Below are positions 1 through 64,000 of a stretch of 64,000 bases of DNA, piece by piece. The notes below the pieces were generated by a model. It worked only from the letters and a program-made list of their open reading frames with translations. It was not told where the DNA came from and searched no databases. The position numbers and the translations under genes were made by a program. Every line of letters begins with the position of its first letter. Positions within the stretch are counted from its first letter, which is position 1. Source of the stretch: Microcoleus sp. (lineage in GTDB: Bacteria > Cyanobacteriota > Cyanobacteriia > Cyanobacteriales > Microcoleaceae); NCBI GenBank assembly GCA_042408215.1, contig JAYFMW010000013.1, forward strand, positions 1-64,000, in the 5' to 3' direction.

Positions 1-196
1 CGATCGCGAACTGCAAATTTGTGCTCAATTAGCACCTGTCCTGCAACGGGACGGATTGTACTTTGTTGGCATTGATATCATAGGCGGTTATCTCACCGAA
101 GTCAATGTCACCAGCCCTACAGGGATCAGAGAAATTGACTTGTTTAATGGCGTTATTTTGGGCAAACAAGTAATTGAATGGGTCGTTAGTCAGTAG
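1..196 (+). CDS. gshB: Glutathione synthetase, 3' end (partial at window edge)
   Basis: Translation [44 protein letters not shown]...[15 protein letters not shown] is the GshB ATP-grasp C-terminal motif. Confidence 0.9.
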
Positions 197-345
197 TCAG
201 TAGTCAGTAGTCATTAGTCAGTAGTCATTAGTCGGTAGTCAGTAGTCATTAGTTATTAGTTATTGGTTACTGGTTATTTACTACTAATTAGCAATGCCCA
301 ATTCCCAATGCCCGATGCCCAATTCCCCATTCCCTATGCCCAAAT
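186..345. repeat. Heptamer STRR tracts (AGTCAGT/AGTCATT; CCCAATG/CCCAATT), repeated at 1637..1796
   Basis: 7-nt periodicity visible directly. Confidence 0.9.
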
Positions 346-353
346 ATTAAATT

Positions 354-1526
354 ATGTCTAAAATTGGCGTTGCAGTAGTCGGTACAGGTTTCGGTCAAAA
401 AGTTCATATTCCCGGATTCCAGGCACATCACCGCACAGAAGTTGTGGCAGTTTACCACCGGAATTTGGACAAAGCTCAGGCGATCGCCTCCGCCCACAAT
501 ATTCCCTATGCTTGCAACTCGATCGCAGATCTAGTCGCCATCCCTGAAGTAGCGGGCGTCAGCATTTCCACACCGCCATTTTTGCATTTTGAAATGGCAA
601 AAACAGTGTTACAAGCAGGCAAGCATTTATTGCTAGAAAAACCGACAACCCTAACAGTAAAAGAAGCTAAGGAACTTTACCGATTGGCGAACGGCGAATC
701 TCAATCCCCTTCACAAAATGGGGAATCGAGAGTAATAACCACAATGGATTTTGAATATCGATTCATTCCTGCTTGGCAAATGCTAGCCGAATTATTAGCA
801 GCAGGATATGTGGGAGAAAAGCGTTTAATTAAAATTGACTGGCTGGTGTCTAGTCGCGCTGATGCTAATCGCCCTTGGAATTGGTACGCACAAAAAGATC
901 AAGGGGGCGGAGTTTTGGGCGCGACAGGTTCCCATGTTTTTGATTATATTAACTGGCTGTTCGGCCCGCCGCAGAGGCTGTCTGGGCAATTGATTACAGG
1001 AATTTCAGCGCGCCCCGATCCGAATGAGTCGGGAAAATTAAAACCAGTAGATGCAGATGATTCTTGTATGTTGATGTTGGAATTAGCAGGCGGAACGCCT
1101 TGTCAAGTTTGCTTGAGTTCTGTTACCTATCAAGGGCGGGGACACTGGATGGAAATTTACGGGAGTAATGGCACATTAGTTTTGGGAAGTGACAATCAGC
1201 AAGATTATGTACATGGATTTCGCCTGTGGGGTTCCCAAGGAGGAGAACCTTTAGCTGAAATCAAAATTCCTCAAAGATTGGAGTTTCCTCGCGTTTATCC
1301 AGATGGGAGAATTGCAGCGTTTATTCGAGTAGTAGATAGGTGGGTAGAAGCAATTTTATCGGGGGAATCTTTGATACCGTCGCTGAGGGAAGGGGTTTAC
1401 TCCCAGTTGTTGATGGATTTGACCCAGGAGTCAAATGCTACGGGAACTTGGGTATCGCGAACTGCAAATTTGTGCTCAATTAGCACCTGTCCTGCAACGG
1501 GACGGATTGTACTTTGTTGGCATTGA
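354..1526 (+). CDS. Gfo/Idh/MocA oxidoreductase, copy 1; C-terminus replaced by read-through across the duplication junction
   Basis: GTGFG Rossmann motif, EKP motif; identical to copy 2 up to TGTWV, then an out-of-frame gshB tail. Confidence 0.85.
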   Translation: MSKIGVAVVGTGFGQKVHIPGFQAHHRTEVVAVYHRNLDKAQAIASAHNIPYACNSIADLVAIPEVAGVSISTPPFLHFEMAKTVLQAGKHLLLEKPTTLTVKEAKELYRLANGESQSPSQNGESRVITTMDFEYRFIPAWQMLAELLAAGYVGEKRLIKIDWLVSSRADANRPWNWYAQKDQGGGVLGATGSHVFDYINWLFGPPQRLSGQLITGISARPDPNESGKLKPVDADDSCMLMLELAGGTPCQVCLSSVTYQGRGHWMEIYGSNGTLVLGSDNQQDYVHGFRLWGSQGGEPLAEIKIPQRLEFPRVYPDGRIAAFIRVVDRWVEAILSGESLIPSLREGVYSQLLMDLTQESNATGTWVSRTANLCSISTCPATGRIVLCWH

Positions 1527-1647
1527 TATCATAGGCGGTTATCTCACCGAAGTCAATGTCACCAGCCCTACAGGGATCAGAGAAATTGACTTGTTTAATG
1601 GCGTTATTTTGGGCAAACAAGTAATTGAATGGGTCGTTAGTCAGTAG
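1454..1647 (+). pseudogene. gshB: Duplicated 3' fragment of gshB
   Basis: Copy of 3..196 created by the tandem duplication. Confidence 0.85.
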
Positions 1648-1804
1648 TCAGTAGTCAGTAGTCATTAGTCAGTAGTCATTAGTCGGTAGTCAGTAGTCAT
1701 TAGTTATTAGTTATTGGTTACTGGTTATTTACTACTAATTAGCAATGCCCAATTCCCAATGCCCGATGCCCAATTCCCCATTCCCTATGCCCAAATATTA
1801 AATT

Positions 1805-2944
1805 ATGTCTAAAATTGGCGTTGCAGTAGTCGGTACAGGTTTCGGTCAAAAAGTTCATATTCCCGGATTCCAGGCACATCACCGCACAGAAGTTGTGGCA
1901 GTTTACCACCGGAATTTGGACAAAGCTCAGGCGATCGCCTCCGCCCACAATATTCCCTATGCTTGCAACTCGATCGCAGATCTAGTCGCCATCCCTGAAG
2001 TAGCGGGCGTCAGCATTTCCACACCGCCATTTTTGCATTTTGAAATGGCAAAAACAGTGTTACAAGCAGGCAAGCATTTATTGCTAGAAAAACCGACAAC
2101 CCTAACAGTAAAAGAAGCTAAGGAACTTTACCGATTGGCGAACGGCGAATCTCAATCCCCTTCACAAAATGGGGAATCGAGAGTAATAACCACAATGGAT
2201 TTTGAATATCGATTCATTCCTGCTTGGCAAATGCTAGCCGAATTATTAGCAGCAGGATATGTGGGAGAAAAGCGTTTAATTAAAATTGACTGGCTGGTGT
2301 CTAGTCGCGCTGATGCTAATCGCCCTTGGAATTGGTACGCACAAAAAGATCAAGGGGGCGGAGTTTTGGGCGCGACAGGTTCCCATGTTTTTGATTATAT
2401 TAACTGGCTGTTCGGCCCGCCGCAGAGGCTGTCTGGGCAATTGATTACAGGAATTTCAGCGCGCCCCGATCCGAATGAGTCGGGAAAATTAAAACCAGTA
2501 GATGCAGATGATTCTTGTATGTTGATGTTGGAATTAGCAGGCGGAACGCCTTGTCAAGTTTGCTTGAGTTCTGTTACCTATCAAGGGCGGGGACACTGGA
2601 TGGAAATTTACGGGAGTAATGGCACATTAGTTTTGGGAAGTGACAATCAGCAAGATTATGTACATGGATTTCGCCTGTGGGGTTCCCAAGGAGGAGAACC
2701 TTTAGCTGAAATCAAAATTCCTCAAAGATTGGAGTTTCCTCGCGTTTATCCAGATGGGAGAATTGCAGCGTTTATTCGAGTAGTAGATAGGTGGGTAGAA
2801 GCAATTTTATCGGGGGAATCTTTGATACCGTCGCTGAGGGAAGGGGTTTACTCCCAGTTGTTGATGGATTTGACCCAGGAGTCAAATGCTACGGGAACTT
2901 GGGTAGATATACCGAATTTAGACAAATTTCTGGATTGGGCATAG
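1805..2944 (+). CDS. Gfo/Idh/MocA oxidoreductase, copy 2 (native C-terminus)
   Basis: 379 aa; GTGFG, EKP and GGGVLGATGSH motifs. Confidence 0.9.
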   Translation: MSKIGVAVVGTGFGQKVHIPGFQAHHRTEVVAVYHRNLDKAQAIASAHNIPYACNSIADLVAIPEVAGVSISTPPFLHFEMAKTVLQAGKHLLLEKPTTLTVKEAKELYRLANGESQSPSQNGESRVITTMDFEYRFIPAWQMLAELLAAGYVGEKRLIKIDWLVSSRADANRPWNWYAQKDQGGGVLGATGSHVFDYINWLFGPPQRLSGQLITGISARPDPNESGKLKPVDADDSCMLMLELAGGTPCQVCLSSVTYQGRGHWMEIYGSNGTLVLGSDNQQDYVHGFRLWGSQGGEPLAEIKIPQRLEFPRVYPDGRIAAFIRVVDRWVEAILSGESLIPSLREGVYSQLLMDLTQESNATGTWVDIPNLDKFLDWA

Positions 2945-3056
2945 GGCATAGGGCATGGGGCATGGGGCATGGGGCATGGGGCCTTATAGCATTGGTAGCA
3001 CCTAACAAATAACTACTGACAACTGACAAATAACTACTGACTCAAAACTGACAACT
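2935..3056. repeat. STRR tracts (GGGCATG/GGGCATA; ACTGACA)
   Basis: 7-nt periodicity. Confidence 0.85.
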
Positions 3057-3131
3057 CTATCAGTCGCAAAACAGATAAACTACTAATAGAGAAACTCGAT
3101 CGACCCTTATATCCAGAGTTGGTAGTTGTGA

Positions 3132-4952
3132 ATGGCGCGCCCTGAAAGTCCTTGCCTCAGTATAGCGATCGCTCGCCTGAGAACCGCTGGGGCAAACCAT
3201 TTTGCCACCTGGGTTCTACAAGCCCCCTATCCCAGCGGCTACGTTCACCATGATTGTATGTGGCCGGACACCCTATCCCAAGCGTGGCAAGCTTGGCAGG
3301 AAATGTTCTCCCCCTCCGGGACAATTCACGTTTTGCCCCTAAATCCTGACGGCTGTTTCTCAACTCTGGAAAACAGCCAGAAGATACGGTCAGAAACGGA
3401 AAAACCCACCCATAACTCGCTACAGCTACCTCCATCGGCGCCCCCAGTGCCCCTCCACCTCGGTGAAGGGGGGCGGGGTGACAGGGGGGAGCAAAATCCG
3501 CCGTCGCCACCCCCCAGCTACAGCAGTCGCCTCATGCAGCATTTGGGGATTAATCTTTGGCAGTGGCTGTTTGAAGGGCCGATTCAAGGTAGTCTCCAAG
3601 AAAGTAAAGGGATCGCGATCGGGCAAAATCAACCCCTGCGAGTGCGACTCGACTTGCGGGAACCCTATTTAATTGCTTTGCCTTGGGAAATTATGCAGCC
3701 TCAAGCTGGTCAACCGGCCATTTCTTTGTCGCAGCAACTGCTGTTTAGCCGCACTACCAGCAATGTTGAGCCTTTGGGGCCGCTGCATCCAGCCGAATCC
3801 CTAAATATTTTGCTGGTTTTGGGAGAAGGAGAATCAAGCTTGGTGGCGAATTCTCAATTTTCCAAGGTGAATAATCGTCAGTTGCAGTTGGAAGCAGAAG
3901 CACTGGCTTTGGCTAGTGTTCTGGAAAATGCCAATAAAACCGACGACAGTGGCAAATACTTCGACATCAGTGTTCCGACTCGGGTCGATACTTTGATCGA
4001 ACCGAAAAGGGCCGAACTAATTTCTCGTCTGGAAACACAAGCCTATAACATCTTGTTTTACGCGGGCCACGGGATACCAGACCCCGACGGTGGTTTGTTG
4101 TTTTTGGGGCCGGACACCACGATTAATGGTACTGAACTGGCTCAAGTGCTAGTCCGCTGTCGGGTGACTCTGGCAGTATTCAATGCCTGTTGGGGGGCTC
4201 AGCCGGCTGTGGAGATGGTTGATGCCAGCGGTGGCCAGAAACACGCGATCGCCCGCAGCAGTTTGGCAGAGGTGTTGATCCATCACGGGGTGCCGGCGGT
4301 GTTGGGGATGCGGGACTCGATCGCCGATCGCGAGGCCTTGAGTTTTATCCAAACTTTCGCCCAAGCTTTGGCTGGAAGGATGTCCATCGACCGGGCTGTG
4401 GCGATCGCCAGACAGCAGCTACTGACGCTTTACAAGTTCAATCAACCTGCTTGGACACTGCCGGTGCTGTATATGCACCCGGAGTTCGACGGGCAACTGA
4501 CTCAGCCTGTAGATGATATTAAAACTGAATTGCCTGTAAATTCTTCTACTTGGCTGGGACGTTTGCCCTCCTGTGCTTATTTGCGGGGGTGCGATCGCCA
4601 TCATGGCAATTCCCGCAGTTCAACGACAAATCAGGTTTGGCCAATTCGCGCTGGTATGGTTCGAGTCGGACGCTGGGAAGAAAATGATGTAGTGATTCGA
4701 GAACAGTGGGTTTCTCAAAAACACGCAGAAATTTTCTGCCGTAACAGTATCAGGGATAACGAAAGTGAACCTAGCTACTTCCTGCGCGATTTTTCTCGTT
4801 ATGGGACTCTAGTTTTAGGCCCTGACGGATGGCAGAGAGTTCACCACCAAGAAGTGCTGCTGCGATCGGGCACTCAGCTCAAATTTGGCAGTTCTCAAGG
4901 TCAGATTTTTGAGTTTACCATTGAGGTGGCCAAAACTTCGGACTACAGTTAA
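3132..4952 (+). CDS. CHAT (caspase/HetF-like) domain protein with C-terminal FHA domain
   Basis: LPWE, FYAGHG and FNAC CHAT motifs; FHA motifs VGR..NDVV, SQKHA, DFSRYGT. Confidence 0.85.
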   Translation: MARPESPCLSIAIARLRTAGANHFATWVLQAPYPSGYVHHDCMWPDTLSQAWQAWQEMFSPSGTIHVLPLNPDGCFSTLENSQKIRSETEKPTHNSLQLPPSAPPVPLHLGEGGRGDRGEQNPPSPPPSYSSRLMQHLGINLWQWLFEGPIQGSLQESKGIAIGQNQPLRVRLDLREPYLIALPWEIMQPQAGQPAISLSQQLLFSRTTSNVEPLGPLHPAESLNILLVLGEGESSLVANSQFSKVNNRQLQLEAEALALASVLENANKTDDSGKYFDISVPTRVDTLIEPKRAELISRLETQAYNILFYAGHGIPDPDGGLLFLGPDTTINGTELAQVLVRCRVTLAVFNACWGAQPAVEMVDASGGQKHAIARSSLAEVLIHHGVPAVLGMRDSIADREALSFIQTFAQALAGRMSIDRAVAIARQQLLTLYKFNQPAWTLPVLYMHPEFDGQLTQPVDDIKTELPVNSSTWLGRLPSCAYLRGCDRHHGNSRSSTTNQVWPIRAGMVRVGRWEENDVVIREQWVSQKHAEIFCRNSIRDNESEPSYFLRDFSRYGTLVLGPDGWQRVHHQEVLLRSGTQLKFGSSQGQIFEFTIEVAKTSDYS

Positions 4953-5156
4953 ACTGATTGCGGAACTAATTAAGGTGCTGGTGTAGCTAATTTTTGGCGA
5001 CTTCGACTGCGCTCTGCTACCGAATAGTGACAGAAAAGTTTTGGGCGTTGAGCCTCAAGTCGGGAGTTAACAGAGTGATTCACCACTCGCTACTCGCAAC
5101 TCCCTCTGATCGAAGTCCCCGTTCTGTATTTTCCTTTCTCATTTAGGTATGACATC

Positions 5157-5738
5157 ATGGCTACCCAATCTACTGATTCTCAATATTTTCGCGACTCTCA
5201 AACTCAGGCTGAGATGGAACTTCTCGCCACAATTGTTCAGACTGATATTGCTTACCCCTGGAATCCTGCACAGCTTGAATCAGAATCTTATTTGACAGCG
5301 AAGGAGCAAGAATTTGCGCTGTTTGATTCCTTCAGCGACAGCGATATTGCTCAGAAGTCACAAATATTGTTCGCGCAATTAGAACAAGTTTGGTTAGCGA
5401 CTACTCTGCAAAAGTCTTTGTGTGAGAAATTTGCTCTGGTTCCTCAAGATTTTCTGGCTAGCATCGCTCAAAGCGTCCAAAAAGCAACTGTTAAGTGTCA
5501 ATCTTTAGCTGACCAAATGGTAGAGTGTGTATTAAATATTTTGCCTCAGTGGGCTGAGGAAGATTTGCAGGTGTTGGCGCGTCATGAGGCTTATGCAATG
5601 CGTGAGGCTGATTCCTTCGGGGTGGAAGTTGTCATGGCTACTAGAAGACCTTGGACTGAATTGTCGGAAATTGAACAAGCTAGAGTTAGTTTGACCGTGG
5701 CCCGCTATGCTATATCGCAATTAGAACTTTCTGATTAG
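5157..5738 (+). CDS. Hypothetical protein (YPWNP motif)
   Basis: 193-aa ORF, ATG start, co-oriented with the CHAT gene. Confidence 0.75.
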   Translation: MATQSTDSQYFRDSQTQAEMELLATIVQTDIAYPWNPAQLESESYLTAKEQEFALFDSFSDSDIAQKSQILFAQLEQVWLATTLQKSLCEKFALVPQDFLASIAQSVQKATVKCQSLADQMVECVLNILPQWAEEDLQVLARHEAYAMREADSFGVEVVMATRRPWTELSEIEQARVSLTVARYAISQLELSD

Positions 5739-5762
5739 TTTTTTGACTGTTGGGTTTTTGTG

Positions 5763-5842
5763 CACTTCGACTACGCTCAGTTACCGTCAGGTACGCTCAG
5801 TTACCGTCAGGTATGCTCAGTTACCGTCAGGCTCTGTTACCG
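5763..5842. repeat. 20-bp tandem repeat (TACGCTCAGTTACCGTCAGG x3 plus partial) grown from a CTTCGACTACGCTCAG-type repeat
   Basis: Direct reading; related motifs at ~4998, 12587-12635 and ~63760. Confidence 0.85.
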
Positions 5843-6000
5843 GGTATTCAGCAATTACCGATCGCCATCGCCGTCATCCTTGGGTGATTCGTCAGAATTT
5901 TCTGGATCTATCAATTGAGGGGAGCGATCGAGATTTTTTTGAGATTTTTTTACGTGTTATCGAAGAGGCCCCTACTTTTTCAAACTTATTTAAAATTTAT

Positions 6001-6295
6001 AAGAAATACCCTGAAAACCCTGCGACTTTAGTCCAGGGATGAAAGGGCGTTGCAGGATTTATCCTGCCTGCCCCATCTTGACAAACTGATTTTGGTTTGA
6101 TCAAGTTGTTGAAACTTAGTTGGTGAAAAACCCGACAGTTGCAAGCCGTTAGGCAAAAAAGTAGCCATAGACTCAGCCACTCGCTGTGTGGGTAGTGGGT
6201 ATCTGACTTACCCTTTAAGAATTAAACTTTGGGCGGATTCATCCCCCAATGTTTGTCCTTAAGAATCCCCGCGTCTTCAGACCGGGGAGTGTCAA
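6001..6295 (+). mobile_element. Non-autonomous IS200/IS605 miniature (PATE-like) retaining the left end and omegaRNA/right end
   Basis: First ~70 bp match the left end and last ~135 bp match the tnpB 3' end/right end of element 7853..9401; TTTAT upstream, TCAA terminus. Confidence 0.9.
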
Positions 6296-6547
6296 CTACC
6301 TTTAGTTAGATGTCAAAGTCGTCTAATTTGTCTGCGATACGGATTGCTATAGTTTGATATAGCAATCCTATTTGATTTGTCAACAAACTACCGTTATCAT
6401 GAAATTGTGAAAATATTAAATAATCTAAACACGATCGGTGAGGTCTATCTACTAAATTTTGTACTCAGCTTAAGCCGCCGGCGATTTTTGAGCGGAATCG
6501 ACAAGTTAGGGCGATCGCAGTTTCGCAAGTTTAGCGACACATAATGG

Positions 6548-6614
6548 TTTGTAGTCAGGACTTTAGTCCTGATTGACTAAAAGCCAGAAAGAGGACTAAA
6601 GTCCTCATTACAAA
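6548..6614. repeat. REP-like double palindrome (GTAGTCAGGACTTTAGTCCTG...GAGGACTAAAGTCCTCATTAC)
   Basis: Inverted repeats visible. Confidence 0.75.
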
Positions 6615-6647
6615 AGGATGAATGGTGATATGACCGAACATCATATA

Positions 6648-6722
6648 ATCGGCACAAAATCCTAACCGAAACTTGTGCGATTTCCCGGTTTAACAGTTAC
6701 TAACTGAACGGCTAGATCGCCC
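6648..6722 (-). repeat. Diverged second copy of the 3' end of the substrate-binding protein gene (matches 7494..7574)
   Basis: Few substitutions plus one 6-bp deletion; has its own stop (DFVPII*). Confidence 0.85.
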
Positions 6723-6726
6723 AAAA

Positions 6727-7362
6727 TCATTCCTGCTGTTCGTTATACGATCGCATCTTCAATTCCTCCCGAAAAGCCATCACCGCATCAAACTGTTCCT
6801 CTGGTTTCACATAATTGGCTAACAACTCAATGTCACATTCTGGCAACAACTCACTCCTAGCAAGGCACTCATAGCCATCCGCCCGCAGATGACGAATCGT
6901 AAATCGCCCAGCCTCCCACACCCACACTTCCGTCACTCCCAGCCCCCGGTAAATCTCCAACTTATCCACCATGCCACTACTCAGCACTACCTCGATCGCC
7001 AAATCTGGAAACTCCTTTTTCTGCCCTAAGCAATAGCACTCATCAGGCTCCAATCCGCGCTGCTTAGCAACCTTGCGAAACGTCGCCGAACCGATCGCAT
7101 GAAAGCGGGTACGTGTATCCTGAAAATACGCTTCCATCAGCATCCCAATCATTTTTTTGAGTTCTTCATGCAGAGGGGAGGTACTCATAATTTCTAACAT
7201 TCCTTCCAAATAGCTCAACCGCAAAGCTGGAAAATCATCGCCCAAAGTGGCTAACAATAATTCATACTGTTGCCAACTCACCCCCTCCAGCACCACGCGC
7301 TGTTCTGGTAAAGAGTCAGCAATCGCCGGAGACAATACTTGATAAGTCATAGGATTCACCAT
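6727..7362 (-). CDS. Uma2 family (PD-(D/E)XK) putative endonuclease
   Basis: VSWQQY, EPDECY, PDLAIEV and GVTEVWVW motifs. Confidence 0.9.
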   Translation of the reverse strand: MVNPMTYQVLSPAIADSLPEQRVVLEGVSWQQYELLLATLGDDFPALRLSYLEGMLEIMSTSPLHEELKKMIGMLMEAYFQDTRTRFHAIGSATFRKVAKQRGLEPDECYCLGQKKEFPDLAIEVVLSSGMVDKLEIYRGLGVTEVWVWEAGRFTIRHLRADGYECLARSELLPECDIELLANYVKPEEQFDAVMAFREELKMRSYNEQQE

Positions 7363-7397
7363 CCAAACTTGTTCTTATTTGATATTACACTATTCTC

Positions 7398-7466
7398 AAG
7401 AACAGGCAAGATGCCTGTTCCACAAGAGATGAATTTTATTGTGGAACAAGCATCTTACCTGTTCAG
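7398..7466. repeat. REP-like double palindrome (GAACAGGCAAGATGCCTGTTCCACAA...TTGTGGAACAAGCATCTTACCTGTTC)
   Basis: Inverted repeats; same family as ~52228..52285. Confidence 0.75.
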
Positions 7467-7480
7467 AAAAGGCAAATAGT

Positions 7481-7852
7481 TTACAAACCAGATATCGGCA
7501 CAAAATCGTAACCGTAACTGGTGCGATTTCCCGGTTTAACAGTTACTAACTGAACGGCTCGATTGCGATCGCCCGAAGGCAAAAATCGAATCGCACCAGA
7601 AGCCCCCGTTGCCGAAAAATCCGACGCTGAGAGAGCTTGTTGAATCCCGGAACGAGTCGGATTAAGCCGTAAACCGGCAATTAAAGCTATCGCCGCATCG
7701 TAGGTTAAAGCTGTGCGCCAACTTACTTCAGCATTCCAAAGTTGTTTGGATGTTTGAGGAAAGTTTGACTGCGGATCTGCCAGAATGTGCCAAGGAATTG
7801 CTAGCACCATATTTGTTGCTCCCGCTCCACCAATTTGCAGTATTTTAGCCGT
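7481..7852 (-). pseudogene. C-terminal fragment of an ABC/LIVBP-type substrate-binding protein gene; 5' stub MSQRNETVILVL at 9438..9402
   Basis: WRTALTYDA...GASGAIRFLPSGDR; reading frame runs up to the IS right end. Confidence 0.8.
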
Positions 7853-9401
7853 TTGACACTCCCCGGTCTAAAGACACGGGGATTCTTAAGGACAAACTTT
7901 GGGGGATGAATCCGCCCAAAGTTTAATTCTCAAAGGATTAGTCAGCAACCCTCTACCCACTCGCTCAAGAATTGAGTCTATGGCTACTTTTGACTTTCTA
8001 ATGATATTAGCTGCACCGTTAACATCTGCATTGATTAACAACCCAGCGCTAGAACAGTACAATCCTCTTTTGATTCTTTTACCCGATGGTTGCCAATTGT
8101 CAGGTTTTTCACCGACTTTTACTGGCAAAATGTCTCGGTCTAAAAAACTTGATTTTGAGGTGTAAGATTCGTCTTGTTCGACAAATCGCCATCCCCTTAA
8201 GTCGCACTCTTGTTGTAGTCTATCTTTGACTTTAGCTGTGGGTATTTGGACAAAATTCTGATTAGTTACGACCCCCATATTAACCTCTTGCTTCTGTGCC
8301 TTGTTCCAGCCAAAGACTAAGACATTGATTTGGTTATTTTCGCAATAATCTACGATGGTTCTAACTGCTTTGTTGACAGCATCTCTCATCCTTCTAGTGC
8401 GAATTTCCGACAACTGCTGCAATCTTTTTGACGAGAAACCTTTGGGCAATTTATGTATTGCGTGTTCTGATTGAACTCTCGCTTTTTCTTTGTTAAACCA
8501 TTGGTTCCAAGACTTGAGTCTATGTCCATCAATGATGAAAGGTTTACCATTGCTAGAGACACAAGTTAACCAGTTATTGATGCCATGATCTATTCCCAGA
8601 ACCCCTGTCACTTCCAAGCTGCAACTAGGGGCTTGTTCAGTCAGGGATTCGTGGACATATTCGACCCAGACCTCACCATTTCTAGGGATTAACCTGAGTT
8701 CTTCGATCTGGCAATTCTTGATACGTTCAGGTAGCGGAACCCAAATCGCATCTTTCCCAAAGTATTCTTTTCCTTTTTTCCCTAGGGGTAATCTGACTTT
8801 ATTTCCAATTACCTTTAATGCTTGACCGGGATATGAAACGGGGTACATTCCCCCTTTGGTTCTGTACCTTGGTAGTCTCGGTTTTTGATGGATTTCTCCT
8901 TGATTTGCCAACTTCTCTAAGGCTCGGAAAGAAGTAAAAGATTCTGCGACAGATTTAAGAGATTGTTGGGCAACTTGAGAGTATAGCAACCCATAATTTT
9001 CGTTGGTCTTGGCTATTTTATACAAATCTGGATATTTAACTGCGCTTTGGTTCTTAAAGTATTGTTGCCGACTTTCATAGGTGCCGACATTGAACAGATT
9101 ATTTGACCATCTCAAGAGTTGTTCGACAATGGTTTTGTCGAGTCCTTTTAAATGCCAAACATCTTTTTGTACTGCGTACATTTAACTTACTGGCTGTTAT
9201 GATACTAGGTTTAGTATAGATCGTGAATTAACAAGTTAATTAATCCTAAACAAATCTTTACCTTGGTCTCAATTGCTAGAAGTATTTGTCCGGGGACGGT
9301 TAAACATTATGTTATATTGAAACTTACGAACAGGCAGGATAAATCCTGCCACGCCCTTTCATCCCTGGACTAAAGTCGCAGGGTTTTCAGGGTATTCTTT
9401 T
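7853..9401 (-). mobile_element. tnpB-only IS200/IS605-family element (IS1341-like)
   Basis: TTTAT 5' of left end; subterminal hairpins preceded by AAAA (left) and GAAT (right); TCAA right terminus. Confidence 0.9.
7886..9181 (-). CDS. tnpB: RNA-guided endonuclease TnpB
   Basis: RuvC-I GIDHG, RuvC-III NADVNGAANI, ESYTSK; canonical RuvC-II Glu position reads VFGWN. Confidence 0.92.
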   Translation of the reverse strand: MYAVQKDVWHLKGLDKTIVEQLLRWSNNLFNVGTYESRQQYFKNQSAVKYPDLYKIAKTNENYGLLYSQVAQQSLKSVAESFTSFRALEKLANQGEIHQKPRLPRYRTKGGMYPVSYPGQALKVIGNKVRLPLGKKGKEYFGKDAIWVPLPERIKNCQIEELRLIPRNGEVWVEYVHESLTEQAPSCSLEVTGVLGIDHGINNWLTCVSSNGKPFIIDGHRLKSWNQWFNKEKARVQSEHAIHKLPKGFSSKRLQQLSEIRTRRMRDAVNKAVRTIVDYCENNQINVLVFGWNKAQKQEVNMGVVTNQNFVQIPTAKVKDRLQQECDLRGWRFVEQDESYTSKSSFLDRDILPVKVGEKPDNWQPSGKRIKRGLYCSSAGLLINADVNGAANIIRKSKVAIDSILERVGRGLLTNPLRIKLWADSSPKVCP

Positions 9402-9534
9402 ATAAAACTAGAATAACTGTTTCGTTTCTTTGAGACATGGCTGCACAATAGTCATCATATTTTTACATTATACTCAGAACCCCGCAGGCTTTAAGAAGTC
9501 GGGGTTCTGAAAGAGGTTCTGAAATAAGAGAATA

Positions 9535-9561
9535 AGAAACCCCCACGTATGGGGGTTTTCT
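9535..9561 (-). terminator. Hairpin after coxC (AGAAACCCCCACGTATGGGGGTTTTCT)
   Basis: GC stem ~20 bp downstream of the stop with a T-rich tail on the minus strand. Confidence 0.65.
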
Positions 9562-9579
9562 GCTGAATCTACTGGGACC

Positions 9580-10221
9580 TTAGAAAAGAGTGAGGACGTA
9601 AATCAGCAAGAACAACACAATCCAAATAATGTCTACGAAGTGCCAGTAAATTTCTGCCATTTCGATGCCAGTGTGCTTAACATTTGAGTAGTGACCCTCG
9701 CGGCGACTCCGCCAAATCACACCCAAAATCAAGCATACGCCAAGAAAAACGTGGAAACCGTGGAAACCGGTCATCACATAGAAACAGTTAGCAAACACAT
9801 TCTCAGTCAAACCGTAACCCAAGGTCATGTACTCGTAAACTTGACCTCCTAAGAAAACAATTCCCATCACAGCAGTAATGGCGTACCACAGCCGCATTCC
9901 TTTGATATCATTCTTTTTCACCGCAGTGTCACCCAAGTGAATCACGAAACTGCTGGAAACCAGAATAATTGTGTTGATTGTCGGCAACAATAATTCTACT
10001 TCTGTGCCTTCCGGTGGCCAAGATTCGGCACCACCTCGCAATAATAAGTAAGTAGCAAACAGCCCTCCAAACATGAGGGATTCAGAAATTAGAAAAGTCA
10101 CGAGTCCGAACAGTCGCAAATCTTGGTGTTCTTCGTGATGTTCGATTGCACTCGCTGCTGCTACTGGGGGCACTGACGAGTTGATTACACTTTCTGGGTT
10201 GTCAATTGTTGAACCTTGCAT
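9580..10221 (-). CDS. coxC: Cytochrome c oxidase subunit III
   Basis: TGFHGFHV and YWHFVD motifs. Confidence 0.95.
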   Translation of the reverse strand: MQGSTIDNPESVINSSVPPVAAASAIEHHEEHQDLRLFGLVTFLISESLMFGGLFATYLLLRGGAESWPPEGTEVELLLPTINTIILVSSSFVIHLGDTAVKKNDIKGMRLWYAITAVMGIVFLGGQVYEYMTLGYGLTENVFANCFYVMTGFHGFHVFLGVCLILGVIWRSRREGHYSNVKHTGIEMAEIYWHFVDIIWIVLFLLIYVLTLF

Positions 10222-10322
10222 AATTCTCCTTTATTGAAAACGTAAAACTCTCTTGTTTTAGAGCCCCGACTTCTCAAAGAAGTTGGGGATCTGGCTATTC
10301 TGTTGTTTTAGGTGGGCTGATA

Positions 10323-10453
10323 TTATGTCCGGTAGCATCGGACTTGTATGGGCGGGGGCGGGTTTATGAGATTGTCGATCGTGGGCAATTATTTTGGGTG
10401 AACCCGCCCCTACAAAATTTAACATCATACAAGTCCGAATCAAACGGAAATGA
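10323..10453. mobile_element. TA-flanked MITE with internal GGGGCGGGTTT...AACCCGCCCCTAC REP
   Basis: Imperfect TIRs (...TCGGACTTGTATG / CATACAAGTCCGA...). Confidence 0.7.
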
Positions 10454-10465
10454 TATTACTTACCA

Positions 10466-10595
10466 ATGACAACTATCAACTGTCAACTCTCAACTGACAA
10501 CTCTCAACTGACAACTCTCAACTGACAACTCTCAACTGACAACTCTCAACTGACAACTCTCAACTGACAACTCTCAACTGACAACTCTCAACTGA
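10466..10595. repeat. 14-bp tandem repeat ACTGACAACTCTCA (alternating heptamers)
   Basis: About 8 units visible. Confidence 0.9.
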
Positions 10596-10739
10596 TACCA
10601 ATTTAATGGGTCGTTGCATATATCTCGATCCCCCTCGCATCCCCCTTAATAAGGGGGACTTTGAGCAGAATCTTGTTCCCCCCTTATTAAGGGGGGTTAG
10701 GGGGGATCAGATTCTACGGGGCCTCATAAAAAACTGGTA
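10596..10739. mobile_element. MITE TACCAATT...TGGTA with CCCCCTTAATAAGGGGG core; inverted sister copy at 22544..22707
   Basis: Two homologous copies, both flanked by TGA and both inside STRR tracts. Confidence 0.8.
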
Positions 10740-10753
10740 TGACAACTGACTAA

Positions 10754-12535
10754 TTAATGACCATTCTGACTCGAACCGCGATCGTCGTCAGCTTTCTTGG
10801 TAGCATCCGGTTCAGACTCAGCCACCAAAACAGAGGTAGAAGATTCAGCTTTTTTATTACCTGTCGGAATCAGGATGCCCAAATGATCTATGTTCGGAAT
10901 GGAATTATTCATACCGTAGTCGTAGGGGCCGTGAGTGACAACGGGCAATACTTCCCAGTTTTCAATGATGGGTGGCGAAGCGGTTGTCCATTCCAAAGTC
11001 AAGGCGTTCCAAGGGTTGCTGCTGGTTTTGGGGCCGTACATCCAACTCCAAATGATGTTGATGAAGAAGGGAATTACCGAAAATCCGAGCAGAATTGAAC
11101 CGTAGGTGCAAATCTTGTTCAGGGACTCGAATTGCGGGTCATACATGGCAATCCGGCGGGGCATTCCTTGCAGGCCCAATTGGTGCATGGGTAGGAAGGT
11201 TAAGTTGGTGCCGATGAAGGTGAGGACGAAGTGAATGCGGCCCCAGGTTTCGTTGTACATCCGGCCGGTGATTTTGGGGAACCAGTGGTAAATTCCGGCG
11301 TAAAGGCCGAAGACTGAACCGCCAAAGAGGACGTAGTGGAAGTGGCCGACGACGTAGTAGCTGTCGTGTACGTGGACATCGAAGGGCGCAGTGCCTAAGG
11401 TGACTCCGGTCAAGCCGCCGAAGACGAACATCATCAATAAGCCGATCGCAAACAACATCGCACTCGTGTAGCGGATTTTACCGCCCCACAGGGTAGCCGT
11501 CCAGCCGAAAATCTTGACACCAGTGGGAACGGCCACAATCAGGGTGGAAATGGTGAAGAACATCCGCATCCAGGGAGGTGTGCCGCTGGTGAACATATGG
11601 TGTACCCAAACGAACAGTCCGACTAAGCAGATGGCTAAGCTGGAATAGGCGATCGCCTTATAGCCAAAAATCGGTTTGCGCGCGTGAACTGGGATCACTT
11701 CGGACATGATCCCGAAGATGGGCAGAATCATCAAATAAACTGCCGGGTGGGAATAAAACCAGAATAAGTGTTGGTAAATAACGACGTTGCCGCCTTGGTC
11801 TGGTTTGTAGAATGAGGTGCCGAAGTTGATGTCAAACAGCAGCAAGGTTAATCCCACTGCTAATACTGGGGTTGATACCAGTGCCAGCATGGAAGTTGCC
11901 AAAATTGCCCAACAGAATAGGGGAAGTTGATCCCATTTCATGCTGGGTACTTTCATTTTGAGGATGGTGACAACAAAGTTGAGCGAACCCAAAATTGAGG
12001 ATGTTCCTGCTAGGACGATCGACAAAATCCACATTGATTGAGCCGTGTTGGCTGTAATCACGCTCAGCGGCGGATAGGATGTCCAACCAGATTGAGCTCC
12101 TCCGAAGAAGAAGCTGCTAATCAGTATGATTCCGGCGGGGGGATTCACCCAAAAGGCGATCGCGTTGAGCTTCGGAAACGCCATGTCTCTAGCACCAAGC
12201 ATCAGCGGTACTAAAAAGTTGCCGAATCCGCCGATCGCCGCTGGCACGATCCACAGGAAAATCATGATCGTCCCGTGGTTGGTCAGGAAAGCGTTGTAGA
12301 GGTTCGGGTCCATAAAGTCGGAATCGGGGGTGTAGAGTTCCGCCCGCATCGCCATCGCCATTAATCCGCCGATCAGGTAGAAAATAAAGGCTGTTACCAG
12401 GTATTGAATACCAATTACTTTGTGGTCAACGTTGAAAGTAAAGTAGTCATACCATTTCCACGCCGTTGGATGGTGCGAGTAAGTATCGCCTTTCATGTCT
12501 GGCGGGGTATTTACTGGAAGTTGCGCTTGTGCCAT
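10754..12535 (-). CDS. coxA: Cytochrome c oxidase subunit I
   Basis: WFYSHPAVY, WVHHMF and GHFHY heme/Cu ligands. Confidence 0.97.
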   Translation of the reverse strand: MAQAQLPVNTPPDMKGDTYSHHPTAWKWYDYFTFNVDHKVIGIQYLVTAFIFYLIGGLMAMAMRAELYTPDSDFMDPNLYNAFLTNHGTIMIFLWIVPAAIGGFGNFLVPLMLGARDMAFPKLNAIAFWVNPPAGIILISSFFFGGAQSGWTSYPPLSVITANTAQSMWILSIVLAGTSSILGSLNFVVTILKMKVPSMKWDQLPLFCWAILATSMLALVSTPVLAVGLTLLLFDINFGTSFYKPDQGGNVVIYQHLFWFYSHPAVYLMILPIFGIMSEVIPVHARKPIFGYKAIAYSSLAICLVGLFVWVHHMFTSGTPPWMRMFFTISTLIVAVPTGVKIFGWTATLWGGKIRYTSAMLFAIGLLMMFVFGGLTGVTLGTAPFDVHVHDSYYVVGHFHYVLFGGSVFGLYAGIYHWFPKITGRMYNETWGRIHFVLTFIGTNLTFLPMHQLGLQGMPRRIAMYDPQFESLNKICTYGSILLGFSVIPFFINIIWSWMYGPKTSSNPWNALTLEWTTASPPIIENWEVLPVVTHGPYDYGMNNSIPNIDHLGILIPTGNKKAESSTSVLVAESEPDATKKADDDRGSSQNGH

Positions 12536-12560
12536 TTGATATGTTGGGAATTTTAATTAG

Positions 12561-13015
12561 AAGGAAGAAGGAAGAAGGAAGAAAGCCCTTCGACACTTCG
12601 ACGGAGTTTATCCTGAGCGTAGTCGAAGGGCTCAGCGCACCGCTCCGCTTGAGCGATAGCGAATCCATGATAGGATCGAACTAAGCGGGGATGATAAGAG
12701 TAGCCGTGGTGGGCGAACTTTCCGTTGTATAAAGGCTAGACACCACCTATCAGTTTCTTATTGGTAGCCCCAATATCCCGCTCAGCCGTAAAAGAGCTGA
12801 TGGATGGGTGAAAAAATCAACAATTCTACTCCTTGGGACACAGGGAGTCTGCCTCGAAGATAAGTAATTATCTTGCTAGTTAGTACCACCTTCGGGTGAG
12901 TAAAACCTACGGAGGGAGGATAAGACCAGCTTAGAGATGGCTCTAACAAGGCTCTCCCGTTGAAAGAGGAAGCCCGCACTCTATTTGTTTACAAAATGAG
13001 TGTCGGGTATGTCAC
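12561..13015 (+). mobile_element. Protein-less IS605-type element with extended omegaRNA-like region; REP nested in its left-end hairpin
   Basis: TTAG left flank; right end GAAGCCCGCACTC...GAGTGTCGGGTATGTCAC; removal restores coxB ...AGG AAC TAA. Confidence 0.8.
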
Positions 13016-13035
13016 TTCCTAGTCGGTTGGAGTTG
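12830..13035 (+). ncRNA. Putative omegaRNA scaffold plus guide (5' boundary approximate)
   Basis: GGGACACAGGGAG...GATAAGACC...CCCGTTGAAAGAGGAAGCCC layout; GUAA and cUUCGg tetraloop hairpins. Confidence 0.55.
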
Positions 13036-14058
13036 AGCGACGATTTCGGGTTTAATTCCCATTTCGCTAACGTAAGGAGCTAGAAATTCTGATTCTGACA
13101 AGTTAGCCGGATTAACTGCAACGGCTCGATCGACATCTAGCTCTTGAGCAATCTGACTTTCTTTGAGCCAATTGTCGTATTCTTCAGGAGTGTGAACGAT
13201 CACGCGAGTTCGCATTGCGCCGTGGTAGCCACCGCAAAGTTCCGCACAAAAGACGGGATAGTCACCGGGTTTAGTGGCGACGAACCGCAATTCCGTGGGG
13301 ATTCCGGGAATCGCATCTTGTTTGAGCCGGAATTGGGGGACCCAGAAGGAGTGGATCACGTCAACGGCGGAAAGGTTGAGTTGAACCGATTTACCCGTGG
13401 GTACGTGGAGTTCTCCAGAGGTGACTCCGCTGTCGGGATAGTTAAATATCCAGGCGTACTGCATCCCGGTGACGTTGACTGTGACGCCTGCAAATTTGCC
13501 TATCTCCGAGGGTTTGGCACCAAAACCGTATTTTGCCGTTGGTGTGCCACCCATTTCTCCTGCCATTTCTGCTCCCATACCTTCGGAGTCGGCGATGAGG
13601 GGAGCGGCCATTGCACTGCCTTTCGGCATTTTATGACTGGCGTGGGTGGAGTTGTGAACGTGAGCCATCACCTGACTTCCGCCCGGATCGAAGCCTCCCA
13701 TATCTCTAAAAACTTCGACGCTGTAGATACCGACGCCGATCACTAGAATTGCGGGTATTGCCGTCCAGAAGATTTCTAAGGCAAAGTTTTCGCTAACGGG
13801 TATGCCATCGGTTTCGTCTCCGGGGCGGTAGCGAAATTTGACCGCAAAGTAGACGATCGCGCCTTCTACCACTATAAATAGGGCTGTGGCGATCGTCGTC
13901 ATCAGATTAAAAAAATTGTCTAGCAGTGGTGCTTGTTCTGAGGCTTGCTCTGGCATTAGGTTGTTGTTTTGACCATACCAGAAGCTGATAGCTGCGATCG
14001 CGATGCCACCAACTAGGGTCAACAGCGAAGCCGGTATTTTTCCTGTTTCTTTTTCCAT
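13012..14058 (-). CDS. coxB: Cytochrome c oxidase subunit II
   Basis: DVIHSFW and CAELCGGYHGAM CuA motif. Confidence 0.97.
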   Translation of the reverse strand: MEKETGKIPASLLTLVGGIAIAAISFWYGQNNNLMPEQASEQAPLLDNFFNLMTTIATALFIVVEGAIVYFAVKFRYRPGDETDGIPVSENFALEIFWTAIPAILVIGVGIYSVEVFRDMGGFDPGGSQVMAHVHNSTHASHKMPKGSAMAAPLIADSEGMGAEMAGEMGGTPTAKYGFGAKPSEIGKFAGVTVNVTGMQYAWIFNYPDSGVTSGELHVPTGKSVQLNLSAVDVIHSFWVPQFRLKQDAIPGIPTELRFVATKPGDYPVFCAELCGGYHGAMRTRVIVHTPEEYDNWLKESQIAQELDVDRAVAVNPANLSESEFLAPYVSEMGIKPEIVAQLQPTRK

Positions 14059-14592
14059 CCTTGAACTCCTTGAGTAAGGGCTGCGACGCCTGGACTGAGG
14101 AGTCGCTGGCTTACGGCTTGTTTAATTTGTTGACTGCGGTTTTACTAGCCGTCCTACCCCTACTAGGGTAGAACAATCAGCTAAATTTAGTTGGTTTCTG
14201 ATGCTATTTTTTAAGTTTTTTTATGCTGTTTAGTTTTTGATTTTTATTTTTTGTTTCACTTATCACAATTCTTAGATAAATAGGTTTTCTTAATTATATC
14301 TTTATTTTTGACCCCAAAGCTCGACGGTTGGGGATTTGTTAAGTATCAAGGGTTGGGGGGAAAGATTAAGCTTTTTTTAAGTTTAGCAAAATAACAGAAG
14401 TTTTTTGTAATATTATGAGGCAAGTTGAAAAATTTCTCAAGAGAAAGTAATCGGATAGGAAGGCGGCTAAAGTAGTAAATATGACTGTTTGTCACAGAAA
14501 AAGAGCGCTAGGCTGGACTAAGCTCAGCAAAAGTAAAAGCTCGCTATTTAACTAAGTAAGTTCGATCGATAACAAAGGCTAAGGTAAAGTTC

Positions 14593-15507
14593 ATGGCAAA
14601 CTCAGTTTTAAATCAGCCAAACGCCACAGCAGAAGTGCAGTGGCAGCCAAAAGATCTTGTCCGCGGCTTAGTGTGGAAAATTGCGATCGCAACCTGGCTG
14701 TTAATGGCTGTAGGTAGCGCCACGCGGGTGATGAATGCGGGGCTCGCTTGCCCCGACTGGCCGCTGTGCTACGGTCAATTAATACCCGCAGCGCAAATGA
14801 ATTTGCAGGTATTTCTGGAGTGGTTTCACCGTTTGGATGCCGCAGCAATTGGCTTAAGCGCGATCGCACTTTTAGGACTATCTTTGTTTTATCGTAGCCG
14901 CGTCCCAAAATGGCTCCCTTGGGCGAGCGCTGGGGCGGTATTCTTAATCGTTTTTCAAGGCGTATTGGGCGGCTTGACAGTAACACAACTGCTCAGATTT
15001 GACATAGTTACCGCTCACTTGGGAACAGCTTTACTGTTTTTCAGCGCCCTCCTAGTCATCGGTTTCATGCTGACTCCCTACGAAGCTACAGGAAATGTCG
15101 GCAAATTGGCTTGGGTAAGTTCCCTCGCAGCATTGTTAGTTTACCTGCAAAGTTTGCTAGGAGCATTGGTAGGCTCTAGATGGGCGCTGCATCAATGTTT
15201 TGGTTCCTCAGAATTGTGCTCGGTAATGAACAGCCACATCATTGGCGTAGTACCAGCTACCGCAGCCACTTTAGCAGTAGCAATCATGGCTTGGCGGCAA
15301 CCAGCACTAAGTTCAAACTTGCGAAAATTAGGGAATTTAGCTAGTGTTTGTCTGATTGCTCAATTAGTTTTGGGATTAGCAACTTTCCGGCTGCACCTTC
15401 AGGTAGAACCGCTGACAGTCGCCCACCAAGCAGTCGGCGCTGCTTTGCTGGGAACCTTGGTAGCCTTTAGTGTTTTGGCTTGGCGCGATCGGGTTTTATC
15501 AGCTTGA
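14593..15507 (+). CDS. ctaA: Heme A synthase (COX15/CtaA)
   Basis: GLACPDWPLC and EWFHR motifs. Confidence 0.92.
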   Translation: MANSVLNQPNATAEVQWQPKDLVRGLVWKIAIATWLLMAVGSATRVMNAGLACPDWPLCYGQLIPAAQMNLQVFLEWFHRLDAAAIGLSAIALLGLSLFYRSRVPKWLPWASAGAVFLIVFQGVLGGLTVTQLLRFDIVTAHLGTALLFFSALLVIGFMLTPYEATGNVGKLAWVSSLAALLVYLQSLLGALVGSRWALHQCFGSSELCSVMNSHIIGVVPATAATLAVAIMAWRQPALSSNLRKLGNLASVCLIAQLVLGLATFRLHLQVEPLTVAHQAVGAALLGTLVAFSVLAWRDRVLSA

Positions 15508-15522
15508 GATGGGCGCGTTAAT

Positions 15523-15640
15523 TAATCGGCGGTTGAAACCGCTACTACACAAACAAAGTCCGCCTCTGCGGACTAAGATGGGCGGGTTTATTAATCTTTT
15601 CACCTACAAGAAATATCTCTCGTAAAACCCGCCCCTACAG
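15523..15640. repeat. Two dispersed REP-like repeats (GGCGGTTGAAACCGCTACTACACAAACAAAGTCCGCC; GGGCGGGTTT...AAACCCGCCC)
   Basis: Palindromic, intergenic. Confidence 0.7.
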
Positions 15641-15691
15641 CCCATGAAAAATGACCACAAGTGACAACTAACCACTAACAACTAATCACCG

Positions 15692-16669
15692 ATGCAAGAA
15701 GTTCTTACAAACAATAGCCCTCGCCATCACGAAAACTTTTCGCAAGTGGCAAAAAGTTACTACCAACTCACAAAACCCAGAATTATTCTGCTGCTGCTAA
15801 TCACCACATCAGCAGGAATGTGGATGGCCGCCAAAGGAGAAGTCGATCCGCTATTGCTATTCGCAACTATCACTGGAGGCGCTTTAGCTTCCGCGTCGGC
15901 TAATACAATTAATTGCATTTATGACAGCGACATCGATTATATTATGGAGCGCACCCGCTGGCGGCCGATTCCTTCCGGGCGTGTCAAGAAACGGGATGCT
16001 TTGATTTTTGCGATCGCCCTAGCGATAATCTCCTTTACATTACTGACAGTTGTTGCCAACTTATTAGCAGCATTGCTAGCCATGTCAGGCATCGTTTTCT
16101 ACGTCCTAATTTACACCCATTGGCTGAAGCGTCACAGCGTGCAAAACATCGTCATTGGCGGTGCAGCAGGGGCGATTCCGCCGCTAGTTGGCTGGGCTGC
16201 GGTGACGGGAGATTTGAGTTGGGGTGCGTGGACGCTGTTTGGGATTATCTTCCTATGGACGCCGCCGCATTTTTGGGCATTAGCAATGATGATTCGCGAC
16301 GAATACGAGGGAGTAGGCGTGCCGATGTTGCCGGTAATTGAGGGCGACGAAGAGACATCCCGCCAAATTTGGATTTACACGTTATTGATGCTTCCGGCAA
16401 CTTTGCTGCTAGTTTATCCGCTGAATTTAGCGGGCGGGGTGTATGCTGGTACTGCGATTTTCCTGGGTGCTATTTTTGCCCAAAAAGCTTGGTTGCTGTT
16501 GCAGACTCCAGAGGATAAGAATGCGGCGCGATCGCTGTTTAAATACTCTATTCTGTATCTGATGCTATTGTGCGCTGGAATCGTGGTTGATAGTTTGCCT
16601 GCGACTCATAATTTTACTACTGCTGTTGTACAAAATGTGCACACTTTAATTAGTGCAGTTGTGATGTAG
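15692..16669 (+). CDS. ctaB: Heme O synthase (protoheme IX farnesyltransferase)
   Basis: [18 protein letters not shown] and WTPPHFWAL motifs. Confidence 0.95.
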
Positions 16670-16678
16670 TTTTCTGTT

Positions 16679-16711
16679 AGAGCCCCGATTTCTTCAAGAA
16701 GTCGGGGCTCT
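16679..16711. terminator. Hairpin between convergent genes (AGAGCCCCGATTTCTTCAAGAAGTCGGGGCTCT); same repeat family at ~9476 and ~10260
   Basis: Long stem between two stop codons. Confidence 0.65.
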
Positions 16712-16717
16712 GGGTAT

Positions 16718-17086
16718 TTAGCTATTTTTCAAATATTTACCCAAAAACTCTAACTGGTTCACCATTTCCTCTGCTGTCTTATTAGCAGTTAGTTCCATAA
16801 TTACTTTAACTTGCTCACCGACAGAATAGTCTTGTGAAAGCAGCGCAATGCCAGCATGAGATTCCTCTCTGATCAGAAACTCAGTATGTAACTGACAGAA
16901 GTCTCCAATATTGTGACTGTACAGCACTCTATTTTGAGTAGCAGCTAGCCGAAGTTGTTCTTCGTCGATTAACCCTTCTGTTTGAGTTTCGTTGACGGTG
17001 GTTACATCTACTTGACGTGCTCGTAATGCCCGTAGTAGGGACTGATCTTGGGAATCTTCATCTAGGTAAAGCCTAATCTCACTCAT
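16718..17086 (-). CDS. DUF5615 PIN-like toxin
   Basis: RLYLDED, DEEQL, YSHNIGDF, HAGI; ATGA overlap with the DUF433 gene. Confidence 0.85.
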   Translation of the reverse strand: MSEIRLYLDEDSQDQSLLRALRARQVDVTTVNETQTEGLIDEEQLRLAATQNRVLYSHNIGDFCQLHTEFLIREESHAGIALLSQDYSVGEQVKVIMELTANKTAEEMVNQLEFLGKYLKNS

Positions 17087-17385
17087 GCTTCTTTACCAAA
17101 GTTGGTGTACAAAGCTTCTAGACGCTTGGCTTCTGCTGCTTGATGGATCAAATCAGTTTCAATTTCTGCGGTGTTGGCATGATAGTAGGTGAGTGCGGCG
17201 TAGACTTCGGCGAGGGTGAGATGAGAAATGCGATCGCAAATCTCTTCAGCATTCAATCCTCGCTTGTACCAGGTGACAATCCGGCGAACGGTAACGCCTT
17301 TACCGAGGATGTGGGGACATCCACCATGCAGTCCGGGAGTGCGTGTAATGAGCGTACCAATGTCAATAGATACTGCTGTGGTCAT
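17083..17385 (-). CDS. DUF433 antitoxin
   Basis: GGCPHILGKGVTV...LTLAEVYAALTYY. Confidence 0.88.
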   Translation of the reverse strand: MTTAVSIDIGTLITRTPGLHGGCPHILGKGVTVRRIVTWYKRGLNAEEICDRISHLTLAEVYAALTYYHANTAEIETDLIHQAAEAKRLEALYTNFGKEA

Positions 17386-17501
17386 AAACTATGGAAGTTT
17401 GAAGGGACTGATCTCTATTACAGCATAGCGATCGCAGAATTATATCGCGGTGTGAATTTGGGGCGAGAAATGAGGTAAGCTATAGACAAAGGTTTCAAAC
17501 A

Positions 17502-17735
17502 ATGCCAGCATCCGTTGCTTATCTGTTTGACAGAATCACAGTGAACCCAAGACAATGTGGCGGTCCCTGCATCCGGGGAATGCGGATTCGAGTCATCGAT
17601 ATCCTAGAGTTGCTAGCTGCGGGTTTGAGTTTTGAGCAAATTCTGGAAGAATTGCCAGACTTGGAAGTTGAGGATATTAAAGCTGCGCTTCTGTATGCAG
17701 TCCGCAAGCTCGACCATCCCGTTTTAGCCGCATGA
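17502..17735 (+). CDS. DUF433 antitoxin
   Basis: RITVNPRQCGGPCIRGMRIRV...EDIKAALLYA. Confidence 0.88.
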   Translation: MPASVAYLFDRITVNPRQCGGPCIRGMRIRVIDILELLAAGLSFEQILEELPDLEVEDIKAALLYAVRKLDHPVLAA

Positions 17736-17810
17736 CAATTTGGTTGAATTTTCATCGAACGGCAGCAATTGCTATGTGAATTAGTGCCACTTTTGGTGAC
17801 ATACATCAGC
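17732..17810 (+). pseudogene. Degenerate 5' stub of a DUF5615 toxin gene
   Basis: ATGA overlap; MTIW...AIAM*ISATFG; ends near GCGATCGATCG. Confidence 0.55.
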
Positions 17811-17924
17811 GATCGATCGGCGGTATTTTTCTCTTCTATTGGGTATTGTACCGCAACTGCGATACAATTATAAGTTCGACTGCTAGATTTTCGTAAACTC
17901 GTAATCAGTTGATATATTTCGGGA

Positions 17925-18671
17925 ATGTCTGAAAAAACTCTGCTAAGTGAAATTGTTCATTGTCCCCATGCACGAGAGTGTCAAGAAGATCTTTCTGTTG
18001 AAAATCCATGTCGTAAAATTGTTGACTCTCAAAATGCAATTGGGTTAGAAAAATTTCAAGTGCCTGAACCTTGGAGTGGACAGATAGAGCAAGCACCCAT
18101 TCTCTTCCTGAGTTCAAATCCATCAATTGGCTCTGATGAAGATTACCCAACTTGGGATTGGTCATGTAGCGAAGTACACGATTATTTCAATTACCGTTTT
18201 GGAGGAGGACGTAAGCACTGGATCGTTGATGGTACAAAATCCTTGCTAAAAGACGGGAAATATAGTCGCTCTACTCGATTTTGGGCAGCGGTTAGACAAC
18301 GTGCGATTGAGCTACTTCAACGGAACGTTAGTCCAGGCATTGATTATGCGCTTACCGAGATAGTGCATTGTAAGTCTCGTGCCGAAACTGGTGTAGAAGA
18401 ATCACAGGAGCAATGTGTGGAAGCCTACTTGTTGAGAGTTTTAGAACTAGCAAGAGCAAAAGTGATAGTGGTACTGGGGGCACGCGCAAAGCAAGTGATT
18501 CAAAGCCAATTCAAGATCTCTACAGCAAATTCAATATCCGAGTTCGTTGAGATAGGGAATCGTGAAAGATTTTTTGCTTTTCTCCCCCATCCAAATGCTC
18601 GGACCCACCGTTCTTTTGCTAAGTGTTTACAGGGTGATGAACTTGAAAAGTTACGCGCTTTTTTGCGGTAG
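17925..18671 (+). CDS. Uracil-DNA glycosylase superfamily protein (integron cassette gene)
   Basis: PEPWSG, LFLSSNP, TEIVHC, VIVVLG and LPHPN motifs. Confidence 0.85.
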   Translation: MSEKTLLSEIVHCPHARECQEDLSVENPCRKIVDSQNAIGLEKFQVPEPWSGQIEQAPILFLSSNPSIGSDEDYPTWDWSCSEVHDYFNYRFGGGRKHWIVDGTKSLLKDGKYSRSTRFWAAVRQRAIELLQRNVSPGIDYALTEIVHCKSRAETGVEESQEQCVEAYLLRVLELARAKVIVVLGARAKQVIQSQFKISTANSISEFVEIGNRERFFAFLPHPNARTHRSFAKCLQGDELEKLRAFLR

Positions 18672-18699
18672 CATCAAAATACGGCAAGAGATGCGCGCA

Positions 18700-18786
18700 C
18701 TCGAACAACGCCAATGCACCCGACCGTCGAGATCCTGTCGGTGGCAGTCTGAGGTAATTTGCGGCGGGTGATTGGCAACGTTAGAC
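18700..18786 (+). other. Integron attC recombination site (87 bp)
   Basis: R'' CTCGAAC; GCCAAT[G]CACCCG[A]CCG pairs with CGGCGGGTGATTGGC leaving two extrahelical bases; R' GTTAGAC. Confidence 0.85.
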
Positions 18787-18851
18787 CGCTAAATCTGAGT
18801 TGGGTAGTGGCTTGAATGTATCTATCAAATTCCAACCCAAAGGTGAATGTC

Positions 18852-19040
18852 ATGCAAGCCAAACTTCAAGAACAACTTTCTCCTGCTGATGCCGAAGTCA
18901 TTTTAAGACGCTTGCCAGAACGAATTCAAGCGGCTCTAATTGCGCGTGCTGCGGAAATTGAATATCCGATCGCAGCCGTGATCGAAATGGCGATCGCCAG
19001 TTTTCTCGACACAATCGAGTCCGTCTACAATAAGAATTAG
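18852..19040 (+). CDS. Small hypothetical protein, probably 3'-truncated
   Basis: EYPIAAVIEMAIASFLD, seen in small cyanobacterial proteins (from memory). Confidence 0.55.
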   Translation: MQAKLQEQLSPADAEVILRRLPERIQAALIARAAEIEYPIAAVIEMAIASFLDTIESVYNKN

Positions 19041-19059
19041 TTAGAGTCTAAAAAAATGT

Positions 19060-19389
19060 ATGCCAGTTGTAGCAGTTAAAACTTACATAGAGTATCGGAA
19101 TGATGCCTATTGGGTTAAAGGAACTCGGATTTCTCTTGACTCGATCGCCTATGCTTTCCAACAAGGATTATCGCCCGAAAGTATTGTTCAGTCTTTCCCA
19201 CTACTGACACTGGAACAGGTTTATGGCGCGATCGCCTTTTATCTAGCCAACCGCGCTGAAATCGACGCTTACCTAGCCGCCGAAGCAGCTGCATTTGATG
19301 CCATGCCTCAACCTCTACAAACCAGCGATCCAGCTTTGTACAACAAACTGATGGCAGCTAAAGCAGCAAGACAGCAGGTGCGATCGTGA
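19060..19389 (+). CDS. DUF433 antitoxin
   Basis: GTRISLDSI...SPESIVQSFPLLTLEQVYGAIAFY. Confidence 0.88.
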   Translation: MPVVAVKTYIEYRNDAYWVKGTRISLDSIAYAFQQGLSPESIVQSFPLLTLEQVYGAIAFYLANRAEIDAYLAAEAAAFDAMPQPLQTSDPALYNKLMAAKAARQQVRS

Positions 19390-19460
19390 ATGTGCGCTAC
19401 CAAGCTGATGCTGACTTGAATCAGGCAATCGTCACAGGATTACTGCGACGAGAACCTAAC
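19386..19460 (+). pseudogene. DUF5615 toxin truncated by a MITE
   Basis: RYQADADLNQAIVTGLLRREP, then MITE; remainder absent. Confidence 0.75.
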
Positions 19461-19568
19461 TATAGCGGTTCTCAAAAAAGTGAGGTATGCCCACGGAACC
19501 CTATGCCCTATGCCCCATGCCCCATGCCCTATGCCCAGTCGTACCTCATCTTTCTGAGAAAGGCTATA
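19461..19568. mobile_element. TA-ended MITE carrying a CCCTATG/CCCCATG STRR
   Basis: TATAGCGGTTCTCAAAAAAGTGAGGTA / TACCTCATCTTTCTGAGAAAGGCTATA TIRs. Confidence 0.8.
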
Positions 19569-19573
19569 TAAAA

Positions 19574-22447
19574 TTAATTCGACTGAATCTGCGAATTCAA
19601 AACCTTAGAAATGCGATCGCGCGTTTCCTCCAAATGAGCCAGCGTATAAGCATCCGCACTCCGATCCAAATTCCGAATACTCTTGCTCAAACCCTCCCGC
19701 AACTGCCGCAACTCGTACCAAGCCAAACTCCGCGCATCTTCAGGAACACTCGTTTTTCGCAGCACCATACCGATCAAAATTGCCAAATGTTCCCGCTGCA
19801 ACGATCGCCTAAAAGTCGAAATCTCCATCTTTTTATTTGTCGGTTGTAAAACCTCTTGCCAAACATTTTTTTGCACAGTATCCAACACTTCCGGCAACCT
19901 TAAAGCTGTTTCCGGCGAAGATTTTAACTCGGCATCCCGCAGCCTCGCCAAACGCTCAGGAGAGAGCAAAACCCGCAATACAAACCGCTGCAAAAAAGTA
20001 ATCCGATCGCCGATCGGATAATCTAAAGGAAATATCAAAGCTGAACTTCCCCAGTGCTCCCAGCGCTCAGGCGCCAATTTATTCAGCAACTGGGGCGCAA
20101 AACTAAACGCATCCGGCGCAAAAACGTACTTATCCAGGGTTGCTAAAGCCGATCGCTGCTGACTAAGTGCGATCGGGACAAACGGCAATTTCCCCTGCGG
20201 ATCGCCAGGGCGAATCCGGCTAAACGACTGTCCCCCCACATACAAAGTAGCATTCATCACCTGCTGAAAATAATACCAGAACACCGAATCAAACATCACC
20301 CGAAGTTCATTGTAACCATCTTCCCCAACCGGAATTCGGCTTTCCAAACGCTTCCACATCGCCCTAGAATTATCCAATTGTGATTGCGAATAGCGGAGCA
20401 TATTGGCACTAAGATCGAAGATATTCGCAGCGGGATCGAGACTCGCAAAAGTATCCTCATCCGGCGCGTAAGCTAATTGCGGTTCCGCAGCGCGGCTGGC
20501 AATTTGCTGTAGCATTGGCAATTCGCTACTAGGATTGACAGCACCAAGCACCTTGTAACCATACTCGATCGCCCAATCATCATAAGGCCCCACAATCATT
20601 GGATAATAATCGCCCTGTACAGTTCCCGGCGCAGCCAAATTAATCGGCACATAATCCATCACCGACGCCACCAAACCTTGGGTGCGAGTTAACTGAGTAT
20701 TGTTCAAATCCTCCGGTTGCAGCATCGTACTACCGTGAAAATTGTGTCTCAAACCCAAAGTATGACCGACTTCATGAGCCGTCAAAAATCGGATATATTG
20801 ATTCACAAAATTTTCAATTTCCGAACTATTAGGTGTCGCTCCTAACAGAGACATCGACATTGCGCCCATCGCAAATTGTTGGCTCGATTCCAACCCAAAG
20901 CACAGATCCGAATCCGACATCAACCGCGACACAGGCGAGCGCTTTTGCTGTTGGTATCTTTCCACCAAAGTCGGCAAATCATCAGCAATTACACCAGGAG
21001 AATTTTCCTTTTTTCCAGTTTCTGAATTCCCATTTTCCAGCAATTTCAAATAGCGAGAATACATCCCGAACTGACAAGGATTGGTGTTAGAGCCATTTCG
21101 CCCTTGAAAACTCCTAGCAACCGATCGATTTTGTTCCACCAAAGACCGATAGCCCTGTTTGATTTGCCGGACAATATTAGCATCCAAGAGAACATCTGCA
21201 TCCAAAATTTCCCCAGTCAGCGGGTTAGTGCGAGATGGGCCGATACCGGCAAACTGAGGCTCAAAAGAACTCGACCAGCGAATAGTATTGTAGCGCACAT
21301 CAGCCGGGTCCCATTTCGCATTATCCGGCATTTGTTTAACCTGAATTGCCTCAGTAAATCCCGCCTTTTCAAAGGCTTTGTTCCACATCAAAATGCCTTC
21401 ACGAATGGCATTTCGGTATTCCAGAGGCACATTGTTTTCAATCCAAAAGACGATGGGCTGCACTGGCGGCGAAAGCGGGGCCGTGGGGATTTGTTTTTGC
21501 AAATGCCAGCGATTGATATAGCGGACAAAAGGCTCCCGTCTGCTCTTGTCAGAAAAGTCCTTATATGCTGTCAGGAAATAGCCCACTCGCTCGTCCGCCA
21601 ATCTGGGGCGATAGCCGTTATTCAGCGGCACTTCCGAGAAACTGTAGTGAATGCGAAGATTAAAAGCCCGACTGTCAGGAACCGAGGGTAAATAGTTGAC
21701 TGAACTGTCATTTTCGCTTGAAAAACCGTAGACAGAAGCAATCTCCACATTCAGCGGAAAGGCTTTAACTTCTTGAAAATAAGACTTGTCAGCATCTATC
21801 GAGTAAGGCGCACCCAAAATCATCGGCAAAAACGATTTTAATCCTGGCAAATCTCGCTGTTCGCTCATCAGCAAATCACCCAAATCTATCAGCAGAGTTT
21901 GCCTTTGTGGATGAATACTTTTGAGCGGCAAAGAATACAGAACCGATTCACTAAATCCCCGTTCTACCGAACCTGCTTGCGGGTCGCCCGGACTTGTGCG
22001 AAAATTTATATTAGGAATCACAAACTGTACGTTATTTTGGACGCGCCGCAGTTGAAATAAGAAATCTCCGAATGGCATTCCGCTCAAAAATCCTGCTTCT
22101 CCTAAACCTGAAGCCAAAGTCACAAAACACAGGAACTTTTTGGTAAGTTGTTGCGGTTGAATTTCCAGATAAACTTTATCTGTTGCTTTATTATGGTAAA
22201 GGGTGAACATCCCCTCCAACTTTTGCGCGTCTTTGACAACCTCATCGAAGGGTTGCAGAGCTTGCTGTTCTCCTCTTTGTTCCTTCCCCGGCGGCGGAGC
22301 TGATAAAGCATAGGGTAAAAATAAACCTTGATACAAACTGAACAGAAAAAATGCTAGAGATAATATAAAAAATACCAAAGGCAGATGTTTTTTGGGATTT
22401 TTTATCTGTGGATTTTTGCTAGTTTCAGGAAAGATCAATTTTTTCAT
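19574..22447 (-). CDS. Exported zinc-dependent metalloprotease (Met-zincin, DUF5117/DUF5118 type)
   Basis: HEVGHTLGLRHN and SVMDY Met-turn; N-terminal hydrophobic segment. Confidence 0.9.
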   Translation of the reverse strand: MKKLIFPETSKNPQIKNPKKHLPLVFFILSLAFFLFSLYQGLFLPYALSAPPPGKEQRGEQQALQPFDEVVKDAQKLEGMFTLYHNKATDKVYLEIQPQQLTKKFLCFVTLASGLGEAGFLSGMPFGDFLFQLRRVQNNVQFVIPNINFRTSPGDPQAGSVERGFSESVLYSLPLKSIHPQRQTLLIDLGDLLMSEQRDLPGLKSFLPMILGAPYSIDADKSYFQEVKAFPLNVEIASVYGFSSENDSSVNYLPSVPDSRAFNLRIHYSFSEVPLNNGYRPRLADERVGYFLTAYKDFSDKSRREPFVRYINRWHLQKQIPTAPLSPPVQPIVFWIENNVPLEYRNAIREGILMWNKAFEKAGFTEAIQVKQMPDNAKWDPADVRYNTIRWSSSFEPQFAGIGPSRTNPLTGEILDADVLLDANIVRQIKQGYRSLVEQNRSVARSFQGRNGSNTNPCQFGMYSRYLKLLENGNSETGKKENSPGVIADDLPTLVERYQQQKRSPVSRLMSDSDLCFGLESSQQFAMGAMSMSLLGATPNSSEIENFVNQYIRFLTAHEVGHTLGLRHNFHGSTMLQPEDLNNTQLTRTQGLVASVMDYVPINLAAPGTVQGDYYPMIVGPYDDWAIEYGYKVLGAVNPSSELPMLQQIASRAAEPQLAYAPDEDTFASLDPAANIFDLSANMLRYSQSQLDNSRAMWKRLESRIPVGEDGYNELRVMFDSVFWYYFQQVMNATLYVGGQSFSRIRPGDPQGKLPFVPIALSQQRSALATLDKYVFAPDAFSFAPQLLNKLAPERWEHWGSSALIFPLDYPIGDRITFLQRFVLRVLLSPERLARLRDAELKSSPETALRLPEVLDTVQKNVWQEVLQPTNKKMEISTFRRSLQREHLAILIGMVLRKTSVPEDARSLAWYELRQLREGLSKSIRNLDRSADAYTLAHLEETRDRISKVLNSQIQSN

Positions 22448-22476
22448 GTTTAGTCTCCAGCCACGGGAAGGAAGAA

Positions 22477-22872
22477 GTTATTAGTTATTAGTTGTTAGTG
22501 ATGGGTGATGGGGAATTGGTGATGGGTGATGGGTGATGGGTGATACCAATTTTTTATGAGGCTGCATAGAATCTGATCCCCCCTAACCCCCCTTAATAAG
22601 GGGGGAACAAGATTCCGATCAAAGTCAACCCCTACTCACACCCTACTCCCTTCTTAAGGGGGATGCGAGGGGGATCGAGATATGTGCAACTTCACCTTAA
22701 ATTGGTATGATGGGTGATTGGTCATGGGTGATTGGTGATGGGTTATTAGTACCAATTACCCATTCCCAATTACCCATTCCCAATGCCCAATTCCCAATGC
22801 CCAATTCCCAATGCCCAATTCCCAATGCCCAATTCCCAATGCCCAATTCCCAATTACCAATTACCCATTACT
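22477..22872. repeat. Opposed STRR tracts (GGGTGAT vs CCCAATT/CCCAATG) with MITE 22544..22707 inside
   Basis: Direct reading. Confidence 0.85.
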
Positions 22873-22919
22873 ATTTGTAACTTATGTAACTAAAAATCGC
22901 CATAACTCATTACGATCAA

Positions 22920-25900
22920 CTATTTCTTGGCTGGCCAGGGAATCATCGGATCTTCAGCTAACCGCTTAGAAACTGCGATCGCCCCGTAGCGGTTGAGGTG
23001 GCTGGGGTCGGAAAAAGATGCTCGCGCCTCCGGCCACAATAAACTATGATCTCGGAAAATTAAGTCGGTTTGAGCTGCCATTTGTTGCATATGTTGCCGG
23101 AATTCCTGTTCGTAAGCTGTCCGCACTGGGTCTAAATAATCGACCGTTAGAGGCATATTCACAAACACGAGATTGATGTTGCGAACCCTAGTAAATTCGA
23201 GGAGATTTTTGAGAGCTACAGTTTGTTCCCCGATCAATTTAAAGTCTTGATAGTCGGAATCGTAATAACCAGATACTTTCGCGTGCTGATTGAAGTAACT
23301 ATCGGGATTGAAACGCACGTCTACTGGCAAAAAGCCATTCGGTTGAAACTGACCGAGTTCTTTCGATCCCTGAGTAGTTGGCTGGGCGTTTTCGGTTGTT
23401 TGTTTGCTGTCAGCATTGATTTGAGGGCGATCGGTTTCTACTGCTGCTGATGGATTCGCTAGCGATCGCAAAAACCCCTTGAGCCGATCGCGATTTCTGT
23501 AAGTTGCAGAATTCTCCACCAACTTTTCACTCAAAAAATTCTGCACATTTGCTTGACTTTGCTGGAAACTTTGTGCTATTGCAGTTGCAGCCGCCACCGG
23601 ATTATTTGTCGCCGGATTCGATACCTCGCCCTCTAATTGATTGGTGCGGATCAGAAAACTACCACGGGCTAATTGCCTGTAACCTTCGGAAGAAGCGATC
23701 GCACTAAAAGTGAGATCCGGCCGCCCACTATTGAGAGCCCTAGCCCCGTCAGCGAGGACGAGCAATCTGGGCATTTGTTGCGGTGGCAAAATCCGGCGGA
23801 CGAGCGAATCTACAACTTGCAGCGTCGCCCCGTTGACCCCAAAATTGTATGCTTTCAGCCCTGGATAGCCCTGAACAGCCAAAGCCGTTTCCAGAGCCGC
23901 CGGGTCAATTCCCCGCAGCGCCCTCGAACTACCCACAATTAAGATATCCGGCGGTTTTTTGTACTTGCCAATGTACTCTTGATAGCGCGCTATCTGCTCA
24001 TCAAGCTGCTCGCTCCTCAAAGTCGGGTAAACAGGTGTAGCAGAAACCTCGGTTAGAGGAACGCTAGTATTTCCAGGCTTAGTAAATCCAGAGCCATTAA
24101 AAGCCTCTTCCCGATTTGCCAACGGCGACGGTTGTAAAGGAATTCGAGGCAAATTCACCTCCTGAGACGGAGCAACGGCTCCCAGAGATTCGGAGTTCGA
24201 CAGTTGGGCGCTCACATCGCCCTGAGCCTTCGCATCCTCAGCGATTAGTGGCATCAGGACGGGGGAGGGATTTTGGTTTGACTGGCTGCTGTCGGTGGTC
24301 GGAGCGCTAGCAGTTTGACTGACAGTACCAGACTCTAGGAGTAAACCCAGCAGCCAATCGGTATTGAAAGTTAGCAGACAGCCCGCGATCGCCCAAATCA
24401 AGGCAATTCTCGCCGCGCGATCGGCTCTGGCACCCCCAGCCCCCGCCACAGAAGTTAACAAACCGTCGTTAGGTACAAACATACCCGTGGCCACAAGCGA
24501 TTGCACCACAGCAAGAACCAATTCCTCGCCCAGCTTGTAGCCCGGGAGCCGGATTTTGAAGCCTCGTCGCCAGTCCTCGGCGAGGACATCAGGATTCAAC
24601 AGCAAGTTTTCGGCCAAACCCACAAAATTTACATCCTCCGGCGACGGCGCAAACTCCGGCACCGGTTCTGTTTCAAAGACAGCCCGGTTCGAGTCAACCG
24701 GGGTCGCCACCAGGGCTGATTCCTCACCAACCGCCGTTCCCAGATCCAGCCCGTAGCGCCACAGGGGCCTCTTTGACAGTTTTTTATCAAAGAGACCCTG
24801 ACCGGCGCGACGGCCGTAGACCCGCACCCCAGCCACTCCCGCAATTTGTAGCTGTCGCAAGAATTTAGCCACCGGCGGCCCCACCTTCGACTGAGAAGGG
24901 CAAGTCAGAGCTTCTGTCATGACGTGTAAGACGTCGCCTTTGTGCAGCACGACAGCCTGAATCCCCCCTGTTTCCAGCTTGCGGTTGAGATTGGGATTGA
25001 GCAACCTGTTGATTAAAAAAGTCAAGGCCGACCGATCGCCACTTGCCGCTAGCGTTCTGGGGTGTGGTGCTAAGTCTGGGTGGTGGGCGGCCGGCAAGTC
25101 CACCCATTCGATCCAGACCGGCTTCTCCGGCTCAGCTTTGCTGTCGGTGACTGGTTCTACGCCGTAGAGAGTAGCCGCGCGGATGCCTTGGGGCGCGAAG
25201 GAGGCAAGCATTGGGGCGATCGCGTCGGTAGTTTTCTGCTGATTGGGGTATTCTTGCCCTTTCGGCTGTTGCCCTTTTCGGGAAACCTTGCTGCAAAACA
25301 GGTGTAGGGTTGCTTCCTTGAGGGTTGCCCGCACTTCCACCTTTGACGGGGCTAAGTGTTGATTGAGCAATTTGGCGATCGCCTGGACATCTCCCCAGCG
25401 GGCCCATTCCTTCAAAATTTGGTCCGGCGTCGTCAAGTCTACCCGCAGCAGCCAGTCTGGCCTAGCTTCGCCGCTCACTTGGCTACCAATCACCGCATCC
25501 CGGAAATTCTCTAGTTTTAGCTTCCGCAGCCGAAGAGCGATCGGTTCTGCCAACAGGGAGGGATCGGGGCTGTAAGCTGACTCGCACAGCACTAGCAGCC
25601 GTCGCTCCTTGGATTTGACATTGGCCGACTCATGCAGTTGCAGAGTTTCCGGGCTGCTTTTGAGTTCTTGTTCGCGAACGCTAACTTTCACCGCAACTCC
25701 CATCGGGCCGAGGATTTCGCTCAGATAGCTGGCGATCGCATCTGGATAGCCCAGGCGAGCCAAACTTTCAGCGGAAACTGCCAGAGTTGGGCCGCGATCG
25801 TTGTCGTTGTCGCCCAAGAGGGCAGATTTGGCCAATGTCGCCACCCCCCCAGGAAACCTCTGTTGCGGGGCTGTTTCTGGCGAGTTCCAATCCACGGGGG

Positions 25901-26564
25901 GACTGGATGCTGAACTTGCCGAGGTGTCGATCGTGATCGGAGAAGTTTCAAAAACTTCTGGGTATGAAATGCGCTCGGCAATGGGCAGACAGTCGCTGTC
26001 AAATTCGAGTTCTTCGCGCACCTGTGGCGCACTGAACGAAGTTTCTACTGTCTGAGGGGTGTTTTTGAGTTTCTGGTTTTGATGCTGGAATTTGCCGAAA
26101 AAGCCACCTCTTTTAGCTTTTGTCGGCGGTTCGTCAGGGGGAGTCGCCGGCATGGTTCGACTACGCTCACCAACCACCGCCGGGGGCCCGGATGGGGGCT
26201 CTGTCGCAGTGGGCGGGGAAATTTCCGGCTCGCCCTCGTCCGAGATCCTCTTGCTGCTGCAATCGAGCCGCACAGTCCAGTCATTTTGTCGCGCACCGAG
26301 TTTGCGCCCGCACAAAAACAACTGATAAATTTTCGGTCGATCGGGCGGCAGTAGTTTCGTGAAATCAGTCTGTTCTAGGGCCGATGTAAATCTAGCCGTC
26401 ACCAATTCTTGAGACGGACAGTACATTGCTTCGCACAGAATGTGCAGGTGATTTCCCCGCAACCGCACCTGTACCTGAACTTCGGGCAGCCCCAAAGCTT
26501 CCTGCGCCCACTGCGACGCGGGCGATCGATTGTCTGCCAATATACTCCCGTTCGCATTCAACAT
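22920..26564 (-). CDS. Large membrane-anchored protein with C-terminal SGNH-like (DUF1574-type) domain
   Basis: ILIVGSSR, YNFGVNG and DPSHLN motifs; one TM segment. Confidence 0.75.
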   Translation of the reverse strand: MLNANGSILADNRSPASQWAQEALGLPEVQVQVRLRGNHLHILCEAMYCPSQELVTARFTSALEQTDFTKLLPPDRPKIYQLFLCGRKLGARQNDWTVRLDCSSKRISDEGEPEISPPTATEPPSGPPAVVGERSRTMPATPPDEPPTKAKRGGFFGKFQHQNQKLKNTPQTVETSFSAPQVREELEFDSDCLPIAERISYPEVFETSPITIDTSASSASSPPVDWNSPETAPQQRFPGGVATLAKSALLGDNDNDRGPTLAVSAESLARLGYPDAIASYLSEILGPMGVAVKVSVREQELKSSPETLQLHESANVKSKERRLLVLCESAYSPDPSLLAEPIALRLRKLKLENFRDAVIGSQVSGEARPDWLLRVDLTTPDQILKEWARWGDVQAIAKLLNQHLAPSKVEVRATLKEATLHLFCSKVSRKGQQPKGQEYPNQQKTTDAIAPMLASFAPQGIRAATLYGVEPVTDSKAEPEKPVWIEWVDLPAAHHPDLAPHPRTLAASGDRSALTFLINRLLNPNLNRKLETGGIQAVVLHKGDVLHVMTEALTCPSQSKVGPPVAKFLRQLQIAGVAGVRVYGRRAGQGLFDKKLSKRPLWRYGLDLGTAVGEESALVATPVDSNRAVFETEPVPEFAPSPEDVNFVGLAENLLLNPDVLAEDWRRGFKIRLPGYKLGEELVLAVVQSLVATGMFVPNDGLLTSVAGAGGARADRAARIALIWAIAGCLLTFNTDWLLGLLLESGTVSQTASAPTTDSSQSNQNPSPVLMPLIAEDAKAQGDVSAQLSNSESLGAVAPSQEVNLPRIPLQPSPLANREEAFNGSGFTKPGNTSVPLTEVSATPVYPTLRSEQLDEQIARYQEYIGKYKKPPDILIVGSSRALRGIDPAALETALAVQGYPGLKAYNFGVNGATLQVVDSLVRRILPPQQMPRLLVLADGARALNSGRPDLTFSAIASSEGYRQLARGSFLIRTNQLEGEVSNPATNNPVAAATAIAQSFQQSQANVQNFLSEKLVENSATYRNRDRLKGFLRSLANPSAAVETDRPQINADSKQTTENAQPTTQGSKELGQFQPNGFLPVDVRFNPDSYFNQHAKVSGYYDSDYQDFKLIGEQTVALKNLLEFTRVRNINLVFVNMPLTVDYLDPVRTAYEQEFRQHMQQMAAQTDLIFRDHSLLWPEARASFSDPSHLNRYGAIAVSKRLAEDPMIPWPAKK

Positions 26565-26709
26565 GGGACTACCGATTTTAGATTTCTGATTTGAGATTTT
26601 AGATTAAAGAATTGAAGAGTCGTCTCAAGGAAGAGGACAGCCAGTTACTATACTTACAGTATTTCGTTAACCTGTAAACTGGGGTAACAGAAAACCCCAG
26701 GAGGGATTT

Positions 26710-26934
26710 ATGCCGTCGGAAAACCAAGATTTGCCAAAAACTCCCACACCTAACAGTCGAAATTTGCCAATTTCCTCAGATATTTTCTTGAGCTTAGCCG
26801 CCTTACCGCTGCTGGGCGGGTTGCTGGTGGCATCATCTGCTGCCGAGTTGGTTAGCTCGATCGGCATTGAAAGCGAGGAAGTGTTTCGGGGTTCCCGTCT
26901 CCCGGTTCTCAAATTTCCCCACTCACAGCATTAG
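26710..26934 (+). CDS. Small hypothetical protein
   Basis: GGAGG RBS; SEEVFRGSRLPVL motif. Confidence 0.65.
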   Translation: MPSENQDLPKTPTPNSRNLPISSDIFLSLAALPLLGGLLVASSAAELVSSIGIESEEVFRGSRLPVLKFPHSQH

Positions 26935-26982
26935 AAAGCAGAAACCTTTACTGCTCCCTAAGTAAAATTAACACTTCAGCCG

Positions 26983-27028
26983 GGAAGTCCCGCGCCAAAT
27001 CCACTTCGGTGAGAGTCGGGTAGTTCGC
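26983..27028 (+). mobile_element. Degenerate IS605-type right-end remnant
   Basis: GGAAGTCCCGC...GAGAGTCGGGTAGTTCGC resembles the end at 12968..13015. Confidence 0.5.
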
Positions 27029-27158
27029 GTTGTCTCATATTTGACTGCAAAAAAAAGTTTTTCACGTTGTCTCATATTTGACCGCAAAAAAAAGTGTTTT
27101 TGGTAAGACTAAACCATACAATTTTCTAGACACCAGCAGCTATTGAGGAACAGGCCCG

Positions 27159-30100
27159 ATGAGTTCAGTCCGACCGTCTTCAGAACAGGCTATTAATCCA
27201 ACATCTATTTCCCATTCTTCTCCCCACTCAAAATCAGACCTGTTTCTGCGCAATCGCCTCAAAATAGTAGAGGACTTGTGGGAATCGGTGCTGCGACAAG
27301 AGTGCGGGCAGGAATTGGTAGACTTGCTTCAGCAAATGCGATCGGTCAATTCCGCCGAGGGACAGGCCACTCACTTTCGGGAATCCAACGTCTTGCAGCT
27401 AATCGAAAAGCTCGACCTCAACGCCGCAATTCGCGCCGCACGGGCTTTTGCACTGTATTTTCAGTTAATCAATATTGTCGAACAGCACTACGAACAGCGA
27501 GACCAACAGTTAGCTTATGCTGGTAGCAGCAGCGCAGGGGGGCGGACGTTTTCTAAGTTACCGGGACACGCAATGGATGCGCCCGATCGCCCGCGACACA
27601 GAGAAGGCCCAGGCCCGTCTGGGACGGCTCCGGGAACGACAAACAGCAGCGAGACGATCGCCCAAGATGCCGGCACTTTTCACCAACTGTTCCCGATGCT
27701 GCTGCGCTTGAACGTACCTAGCCAGCAAATCCAGCGCTTAATCGATCAGTTGGACATCCGCTTAGTATTTACAGCCCACCCCACGGAAATAGTCCGCCAC
27801 ACCATCCGCACCAAACAGCGGCGGATGGCGAAGATTCTCCAACAACTAGATCAAGTAGACGAGAAATTTCCGGTGGTTGAGACAGACTCTCAAAGTCCCT
27901 ACTCGGTGTCTTCCTGGGAAGCTGCGGCCCTCCAAGAGCAACTGATGGAAGAAATTCGCCTGTGGTGGCGCACAGACGAACTGCACCAGTTCAAGCCGAC
28001 TGTGCTTGACGAGGTGGAGTACACTCTGCACTACTTTGATGAAGTGCTATTTGATGCGATTCCCGAACTCTACCACCGCCTCAAGCAAGCACTCCACGCT
28101 TCTTACCCTTATCTGAAACCACCGAGTTACAATTTTTGCAAATTCGGTTCTTGGGTGGGATCGGACAGGGATGGTAATCCTTCAGTGACTCCCAAGGTGA
28201 CTTGGCAAACCGCTTGCTATCAGCGCCATTTGGTGCTATGTAAGTACATCGGCGCGGTGAAGCGCCTCAACGATCTGTTGAGTCTGTCGCTACACTGGAG
28301 CGATGTGCTCCCGGAATTGCTGGAATCTCTCGATCGCGATAAATCAGAATTCCCCGAAGTTTACGATCTGTGGGCGATTCGCTACCGCCAAGAACCTTAC
28401 CGCCTGAAGCTGGCTTACGTACTCCAGCGGCTGGAAAATACGCGCGATCGGAATTGGCGGCTCTACAAAGGAGACGAGTTACAGCGGGAGCGGGAGGCTT
28501 TGTCAGAACATCCCGGAATGTCGGGGCTTTATCGATCGGGCGCTGACTTTTTGGAGGAGTTGCGGTTGATCGAGCGCAATTTAGTCGAAACTGGTTTGAG
28601 TTGTCGAGACTTGGAAAATCTGCTTTGTCAAGTAGAAATTTACGGGTTTAATTTGGCTTACCTAGATCTCCGCCAAGAATCAACAGTACACTCCGATGCT
28701 TTGAGCGAAGTTGCTGAATACTTGCAAATTTTGCCAAAGCCTTACAATCAAATGACGGAATCGGAGCGAGCTCTTTGGCTCGCAACTGAACTGCAAACCC
28801 GTCGCCCTTTAATTCCAGCAGAATTGCCCTTTTCTGAAAAAACTTGCGAGACGATCAATACCTTCCGAGTATTGCGGCAAATGCACCAGGAGTTTGGCCC
28901 GGAAATTTGCGAAACTTACGTGATCAGCATGAGTCACGATGTCAGCGATTTGCTGGCGGTTTTACTATTAGCAAAAGAAGCCGGACTTTACGATCCATCC
29001 ACAGGGATTAGCAGCGTTCAAGTAGTCCCTCTGTTTGAAACAGTGGAAGATTTGAAAAAAGCGCCGTCCGTGATGCAGCAGGTATTTGAACTGCCGCTTT
29101 ATCGCGCTTTACTAGCTGGAGGTTACGCTGCTGCGAAGGCTCAGGAACTGTCCGAGCATTCCCCTTCCGTTTCCTTACAAGAGGTGATGCTGGGCTATTC
29201 TGACAGCAATAAAGATTCTGGTTTCCTCAGCAGCAACTGGGAAATTCAAAAAGCTCAAAAGGCTTTGCAAGTGGTGGCGGAAAAGCACGGTGTGGAATTG
29301 CGAATTTTTCACGGCCGGGGCGGTTCCGTAGGGCGCGGCGGCGGGCCTGCTTACAAGGCAATTTTGGCTCAACCCGGAAAGAGTATTAACGGGCGAATTA
29401 AGATTACCGAACAAGGCGAAGTTTTGGCTTCTAAATATTCTTTGCCGGAGTTGGCGCTTTACAATTTAGAAACTGTGGCGGCAGCGGTAATTCAAGCTAG
29501 TTTGCTGCACACGGGTTTTGATGGCATCGACCCTTGGAATGAGATTATGGAGGAGTTGGCGGCTAAGTCGCGATCGCACTACCGCCACTTAATCTACGAA
29601 CAGCCAGATTTAGTCGATTTCTTCCATCATGTTACCCCGATTCAAGAAATCAGTCAGTTGCAAATTAGTTCTCGCCCAGCCCGCCGCGGCGGCAAGAAAG
29701 ACATCAGCGGTTTGCGGGCAATTCCGTGGGTGTTTAGCTGGACTCAAAGCCGCTTTTTGCTACCTTCTTGGTACGGTGTCGGCACAGCTTTGCAAGAGTT
29801 TTTGCTAGAGGAACCAGAAGAAAACCTGAAACTTTTGCAGTATTTCTACTTGAAATGGCCGTTTTTTAGAATGGTGATTTCTAAGGTGGAAATGACTTTA
29901 TCTAAAGTGGATTTGCAGATTGCAGAACACTACGTCAGAGAGCTATCTCTTCCTGCCGATCGAGTACGTTTTAATGCTTTGTTTGAGCAAATTTCTGCGG
30001 AATATCACCTGATTCGCGGTTTGGTTTTAACTATTGCCGGACACCAACGTTTGTTGGACGGAGATCCGTCATTGCAGCGTTCCGTGCAGTTGCGAAATGC

Positions 30101-30272
30101 GACGATTGTGCCTCTGGGTTTGTTGCAGGTTTCGCTGCTGAAACGCTTGCGGCAGCACGGTGGCGGCGGAGTTCCGGGGGTAATTCACTCGCGTTACAGC
30201 AAGGGCGAATTGTTGCGGGGTGCTCTGCTGACAATTAATGGAATTGCTGCGGGGATGCGGAATACGGGTTGA
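27159..30272 (+). CDS. ppc: Phosphoenolpyruvate carboxylase
   Basis: [44 protein letters not shown]. Confidence 0.98.
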
Positions 30273-30287
30273 TCGTTTTGAGTTGAT

Positions 30288-31660
30288 TACTTGTTACCCG
30301 AAGTCAGGAGACGGCATTGCCGTTTCCCTACAATATTATTTTGGGTAGGGAGACTCAAGCGTGCCCATTGGTGTCAACTTAAGCCTGAAAGCCTTTGTAT
30401 CTCTCGTTCATAGCCGAGTCTAGATCCCCCTAAATCCCCCTTAAGAAGGGGGACTTTGAAAAGACTCCTGTCCCCCCCTTCTTAAGGGGGGCTAGGGGGG
30501 ATCTAGATTTAATAGTCAAACAACAGTCTATGACTGGGTTTGACCTTAAGTTGACACCTATGGGCAATGCCGTTTCCCTACAGTATTATTTTGGGTAGGG
30601 AGACGGCAATGCTGTTTCCCTACAGTATTATTTTGGGTAGGGACACGGCAATGCTGTTTCCCTACAGTATTATTTTGGGTAGGCAGACTTGTTACCTGAA
30701 ATTAGGAGACTCAAGCGTGCCCATTGGTGTCAACTTAAGCCTGAAACCCTTGGTATCTCTCGTTCATAGCCAAGTCTAGATCCCCCTAAATCCCCCTTAA
30801 GAAGGGGGACTTTGAGAAGACTCCTGTCCCCCCCTTCTTAAGGGGGGCTAGGGGGGATCTAGATTTAATAGTCAAACAACAGTCTATGACTGGGTTTGAC
30901 CTTAAGTTGACACCTATGGGCAATGCCGTTTCCCTACAGTATTATTTTGGGTAGGGAGACGGCAATGCTGTTTCCCTACAGTATTATTTTGGGTAGGGAG
31001 ACGGCAATGCTGTTTCCCTACAGTATTATTTTGGGTAGGCAGACTTGTTACCTGAAATTAGGAGACTCAAGCGTGCCCATAGGTGTCAACTTAAGCCTGA
31101 AACCCTTGGTATCTCTCGTTCATAGCCAAGTCTAGATCCCCCTAAATCCCCCTTAAGAAGGGGAGTAGGGGGTGACGAAAGAGAAGACTCCTGTCCCCCC
31201 CTTCTTAAGGGGGGCTAGGGGGGATCTAGATTTAATAGTCAAACAACAGTCTATGACTGGGTTTGACCTTAAGTTGACACCTATGGGCAATGCCGTTTCC
31301 CTACAGTATTATTTTGGGTAGGGAGACGGCAATGCTGTTTCCCTACAGTATTATTTTGGGTAGGGAGACGGCAATGCTGTTTCCCTACAGTATTATTTTG
31401 GGTAAGCAGACTTGTTACCTGAAATTAGGAGACTCAAGCGTGCCCATAGGTGTCAACTTAAGCCTGAAACCCTTGGTATCTCTCGTTCATAGCCAAGTCT
31501 AGATCCCCCTAAATCCCCCTTAAGAAGGGGGACTTTGAGAAGACTCCTGTCCCCCCCTTCTTAAGGGGGGCTAGGGGGGATCTAGATTTAATAGTCAAAC
31601 AACAGTCTATGACTGGGTTTGACCTTAAGTTGACACCTATGGGCATTGCCGTGTCCTCTA
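30288..31660. repeat. Tandem array of composite MITE+REP units (periods 356, 356, 367 bp; four MITE copies)
   Basis: TIRs GCCCAT(T/A)GGTGTCAACTTAAG at 30363, 30719, 31075, 31442; 42-bp REP units GTAGGGAGACGGCAATGCTGTTTCCCTAC between them. Confidence 0.95.
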
Positions 31661-31692
31661 TCATGTCTGAGTACAACCGGAATTGCTATAAC

Positions 31693-32361
31693 TTAAAGCT
31701 GAGTTGGATCGATACCCAACTCTTTCAGTTTTGCAGCCATGCGATCGCGCTGTTGTTCGATTTCATCGCGCTGTTCCATTAACTCTACATAAGACAAAAA
31801 CCGCTTTCCATCGGGACGAATCACCTCTAACTCTGGTTCTGCAAACACAAACCGGACTCCTAGACGTGGACTGATCCACCCATCCAAGCATTCAATTACT
31901 GTTAGTCCTGTGTCGTCTTTTTGCCATCCAGTTAGATCGTTACGATCGGGATCGTAGAGGTAATATTCTTCTACACCAAAGCGGCTATAAAACTGCAACT
32001 TCAGCGCCATTTCCGATAAAGTATTTCCGGGGGACAAAATCTCAAAGACGACTTGTGGAGCGATATTATCTTCTAGCCATTGCTGGTAAGACCCTCGATA
32101 TCCCTTGGGTCTGCCAAATACCACCATAGCATCAGGGGCGCGCCTCGTCTTATTGTCGCCTTCGACGGGATACCAGAGTAAATCGCCGGCTACGAATACA
32201 GTTGGATTATCTTTAAATAAGGCTTCGCATCCTTCTTTTAGTTTGACAATCCAAGCAAATTGGAGCGTGTTATCTGACATAGGCTGTCCATCGCTATCTG
32301 GATACAGGACTTTTTCTGGTTGTTTCGTTAGCGGTGGCTGAGTTTGTAGTTGAGGAGTCAT
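31693..32361 (-). CDS. Uma2 family putative endonuclease
   Basis: YPDSDGQPMSDNT, APD, PQVVFEILSP, GVEEYYLYDP. Confidence 0.92.
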   Translation of the reverse strand: MTPQLQTQPPLTKQPEKVLYPDSDGQPMSDNTLQFAWIVKLKEGCEALFKDNPTVFVAGDLLWYPVEGDNKTRRAPDAMVVFGRPKGYRGSYQQWLEDNIAPQVVFEILSPGNTLSEMALKLQFYSRFGVEEYYLYDPDRNDLTGWQKDDTGLTVIECLDGWISPRLGVRFVFAEPELEVIRPDGKRFLSYVELMEQRDEIEQQRDRMAAKLKELGIDPTQL

Positions 32362-32464
32362 TTGAGTGGCACTAGAAACTTCTAAATCTTATTATAACTA
32401 ATGAGACTGAGAGGGAACGCGATCGGGTACTTTTTCAGGTAAGACAATTTGTGTTTTAAATTTA

Positions 32465-32558
32465 ACCGCAGATGGGGATCTGATCGGCGCTGATGAACGC
32501 AGATAAAGACTTAGAAAGATGTTTTGGAGTGGTTTAAATCTCAAGGTTGTAGTAAAAT
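32465..32558 (+). repeat. ~94-bp repeat (ACCGCAGATGGGGA...TCAAGGTTGT.GTAAAAT); second copy at 34446..34539
   Basis: Two similar copies, each just upstream of an accessory ORF start. Confidence 0.85.
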
Positions 32559-32604
32559 TGACAAGGAAATTAAGTCTTAATGTTTTACCGTACCCTAAAA
32601 GATT

Positions 32605-33284
32605 ATGACAGCAACAAAAGAGAAAATCTGGACAGTCGAAGAATATCACCGGATGATTGAGGCTGGTATTCTCAATGAGGACGATCGCATTGAACTGCTA
32701 GATGGGAGAATTGTTGAAATGATTCTTCAAACACCAATCCATGCTGGTACAACCCAGCGCAGCGATCGATACAGCAGTTCCCGCTGTTATGAAACACGGT
32801 AGGGACACTCCAAGAGCCGTGTCCCTACGAGGATTGAACGATAAGTGGGTGTACCTCATAACAGCGGTTTCCGCTGTATCTACAACACCTGCTAAGAGAT
32901 TTAGCATAAATTCGCGTTCAGTTGCCAATTACTTTAGCGACTTCGGAACCGGAACCAGATATAGCTGTTGTTCGTATCGCTCCGGGCGGTTATGGCGATC
33001 GTCACCCAAACCCTAGCGAAATCTTGCTGTTAATTGAGGTTTCCTACTCGACATTACAAATTGACCGCCGGGAAAAAAACCTGATTTATGCTAGAGCAAA
33101 TATCGCTGAATATTGGATTTTAGATGTAGCTGCGCGCGAAGCATATATTTACCGTAATCCTGCACCGGGAGGCTATCAATCTGAGATAGTTATTGCAGAT
33201 AATGCTGTGATGAGAATGCTAGCTTTTCCTGAGATTGAAATTATTTTTTCCGAACTGTTTTTGCCTGTTGAGTTGGTATTTTAG
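32605..33284 (+). pseudogene. Uma2 family gene interrupted by a MITE and an in-frame TAA
   Basis: WTVEEYHRM...IELLDG joins LQHLLRDLA*IRVQLP...EPEPD once the MITE is removed. Confidence 0.88.
32772..32876. mobile_element. 105-bp MITE with TA target duplication and GTAGGGACAC...GTGTCCCTAC REP core
   Basis: Empty allele GATCGA-TA-TCTACA present at 34027..34040. Confidence 0.92.
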
Positions 33285-33296
33285 AGCATATTCCAT

Positions 33297-33977
33297 ATGA
33301 GCCTTAGCCCGAAAAAAATTAAGCCTAGTGTTGAGTTTTTAGTTACTGTCGGAGTTCTATTAGTCATAGCTATTGTAGGAAAACCAACTGCGCGATGGGC
33401 TAAAGCTACATACGATGCTTACAAAGCAAACACAACAATATTGACAGCATCAGATACAGAATATCGTCGTCTCCTTGCGATAATTCAATCTCAACAACCT
33501 GGTCAGACTTTAAACCAACCTATTCCTGTAAAGTTAGCCATTCCAGAGAAGATATTCCAGGCTGCGATCTCACCTGATTTATTAGGTAGAAGTAGTCAAT
33601 ACGAACCTCATACCAGTAATGGAAAACTTGCCTGCGCTTGGATGGTTAATATGGCTGTGAAGAAAGCATTGAACTATCAAATTGGCCAAAATCCTCTCTA
33701 TGTTCCATCCGTTGTTGAGGCTCTAGATGGTGGAATCGGGCATCGGGTAGAACAAGGTCATACAAGACGCGGTGACATCGCGGTTGCTAATGGTACGGAC
33801 TATGACAAAGGGCTTTGGCATATCGGAATTTGTGCAAACGATAAATGTACTCTCATTCTATCCAACTCCCCTTTTACCACTCGATTTGAGTGGTTATCTG
33901 ATGCGAGCTTTGAAGGTGCTTTTGACGATTACCCTGGTAAGACTACGTTCTATCGAGTAATTAAAAGCAATCCGTGA
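33297..33977 (+). CDS. Membrane-anchored protein with NlpC/P60- or CHAP-like Cys-His dyad (putative cell-wall hydrolase)
   Basis: N-terminal TM; ACAWMVN...RGDIAV...WHIGIC. Confidence 0.65.
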   Translation: MSLSPKKIKPSVEFLVTVGVLLVIAIVGKPTARWAKATYDAYKANTTILTASDTEYRRLLAIIQSQQPGQTLNQPIPVKLAIPEKIFQAAISPDLLGRSSQYEPHTSNGKLACAWMVNMAVKKALNYQIGQNPLYVPSVVEALDGGIGHRVEQGHTRRGDIAVANGTDYDKGLWHIGICANDKCTLILSNSPFTTRFEWLSDASFEGAFDDYPGKTTFYRVIKSNP

Positions 33978-34015
33978 AATATTTACAAACACCAAGTCTG
34001 AAATCTCCTCATCTG

Positions 34016-34467
34016 CCCAGCGCAGCGATCGATATCTACAACACCTGCTAAGAGATTTAGCATAAATTCGCGTTCAGTTGCCAATTACCTTAGCGACTTC
34101 GGAACCGGAACCAGATATAGCTGTTGTTCGTATCGCTCCGGGCGGTTATGGCGATCGTCACCCAAACCCTAGCGAAATCTTGCTGTTAATTGAGGTTTCC
34201 TACTCGACATTACAAATTGACCGCCGGGAAAAAAACCTGATTTATGCTAGAGCAAATATCGCTGAATATTGGATTTTAGATGTAGCTGCGCGCGAAGCAT
34301 ATATTTACCGTAATCCTGCACCGGGAGGCTATCAATCTGAGATAGTTATTGCAGATAATGCTGTGATGAGAATGCTAGCTTTTCCTGAGATTGAAATTAT
34401 TTTTTCCGAACTGTTTTTGCCTGTTGAGTTTGGGTTTTATTTTTCACCGCAGATGGGGAGCAGATAA
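34016..34467 (+). pseudogene. Duplicated 3' part of the Uma2 pseudogene (no MITE)
   Basis: 34016..34430 matches 32753..33274 except for the MITE and one visible SNP; shares the TAA. Confidence 0.9.
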
Positions 34468-34564
34468 GCGCTGATGAACGCAGATAAAGATTTAGAAAGA
34501 TGTTTGGAAGTGGTTTAAATTTCAAGGTTGTGGTAAAATATAAAAATGAATTCAAGGTTGTTTT

Positions 34565-34912
34565 ATGTCAAATCCTGAATTATTAGCCCAACTTCGGCAG
34601 TTATCCTGTGCTGAGAAGTTTCAAATGATGCAGTTTTTAATGGCTGAATTGGCGAAATAAGAAATGTTAAAACCATTGGATAATGGCGCGGCTTATCGTG
34701 TTTGGTCGCCTTATGATTATGGTGATGCTGCTCAGAAATTAATGAGTTTATTAGAACAAGAAGAAACAAAAGAAAATGCCAAATGCTCAAGGGTTTCCTT
34801 TGGTCGAATGAAGGAATCATATCGTTTCCGGTTGAATCGGAATGATTTAACCACAGAGGACGCAGAGAACACAGAGAGATATCTGAGAGGAATGAGTAAT
34901 TCCCATGAATAG
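34565..34912 (+). pseudogene. Small antitoxin-like protein with in-frame TAA at 34658..34660
   Basis: MSNPELLAQLRQLSCAEKFQMMQFLMAELAK*EM...YRVWSPYD in one frame. Confidence 0.65.
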
Positions 34913-34958
34913 AGGAATTTATATCAATCAGGAGAAACTAATGTTTTTCCTTCCTTCC

Positions 34959-35525
34959 CTACGGAGAGTTTTCCCACTCGGCGGTAAGCTTGCGGAAATT
35001 GTATTGAGATGCACCGGGATGACAAGTCACGCAACTGCTGATATTTGCGGGTTGTGACATTTTGACTTTGGGATGTAGAGCTTTGAAATAGCGAGAACTC
35101 GCGACTCTATAAGCCAGTTCTTCTTCTTTCGTTTGGGGACGAGAGAAAGTTTGCAGGTAGTTCCAGACTAGCAGGCGCGGTGGATCTACGAGGAGTTTTA
35201 TGGTTTGTCCGTAGTGTTGGGAATCTTGTAGCAACCTGCGCCATGTTTCTGTTGGTAAGACTTGTGGCGGCAAACCAATGTGGCAGGTGGCGCAGTTTTC
35301 TAGGTATAGTTGCTGTCCGAGTTGGTAGCGATCGGGAATTCGATCGACAGTTCCAGTATCTTCGATCGCAGACACCTGAGCGAGTCGCGCCGGGGTGCGA
35401 GAATAAGCCGTCTGAGCTGCAACCCATCCGCCGCTACAGCAGACAACTACCAACAGCAGCAAAGTTGAGTAAAATCCCCGCCAGCCTCCTGGGCGACGAT
35501 GGCGGGGTTTTGCTTGTTTCATCAT
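34959..35525 (-). CDS. Diheme cytochrome c family protein
   Basis: Two CxxCH motifs (CATCH, CVTCH); signal peptide. Confidence 0.88.
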   Translation of the reverse strand: MMKQAKPRHRRPGGWRGFYSTLLLLVVVCCSGGWVAAQTAYSRTPARLAQVSAIEDTGTVDRIPDRYQLGQQLYLENCATCHIGLPPQVLPTETWRRLLQDSQHYGQTIKLLVDPPRLLVWNYLQTFSRPQTKEEELAYRVASSRYFKALHPKVKMSQPANISSCVTCHPGASQYNFRKLTAEWENSP

Positions 35526-35542
35526 GCTAAATTGATTTTTTC

Positions 35543-36451
35543 CTAAATCACTGGTATGCTCATGCCTTCGCGGGCTAAGCAGCTATTGGCGAAAACTGAC
35601 TGCACGTCTGCTTCTACTCGATCGAGAAAATCGTCGTTATGGCTCGGATCGTGGTGAAACATCACAACTTTTTTGACTCTAGCAGCTTTTGCTATTTCTA
35701 CTCCTGCTTCCCAAGTTGAGTGTCCCCAGCCGACTTTCGGGGATTTGAAGTCATAATATTCTTCGTTGGTGTAATTGGCGTCGTAAATCAGCACGTCGGC
35801 GTCGCGAGCTAGGTGGACGACGTTTTCGTCCAAGCGATCGGGAAAGTGTTCTGTATCGGTGCAGTAGACGGCTGTGTGTCCTTGCCAGGTAACACGATAT
35901 CCGATCGCCGTATTTGGATGATTGAGCAAAGCGGTTTCAATCTTCACATCGTCGAGTTCGACAATATCCCCCGGAGTCAAGTCGTTAAATTTGAGGTCAG
36001 ACTGCATCACTTGGATGGGGACGGGAAAATTGGGATGAAGCATTTGGTCGGCCAGACGCTTTTTAATTGTAGTGCCGTTGGGGGCGATCGCTCCGTAAAT
36101 GTGAAAGCAGTTCCCCGGGATAAAGGCTGGAGTAAAGAACGGAAACCCTTGAATGTGATCCCAGTGGGTGTGGCTGAAAAACATATGGGCTTCGACTGGC
36201 ATTGCTCGCAGCAAGTTTAGGCCCAGAACTCGCAGGCCCGTACCACCGTCAAAGATCAGGCGTTGTTTGCCCAATCGCATTTCTACACAGGAGGTGTTCC
36301 CTCCGTAGCGAATTGTTTTGGTGCCGGGGGTGGCGATGCTACCCCGCACGCCCCAAAACTGAACGACAAACTCGGTCAAAGGGCTATTTTCCATAGTGGC
36401 TTTGCGATCGGAAGGCTGTGCACTGGCGGGGGAGTGTTGGGAATCTGGCAT
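35543..36451 (-). CDS. MBL-fold metallo-hydrolase
   Basis: WGVRGS, GGNTSC, SHTHWDHIQG, GHS, FHHDP. Confidence 0.92.
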   Translation of the reverse strand: MPDSQHSPASAQPSDRKATMENSPLTEFVVQFWGVRGSIATPGTKTIRYGGNTSCVEMRLGKQRLIFDGGTGLRVLGLNLLRAMPVEAHMFFSHTHWDHIQGFPFFTPAFIPGNCFHIYGAIAPNGTTIKKRLADQMLHPNFPVPIQVMQSDLKFNDLTPGDIVELDDVKIETALLNHPNTAIGYRVTWQGHTAVYCTDTEHFPDRLDENVVHLARDADVLIYDANYTNEEYYDFKSPKVGWGHSTWEAGVEIAKAARVKKVVMFHHDPSHNDDFLDRVEADVQSVFANSCLAREGMSIPVI

Positions 36452-36884
36452 CTTTTTTAGCTTTACGCGCCGGAAGTTTGGAATTGAGATTTTAGTTTTT
36501 AGTTCTTAGTTTTTTGATTTCGGACTTGAGAGAGCATTCTCTCCACCCTGTTTGCGGTTGCATATTTTTTGTGTTCTGAGCAATCCATTTAGATTAAGAT
36601 AGCCTTGATTTGAGGCGATCGCAGTAAATTTTCCGGTTAAATTTCCTTAAAGGTAGAAGTCAGTCCTCTGAAGGCAGAATTTAGCCTCTACTCGCTCAAC
36701 TAATATTTTTTTTAACCTGACCGCAAGAGTGCCTTCTGGGCTCTACCAGCCTGTGACTGAGCATTTTGGAGTGATTTAACGTTTCGGCTGCGATCGACTC
36801 CTCCACAGGATTCCTAGACGTGCAGTGGTCGCGTTAAGTTCGGCCGAGTGCTTTTTTTGTCTGGTTGCAGTCGAGGAGTGCTGG

Positions 36885-37041
36885 CTAGGGCGTGTTTTCT
36901 TGCCTTTGCAATCAGATTTAGATACCCCTAAATCCCCCTTAAAAAGGGGGAGGTTGAAGCCTGTCCCACACCCCCTACTCCCCTACTCCCCTGATTAAGG
37001 GGGGTTAGGGGGGTTCTCCGGGGCAAGACAACAGGCCCTAG
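36885..37041. mobile_element. CTAG-bounded MITE with CCCCTAAATCCCCCTTAA core
   Basis: CTAGGGCGTGTTTTCTTG / CAAGACAACAGGCCCTAG; relative at 51904..52226. Confidence 0.7.
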
Positions 37042-37045
37042 GGGC

Positions 37046-37558
37046 TTATTTGTGATGGGCTGCGATGCACTTTTCCACTAACGGCATTACTAGATCGACA
37101 TCTTGCCAACCCAGAATTTCTGTCACTTTTTTCTCCAAATTTTTGTAGGTTCTAAAAAATTCGGCTATTTCATCCAAGCGGTGGGGTGCTACGTCTTTGA
37201 GGGATTTATAGTGAGCGTAGCGGGGGTCTTTGTCGGGCACGCACAACAGCTTCTCGTCGCGATCGCCTCCATCGATCATTTCTAGCATTCCGATCGGACG
37301 AGCCGCGATCACGCACCCTGGAAATGTGGGCTCGTCCATCATCACCATGCCATCAAGGGGGTCGCCGTCATCGGCTAAGGTATTGGGTATGAAGCCATAG
37401 TCGCAAGGGTATTGCACTGAGGCATAGAGCACTCGATCGAGAGCAAAGGCTTGTAAGTCTTTATCAAATTCGTACTTGTTTTTGCTACCGGCGGTAATTT
37501 CGATGAGGACGTTGAGCAGTCCTGGTTTCGGCTGTGCCGGAATTAGCGATAAGTCCAC
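37046..37558 (-). CDS. ppa: Inorganic pyrophosphatase
   Basis: DDGDPLD, KNKYE and DEK motifs. Confidence 0.97.
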
Positions 37559-37729
37559 AAGAATATCTCCAAGTTAACAGATGATTGGGATGAGTGCTAC
37601 TTGCCAAATCCCTTTGATAGCATTTTACGGGCGATCGGGATCGATGCTGCACAAGATTGAGAGAAAGCGGGGAAGAGGGACTCGTCCACCTCAGACTTGG
37701 CGAGGGGGCGGACGCTATACCTGAAAAGG

Positions 37730-39184
37730 TTAGTACAAGAATGAATCGCCAACAAATAAATTGAGCGACAAAGTTGTTTTAATTTTCAATCCCAACCACT
37801 GGCTAAGTTCTGTTGCTAACCACTCGATTTCTGATTCACTTAGTCCCTGCTTCACTGCTATTCTATATTTTTGGTTGCCGGCTTGAATAATCATCTGATC
37901 AACTTTCCCGTAAATTTTCCAGTCAATTTTCACGTCAATTTTCCTAATTTTCAGTTGATGGTCGGCCAGCGCAGGTTTAATTCGTGTAATTTCCAACTGG
38001 CAAATGTCCTGTCTGGGAGCTGGCCGGGAATGATTCCATCTCAACCCTAGCAGATGACAGCTATAGGAGATTTGCTGCCGATCGATTCTGAGACGCAATT
38101 CCCGAAATAGTGCAAAGAGAAACATTACTCCTACCGCACCTAAGAAACTTCCTGATATTATTGTCAAAAATTGGTCATTTATCCCTAACTTATAGGGGAA
38201 AAACGAATCCCTCCCTAATGAGACAATACTCGCAGGTACCGCAGCCGAAAGCAGGGCAATTAAACCAAAACCGATTCCCGGCGGCGGAATTACAATTTCT
38301 ATAAACTCCGAATTTTTTATGAGTTTAATATCGCTGCCTTGCCGCTGCACCACCCTAGGACTTTTGTTGATATGGCGGGGATTTTTGAGCGCTCGCCATG
38401 CTTCCCCAGCCGAAGATAACCGTTTTTCCAAACTCGGTTCTGTCATCCACTCCAGCCAATCAATTAAATTAGGATTTAGCTGCGTTACCCGATCGGCAAA
38501 TTGAATTCTCAAATCCTGCTGCGACAGTTCCGTAGGATGCAAACCCGTTACCAAATAAATTAAAGTTGCACCTAAACCGTAGAGGTCAGAAGCCGGAAAT
38601 GATCGCCCGCCAAATTGTTCCGGTGCCATATATCCGTAAGTTCCCACTACTGTAATTGTGCCGCCAAATTTTGCAGCTTGGTTCTGCACCGAACCAAAAT
38701 CAACTAAATAAACTTGTCCGACAGTGTTACCGGATCTGCTGTGCAGTAAAATATTGCTGGGTTTAATATCGCGGTGAATAACTGGCGGATTTTTTTCGTG
38801 CAAATAAATCAAAATTTCTAACAGCGATTTAGCTAATTCTTTCACCTCAATTTCGCTAAAAGTACGCCCTGCTGTCAAATGTGATTCCAAAGTTTTCCCA
38901 TCTACATAAGTCTGTACCAGGGCAAATCCTTTATTGTCTGGTTCGTCAATTTCCAGATAGTCGATGTAGCGAGGAATTGCTGGATGATCGAGTGCTTTTA
39001 AAGTTTCCGCTTCCCGTTCAAATAGCTTAAGGTCTTGCCATTCAAAATCGCTGCCGAGAAATAGCTGTTTGATCGCAACTAATTCTTGAGTTTGTAAGTC
39101 ACGAGCCAGCAGTGTTTGGCGGCCAGTTTGTTTTCCCAATTGCCGCTGCACTTCGTAGCGTTCTGCTAATACTTTCGCAGTCAT
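37730..39184 (-). CDS. Ser/Thr protein kinase with C-terminal membrane segments
   Basis: HRDIKPSN, DFG, GTYGYMAPE. Confidence 0.93.
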   Translation of the reverse strand: MTAKVLAERYEVQRQLGKQTGRQTLLARDLQTQELVAIKQLFLGSDFEWQDLKLFEREAETLKALDHPAIPRYIDYLEIDEPDNKGFALVQTYVDGKTLESHLTAGRTFSEIEVKELAKSLLEILIYLHEKNPPVIHRDIKPSNILLHSRSGNTVGQVYLVDFGSVQNQAAKFGGTITVVGTYGYMAPEQFGGRSFPASDLYGLGATLIYLVTGLHPTELSQQDLRIQFADRVTQLNPNLIDWLEWMTEPSLEKRLSSAGEAWRALKNPRHINKSPRVVQRQGSDIKLIKNSEFIEIVIPPPGIGFGLIALLSAAVPASIVSLGRDSFFPYKLGINDQFLTIISGSFLGAVGVMFLFALFRELRLRIDRQQISYSCHLLGLRWNHSRPAPRQDICQLEITRIKPALADHQLKIRKIDVKIDWKIYGKVDQMIIQAGNQKYRIAVKQGLSESEIEWLATELSQWLGLKIKTTLSLNLFVGDSFLY

Positions 39185-39198
39185 GTTTTTTTACATTT

Positions 39199-39410
39199 TG
39201 TCATTCTGAGCGGAGCGAAGAATCTCACAGATGCTTCACTACACTGCGTTTCGTTCAGTATAACAGACACTCTTCGGAGGCCAGGACTGTCTGGGATTCC
39301 TCGCTACGCGACTAATGACAGAATTATTGCGTTTTGTTCAGTATGACAGACATTCTTCGGAGGTCAGGACTATCTGGGATTCTTCGCTACGCGACTAATG
39401 ACAGAATTAC
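39199..39410. repeat. TGTCATTCTGAGCGGAGCGAAGAATCT-type repeat followed by an 83-bp tandem duplication
   Basis: Units start at 39246 and 39329. Confidence 0.8.
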
Positions 39411-39525
39411 CTCTAGGACTTTCTCCGTCAATTTTAGCTAAATAGCCGGGAATCCCCACACTATACCGCTGAGGTTAGTGTGGGATGAAAGGCGTGGAAG
39501 AGCCAAAAGAAAAAGCGAAAAGTCT

Positions 39526-39939
39526 TTATTCAACAGGTCTATCTTGCTCTTCGATATATTTTTTTAATTGTTCAACAGTTACGCCACCGCAGGACGCGAT
39601 GAAATAACCATTTGTCCAAAAAACATCTTTCCAGTAAATCTTGTTCACCTCAGATGCAAATTCTTTTCGTAAATATCGACTGGATACAGTTTTAAGATTG
39701 TTTATGAGTTTACTTGGCTCAGTTTGTGGTGTGTACTGGAGAAGCAAATGAACATGATCTCGTTCGCCATTGAACTCTATCAATTTCCCCTCCCATTTTT
39801 CCATTAAGGAATGAAAAATCTCCTCAAGTCTTACCAACATAGGATCTGTCATAACTTTCCGTCTATATTTAGTGGTCAACACTAAGTGACACTTAAGATC
39901 GGACACCCCTCTAGCTTTATGGATAAAAGTTGAGTTCAT
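39526..39939 (-). CDS. tnpA: IS200/IS605 Y1 (HUH) transposase
   Basis: HLVLTTKYRR, DHVH, FWTNGYF, YIEEQ. Confidence 0.96.
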   Translation of the reverse strand: MNSTFIHKARGVSDLKCHLVLTTKYRRKVMTDPMLVRLEEIFHSLMEKWEGKLIEFNGERDHVHLLLQYTPQTEPSKLINNLKTVSSRYLRKEFASEVNKIYWKDVFWTNGYFIASCGGVTVEQLKKYIEEQDRPVE

Positions 39940-39997
39940 ATACTTGACACCGAATAACGTCTTCGGCTAAAATAACACTAATCGGTGTTTTCGGGCT

Positions 39998-41389
39998 GTG
40001 ATACTAATGAAAACGACATACCAGTACCAATTCAATCCCAACACTAACCAAAAGCAAACCCTAAACCAATGGCTCAGAATTTGTCGTTATTGGTATAATC
40101 GTCAATTGGGCGATCGCTTTGATTGGTGGGAAATGAATCGTACTGCGCTCAATGCGTGTCCATTAATAACCAGTATTTCTGCTCCCAGAGAAAAGCCTAA
40201 CTACTACTCACAAAAACAACAGTTACCAATTCTCAAACAAGATTTGGTAAAGATTTTTTATAGTGGCGAGTTGTTAGACTTTAAGCAGGTAGATTCAACC
40301 CTACTTCAAGATGTTTGTAAGCGTGTAGATAAAGCTTTTGAACGATTTATCGTAGGTGATAGTCAGGGTAAAAAATCGGGCAGGCCCAGATTTAAAACAG
40401 AGGCAGACTACCGAACGATGACTTTTGCTACTGCGAGTAATAATTGGATTAAACTGATTCGCCAGAATTGGATGTATATTCGATTACCGAAACTGGGAGT
40501 TGTGAAAGTTCGGATGCACCGTCCCATCCCAAATGGATTTACCATCAAACAAGCTAGTGTTACGAAAAAAGCTGATGGTTGGTTTATTCAATTAATCCTT
40601 GAAGACATCTCTGTACCTCAATTCACACCTGATAAAGTTATTCCCACTTGGGATAACTCAATGGGTTTGGATGCGGTGTTACATGAAGATGTGTATCTGG
40701 CTACTTCCGAAGGCGAGAAATTACCTTCTTTGAAGCCACTTCGCAAGAATCAAGCGAAACTAGACCGTATTTCTCAGAAACGAAATCAGCGGAAACGAGG
40801 TTCTAAATCAAGACGTAAATTGGCAAAAAAAGAAGCAAAGCAACATCAAAAGATTGCTCGGTCTCGTAAAGACTTCCATTATAAAACTGCTCATAAGTTA
40901 ATAAGAACGGGAGCCAGGTTTTTCTTTTGTGAAGAACTCAATCTTAAAGGCTTAACCAAGAGAAATAAAGTTAAGCAAGATGATAATGGGAATTATCTTC
41001 CCAATGGTCAATCAGCCAAATCAGGGTTGAATAAATCTTGGTTGGATGCTGCGTTTGGTCAATTTTTCAAGACACTGGAATACATAGCCGCAAAAGCTGG
41101 ATCAGTCGTCGTTTCACAAAAACCTGCTTATACCTCAATGGTTCTCTGTTATCGGAATGAAATTATTTTCACTGATTGTAATATTCGAGATTATTGGGAT
41201 GAGCAAATTTCTTTGATGGTAGATCGTGATCTTAATGCTGCGATCAACCTAAAAAGACTGGGGTTGGACATTTTCCCCAGTATAAAACGCCGTAGTGGGA
41301 ATCTTTCTCTAGTAGGAACTATGGATAAAAGTACCACAAAGGAAATTTTGTATACCCTTAATCGGGCTACAAAGAAGCCCACATCATAG
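39998..41389 (+). CDS. tnpB: RNA-guided endonuclease TnpB
   Basis: RuvC D (MGLDA), E (FCEEL), D (DRDLNAAIN). Confidence 0.92.
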   Translation: MILMKTTYQYQFNPNTNQKQTLNQWLRICRYWYNRQLGDRFDWWEMNRTALNACPLITSISAPREKPNYYSQKQQLPILKQDLVKIFYSGELLDFKQVDSTLLQDVCKRVDKAFERFIVGDSQGKKSGRPRFKTEADYRTMTFATASNNWIKLIRQNWMYIRLPKLGVVKVRMHRPIPNGFTIKQASVTKKADGWFIQLILEDISVPQFTPDKVIPTWDNSMGLDAVLHEDVYLATSEGEKLPSLKPLRKNQAKLDRISQKRNQRKRGSKSRRKLAKKEAKQHQKIARSRKDFHYKTAHKLIRTGARFFFCEELNLKGLTKRNKVKQDDNGNYLPNGQSAKSGLNKSWLDAAFGQFFKTLEYIAAKAGSVVVSQKPAYTSMVLCYRNEIIFTDCNIRDYWDEQISLMVDRDLNAAINLKRLGLDIFPSIKRRSGNLSLVGTMDKSTTKEILYTLNRATKKPTS

Positions 41390-41421
41390 CACCACGAGGC
41401 TTGATGTGGGAGTATGTCACA

Positions 41422-42744
41422 TTACAGTCCACTTGCTTTTTGATACAGCCGGGCCATATACCTGCTAGTTGCCCCCATTGACAGTCCTATAATTAGCGAC
41501 TGTGCAAGCACAAAGATCATATAATTAGTGGCATCATCATCACCTATCTCAATCAAAGGCATTCTCATCCCCAAGAAGACGATGCTTGTCGAGGTATAGA
41601 GTACGATACTAATTGCAGTTAAAACCTGTCGATGAAGCTTGGGATTAGTTAGGGGAAAAAACCACAAGCGGGTCACAATTCCTACGATTATTCCGTTCCC
41701 CAACCCCAGCATCAAGCCGAGTGACCAGCCCACGTATCCCCCGACAATTGTCCCCAGACCTGGCTCAATAAAGGTGCCGTAAATTGCTGCACAAGCTCCT
41801 AAAGCTAGACCTCCTCTCAAACTGCTGTTGCGGCTCGCACTCCAGAACAAGCTCAAGGTACTCACGGTTTTTCCCTGTCTCAATGTCTGGGAATATTTAT
41901 TGATTTCCTGCGGTTTTTCTAGAACTTCTTTTGCTATTTGGGCTGAGGCGGGACGGCTTTCTAAACTCGGATGCGTCATCCACTTCAGCCAATTAGTAAA
42001 ACCGGGGCTTAGTTGGGTGAATTGCTCGAATTCGATCTGCAAATCTTTCTGTGGTAAATCGGCAGGATGCTGCTTGGTAATTAAGCCTATTAATGTTGCT
42101 CCCAAGCTGTATAAATCGGAAGCGGGAACTGCTCTCCCGCCAAATTGTTCTGGCGGCATATAGCCGTAGGTTCCGACAACTGTAACTGTTTTTCCCTGTT
42201 GGGTTGCTAGGGTTTGAACTGCACCGAAATCGACTAGGTAGACTTCGCCGACGCTGTTACCCGATCGATTTTTGAGTAAAATATTGCTGGGTTTAATGTC
42301 GCGGTGAATCACCGGGGGCTGTCGCTGGTGTAGATAGGCGAGGATGTCTAATAATGCTGTGGCTAATTGTTTGACTTCGCTTTCGCTGAATGTGCGGCCG
42401 TCTGAGAGATATTCTTGTAGGGATTTGGCTTCGATGTAAGTCTGAACTAGGGCGAATCCTTTGCGGCTGGGAGTGTCGATTTCAAAGGAGTCTAGATATT
42501 GGGGAATTGCGGGATGAGATAGGGATTTTAAGGTTTCGACTTCTCGCTGGAAGAGTTTTAAGTCTTCCCAGTTGAAGTCGCTGCTAAATGAGAGCAGTTT
42601 GACGACTACTTGCTGTTGGGTTTTTAAGTCGCGGGCGAGTAAGGTTTGCCGTCCTGCTTGCTTGCCGAGTCGCCGATCGCACTGATAGCGATCGGCTAAT
42701 ATTTCTTGTGACAAATCACCGATGTTTTGTCCGCTCATGTTCAC
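41422..42744 (-). CDS. Ser/Thr protein kinase with C-terminal membrane domain (paralog of 37730..39184)
   Basis: HRDIKPSN, DFG, GTYGYMPPE. Confidence 0.93.
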   Translation of the reverse strand: MNMSGQNIGDLSQEILADRYQCDRRLGKQAGRQTLLARDLKTQQQVVVKLLSFSSDFNWEDLKLFQREVETLKSLSHPAIPQYLDSFEIDTPSRKGFALVQTYIEAKSLQEYLSDGRTFSESEVKQLATALLDILAYLHQRQPPVIHRDIKPSNILLKNRSGNSVGEVYLVDFGAVQTLATQQGKTVTVVGTYGYMPPEQFGGRAVPASDLYSLGATLIGLITKQHPADLPQKDLQIEFEQFTQLSPGFTNWLKWMTHPSLESRPASAQIAKEVLEKPQEINKYSQTLRQGKTVSTLSLFWSASRNSSLRGGLALGACAAIYGTFIEPGLGTIVGGYVGWSLGLMLGLGNGIIVGIVTRLWFFPLTNPKLHRQVLTAISIVLYTSTSIVFLGMRMPLIEIGDDDATNYMIFVLAQSLIIGLSMGATSRYMARLYQKASGL

Positions 42745-42885
42745 CTACCCTAGAAGCGATTAAACCTAGTGTAGTTGACAAAAATGCAATTCTCTGTGCT
42801 GGTTTAATCGATTTACCGCCCAAGTGGGGGCGGGTTTGCGAGACGATTGGTTCAGCGGCCGAGATTTTTGGTAAAACCCGCCCTT

Positions 42886-43276
42886 GTAGGGTGCGTCGCA
42901 GCCAGAAAAGCGATTTTAGTTGCAGATTGTCGATGGCGACGCACCCTACGGTATCGGGTATGGTGCGTCGCAGCCAGAAAAGCGATTTTAGTTGCAGATT
43001 GTCGATACGGTATCGGGTATGGTGCGTCGCTGTCAGAAAAGCGATTTTAGTTGCAGATTGTCGATACGGTATCGGGTATGGTGCGTCGCTGTTAGAAAAG
43101 CGATTTTAGTTGCAGATTGTCGATGGCGACGCACCCTACGGTATCGGGTATGGTGCGTCGCAGCCAGAAAAGCGATTTTAGTTGCAGATTGTCGATACGG
43201 TATCGGGTATGGTGCGTCGCAGCCAGAAAAGCGATTTTAGTTGCAGATTGTCGATGGCGACGCACCCTACGGTATC
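42886..43276. repeat. BIME-like tandem array of a GTAGGGTGCGTCGC...GCGACGCACCCTAC REP (six units of 72 or 59 bp)
   Basis: Unit starts 42891, 42963, 43022, 43081, 43153, 43212. Confidence 0.92.
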
Positions 43277-43364
43277 TACAATTCCCGATCGGATATTATT
43301 GTTTTTTGGCCCTTACCTACTTAGTGCGATCGCGCACCAGAATGCCTCTGATTGAAGCTTAAAT

Positions 43365-43913
43365 TTAACGTTGGATTTGCTTGTAAATAGACTGCACTAC
43401 GTCGATCAAGCTCAAGACTTGCAGCCATTCGGGAGCATCGGGGCTGTAGCTTTTGGCACGCTCTGTTTTTAAACTGTGGTGCAAGAGGGAAAGCAGCGCT
43501 TCTGGAGACTGTAAGGGGTTGTCATCTTCATCTGCTGGGCTTTGGGCTGCATTTTCTTCGATTTCTTCTTTAATTTTTTGGGCGCGATCGGCGAGGGCTA
43601 AAGCTCGGCCTGCAAGGTTTTCCGGCATTTTGGGCTGTTCGGACAAATACGCGCCGGTCAGTTCTACCAATAGTTGGCAAACTCGATCGACCCATTGGCG
43701 ATCGTTTACTGAAAAGGAACCGGATTTGAACAGGAGTCCGTCAGGTTTTTGTTGAATGCTTTGTATCTTCTGGATCAGAGGGATAGCCTTGACAGTGATG
43801 TTTTCCGGGATTCTGGGGATATCTGACAGGGAGCTACGAGCAATCTCCAGCAATAGTTGGTAAACCTGATCTACCCACTCAATATCTCCCAATTCCGAAT
43901 TCCAATTATTCAT
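43365..43913 (-). CDS. Hypothetical protein with an internal two-fold repeat
   Basis: EWVDQVYQLLLE...IPENI / QWVDRVCQLLVE...MPENL; likely ATG at 43913. Confidence 0.7.
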   Translation of the reverse strand: MNNWNSELGDIEWVDQVYQLLLEIARSSLSDIPRIPENITVKAIPLIQKIQSIQQKPDGLLFKSGSFSVNDRQWVDRVCQLLVELTGAYLSEQPKMPENLAGRALALADRAQKIKEEIEENAAQSPADEDDNPLQSPEALLSLLHHSLKTERAKSYSPDAPEWLQVLSLIDVVQSIYKQIQR

Positions 43914-43998
43914 AACTGACGGTAGTAGTTTTCTATATCTAAGACTGGAACATTGACTATCTGCGAAGGAAGCTCTTTTGAGGAAGCTCCTAACGCTA

Positions 43999-44105
43999 TT
44001 AACACTTACGCGGGCGGGTTCAGACACCCGTTTTTTGAGCGGATGTTTCTTCGCCTTTCTCCAAGATTTTTCTCAGAAACCGGGTAACGCAGCCGTAAGT
44101 CCTAA
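43999..44105. mobile_element. Degenerate MITE (ACTTACG...CGTAAGT ends)
   Basis: Short TIRs and internal ACCCG...AGAAACCGGGT palindrome. Confidence 0.5.
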
Positions 44106-44363
44106 CTATTTTTAAGCGCAACAAAATAGTAGAAGTGCTAAGTTTGTTGCGGTAGGTAGGGCGAACGAAACAGGTAGGGTGAAACGCAGGCGTCTCACCA
44201 GGGAGTTCAAATCCGGTTATCTAACAATCATACCTGTTGGAGCTTATTTACAATTGCCTCGATCGGATCTTCAGGTTAATTGCGATCGAGGGAGACTCAG
44301 CTCCTTCGGGCGATCGCCATTAACCGTTCCCCCGCGTCTAGGATCGCTTGCCACAGGCGGTTG

Positions 44364-47300
44364 CTATTTTTCGGTCAGGTTCCACACACCATCCCAGTTG
44401 AGTACGTCTGAAAACTGATGCTGAAATAACATACAGCGATCGACGTGCAATTTAGCAGCCTTGTTTTTGGGATCTATTTGCAAAACGGCCTTAAATTCGC
44501 GTTCAGCATCTGTAAAAGCTTGCTTGGCTTTGGGTTCTAAGGCTTTCTTAACTTCGCTCAGCAGCTTTTTGACCTGATCGAGTCCCAGATTTTCAAATTC
44601 ATCATCTAACATTTCTACAACTTCCTCCGAGGCCCGACTTTTAATTTTTGCCTGCAATAGCTGCCTGATCTCTGAGGCTTTCAGCCTCTTGATTTTGGGA
44701 TTTGAGGAGGAGTTGATGTCTGCTTCCAAGAGCTTCTTGACTTCGCCCTCTTGCAAGTCCTGAATGTCGGCTGCTGATAACTTTCTGACCTTAGATTTTA
44801 GCAAGAGTTTGGCTTCATCCTCGGAGAGGTTTTTGATGCCTTCAAGTTTCAGCAGTTTGATTTCTGGCTGCAACAGCACTATGAGTTTGTCTGCTTCGGA
44901 CAGGTTTTTCGGATCGTACTCGGACAGTTGTTTCAGTTGATGTAACAGCTTTTTGAGCTGATATTCCAACTGTTGCTCGACAGTGTAGGAAAGTTTTTTC
45001 AGCTCTGCCTCCGGCATCTGCTTGACCTTGGTTAATAATTCTATCATCTCTGCTTCTGAAAGTCTTTGGGTCACTGGTGTCTTGTAATGTTCGCGCCCCT
45101 GGCTGTAATTTTCGATAATCTGTTGCTGTTTTGGGGTTAGGGGCTTGCCAATTGACGAAAAACCTTCCCGGATGCCGACGAGTTCGTAAACGATGACGGG
45201 TTCGCTTTTGCCTTTGACAGTAATGAAGTCGAGTTCCCGCACGTAGAGTCGATCTTTGTATTCTCTGTATGTGTTGTCGCTGATGATTAAGTCAGTGCCG
45301 TACTGCTTGCTGGCGCTTTCTAAGCGAGAGGCGAGATTTACCCCATCTCCGATCGAAGTCAGTTCCATCCGTTTGCTCGAGCCAATATTGCCACTGACAA
45401 CTTCGTCGGAATGGACGCCCATCCCAATGCCGATCGGCAATTCGCCATTAGCAATGCGATCGTCATTGAATTCTGCCAGTTTTTCCCGCATTTCCACTGC
45501 GGTTTGCATCGCGCACCAGCCATGATCTTCTAGGGGGGCTGGAGAGCCAAAAACTGCCATCAGAGCATCGCCGATGTATTTATCGAGTGTACCGCCGTAC
45601 TTGAATACGACATCTACCATCACTTCAAAGTATTGGTTGAGCATGACCACCACTTCTTCGGCTTGCAATTTTTCCGTAAGTGTGGTATAGCTGCGAATAT
45701 CGGAGAACAGCACCGAAACGTTTTTGCGCTTACCTCCCAATCCTGTATCCCCTGAAGCCAACAACGCTTCGGCTACTTCTGGGGTCATGTAGCGGTACAT
45801 CAAGTTTTTGACTTGCTTGGCGCTGCTGATATCTTCCATGACGACTAATGCGCCGTTGACCTTACTAGGGTCAGTAGCATCGGTCATTGAGTTGATCGAG
45901 AGATTAATACTCTGCGCTTCTCCTTCTAAGGCGATCAATACTTGGTCGGGGTAATATTGCTGGCGGTCTTGCTCGGATTCGGGAGACAAAGCAAGATCGA
46001 ACCATTTGGCAAAATCGCCTTTTTCTAACTTAATTAACTCCCGCAAAGATTGACCTTCGGCTAATTCGGCATCGCTGACACCCAGTAATTGCTTAGCACT
46101 AGGATTGGTCGCTACTATATTCCCTTTTTTATCGGTAGAGATCACGCCATTAGTTAGCGCGTGCAGCATATCTTTTTGTCTTTGTTCTTGCTGCTTGACT
46201 TCGGCAAATAGTTTAGCGTTTTGCAGGGCGACTCCTGCTTGGATATTAAACGCCTGCATAAATTCCATATCGCTGCGATTGAAACTCGCTTTCCACTGTT
46301 CGGGGGACTCTGGCCAGTGTTCTGGGTTGTAGGGGGGGAATTCTCCCTGTCTTTTTTTATTGATTAATTGAGTAACTCCAATCAATTTGTGGTCTGCATT
46401 AAACACTGGCATACAGAGCATACTGCAAGTACGGTAGCCACTTTTTTTGTCGGTTTCTTTGGAAGTTGCGGCGCGGGGGTCGTGGTACAGGTCAAAGGGA
46501 ATCAGCAGTGGTTCGCCGGATTGGGCAACAATACCTGCAAAACCCGCTGTTCTGGGTATGCGAATTTCTTGAAGTTGACCTGCGATCGGGATTTTTGTCC
46601 AGAGTTGATTTCGATCTTCATCGATCAGCCACAAGGTGCTGCGATCGGCATTCATCAGTTCTTGAGCCTGAGCCATCACCCGCTTGAGGGTATCTTCTAA
46701 GTCTAGACTGCTCTGAGAAAGAGCGTTGACGGCGTTCATCAGGGCTGTCGCAGCCCGCTGTCTTTGAGTTGCTGCGTAGAAAGATTTGGAAGACTCTAGA
46801 ATTAGGCGAATCGACGGCGCGAATTCTGTAAAGATTTGTTCGTCTTCTCTAGTAAATCCTTCCTTGTCAATCTGTTCGTCTAAATGACCGTAATTTTGGT
46901 GATTCGGCTTGAGTTTATTAATGAGTTGAACGACTGCTACTAACTCTTGCGTGTCTTCGTTGATCAGGGGCATCGCCAGCATTGTATAGGTGCGATATCC
47001 TGTTCTTTCGTCAGTTTTTTTGGCGTTAGTCGAGCGGGGGTCGTTATAAAAATCATAAGGAATGTTAACGACTGTTCTGTTCGTGGCTACTTCTCCAGCA
47101 ATGCCGACATTGGCGGGAAATCTGAGTTCTAGGTTGTTGCCATTTTCGTCTTTAGCGACAATGGCCCAGAGTTCATTTTTTTCGTCGTCTAATAAAAATA
47201 TGGTGCTGCGATCGGCATTGAGCAATTCCCCGGTTTTGAGGGTGATCGACTGCAACATTTCGTTAAGAATGGCGTCAAACCCCTGGCTGTCTAGGAGGTT

Positions 47301-47537
47301 GTCGAGCATTCCCAAGGTTTGATTGACAACCCTCAGTTTGTTCTCTACGTCCTTAGCAACTCCTTTAAAACTATCCTTGTTTAGGGGTGCGAGGAAACTG
47401 GAGAAGTTTCCTTCGCTTTTGACAATTTGACTACTGCTAGAGGGATGGTGTTCGTGCTGTTGCTGACGATTTTGACCGACAACAGAGACATCTATCACGT
47501 TTTCCATAGCTGACAGATTGGAAGATGCAAAATTCAT
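44364..47537 (-). CDS. cyaB: GAF-GAF-PAS class III adenylate cyclase (CyaB type) with C-terminal insertion
   Basis: Two GAF domains (ADRST, QLINK); FSDIRSYT, DKYIGDA, GDGVNLASRLE; WDGVW terminus. Confidence 0.88.
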   Translation of the reverse strand: MNFASSNLSAMENVIDVSVVGQNRQQQHEHHPSSSSQIVKSEGNFSSFLAPLNKDSFKGVAKDVENKLRVVNQTLGMLDNLLDSQGFDAILNEMLQSITLKTGELLNADRSTIFLLDDEKNELWAIVAKDENGNNLELRFPANVGIAGEVATNRTVVNIPYDFYNDPRSTNAKKTDERTGYRTYTMLAMPLINEDTQELVAVVQLINKLKPNHQNYGHLDEQIDKEGFTREDEQIFTEFAPSIRLILESSKSFYAATQRQRAATALMNAVNALSQSSLDLEDTLKRVMAQAQELMNADRSTLWLIDEDRNQLWTKIPIAGQLQEIRIPRTAGFAGIVAQSGEPLLIPFDLYHDPRAATSKETDKKSGYRTCSMLCMPVFNADHKLIGVTQLINKKRQGEFPPYNPEHWPESPEQWKASFNRSDMEFMQAFNIQAGVALQNAKLFAEVKQQEQRQKDMLHALTNGVISTDKKGNIVATNPSAKQLLGVSDAELAEGQSLRELIKLEKGDFAKWFDLALSPESEQDRQQYYPDQVLIALEGEAQSINLSINSMTDATDPSKVNGALVVMEDISSAKQVKNLMYRYMTPEVAEALLASGDTGLGGKRKNVSVLFSDIRSYTTLTEKLQAEEVVVMLNQYFEVMVDVVFKYGGTLDKYIGDALMAVFGSPAPLEDHGWCAMQTAVEMREKLAEFNDDRIANGELPIGIGMGVHSDEVVSGNIGSSKRMELTSIGDGVNLASRLESASKQYGTDLIISDNTYREYKDRLYVRELDFITVKGKSEPVIVYELVGIREGFSSIGKPLTPKQQQIIENYSQGREHYKTPVTQRLSEAEMIELLTKVKQMPEAELKKLSYTVEQQLEYQLKKLLHQLKQLSEYDPKNLSEADKLIVLLQPEIKLLKLEGIKNLSEDEAKLLLKSKVRKLSAADIQDLQEGEVKKLLEADINSSSNPKIKRLKASEIRQLLQAKIKSRASEEVVEMLDDEFENLGLDQVKKLLSEVKKALEPKAKQAFTDAEREFKAVLQIDPKNKAAKLHVDRCMLFQHQFSDVLNWDGVWNLTEK

Positions 47538-48135
47538 AGACCTTTACAGAATCTTAAGCGTAAGGGGTTGTTTGGACTAGCTGAAATTGTGACATCGCCA
47601 CTTGCTAATTATGTGTGCTGCTTTCTACAATTGTGGTTTTTAAGTTGAATTTCTGTCAATTTGGCTGCTGTAACAGTAGTTGGGACGGCAAATTTGGGAT
47701 TCGATCGCAGGTGGCGATCGCGTTACACAGCTTAAAGTGGCAGAAAAGCGCTGTTTTTGCTTAAGTCATAGCAGCAATAAATTATTGAGTTGCGGCTTCG
47801 AGGCCGCTGACCTGAGAAGTAGTTTGTCAATTTCCTCAGTGATCTACAAGTATTTTTAGTAAAAATAGCGGTCGCTATTGTTAGTGTAACCTGGGACTAT
47901 CCAAAGTCCGCATCTCACCCCTCGATCGAGTTAATCGATTTGAGATTTGAGATTTGAGATTTGAGGAGTGACCCCCACAGCCCTTCGGAGTTCCCATTTG
48001 ACCGAAAGCATCCAGGGTACAAGCCCCCGGATTTATTCCTTCGCAGACTCAGGACGGGGTCGCTTTCTTCAATCAACCAATCCTCCCATCTTCCCATCTA
48101 AAATCTCAAAACTCAAATCGAAGCAACCCAATTGC

Positions 48136-49917
48136 TTAATTGTCAAGGACAGGCTCAGAGTTTGGGGTACGTCGAGCCGTTTGGCGCAGGGAGGCTGCTT
48201 GAACGAGCAGGGATTCAGCAAAGGCGATGGCTTCTGTTTCCGATCGACCGCTAGCAAGTTGGGCCAGTTCTTCGCGCCGCTCCAACTGGCTGTTGAGGGT
48301 AGCAACTCGCACGACTGTGCGTTCGGAAGGTTGGTTATGGGCTGCGTCTTCCTGTTGGCCGTCTCGTGCTTCGATGGTTTGTTTGTTGACGCGAAAGTGA
48401 CAGTCGGCCATTGCAGCAATTAAGGGTTGGTGGGTGACGCAGAGAACTTGGTGTTTGTCTGAGAGTTGGTAGAGTTTCCCCGCGATCGCACTGGCGACTT
48501 TCCCGGAGACTCCGGCATCGATTTCGTCGAAGATCAGGGTGGCGGCGCCGTCTATTTGAGAAAAACAGGCTTTGATAGCGAGCAGAAAGCGGGTCATTTC
48601 TCCCCCGGAGGCGATCGCACTCATCGGTTGCAGGGGTTCCCCCGGATTGGGACTGAAACAAAAGGCGATGTAGTCTGCACCTGTGGCTGTAGGGGTACTG
48701 GCTCTGATTTCGACTTGAAATTGCACTTTTTCCATCGCTAGGGGCTTGAGTTCTGCGACTAGGTGCGTTTCGAGGTTGAGAGCTGCTTCGCGCCGGAGGG
48801 TGCTGAGGTGGCTGCAAGCGTCTTTTAATTGCTCAATAGAGGCTTGATATGCGAGTTCTAAGGCTTCGATTGACTCCCCGCCTTCTAAAAGTTCGTTTAA
48901 TTCGTTTTGGATGCTTTGGTAGTAGGCTATCGACTCTTTTAGTGGCCCGTATTTGCGACAGATTTGTTTAAGTTCCCGAATTCGATCTTCTACTTCTTCG
49001 AGTCTTTGCGGATCTGCTTCTAATTGTTCGCCGTAGCTGCTAATTTGCCTGCTGGCTTCTGTGGCTTGAGCTAAGGCATCTGTTACCATTTCGAGGATTG
49101 GTTGCAACTGGACATCGTAGACTGCCAGATCATGTAAAATTACCTCGGCTTTGCTCAACAAGTCGGCGGCAGATGTGGTGTCGCCCTCGTTTTGATAAAG
49201 GGCTTGGAAAACTCGGTAACTCTGCTGCTGCAACTCGACGATGTGACTAAGCCTGATGGATTCTTGTTCTAGGTGTTCCAATTCGCCGGCGTCTGCGAGG
49301 TGGGCTTCGCCTAGTTCTCGGACTTGGTACTCTAATAAATCGAGTCTTTGGAGCCGCTGCTGTTCTGACTGACGCCTGCGGTTGAGGGCTGTTTTGGCAG
49401 AGCTGGCGACCAGCCATGCTGCGGTGACATTCGATCGCGCTGCGGTGATAGTTTTGCCGCCGTAGAGATCGAGCCATTCTCGCTGGAGGGTTTCTTGTCC
49501 GAGTTGGACGGTTTGGCCTTGGGCGGTAATTTCGACGAGTCGATCGCGCAGTTGCTCCATTAACGGCCGATTGACGAGAATTCCGTTCAAACGCGATCGA
49601 CTACGCAGAGTACCGCTAGATGCAGTAATTTCCCGGCTGCAAACTGCTAAATTTCCATCTATGGGTTCGATGTCTTGCCCGCTGAGCCAATCGGCGGCAG
49701 CTTTGTTCAATTCAAAGGTAGCTTCTAATATTGCCCGCGCTGCTCCTGTGCGAATCGATCGGCGATCGACCTTGCCGCCCAAGACTGCATCGATCGCATC
49801 TAGGATAATCGATTTACCAGCACCAGTTTCGCCTGTAAATACGTTCAAACTCGGTCCAAATTCTAGGTCAAGGCAGTCAATTAGGGCAAAGTTTTGAATT
49901 CTGAGGGATAGTAACAT
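48136..49917 (-). CDS. recN: DNA repair protein RecN
   Basis: TGETGAGKS, SGGE, FDEID, VTHQP. Confidence 0.96.
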   Translation of the reverse strand: MLLSLRIQNFALIDCLDLEFGPSLNVFTGETGAGKSIILDAIDAVLGGKVDRRSIRTGAARAILEATFELNKAAADWLSGQDIEPIDGNLAVCSREITASSGTLRSRSRLNGILVNRPLMEQLRDRLVEITAQGQTVQLGQETLQREWLDLYGGKTITAARSNVTAAWLVASSAKTALNRRRQSEQQRLQRLDLLEYQVRELGEAHLADAGELEHLEQESIRLSHIVELQQQSYRVFQALYQNEGDTTSAADLLSKAEVILHDLAVYDVQLQPILEMVTDALAQATEASRQISSYGEQLEADPQRLEEVEDRIRELKQICRKYGPLKESIAYYQSIQNELNELLEGGESIEALELAYQASIEQLKDACSHLSTLRREAALNLETHLVAELKPLAMEKVQFQVEIRASTPTATGADYIAFCFSPNPGEPLQPMSAIASGGEMTRFLLAIKACFSQIDGAATLIFDEIDAGVSGKVASAIAGKLYQLSDKHQVLCVTHQPLIAAMADCHFRVNKQTIEARDGQQEDAAHNQPSERTVVRVATLNSQLERREELAQLASGRSETEAIAFAESLLVQAASLRQTARRTPNSEPVLDN

Positions 49918-50046
49918 AAGAAACGGGGAATGGGGAATGGGGAATGGGGAATGGGGAATTCGCCCCTAGTAAAAACCAGGGAACAGTAAAAAAACCAGTG
50001 GATTTTGGGTTTTTAAACATAATTTTAAGACCATTTTTTACTTATT

Positions 50047-51147
50047 TTATTCAATAAAACCTAAGTGTTTTCTAGCAGCAGCCGTTACCAGTCTGCCCCG
50101 ATTTGTCCGCTGCAAAAATCCGATTTGCATTAAGTATGGTTCGTAGACTTCCTCAATGGTTTGAGTGTCTTCTCCTGTGGCAGCGGCGAGGGTTTCTAAT
50201 CCCACTGGGCCACCGTTAAAGTTCTCAATCATTGCTGTCAAAATCCGCCGATCTGTCCAATCTAGACCTAGGGGATCGACGTTGAACAATTCGAGGGCAA
50301 GTGAGGCAACTTCGGCATTAATTGGCTTTAAATTTTTGACTTCGCTGTAGTCTCTAACTCGCCGCAGCAAGCGGTTAGCAATGCGGGGTGTGCCGCGAGA
50401 TCTGCGGGCAATTTCTGTGGCTCCTTCTGGGGTAATTTTAGTGTCGAGAACTTGGGCTGTTCTTTGGACAATTAGACTAAGTTCGTCTATTTCGTAGTAG
50501 CGCAATCTTTGGATTAAGCCGAATCGATCGCGCAAGGGAGATGTCAGGGACCCAACTTTTGTGGTGGCTCCTACTAAGGTAAACGGTTTGAGGGGAATGC
50601 TGCGGATTTTTGCACTTTTACCTTGACCGATCATAATATCTAAGCGGCAGTCTTCCATCGCCGGATAGAGGATTTCTTCTGTAACTTTGGATAAACGGTG
50701 AATTTCGTCAATAAACAGCACGTCGCCTGCTTTGAGGCTGATTAGCAATCCGACAATATCGCGGGGTTTTTCTAGGGCTGGGGCTGTGGTGATTTTGCAG
50801 TCAACTTCCATTTCTGTTGCTAGAATTAGCGACATTGTGGTTTTGCCTAACCCGGGTGGCCCGTAAAGTAACAGGTGATCGAGGGGTTCGTTTCGGGATT
50901 TGGCGGCTTGAATTGCGATCGCCAAAACTTCTCTCAAGTCTTTTTGACCGATGTATTCAGCTAATCGCTGGGGCCGAATTTTGTCGTCTTGTTTGCTGAT
51001 GATTTCGTCTGGTAACTCTTGGGGTTCTACCAGAGATTCCGGCTGGGGTTTGACGGCTTTATTTTTTATTTTTTGGGGGGGCGCTGGGGCAATGTCTTCG
51101 GGTAAATTTGGGTCGGGTGGTTGTTGTTTGGAGGAGATAATTGCCAT
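50047..51147 (-). CDS. ruvB: Holliday junction helicase RuvB
   Basis: [28 protein letters not shown]. Confidence 0.97.
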
Positions 51148-51218
51148 ATCTATATGCGATCTGCCATCGGAAATTGTTTACAATTATTAGAATAGTCTTG
51201 ATAATTATTGAGTTGGCT

Positions 51219-51770
51219 ATGAGTATTCCATCTGATTTATTAGCATCGGAAAGTATAACTTTTGAGGGGGCGATCGCGCTGACTCAATCTTTATTGTCGG
51301 AAATTGAGGACGATCGACTTTCAGAGACCGAGATAGAGCAAGCTGTGGCTTCTCTGGTGAAGACACAGAACGGTGCTAGGGGGTTTTTTGTCACTTATCT
51401 GACGGACGATCGACCAATGGCAGATCAACCATCCCCAGGCGTGCTGGATGCACTGCGCGAGGATCCTGAGATCGTAGCAGAACTGCTGGTGAAAAATCTG
51501 GCGATGTCGGCGGCAATGGTTGTGCATCATTCGCGCCACCAAAGGGAGAGTATGTTGTCGAAGATGGCGGCGGACTCTGGGAGGGTGCTGGCGCGATCTC
51601 GCCATCTAATTCAAACTCTGCAAATGCCTGCTTGTCAAACTCTAGCGGAGCAAATGCTGGAAAGTTTAAGGAATGGAGAGGGCGAATACGAGGCGTTTTT
51701 CCAGCGGTGGGGCTACGATGGGGAGCAAAAAGTGGCGATCGGTTCGGCATTGCGGGGGGCGATCGAATAA
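51219..51770 (+). CDS. Hypothetical protein
   Basis: NGARGFFV, KNLAMS, RWGYD; likely ATG at 51219. Confidence 0.75.
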   Translation: MSIPSDLLASESITFEGAIALTQSLLSEIEDDRLSETEIEQAVASLVKTQNGARGFFVTYLTDDRPMADQPSPGVLDALREDPEIVAELLVKNLAMSAAMVVHHSRHQRESMLSKMAADSGRVLARSRHLIQTLQMPACQTLAEQMLESLRNGEGEYEAFFQRWGYDGEQKVAIGSALRGAIE

Positions 51771-51903
51771 TCAAGGAAGTTGGGCAACGGATGTACGGGA
51801 TGTAACGGATGTAACGGAAGTCAGGAAGACCGAAGTTGGAAGAAGGAATTTTTTGTTTAAACTTACATCTTGCAGCATTTTCAATCAGCTTTTCACGGGC
51901 GGG

Positions 51904-52226
51904 CTAGGGCGTGTCTTCAAACTTCTCCATCAGATTCAGAACCCCCTAAATCCCCCTTAAAAAGCAGGGCGGTTTCATTCTCTTGTAGGGGCGGTGCCAA
52001 GAGTGCCCGCCCAGAGGTCTGAAACGCTGATTTGATGGTTGGTGGGGGGGGTAGGCACGGGGAGTAGGGGTCGCACTACCCCTACAAAATCGCGGTTTTT
52101 CCGAGAATGAAACAGCCCTGCCTTAAAAAGGGAGTAGGGTGTGAGTAGGGGGTGACTTTCAAGCTCTTTCTCCCCCCTTTTTAAGGGGGGCTGGGGGGGA
52201 TCTCTAGGTTTGAAAACACGCCCTAG
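51904..52226. mobile_element. CTAG-bounded MITE containing a second MITE (51965..52120, ISAs1-like CAGGGC ends, 10-bp TSD CCTTAAAAAG)
   Basis: Outer CTAGGGCGTGTCTTCAAAC / GTTTGAAAACACGCCCTAG; inner TIRs 17/18 identical. Confidence 0.88.
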
Positions 52227-52454
52227 GAGAGCCCACCCCACAATAAAATTCACTCTTTGTGGAACGGGCCGAAGAGCCCGTTCCTCAGAATAGTGCCTGA
52301 TATTCGGTTCAAAAAGAGTCCCTCTGGGTGCGGCTGGCCGACAAAACCTTGATCAAAGCGGCGAGGCTGTGGAATAATTGCGGTTTAGCAACCATCTGCG
52401 GTCAAGCAGCTTGAGTTGATTTAGGTGTGAAGGTAGCGAACGAGGGCGAAAAAA

Positions 52455-53297
52455 TTGCTGAGATCGGTAAAAGGAGTTGCCCAAAAATCCCGAATGGTTA
52501 GTGGCGGGCGGCGGGCGAAGCTCAATCTACTGGCAACATTAGTGCGCCGGGACTTAGAAGCTCAATACAAAGGCTCAATTCTGGGCAACTTGTGGCCGCT
52601 GCTGAATCAGCTATCGCAATTGCTGATTTACACGTATGTATTCTCGATCGTCCTCAAGGTAAAACTCAACCTTGCAGGCTTCCCAGAAAACAGCGACATT
52701 ACCTTTGGAGTCTGGCTGTTTGCAGGTTTGCTGCCTTGGAGTGCCTTTACCAGCGGTTTAATTAAGTCGGGAGTATCCGTAGTAGGGCAGCCAAATTTAG
52801 TGAAAAAAGTGGTATTTCCCCTCGGTTTACTCCCGTTAGTGCCGATTTTGACAGCTTTTATTGAAAGTTCTCTCGGTCTAGCAGCTTTGATTGTCATAGT
52901 CGCAGTGTCGTCCCACAAGCTCAACGCTACATTGTGCTTGCTGCCGCTGGTGTGGGTGCCTCAGTTGCTGATCGCTGCGGGCTTGGGATATTTGACTGCG
53001 GGGTTGACGGTGTTTTTGCGAGATATTCCTCAAACTTTAGGTGTTATTCTAAATTTTTGGTTTTATTTAACGCCGATCGTCTATCCAGCATCAGTCATTC
53101 CCGAACAGTGGCGAGTGTGGATATTTTGGCTGAATCCAATGGCAGCAATCTCAGAAGTTTATCGCGAGCTCATACTGCTTGGAGAAGTGAAACACTGGGG
53201 CGAATGGGGTGTAGCCACACTAATTTCTGCTGCTATATTTTGTGGAGGTTTTGCGGTTTACCGGCGTTTGCGTCCCGCTTTTGCTGACGTGCTGTAA
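52455..53297 (+). CDS. wzm: Polysaccharide ABC transporter permease Wzm (start uncertain)
   Basis: RRDLEAQYKGSILG, NLVKKVVFP, FYLTPIVYP, FADVL. Confidence 0.92.
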   Translation: MLRSVKGVAQKSRMVSGGRRAKLNLLATLVRRDLEAQYKGSILGNLWPLLNQLSQLLIYTYVFSIVLKVKLNLAGFPENSDITFGVWLFAGLLPWSAFTSGLIKSGVSVVGQPNLVKKVVFPLGLLPLVPILTAFIESSLGLAALIVIVAVSSHKLNATLCLLPLVWVPQLLIAAGLGYLTAGLTVFLRDIPQTLGVILNFWFYLTPIVYPASVIPEQWRVWIFWLNPMAAISEVYRELILLGEVKHWGEWGVATLISAAIFCGGFAVYRRLRPAFADVL

Positions 53298-53556
53298 ATT
53301 GGTTTTAGATCTGCTGTAAATTTGTTTTAGATCTCAAGTCAATCTAAAATCTAAAATCTAAAATCTAAAAGACGTGCTGTAAATTGGTTTTAGATCTGCT
53401 GTAAATTTGTTTTAGATCTCAAGTCAATCTAAAATCTAAAATCTAAAATCTAAAATCTAAAAGACGTGCTGTAAATTGGTTTTAGATCTGCTGTAAATTT
53501 GTTTTAGATCTCAAGTCAATCTAAAATCTAAAATCTAAAATCTAAAATCTAAAATC
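53286..53556. repeat. Three tandem units (periods 85, 92 bp) beginning with the wzm 3' end and ending in AAAATCT STRRs
   Basis: GACGTGCTGTAA at 53286, 53371, 53463. Confidence 0.92.
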
Positions 53557-53558
53557 GG

Positions 53559-54971
53559 ATGACAGAAACTGTAATTTCACTAAAAAATGTTTCCAAATGC
53601 TTTAAGCGGTACGATCGTCCAGGAGACCGCTTAAAGGAAATGATTTATCCCAGCAAAAAACTTGCTGACGAATTTTGGGCTCTGCAAGACATCAACCTGG
53701 AAATTTCTCAGGGACAAACTCTGGGAATTGTCGGCCGCAACGGTTCGGGAAAAAGCACTCTCCTGCAAATAATTGTGGGGACGCTAACACCTACCGCAGG
53801 AAGCGTCGAGGTGAAAGGGCGAGTCTCGGCTTTGTTGGAACTCGGAAGCGGTTTTAACCCGGAATTCACCGGGCGGCAAAATGTGTTTTTTAACGCTCAA
53901 ATACTGGGATTCAATCAAAAAGAAACCGCAGAAAAATTTGACGAAATAGCTGCTTTTGCTGATATTGGAGATTTCATAGAACAGCCGGTCAAGACTTATT
54001 CTAGCGGTATGTTTGTCAGGCTGGCTTTTGCAGTTGCGACTAGCGTTGAGCCGGATATTCTGGTGGTTGATGAGGCACTTTCTGTCGGTGACGAAGCTTT
54101 TCAGCGTAAGTGTTTTGCCCGTTTGCAGTCAATTCAAGAAGGTGGGGGAACGATTTTATTTGTTTCTCACGCTGCTACTTCTGTGGTGCAACTTTGTACA
54201 TCGGCGATTTTAATGGATGGCGGTGAATTGCTGCTCGCTCACACGCCGAAGGTGGTAATTTCTAAATATCAAAAGTTGATTTATGCCGATCCAGATAAAG
54301 TTTTGGAGTTGAAAGAAGACCTTCGAGTATTGAATAAGCTGACCAAGCAGGAATCTGAAGATGATTTTCAGGATGTTACTTTAGCAAGCACAAATGGGGA
54401 AGTTAAACAAGAGCAATCCCTACCAAAACTTAAGGAATATTACGACGAGTTTTACGATCCAGGAATGATACCATCGAATACGGTGAGGTATCCGTCTAGG
54501 GGGGCGGAAATTCTTCATCCCCGCATCACGACGCTGAAGGGAAATGTGGTAAATCACTTGATTGGGCGTCAAGATTATATTTACACTTACTCGGTCACTT
54601 TCTCCTTGTCTACTTCCAAAGTTAGGTTTGGAATGTTGATTAAAACCATTAGCGGTTTTGAGTTGTCTGGTGCTTCTTTGAAGGCTTCTACTCAGTCAGT
54701 TAAGTATGTGGAAGCGGGAACGACAATTGTAGTAAAGTTTCAGTTTAAATGTTTGCTAAATCCAGGGGTTTATTTTTTGAATGCGGGGGTTGTGGGAACG
54801 GTAGATGAAGATTTGACTTATCTCGATCGCTGTGTTGATGTGGCAATGTTTAGAGTTCAGTCTTGTACTGAATCCTGCGGTAACGGCATCGTTGACTTGC
54901 TGATAGAACCGTGTTTAACTGTGATCGATTCTGATGCTATGGTTAAACAGACATCCACCGAGGTTATTTAG
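53559..54971 (+). CDS. wzt: Polysaccharide ABC transporter ATPase Wzt with C-terminal carbohydrate-binding domain
   Basis: GRNGSGKST, YSSGM, VDEALSVGD; ~170-aa beta-rich C-terminal extension. Confidence 0.92.
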   Translation: MTETVISLKNVSKCFKRYDRPGDRLKEMIYPSKKLADEFWALQDINLEISQGQTLGIVGRNGSGKSTLLQIIVGTLTPTAGSVEVKGRVSALLELGSGFNPEFTGRQNVFFNAQILGFNQKETAEKFDEIAAFADIGDFIEQPVKTYSSGMFVRLAFAVATSVEPDILVVDEALSVGDEAFQRKCFARLQSIQEGGGTILFVSHAATSVVQLCTSAILMDGGELLLAHTPKVVISKYQKLIYADPDKVLELKEDLRVLNKLTKQESEDDFQDVTLASTNGEVKQEQSLPKLKEYYDEFYDPGMIPSNTVRYPSRGAEILHPRITTLKGNVVNHLIGRQDYIYTYSVTFSLSTSKVRFGMLIKTISGFELSGASLKASTQSVKYVEAGTTIVVKFQFKCLLNPGVYFLNAGVVGTVDEDLTYLDRCVDVAMFRVQSCTESCGNGIVDLLIEPCLTVIDSDAMVKQTSTEVI

Positions 54972-54987
54972 AAATCCTGTGAAAATA

Positions 54988-56487
54988 ATGAGCAATATTA
55001 ATGTAGATTTGGTGGAAAATCCTGCGATTCAAGCATTGATTCGAGATCGAGCTAAGTTTCCTGAAGATTTTAAGCTGCATATTTGCGAAGATGATGAAAT
55101 GTATTTGTTTAGTCTGAGCAATGTCAAAGATGACAGCGATCGGGCTTTGGTGCGCTATTATTCCCTCGGTCGTCGCATTCTGGATACCGTCAAACAAATT
55201 GTAGATTGGCATTTTGGTAGTTTTGAAAATGTGCCGTCTTTTCTAGATTTTGCCTGCGGTTACGGTCGATTTACCCGGTTTTTGATTCAGGAAATGCCGC
55301 CGGAACGAGTTTGGGTTTCTGATATTTATGCTAATGCTGTTAAGTTTCAAAGCGAATACTTGGGCGTTCACGGTATTGTCTCAACTAAAAATCCTGAAAA
55401 TTATCTAATTGACCGGAAGTTTGACTGCATTTTGGCTAATTCTTTTTTCAGCCATATGCCGGAAAGAACCTTTACAAATTGGCTGCAAAATTTGTACGAT
55501 TTGTTGACTCCTAACGGTATTTTGATGTTCAGCGTTCACGATGAAAGTTTGCGGCTACCTCACGTAGAAATGCCGACAACAGGAATTTTGTTTAGTGCCG
55601 ATAGCGAAAGTCAGTCTTTAGACAAGGAAGAATACGGCACAACTTATGTCACTGAGAAGTTTGTGAGAGAAATGGTCGATAGAGTTAGCGGTGGCAAAGC
55701 ATTTGTGCATCGTCTGGAAAAAGGAATATGCAGATTTCAAGATTTGTATGTGGTGACAAATCAACTGCATCAAGAATTTTCTAGTTTAAAATTCAGTCAC
55801 CACCCGGAAGGATATGTTGATGTTGCTGCTTTGACGACCAAGGATAATTTGTATCTGGAAGGATGGGCCGCTGATGTAAATCAGGACGGTCGAATTGATG
55901 AGGTGCAAGTGCTAGTAAATGGTGAAGTTGTCCAGAGAACTGAGCCTTTTTACACTCGGCTGGATGTCGCTAAATATTTGCAAAATGATGCGACTTTGAA
56001 GTCAGGTTGGAATTGTTATTTAGCTAAAAACACTATTTCTCAGCAGGATGTGTTAACGATCAAAGCAGTCAATAACTTTGGTTGGGAATGGATTCTTGAA
56101 AACTGCACTGTGAAATCGCTTTTAAGTCAAAAGCAGTCGCAGTATTTGTTGGGGTCTACTCAAGCTCAGCTCAGCTTGGTTGAGACTCAGCTAGCTTCCG
56201 CTAAAATTGAACTGGAGCAAACTCAAAATAATTTAGTGCTTACTCAAACTCAGCTGCAAGAAACTCAAAAGGAATTAGTAAAAACTCGATCGCAGTTGGA
56301 GCAAACTCAAAGTAATGTAATATCTGTTGAAAGGCAGTTGGAAGACACTCAACATCGGCTAGCTAATGTTAAGAAAGAAGTGGAGCGATCGCACAATCGA
56401 ATTCTGGCAATGGAAAGCAGCAAGTTTTGGCAACTGAGAACCGCTTGGTTTAAAGTCAGGCGGGCTTTTGGCTTAGCGGGAGAGTAA
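54988..56487 (+). CDS. Class I SAM methyltransferase with C-terminal coiled coil
   Basis: LDFACGYGR; Q/E-rich heptads; MESSKFWQLR terminal motif. Confidence 0.85.
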   Translation: MSNINVDLVENPAIQALIRDRAKFPEDFKLHICEDDEMYLFSLSNVKDDSDRALVRYYSLGRRILDTVKQIVDWHFGSFENVPSFLDFACGYGRFTRFLIQEMPPERVWVSDIYANAVKFQSEYLGVHGIVSTKNPENYLIDRKFDCILANSFFSHMPERTFTNWLQNLYDLLTPNGILMFSVHDESLRLPHVEMPTTGILFSADSESQSLDKEEYGTTYVTEKFVREMVDRVSGGKAFVHRLEKGICRFQDLYVVTNQLHQEFSSLKFSHHPEGYVDVAALTTKDNLYLEGWAADVNQDGRIDEVQVLVNGEVVQRTEPFYTRLDVAKYLQNDATLKSGWNCYLAKNTISQQDVLTIKAVNNFGWEWILENCTVKSLLSQKQSQYLLGSTQAQLSLVETQLASAKIELEQTQNNLVLTQTQLQETQKELVKTRSQLEQTQSNVISVERQLEDTQHRLANVKKEVERSHNRILAMESSKFWQLRTAWFKVRRAFGLAGE

Positions 56488-56540
56488 AGGTCGAGTAAAA
56501 TTGGTTTGGGAATTAGGGCGAGGGAGAAGGGAGAGAGATT

Positions 56541-59500
56541 GTGAATACAAATGACAGCAAATCATCGGTTTTTATTGTAACTGGAATGCACCGTTCTGGT
56601 ACATCTTTAACAGCTTCTTTGTTTCAGAAAGTTGGGGTTGATATTGGCAACAAGTTAGTGGGCCCGGCCGACGGAAATGTTAAGGGTCATTTCGAGAATG
56701 TTGATTTTGTGGAATTTCACAAAAGTGTTTTGCGATCGCAAGGCATAGATGAACTCGGCTGTACTTTAGAAAAAACAATTTCCGTAGCAGCAGAATTTGT
56801 AGAAATCGCCAAAAAATTAATCACAGAAAATCAACAAACAGACAAATACTGGGGTTGGAAAGACCCGCGAACAGCACTTTTTGGGAATTTTTGGTTAACT
56901 CTGTTACCCCAAGCTAATTTTATCTGCGTTTATCGATCGCCCTGGGAAGTAGTCGATTCCCTGTACCGTCGGGGAACCGATGTCAGCTTGCTGAACAATC
57001 CCGAAATGGCCGTAAAAATGTGGATTCACTACAATCAGCAAGTCCTAGAGCTTTACGAAGGTTTTCCCGATCGCTGTCTGCTAGCCAACGTTTACGCGAT
57101 CGGCAATAATCCCGAACTTTTCATCAATCAAGTCAACCAAAAATTTAATGTTAATTTAGGTGCAATACCCGCCGAAAATTTTGACAAATCTCTCTTAGTA
57201 AATGAGAGCAAAAAAACTCACAAGCCTAGCCTGATTAAACAATATTTTCCCGAAGCTTTAGAACTGTACGAAATATTGGAAACAAAAGCTGATAAATTGA
57301 GCGAAACATCAAATTTATCGTCGGCTCAAGTGATTGATTTACCAACATCTCCCCTTTGGCCTTTTGAAGATTGGCTAAAAATTAGAGTGCTGGAAAAACA
57401 GCAGAAAAATAGCAAATCCGATATCCAACAGTGGCAATCACAATTTAAACAAGCTCAGGCAAAACTGCTCGGATTAGAAACAGAATTGGGGCAAACCCAG
57501 ATACAGTTGGCCGGCCAAGAATCGCAATTTCAAGAAGCTTTAGTCAAACTGCTCGGATTAGAAACAGAATTAGGGCAAACCCAGGTACTGCTTGCCGGCC
57601 AAGAATCGCAATTTCAAGAAGCTTTGGCGAAAGTATTGGGATTAGAAGCAGAGTTAGGTCAAACTCAGGTACTGCTTGCCGGCAAAGAATCACATCTTCA
57701 AGAAGCTGCGATAAAACTCCTGGGATTGGAAACAGAATTAGGCCAAACTCAGGTAAAGCTGGCCGGTCAAGAATCCCAATTTCAAATAGCTTTGGCGAAA
57801 CTCTTGGAATTAGAAGCAGAATTAGGGCAGAGTCAGGTACAAATTGAAGAAAAAGAATTTAGATTGCAGGCCAACTTAACTGAACTAATGCGGTTCAAAA
57901 AATCACAAAGTGAAACTCAGGAAAAATTCAGTGAAACTCTGGAAATTTTAGAACAATCGCGGCAGGAAAATGAATTAATCCGGGCAGAACTTGCTGCACT
58001 TAAGTCTTCTGATTGGTGGCAAATCCGGGAGAACTGGTTTGAATTGCAACGCCGATTCCGCGACATTTTGCCGAGATTTATTTTTTCTTTGGATCGACCA
58101 ACTACTTGGCAAGTTTGTGATTCTAACCTGCTAATAGTTGGCTGGGTTTTCAACAGTAAAAAATCTATAAAAGCAGTGCGTGCGAGAATTCAAAATCAGA
58201 GTTTTGTGGGAGTTTACGGGATAGAAAGAAGCGATATAGCGCTAGCTTACTCTAATATTATTGCTGCCAAAAATTCTGGTTTCACAATAGAGTTGGTAGC
58301 GCCACCTGGACGACACGAAGTGCTGCTTGAGGTGCAAAATAGTCAAGGTAAATGGCATATTTTGGCAATTTATCCGCTGTTGGTTTCCACGATTCAAGCC
58401 TCCTTGGATGTACCGGTAGTGTGGGAACAGCATCAGGGTCAAATTTTGTTTGCAGGTTGGTGTTGTCACCACGATCGCCAAATTACTAAATTGAATGTTT
58501 TGTGCGGCGATACTTCTGTAGAATGCGCTTACGGTTTGCGCCGAAAAGATGTCGGCGAAGTGTTTCCCGACTGGGTTAACAGTACCGAAAGCGGGTTTGA
58601 AGTCCTTGTCGATTTGCCTCCGGGCGAATGGCAAGTTTCTCTGCAAGCAGAGTTGGAAACTGGGGAAACTTTGTATTTTCAAGCGCCGAAAATATTGACC
58701 GTGCGGCGCTATGATATCTGGCAGCGAAGTGCTGACAAATTTGAGGAGTTATCAAGGTTTACGGCTGCAATTCAGCAGCGCGCGAAGGAAAGAAAACAGC
58801 GTCTAGGTCGAATTTTTCCCATGCCCTGGGAAATTGTGAAAGTGCTGCGCCAGTTTCAGACGATTTACCGGCAGCAAAAACAGTTTATTTCCCCAGGGGA
58901 TTTGCTGCCGCCTGTGGGTTTTGTTGTGCCGCAGCCGATTGATAGGTATGATGCTTGGCTGTCGGTGAATCAGTGGAATGAGCGATCGCGCAATTACTTG
59001 ATTTCTCGTTTAGAATCTTGTCAGGAAGCACTGCCCAAAATTTCGGTAGTGATGCCAGTTTACAACCCGCAAGTAGAGTTTTTGTCAAGTGCGATCGCCA
59101 GCGTTTTCAATCAAGTTTATCAAAACTGGGAACTTTGTATTGCCGACGATTGCAGCACCGATTTAAAAGTCATTGAAACCTTAAAAAACTGGGCAACAAA
59201 AGACAGTCGAATTCAGATTACCTTTCGGAAAGAAAACGGCAACATCAGTGCCGCCACCAACAGCGCCACAGAACTTGCAACAGGCGATATCATCCTATTT
59301 TTGGACAACGACGACGAACTAACTCCCGACGCATTAGGAGAAGTTGCCTTATATTTTGCCACCCATCCCACCACCGATTTTCTCTACTCCGACGACGATA
59401 AAATTGACACCAAAGGCCGCCGATTTTCCCCGCAATTCAAACCAGAATGGTCGCCAGAACTGCTACTTTCCTATATGTATCTAGGTCATTTGTGCGCTGT

Positions 59501-61901
59501 CAAAAAGCAGATATTTGAACAAGTAGGCGGTATGCGACTAGGTTTTGAAGGCTCGCAAGATTACGATTTTGCCTTGAGAGCAACCGAAATTTCTCGCCAC
59601 GTCGCACACCTGCCCCTCGTACTGTATCACTGGCGCACTGCACCCGGTTCCACCGCCATATCTGGAGCGGCGAAACCTGCAAGTTTTGCAGCAGGTCAAA
59701 AAGCTATTCAAGATGCATTAAACCGCCAAAAAATCAACGGAAATGTCGCTCAGCATTCCTGGGCAATTCAAGAAAATTTGGGAATATTTGCTCAGGATTT
59801 CCCCGACACCGGGCCGTCAGTGACAATTATTATTCCTACTAAGAACCAAGAACAATTGCTAAAATCCTGTCTGGATTCTCTGGAGGCTACCACCTACAAA
59901 AATTATCAAATTCTTGTCATCGATAACGAAAGCGACGACCCGAAAGCGCTGGAATATTTCAATAAATTAAATTGCCAAGTTTTGCCAATCAAAAATAAGA
60001 AAGGCAAGTTTAGTTATGCAGCAATTAATAACCGCGCCGTCGAACAATGTGACAGCCAATATATCTTGTTTTTGAACAATGATACTGAGATAATCAACCC
60101 CCGCTGGCTGAGTCAGATGGTGGGATATGCTCAAATTTACGGCGTGGGTGCTGTCGGCGCGAGACTGTTATATCCTGACAACAGAATTCAGCACGCGGGC
60201 ATAATTCACGGGCTCCATCATGGTTTGGCTGGTCACGCTTTTAAGTTGATGAATAGTGATAACCGAGGCTATCTTTCTCAGGCGATGGTGACGCGAAATT
60301 ACTCGGCTGTTACTGCTGCTTGTATGCTGACTCCGCGTCAATTGTTCTTAGAATTTGGCGGTTTTGATGAGCAGAATTTTGCTGTTGCTTACAATGATGC
60401 TGATTATGGATACCGACTGTTAGAAAAGGGCTACCGCTGTGTATATTGTCCCGATGCGGAACTGTTACACAAAGAGGGAGCTTCTAGAGGTTTTAATGAC
60501 AATCCGAGAGAAGTAGCAGCATTTCGGCGCAAGTATGCTGGGAAAAATGATGGTTTTTACAGTCCTCACTTGTCTCTAGAAGATGAGTATTTTCATATTC
60601 AACCTCGACGGGTTTTTATGAAGGAAGAGGGAAGTTCGGCAACGGATTCTGTAACGGATGTAACGGATGTAACGGATGGATGGAAGAAGGAAGAACTAAA
60701 ATTTGATGATTTTGGTTCTTTGATATCAGCAAAAAATCATATTTATCCTATCAAACTTTTGATGTGCAGCAATTCGCTGGATTTCACGGGGGCGCCACTG
60801 CATCAGTACGAAATTGCGGTGAAGTTGGCGGCTGAGGGAAGTATTAAGCCGATCGCATTTTGCGTTTCTGATGGGCCACTGCGACAGGCTTACGAACAGC
60901 AGGGGATTGAGGTAATTATTCACGATAATCCTCTCGAACATATCTACCAGCGTGATGCTTATGATGAGGCGATCGATAATTTTAGTCAGGAAATTAAAAA
61001 ATTTAAAATAGATGCCATTTATGCTAATACTTTAGAGAATTTCTTTGTGGTTGATGCGGCGCAGCAAATCGGAATTCCTACAGTGTGGAACGTCCATGAA
61101 AGCGAACCTTGGCAAACTTATTTTAACAGATTTGGTGCGGAGATTGCGGCGAGAGCTTTAGAGTGTTTTCGCTTTCCTTACAAGGTGATTTTTGTGGCGG
61201 ATGCAACGCGAGACAGATATTTACCTCTGAATAGCCACCACAATTTTACAGTGATTCATAATGGCTTAGATTTGAGTCGATTGGACAATTCGGACAATCC
61301 TGAATTGGCTAGAAATAGTCTTGGTGTTGAGCAGGAAGATGTGGTAATTTTGTTGCTGGGAACAGTATGCGAAAGAAAAGGCCAGCAGGATTTAGTCAAG
61401 GCGCTGTCACTTTTGCCGGAAAAATGGCACAGTAAAATTAAGTGTTTTATTGTGGGCGATCGACCGAGTATTTACAGCAATCAATTAGCCGATTTGGTGG
61501 GCGAATTGCCAGAAAAATTGCAGCAAAGGGTGACAGTTGTCCCGGAAACACCGGAGACTGGAAAATATTACCAAGCCGCAGATATTTTTGTTTGCACTTC
61601 TCGGATCGAAAGTTTTCCCAGAGTGATTTTAGAGGCGATGGCTTGCGATTTGCCAATTATTACAACGCCTGTTTTTGGGATTATAGAACAGGTGAAGCCG
61701 GGAATTAACGGTTTATTTTACACTCCCGATCGCCCGGAGGAGTTAGCGGCTGCATTGAATACTTTATTGGAGGATGAATCTTTGCGGGATTTGTTAGCAG
61801 ATAATGCTAAATATGTGTTAGAGTCATTGAATACTTTTGCAGAAATGACTCAAGGTTATGGTCAAATTTTTAGAGAAGCTTATTTTACTAATAAAAAGTA
61901 A
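56541..61901 (+). CDS. Multidomain sulfotransferase / coiled coil / GT2 / GT2 / GT4 protein
   Basis: GMHRSGTS, WGWKDPR; ISVVMPVYN...LDNDD; IIIPTKN...FLNND; ESFPRVILEAMA. Confidence 0.9.
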   Translation: MNTNDSKSSVFIVTGMHRSGTSLTASLFQKVGVDIGNKLVGPADGNVKGHFENVDFVEFHKSVLRSQGIDELGCTLEKTISVAAEFVEIAKKLITENQQTDKYWGWKDPRTALFGNFWLTLLPQANFICVYRSPWEVVDSLYRRGTDVSLLNNPEMAVKMWIHYNQQVLELYEGFPDRCLLANVYAIGNNPELFINQVNQKFNVNLGAIPAENFDKSLLVNESKKTHKPSLIKQYFPEALELYEILETKADKLSETSNLSSAQVIDLPTSPLWPFEDWLKIRVLEKQQKNSKSDIQQWQSQFKQAQAKLLGLETELGQTQIQLAGQESQFQEALVKLLGLETELGQTQVLLAGQESQFQEALAKVLGLEAELGQTQVLLAGKESHLQEAAIKLLGLETELGQTQVKLAGQESQFQIALAKLLELEAELGQSQVQIEEKEFRLQANLTELMRFKKSQSETQEKFSETLEILEQSRQENELIRAELAALKSSDWWQIRENWFELQRRFRDILPRFIFSLDRPTTWQVCDSNLLIVGWVFNSKKSIKAVRARIQNQSFVGVYGIERSDIALAYSNIIAAKNSGFTIELVAPPGRHEVLLEVQNSQGKWHILAIYPLLVSTIQASLDVPVVWEQHQGQILFAGWCCHHDRQITKLNVLCGDTSVECAYGLRRKDVGEVFPDWVNSTESGFEVLVDLPPGEWQVSLQAELETGETLYFQAPKILTVRRYDIWQRSADKFEELSRFTAAIQQRAKERKQRLGRIFPMPWEIVKVLRQFQTIYRQQKQFISPGDLLPPVGFVVPQPIDRYDAWLSVNQWNERSRNYLISRLESCQEALPKISVVMPVYNPQVEFLSSAIASVFNQVYQNWELCIADDCSTDLKVIETLKNWATKDSRIQITFRKENGNISAATNSATELATGDIILFLDNDDELTPDALGEVALYFATHPTTDFLYSDDDKIDTKGRRFSPQFKPEWSPELLLSYMYLGHLCAVKKQIFEQVGGMRLGFEGSQDYDFALRATEISRHVAHLPLVLYHWRTAPGSTAISGAAKPASFAAGQKAIQDALNRQKINGNVAQHSWAIQENLGIFAQDFPDTGPSVTIIIPTKNQEQLLKSCLDSLEATTYKNYQILVIDNESDDPKALEYFNKLNCQVLPIKNKKGKFSYAAINNRAVEQCDSQYILFLNNDTEIINPRWLSQMVGYAQIYGVGAVGARLLYPDNRIQHAGIIHGLHHGLAGHAFKLMNSDNRGYLSQAMVTRNYSAVTAACMLTPRQLFLEFGGFDEQNFAVAYNDADYGYRLLEKGYRCVYCPDAELLHKEGASRGFNDNPREVAAFRRKYAGKNDGFYSPHLSLEDEYFHIQPRRVFMKEEGSSATDSVTDVTDVTDGWKKEELKFDDFGSLISAKNHIYPIKLLMCSNSLDFTGAPLHQYEIAVKLAAEGSIKPIAFCVSDGPLRQAYEQQGIEVIIHDNPLEHIYQRDAYDEAIDNFSQEIKKFKIDAIYANTLENFFVVDAAQQIGIPTVWNVHESEPWQTYFNRFGAEIAARALECFRFPYKVIFVADATRDRYLPLNSHHNFTVIHNGLDLSRLDNSDNPELARNSLGVEQEDVVILLLGTVCERKGQQDLVKALSLLPEKWHSKIKCFIVGDRPSIYSNQLADLVGELPEKLQQRVTVVPETPETGKYYQAADIFVCTSRIESFPRVILEAMACDLPIITTPVFGIIEQVKPGINGLFYTPDRPEELAAALNTLLEDESLRDLLADNAKYVLESLNTFAEMTQGYGQIFREAYFTNKK
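57434..57860 (+). repeat. Five in-frame 84-bp (28-aa) coiled-coil repeats
   Basis: KLLGLETELGQTQ-like units at 57462, 57546, 57630, 57714, 57798. Confidence 0.9.
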
Positions 61902-62868
61902 TCGTTCAAGATTAAATGGTAAAAAAGTATGGAGTAAAATTTCGACCCTCGTGGAAGAGAGCACCTCAAATGAATTAACAGCTAAAAATTACTGGGAGAC
62001 TAACCCAACAGCCGCCATTGGGAAGCAGGGTTACTGGTTGTCTAATCCGATTATAGAAAAAACTATAAACTATCGGCTGTCAGGTGGTAAGACTCAAGGT
62101 TACTGGCTAACCTGGTTAGTAAATAAATATTTCAAAAAGCGACGGTTCGATCGCCTTTTATCTATTGGTTGCGGTGTCGGGAATCACGAGATTTTGATGG
62201 CTAAATTAGGATTTGCCAGTCAAATTGATGCCTTTGACTTTTCCGAAAACTCTTTAGAAATTGCCAGAAAAGATGCCACAGCAGCGGGAGTAGATATTAA
62301 TTTTTATCAAGATGACTTTAATTTATTTACGATTGATGATAGTAAAAAGTACGATGTAATTTTTTGCTCTGGTTCCCTGCATCACGTCAGAGAACTAGAA
62401 CGATGTTTGTCAATTGTTCGGAAATGTTTAAAACCCGATGGATATTTTATTGTCAATGAATACATAGGAGATTGCTACAATATATATAATCAAAATCAAG
62501 AGGATTTGATTAATCGCATTTACGAATGTTTTCACGACACGCTAAAGTCGGGAACAACTGAAAAATTTTCGAGTCCAAGTATTGAGGAAGTATTGGCGAG
62601 AGATTCTTCAGAAGCAGTCCGGTCAAAGCTGATACTTCCGTTTTTAGAATTCTACTTTGATGTGGAAGTCTTGAATCCCGCCGGTGGGGGGTTGCTTCAC
62701 GAACTTTACCCTTTCTTAGATCACGATCGACTTTCAGACGGAGAACCCAAGAGTGAAACAATAATCAAGTTATTGCTTGAGATTGAAACAATCTTAATGG
62801 AGCAGCCGGGAGGACTATCAAGCGACTTTTGTTTGTGTATTCTGAGACATAAAAAACAATGGAAATAA
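61858..62868 (+). CDS. Class I SAM methyltransferase (true start probably GTG 61951)
   Basis: LSIGCGVG, SLHHV, LKPDG. Confidence 0.88.
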   Translation: MVKFLEKLILLIKSNRSRLNGKKVWSKISTLVEESTSNELTAKNYWETNPTAAIGKQGYWLSNPIIEKTINYRLSGGKTQGYWLTWLVNKYFKKRRFDRLLSIGCGVGNHEILMAKLGFASQIDAFDFSENSLEIARKDATAAGVDINFYQDDFNLFTIDDSKKYDVIFCSGSLHHVRELERCLSIVRKCLKPDGYFIVNEYIGDCYNIYNQNQEDLINRIYECFHDTLKSGTTEKFSSPSIEEVLARDSSEAVRSKLILPFLEFYFDVEVLNPAGGGLLHELYPFLDHDRLSDGEPKSETIIKLLLEIETILMEQPGGLSSDFCLCILRHKKQWK

Positions 62869-63569
62869 TACCGCCTAAAGTAGATTACGAAAGTGCGTGG
62901 GACAGTTACGCCCAACAGTGGCAAAAAACTAATCCCAAACTCGCCCATATTGGCGATGAATGGATCGGAAAAGGTGCGGGTGCGGCTAATTCGCTAGCAG
63001 AATATGAAGCACTGATAGAACAGGAATTTATCGCACCGTATATCAAACCAGAACATACAGTTTTGGAAATTGGGATCGGCGGTGGAAAAACCGGTTCGTT
63101 GTTGCTTAAATATGGCGATCGCCTAATTTGTGCTGACATTTCCAGTCAAATGCTACAAGCAACCCGATCGCGCTTGGGCGACCATCGCGTTTCTTACGTC
63201 AAACTCGACGGGTTAACATTAGATGGTATCGCCCCAGAATCTGCTGATGTCTGCTTTTGTTACGATACAATGGTGCACGTAGAGCCGGTGGATATATTCA
63301 ACTACCTAACTCGAATTCCGAAACTGCTGCGGGGCGATCGCATTTGCGTTTTTCACCACGGGAATATTCTCAGCGAATTAGGTTGGCAAAAATTCGCCAG
63401 CGAGTGGGATAAAAACTTGTTGGGATGCAGAGATGGCACCGCATTCTCAGTGATGACTGATACAATTATGGAACAATTTCTCAACCATTTAAACTATGAA
63501 ATCATCCTGAAAAACACATCTTCAGTACCGCGAGATTGCGTCTGGATCTGCAAAGCACCCAGTTATTAG
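62859..63569 (+). CDS. Class I SAM methyltransferase
   Basis: VLEIGIGGG, ADIS. Confidence 0.88.
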   Translation: MEIIPPKVDYESAWDSYAQQWQKTNPKLAHIGDEWIGKGAGAANSLAEYEALIEQEFIAPYIKPEHTVLEIGIGGGKTGSLLLKYGDRLICADISSQMLQATRSRLGDHRVSYVKLDGLTLDGIAPESADVCFCYDTMVHVEPVDIFNYLTRIPKLLRGDRICVFHHGNILSELGWQKFASEWDKNLLGCRDGTAFSVMTDTIMEQFLNHLNYEIILKNTSSVPRDCVWICKAPSY

Positions 63570-63757
63570 TCATTAGTCATTAGTTGTTAGTCATTAGTTG
63601 TTATTATTGGTTATTAGTTATTGGCAGCTAACAAATAACTAATAACCAATAATAACAGTCAACAGACAACTAATAACAGACAACTAATAACAGACAACTA
63701 ATAACAGACAACTAATAACAGACAACTAATAACAGACAACTAATAACAGTTAACAGA
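63566..63757. repeat. Opposed STRR tracts including 14-bp TAATAACAGACAAC units
   Basis: Direct reading. Confidence 0.88.
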
Positions 63758-63837
63758 CCCTTCGACTACCCTTCGGCTTCGCTCAGGGGAAACGCTCAGG
63801 GCACGGAAACAGTCAACAGTCGTACCGCCAACAGTCA

Positions 63838-64000
63838 ATGAAAGCACTATTTCTCCATCCAAACTTCCCCGCCCAATACCGGCACATTATCACTGCTTTA
63901 GGCGCAGATCCAAAAAACCAGATAGTTTTTGGAACTAAAAACGAGCGCCCAGAATGGAACATTCCCGGTGTTCGCAAAGCAGCATTTACACCCAGCCGCG
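63838..64000 (+). CDS. Glycosyltransferase family 4, 5' end (partial)
   Basis: MKALFLHPNFPAQYRH N-terminal motif. Confidence 0.8.
   Translation, partial: MKALFLHPNFPAQYRHIITALGADPKNQIVFGTKNERPEWNIPGVRKAAFTPSR

Follow-up and report, generated by a model that had tools for sequence, protein, structure and literature searches.

The 64-kb stretch of Microcoleus DNA analysed here (the window) carries a gene for a UDG-superfamily protein with an attC site directly behind it, flanked on either side by DUF433 genes. The features of the locus are as follows.

16718-17086 and 17083-17385, minus strand: upstream DUF5615/DUF433 gene pair (Pfam)
17502-17735, plus strand: upstream lone DUF433 gene (Pfam)
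17795..17876, plus strand: attI-type docking module with a conserved core at 17843-17876, ending in G17874, T17875 and T17876, the first two of which border the crossover
17874-17880, plus strand: GTTCGAC core, 51 nt 5′ of the ATG
17875..18780, plus strand: integron gene cassette of 906 nt; its 5′ end is the first T past the attI G, its 3′ end the G of R′
17925..18671, plus strand: gene for the 248-aa UDG-superfamily protein, its stop ending at 18671
18700..18786, plus strand: attC site of 87 nt, starting 28 nt past the stop
18700-18706, plus strand: attC R″, CTCGAAC
18707-18709, plus strand: unpaired attC spacer AAC, between R″ and L″
18710-18726, plus strand: attC L″ with extrahelical bases G18716 and A18723, followed by the variable loop
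18761-18776, plus strand: attC L′, followed by the spacer AAC at 18777-18779
18780-18786, plus strand: attC R′, GTTAGAC
18781..18799, plus strand: 19 nt (TTAGACCGCTAAATCTGAG) that separate the attC crossover from a second core, GTTGGGT (18799-18805)
18816..19571, plus strand: downstream neighbours, namely a 74-aa ORF without a Pfam family, a DUF433 gene (19060-19389) and a 61-aa ORF

The upstream DUF genes (16718..17735) occupy the position that intI holds in intact integrons, and no attC follows the downstream neighbours. The 19-nt flank at 18781..18799 also follows other attC sites in genomes G011 and G027, and in G034 the attC GTT is joined straight to GGGTAGTGGC. The flank is a shared junction on the downstream side and may be what is left of a lost cassette.

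A sequence-only reading of this DNA had placed a complete cassette at 17875..18780. Its coordinates for the ORF, R″, R′, the two bulges and GTTCGAC were all correct on re-reading the sequence, and the cassette boundaries agree with the behaviour of homologous cassettes and metagenome contigs, which diverge at these points. Across differing contexts, homology to the UDG cassette begins immediately past the upstream GTT, so that the 17875 boundary is common to the homologues, and it stops at the R′ GTT. Loose ends of metagenome contigs mapped to 17876, 18779 and 18782, and on the upstream side such contigs agree over 17847-17876/81/92 and diverge beyond. The context thus switches at GTT, between the G and the first T, on either side of the unit (crossover points 17874/17875 and 18780/18781), and the bases 3′ of the downstream crossover vary by context among the 11 homologous cassettes examined. 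R″ reads GTCGAAC in eight of these 11 cassettes and CTCGAAC in three. The same reading had predicted the cassette’s own 5′ core from its atypical R″, and core complementarity in the homologues supports this reasoning: in the eight cassettes where the pattern located such a core, it reads GTTCGAC and pairs with R″ at seven of seven positions (five cassettes) or six of seven (three cassettes). In the window, R″ CTCGAAC and the own core GTTCGAC are complementary at six of seven positions. The absence of HIP1 from the gene, also put forward earlier, is real, and we rejected it as a sign of foreign origin because just 0.65 occurrences would be expected over 906 bp (P(0) = 0.52). The GC content of the cassette is slightly below that of its surroundings (0.39-0.47 vs. 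0.46-0.50), an observation from which we draw nothing.

The inverse cores of attC sites follow the consensus RYYYAAC for R″ and GTTRRRY for R′. In the window, R′ GTTAGAC fits, and R″ CTCGAAC has the AAC and departs from its consensus at positions 1 and 4. An L″/L′ helix, an unpaired central spacer and the two extrahelical bases are present, with G18716 and A18723 lying 6 nt apart and both on the R″/L″ arm. The canonical extrahelical pair on the bottom strand is G/T; here, the first such base on that strand is C instead of G. Folded as single-sequence DNA, the site was no better than its shuffles (z of −1.22 for the bottom and −0.83 for the top strand), and fold energy was dropped as evidence for the hairpin because it was not significant. 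Support for the attC therefore comes from its family and not from thermodynamics. Rfam, which has no attC family, gave no match to the site; a single sub-threshold CRISPR-DR match was seen elsewhere in the window, at 15552-15575.

With the element as query, blastn turned up a pair of paralogues on contig C6 of the same genome, at a distance of 1.2 kb from each other, and matches in 26 of 61 related genomes. In a 23-member alignment, the L-box helix was 88.6% paired, with compensatory changes that include GC/CG and CG/AU swaps; the whole structure was 82.5% paired vs. 29.5-45.2% with the partners slid, and none of 500 shuffles attained the observed pairing. RNAalifold recovered the same helix on an alignment from which the window attC was omitted. 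The attC proposed from sequence was borne out by a leave-one-out covariance model, built in this analysis (as were all such models) without the window attC and its homologous UDG cassettes: the site scored 85.2 bits (E = 4e-19) as against 12.4 bits for its reverse strand, and no other site in the 64-kb window was found at E ≤ 1. The strand asymmetry of the window attC under covariance modelling was 87.8 bits on the plus strand to 16.5 bits on the minus strand. The same genome holds at least eight family members at E ≤ 4e-6, a lower bound given that the search scored 150 of 1865 first-look candidates.

Among the 61 related genomes, TIGR02249 matched above its cut-off in two, and fragments were found in seven more. 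Genome G048 has intI at 4290-5231 on the plus strand (460 bits) and attC sites of the same family at 2553-2646 and 400-492 on the minus strand; G053, G056 and G055 share this divergent layout of intI and attC. The window attC is a member of this cyanobacterial family, whose sites adjoin intact IntI genes and diverge from them in the canonical way. The lack of intI in the window, remarked on before, holds for the whole genome, where the best TIGR02249 match reached 29.4 bits vs. a cut-off of 265; tblastn with cyanobacterial IntI returned nothing in 15000-21000 even at E ≤ 5. The locus does not have the integrase gene adjoining attI that marks a complete integron. Within this genome, a 28-codon intI stump occurs at C19 only.

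What precedes the cassette is an attI-type module rather than arbitrary sequence. Copies with no more than seven mismatches in 34 positions occur four times in the same genome (C13, C19 twice and C20) and in many relatives, and each carries a different cassette after the GTT. Homology and position make the module a candidate attI at the head of the array. The window copy is truncated on the left relative to full-length copies and has no intI stump; full-length copies elsewhere carry TTGACA where the window copy reads GTGACA, and a scan of 17736-17924, which spans the window copy, found no sigma-70 consensus promoter that might serve as a Pc reading towards the cassette. Other cassettes seen at the same dock encode, among others, AbiTii and a SUKH immunity protein.

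Two other accounts of the locus were weighed against these data. The sequence-only reading had seen an orphan cassette integrated or transferred into a TA island, and such a true orphan would be a SALIN made by IntI at a secondary, attG-type GTT site within the island. Consistent with this are the single attC, the lack of intI in window and genome and the DUF433/DUF5615 genes on either side, and insertions of this kind are documented (Loot et al. preprint, 10.1101/2022.09.11.507474). However, the 34-82 nt before the crossover form the conserved module, found four times in the genome and in several genera and always followed by a cassette. Beside this module, a divergent intI N-terminal remnant of 28-76 codons persists at loci L077, L112, L079 and L043 and at C19 of the same genome. 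Moreover, other cassettes lie behind the same module at the syntenic site in G034 and G027, and yet another lies behind a module copy located elsewhere in G024. The Loot et al. preprint also describes attG sites as unlike attI and attC. We consider an orphan insertion very unlikely, and the earlier placement of the cassette in a TA island did not hold up. A still more sceptical account, that the “attC” is a terminator, a dispersed cyanobacterial repeat or a hairpin that arose by chance, lying behind an ordinary chromosomal UDG paralogue, could point to the unremarkable fold energy, the missing Rfam match and the atypical R″. Against it stand a family that is conserved, covarying and strand-specific, with members in arrays adjoining intact intI; flanks that switch exactly at GTT cores; and a patchy gene, present in 16 of 36 genomes of the genus and in none of 24 from other genera of the order. 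We give this account almost no credence. The gene is intact in all 17 genomes that possess it.

Because relatives have the conserved dock with other cassettes and intI stumps, and this genome has no intI, we conclude that the locus is what remains of a decayed integron, devoid of an integrase and with a single cassette, and that this cassette does not occupy a secondary site. Positions 17875-18780 are, with high confidence, a bona fide integron cassette (gene plus attC) at the attI of a chromosomal integron without intI in Microcoleus (Oscillatoriales). Integrons have already been reported in Cyanobacteria, and the loss of intI is among the routes proposed for the origin of integrase-less elements, the CALINs (Cury et al. 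2016, PMC4889954) and SALINs (Loot et al. preprint). Like CALINs and SALINs, the Microcoleus locus has an attC-bounded cassette and no integron integrase nearby. A CALIN comprises a minimum of two attC sites within about 4 kb and no intI; the window has one attC, even with filters off, so that the tools’ definitions class the locus with the SALINs and not with the CALINs, whereas the C6 locus of the same genome is a CALIN. In contrast to either class, the Microcoleus locus retains a recognisable attI-type dock that is reused by different cassettes in relatives, and several loci, in several genera, have copies of the dock that bear the same 28-codon intI stump.

The cassette was 99-100% identical (897-906 of 906 nt) in all 12 Microcoleus genomes compared, and its flanks in the same genomes were 87-92% (left) and 80-93% (right) identical. 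Since the block is 99-100% identical and the neighbouring core genes of the ctaA/ctaB region are 84-95% identical, these comparisons indicate that it has spread recently, having moved or been exchanged. The identity step is no proof of site-specific transfer, since the block of near-identity, at ∼17820-18850, is wider than the cassette and extends ∼55 nt and 70-80 nt past the two crossovers. For the cassette to move, either IntI would have to be provided in trans or the conserved att junctions would have to serve in homologous recombination; because the block overruns both crossovers, the latter route would fit at least as well. The cassette may still be mobile today. Counting against present-day mobility are the absence of an integrase from the genome and the single attC at the locus. 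The cassette also crosses genus lines: in a wider set, 19 of 79 homologue loci have an attC 29 nt past the stop, including loci labelled Planktothrix, Tychonema and “Phorm 6.” Contigs from three metatranscriptome studies (X10, X15 and X17) cover the cassette at 99+% identity, although contigs from RNA libraries cannot show transcription. One X17 contig joins 17796 to 18839, which may reflect replacement of the cassette and not an unoccupied dock.

The 248-aa protein matches Pfam UDG at 30.3 bits, and its AF2 model has a pLDDT of 94.7. Comparison with structures of UDG families, as had been suggested, gave the family 4 fold: the nearest entries are 4ZBY and 4ZBX from Sulfolobus tokodaii (Z 15.9, rmsd 2.7 Å over 174 residues), Thermus thermophilus UDGA (1UI0) scores Z 14.0, and all nearest structures are repair UDGs. 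The two C-terminal cysteines, C149 and C164, and H222 of the HP motif (LPHPNA, 220-225) align to 1UI0/4ZBX, and across 30 aligned homologues, H222 and four cysteines (13, 29, 149 and 164), the putative ligands of a 4Fe-4S cluster, are invariant. In contrast, identity to family 4 enzymes is at most 21%, TIGR00758 scores 19.2 bits vs. a cut-off of 125.3, and the N-terminal cysteines are 16 residues apart rather than in a CxxC arrangement. The protein has SSNPS at 63-67 where family 4 has GEAPG, and E145 replaces the Asn of (T/A)N(I/V)(V/I)KC, the residue with which family 4 UDGs read uracil; both sites differ from family 4 in all 30 homologues, each of which has SSNPS. By its sequence, the protein falls outside family 4 in score and in the GE(A/G)PG motif and agrees with it in the four cysteines and HP motif B. 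The Asn in an xxNPx motif is shared with MUG/SMUG-type enzymes. The host keeps its own canonical family 4 UDG elsewhere in the genome (GEAPG, NVIKCRPP and HPS); profile comparison of the two proteins is weak (probability 5.8%), so the residue correspondences given here rest on short motif alignments. The gene product would be a DNA glycosylase built on the scaffold of the Fe-S family 4 UDGs; its four cysteines are invariant and its pocket is altered. Given the xxNPx Asn and the invariant Glu of that pocket, the candidate glycosylase is expected to excise something other than plain uracil. Matches in a protein atlas are solely to unnamed or UDG clusters.

What the enzyme does in the cell can be read in several ways. 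It may be an auxiliary glycosylase that repairs some damaged base. On this view the integron cassette would be as described and its product a second enzyme for uracil or deaminated bases with no role in phage conflict. This agrees with the repair UDGs that make up its nearest structures, with the size of the family (1142 clusters at E ≤ 1e-3) and its frequent place beside housekeeping genes (those for MreB, EPSP synthase, tRNA synthetases and MoaA among the distant homologues), and with the result from PADLOC 2.0.0 (library of 2023), which found no match for the cassette protein. Arguing the other way are the canonical family 4 UDG that the host already has, the altered motif A and Asn position, the carriage of the gene on a mobile cassette and the neighbourhoods of distant homologues. 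These neighbourhoods are those of 30 loci among the 34 distant ones, L114-L147, with L118, L134, L141 and L147 (a near copy of L144) omitted. Defence neighbours occurred at five of the 30 loci and defence or mobile-element neighbours at eight, and 22 had neither, low figures that in turn weigh against a role in defence; the neighbours at the eight loci were Cas8b, BrxA/B, type I RM, PDC-S41/S02, PDC-S26, T4SS, a transposase and a Schlafen-like gene. On balance, we give the repair function and a defence function, in which the enzyme would strip a modified base from phage DNA, equal chances, each below even, and some further function a slightly smaller chance.

An anti-phage role is nonetheless plausible by analogy and has precedent, and the AbiTii and SUKH cassettes found at the same dock also speak for it. 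Integron-borne UDG-like defence enzymes have been reported in a 2025 preprint by Getz et al. (10.1101/2025.10.29.685425), according to which Vibrio integrons carry UDG-like cassette genes, one of which blocks phages with modified thymidine. Brig1 and the integron-borne Brig2, compared here by description only, are, like the cassette protein, UDG-superfamily enzymes on mobile or defence DNA. The best structural neighbour of Brig1 is 4ZBY (Z 9.2; Hossain et al. 2024, PMC11078745), also the nearest to the cassette protein; however, PSI-BLAST gave 42 homologues for Brig1 (PMC11078745), as against more than 1000 clusters for the family of the cassette protein. Six supplementary files of PMC11078745, PDF supplements aside, contain no entry for Microcoleus, “cyanobacteri,” Planktothrix, Tychonema or Oscillatoria.

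Taken jointly, these elements would make the cassette protein the founding example of a large Fe-S UDG branch with an xxNPx-plus-Glu pocket, an anti-phage enzyme excising a modified, probably cytosine-like, cyanophage base, on a cassette passed between Microcoleus species through attI docks although none of these genomes keeps an integrase. We regard this full combination as unlikely. If the enzyme does not target phage bases, the locus is an ordinary member of the CALIN/SALIN class. In itself, the locus is a clean, well-delimited case of cyanobacterial integron decay, dock persistence and the movement of a single cassette between species, and it presents a candidate Fe-S glycosylase of 248 aa whose base pocket is altered; its family counts more than 1000 clusters and has no assigned substrate. 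Should the enzyme target modified phage bases, the range of glycosylase-based immunity would come to include cyanobacteria and the Fe-S UDG scaffold; and were the joint reading true, integron cassettes would stay in circulation through integrases acting in trans or through homologous exchange at their att flanks.

We re-read the cassette locus and found the positions in the sequence-only reading exact throughout. The elements on which the analysis turns are as follows.

17874-17880, forward strand: the cassette's own 5′ core, GTTCGAC
17925-18671, forward strand: UDG-like ORF, 248 codons
18700-18706, forward strand: R'' box CTCGAAC, 28 nt past the ORF stop, followed by AAC and then GCCAAT-G-CACCCG-A-CCG
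18780-18786, forward strand: R' box GTTAGAC, preceded by the opposite arm CGG-CGGGTG-ATTGGC and AAC

G18716 and A18723 are unpaired in the attC hairpin, whose DNA fold has an energy of -18.3 kcal/mol (bottom strand z -1.2, top strand z -0.8); a single hairpin of this kind is by itself unremarkable. An Rfam search gave no match for the attC element. By blastn, 18672-18800 has two copies in the window's own genome (72-73% identity, contig C6, spaced 1.2 kb), and the element was matched at E ≤ 0.01 in 26 of 61 genomes, namely the window's own and 60 relatives from the genus and order. An alignment of 23 members (A1) has the conserved frame xxxxAAC-AAC-GCCCATGCAC(A)CCGACCG ... CTGCGGCGGGTGATGGGC-AAC-GTTxxxx. 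Pair counts made on a hand-written structure over A1 showed pairing in 82.5% of cells, versus 29.5-45.2% when the 3′ partners were slid by 1-3 columns, and 0 of 500 shuffles came up to the alignment in pairing or covariation score. Pairing in the L helix reaches 88.6%, with compensatory changes at pairs 16-84 (GC in 11 sequences, CG in 6) and 19-81 (CG in 10, AU in 5). In the R helix, the AAC/GTT pairs alone are well kept (A-T 21/23 and 23/23, C-G 16/23); weak pairing outside them is what an attC site predicts, because the bases past the crossover point between G and TT belong to the next cassette.

The covariance model built from A1 (R1) detected a single window site (87.8 bits), compared with 16.5 bits for that site's reverse strand and 16.3 bits for the best unrelated match. 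Since this test is circular, a second alignment (A3) was built without the window site and without the attC sites of homologous UDG cassettes, and with members adjoining integrases added (the G056 site is counted twice). RNAalifold returned the same L helix and the same bulge from A3, with both-sided changes in five of nine pairs. The resulting model, R2, scored the window attC at 85.2 bits (E 4e-19) and found nothing else in the 64-kb window at E ≤ 1 except its own reverse strand (12.4 bits). The attC call made from the sequence alone is thus upheld by a model that had left the site out and by the covariation in A1 and A3. Across the whole own genome, R1 gave at least 10 matches at E ≤ 1 and at least 8 at E ≤ 4.3e-6 (C13, two on C6, C19, three on C20, and C16), counts that are lower bounds, with 150 of 1865 first-look candidates scored. 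Elsewhere in the window, at 30512-31627, four equal weak model matches (30512, 30868, 31235, 31591) are spaced by about 360 nt and suggest a tandem repeat of that period.

We searched for integrases with the NCBIfam model TIGR02249 (cut-off 265 bits). The absence of intI from the window was confirmed and extends to the whole own genome, where nothing scored above 29.4 bits. Two of the 61 genomes exceeded the cut-off: G048, with two intact intI genes (490 and 460 bits), and G053, with one in-frame TAG in its gene (416 bits). Seven further genomes hold intI fragments, one of them (G008) from the same genus. The surroundings were then searched with R1, filters off.

attC sites near integrases
G048: intI 4290-5231 (+); attC 2553-2646 (57.5 bits) and 400-492 (-)
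G053: intI (-); attC (+) to its right
G056: intI remnant (-); two attC (+)
G055: intI remnant; divergent attC and three more close by

All four have the textbook layout, with the integrase directed away from the cassette array, and the attC family of the window belongs to integrons.

Of the 61 genomes, 17 carry the UDG-like gene (the window's own, 16 of the 36 others from the genus, and none of the 24 from the order's other genera); in a collection of species genomes it was found at 79 loci. At 19 of these loci, an R1 match begins 29 nt past the stop: ten near-identical Microcoleus copies and nine diverged ones, labeled, among others, Planktothrix paucivesiculata, Tychonema, and 'Phorm 6'. Loci with protein identity of 50% or less had no R1 match after the stop (0/34), R1 being specific to the cyanobacterial family. 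In aligned upstream regions, cassettes from unrelated contexts become alike right past a GTT.

Sequence following the left-boundary GTT
Window: CGACTGCTAGATT
G021: CGACCGCTAGATT
G013, G011, G024: AGACAGCCAGATT

Ahead of this GTT, G013 and G011 have the 3′ end of a different attC, a weak one (18.8 bits). On the right, cassette homology ends at the R' GTT, and the next bases vary by locus (AGACCG, ATTACA, ATCTCC, ATGCGG, ATCTTG, GTACCG, GGGCTG). We compared the cores of 11 diverged or representative cassettes. R'' is GTCGAAC in eight and CTCGAAC in three; the own 5′ core GTTCGAC was detected by pattern in eight and not in L088, L101, and L090. Own core and R'' pair at 7/7 positions in five cassettes and at 6/7 in three, the window type included, so that R'' does predict the cassette's own core, as proposed. 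Public metagenome contigs share 17847-17876, 17847-17881, or 17849-17892 with the window and then continue with other sequence; one joins a different attC to window sequence from 18779, and another departs from the window at 18782. These breaks at GTT and the metagenome breakpoints delimit a cassette of 906 nt at 17875-18780, with the limits that had been predicted. At 18781-18805, 19 nt separate the attC crossover from a second GTT core (GTTGGGT); in G034, the attC GTT is fused straight to the sequence past this second core.

The cassette sits behind a conserved stretch, 17795-17876, whose bases before the crossover read ...GTATTGTACCGCAACTGCGATACAATTATAAGTT. The same module lies at the syntenic locus in G034 and G027 and on another contig in G024, and a different cassette follows its GTT in each: a 360-aa protein with no Pfam family (G034), a DUF4037 protein (G027), and an AbiTii protein (158.7 bits; G024). 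G011 has a SUKH-1 (SMI1/KNR4) gene and its own attC ahead of the same downstream flank. A fuzzy search with a 34-nt core (7 mismatches allowed) found four copies in the own genome (C13:17843-17876, C19:21903-21936, C19:22311-22344, C20:391502-391535), each close to an R1-found attC, and copies in many of the other loci examined. Full-length copies reach about 100 nt further left (GAGATTCyGATGGGGAGTAAGAAGGrGTTGACATACATC...). Using the G048 integrase in tblastn, we found the first 28 intI codons followed by a stop, directed away from the module, in L077 ('Phorm 6'), L079 (Tychonema), L043 (G024), and own C19:21040-21123, and a 76-codon remnant by the module in L112 (Tychonema BBK16). With intI stumps beside it and different cassettes behind it, the module is probably a cyanobacterial integron's attI region, the integrase being gone from most copies. 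The 28-codon stumps represent one allele common to several genera, with the stop past ...EKSY(I/L)YY(I/L). It looks as if the stump, the docking module, and the first cassette were copied around as one unit. In the window, the module is truncated on its left side near 17795, the place of intI is taken by a DUF433 gene, and tblastn at E ≤ 5 over 15000-21000 found no intI trace.

The interpretation from sequence alone therefore stands for the cassette and its limits and fails for the setting: the conserved attI dock and the intI stumps at relatives' copies speak against an orphan inserted at a secondary site in a toxin-antitoxin island, and the setting is an integron remnant with its own attI. 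A single-attC locus without an integrase is a SALIN by the IntegronFinder definitions (Loot et al., preprint 10.1101/2022.09.11.507474), so the locus would rank as a SALIN by definition and is an integron remnant by descent. Such remnants are one proposed origin of CALINs, the class with two or more attC, and cyanobacterial integrons have been reported before (both Cury et al. 2016, PMC4889954).

Other integron loci in the own genome
C6:129000-133000 (L012 7211-10442): three successive BrnT/BrnA-like pairs, then a PAD_porph (agmatine-deiminase-like) gene
C6:131129-131223 and 132346-132441: two attC with the PAD_porph gene between them, a two-site CALIN
C19:21040-22895 (L154 4041-5896): in order, 28-codon intI stump, inserted Uma2-like ORF, full module, second module (a hybrid of an attC 5′ half and a dock 3′ half), then a 106-aa cassette with its own attC
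C19, just upstream of the stump locus: AAA-ATPase and HNH gene pair, which may be Septu-like
C20:389575-391535 (L155): full-length module on the minus strand; past it, a cold-shock-domain gene, an EF-Tu-GTPase-like fragment, a Gp49/HI1420 toxin-antitoxin pair, and an attC

For comparison with the window, we took 12 other Microcoleus assemblies in which the cassette occupies the same locus.

Identity to the window
Left flank 17431-17874: 87.3-91.5%
Cassette 17875-18780: 897-906 of 906 nt (99.0-100%)
Right flank 18781-19013: 80.4-93.1%
ctaA/ctaB region, 250-nt bins: mostly 84-95%
Three bins within the cassette: 99-100%

The cassette is younger than its surroundings, and the comparison shows that it was recently shared between species. 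The near-identical block is a little wider than the cassette, with the last differences on the left at 17720-17826 and the first on the right at 18850-18860. The identity pattern fits site-specific recombination and homologous exchange via the conserved junctions alike, and constraint on the dock could alternatively explain the 55 invariant left-hand bases. None of the five group genomes in the relatives set (G012, G017, G023, G026, G031) has an integrase match at E ≤ 1e-20. Beyond window position 19400, the five longest Microcoleus loci are no longer collinear with the window, the agreement ending near 19.0-19.4 kb, and a large M-type peptidase-like gene (19574-22447, minus strand) is therefore not syntenic in those five. 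A short repetitive stretch at 19460-19570, with PMPYA-type repeats in one frame, is also matched on other own-genome contigs and in relatives' loci at 68-83% identity.

The cassette protein matches Pfam UDG (30.3 bits), scores 19.2 bits against a cut-off of 125.3 with the NCBIfam family 4 UDG model, and matches none of the PADLOC defense profiles. Its best PDB sequence match is 1UI0 (E 0.17); 4ZBX (E 4e-4) is the sole match at E ≤ 0.01 in a profile search of the PDB. Its family numbers 589 proteins by word-indexed search and, by exhaustive search, 1142 clusters at E ≤ 1e-3 and 325 at E ≤ 1e-30, with record names from Cyanobacteria, Chloroflexota, Acidobacteriota, Planctomycetota, Actinomycetota, Bacillota, Thermotoga, and an archaeal MAG. 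The AlphaFold model, of high confidence (pLDDT 94.7, pTM 0.92), was compared with solved structures.

Structural neighbors of the cassette protein
S. tokodaii Fe-S family 4 UDG (nearest): Z 15.9, rmsd 2.7 Å over 174 residues, 21% identity
T. thermophilus UDGA: Z 14.0-14.1
Family 5 enzyme 2D3Y: Z 14.0
T. maritima UDG: Z 13.4-13.6
UdgX: Z about 12.8
TDG: Z about 10

Residues invariant in 30 aligned homologues include C13, C29, C149, and C164, as well as N65 (SSNPS), E145 and H148 (TEIVHCKS), and H222 (LPHPNA). Contig C5 of the own genome encodes a canonical family 4 UDG (144 bits; CxxC, GEAPG, ANVIKCRPP, HPS), to which the cassette protein has a weak profile-profile score. In short alignments, C149, C164, and H222 fall opposite their counterparts, and E145 falls opposite the Asn of the family 4 motif, the residue with which family 1 and family 4 enzymes recognize the uracil face. 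Members of the MUG/TDG and SMUG families typically have a motif A of the xxNPx type. The protein is probably an Fe-S glycosylase, and we infer that it would act on a substrate other than plain uracil. The C5 gene (C5:159951-160406) directly adjoins a 462-aa DNA-methyltransferase-like ORF.

Whether the enzyme serves in defense was weighed on several grounds. UDG-like anti-phage enzymes exist, and the best structural neighbor of Brig1 is 4ZBY (PMC11078745), the S. tokodaii UDG that is also nearest to the cassette protein. Vibrio integrons hold UDG-like cassettes, among them Brig2, which blocks modified-thymidine phages (10.1101/2025.10.29.685425). Integrase-less integrons and UDG-like genes on cassettes are known classes, of which the window locus is a further member. 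Other cassettes at the dock and in the own genome, including AbiTii, a SUKH immunity protein, and toxin-antitoxin pairs, count for defense. Among 30 distant homologue loci, five have clear defense neighbors (Cas8b, BrxA/BrxB, type I RM, PDC-S41 with PDC-S02, PDC-S26) and three more have mobile-element or conflict-type neighbors (T4SS genes, a transposase, a Schlafen-like protein); the 22 with housekeeping or unknown neighbors count against, as does the negative result of the defense-profile search with the protein. Overall, a defense function is possible, and we lean somewhat against it. Two aspects are worth following: the recent spread of the cassette between species without a resident integrase, and an unstudied family of putative Fe-S glycosylases that would have an altered pocket.
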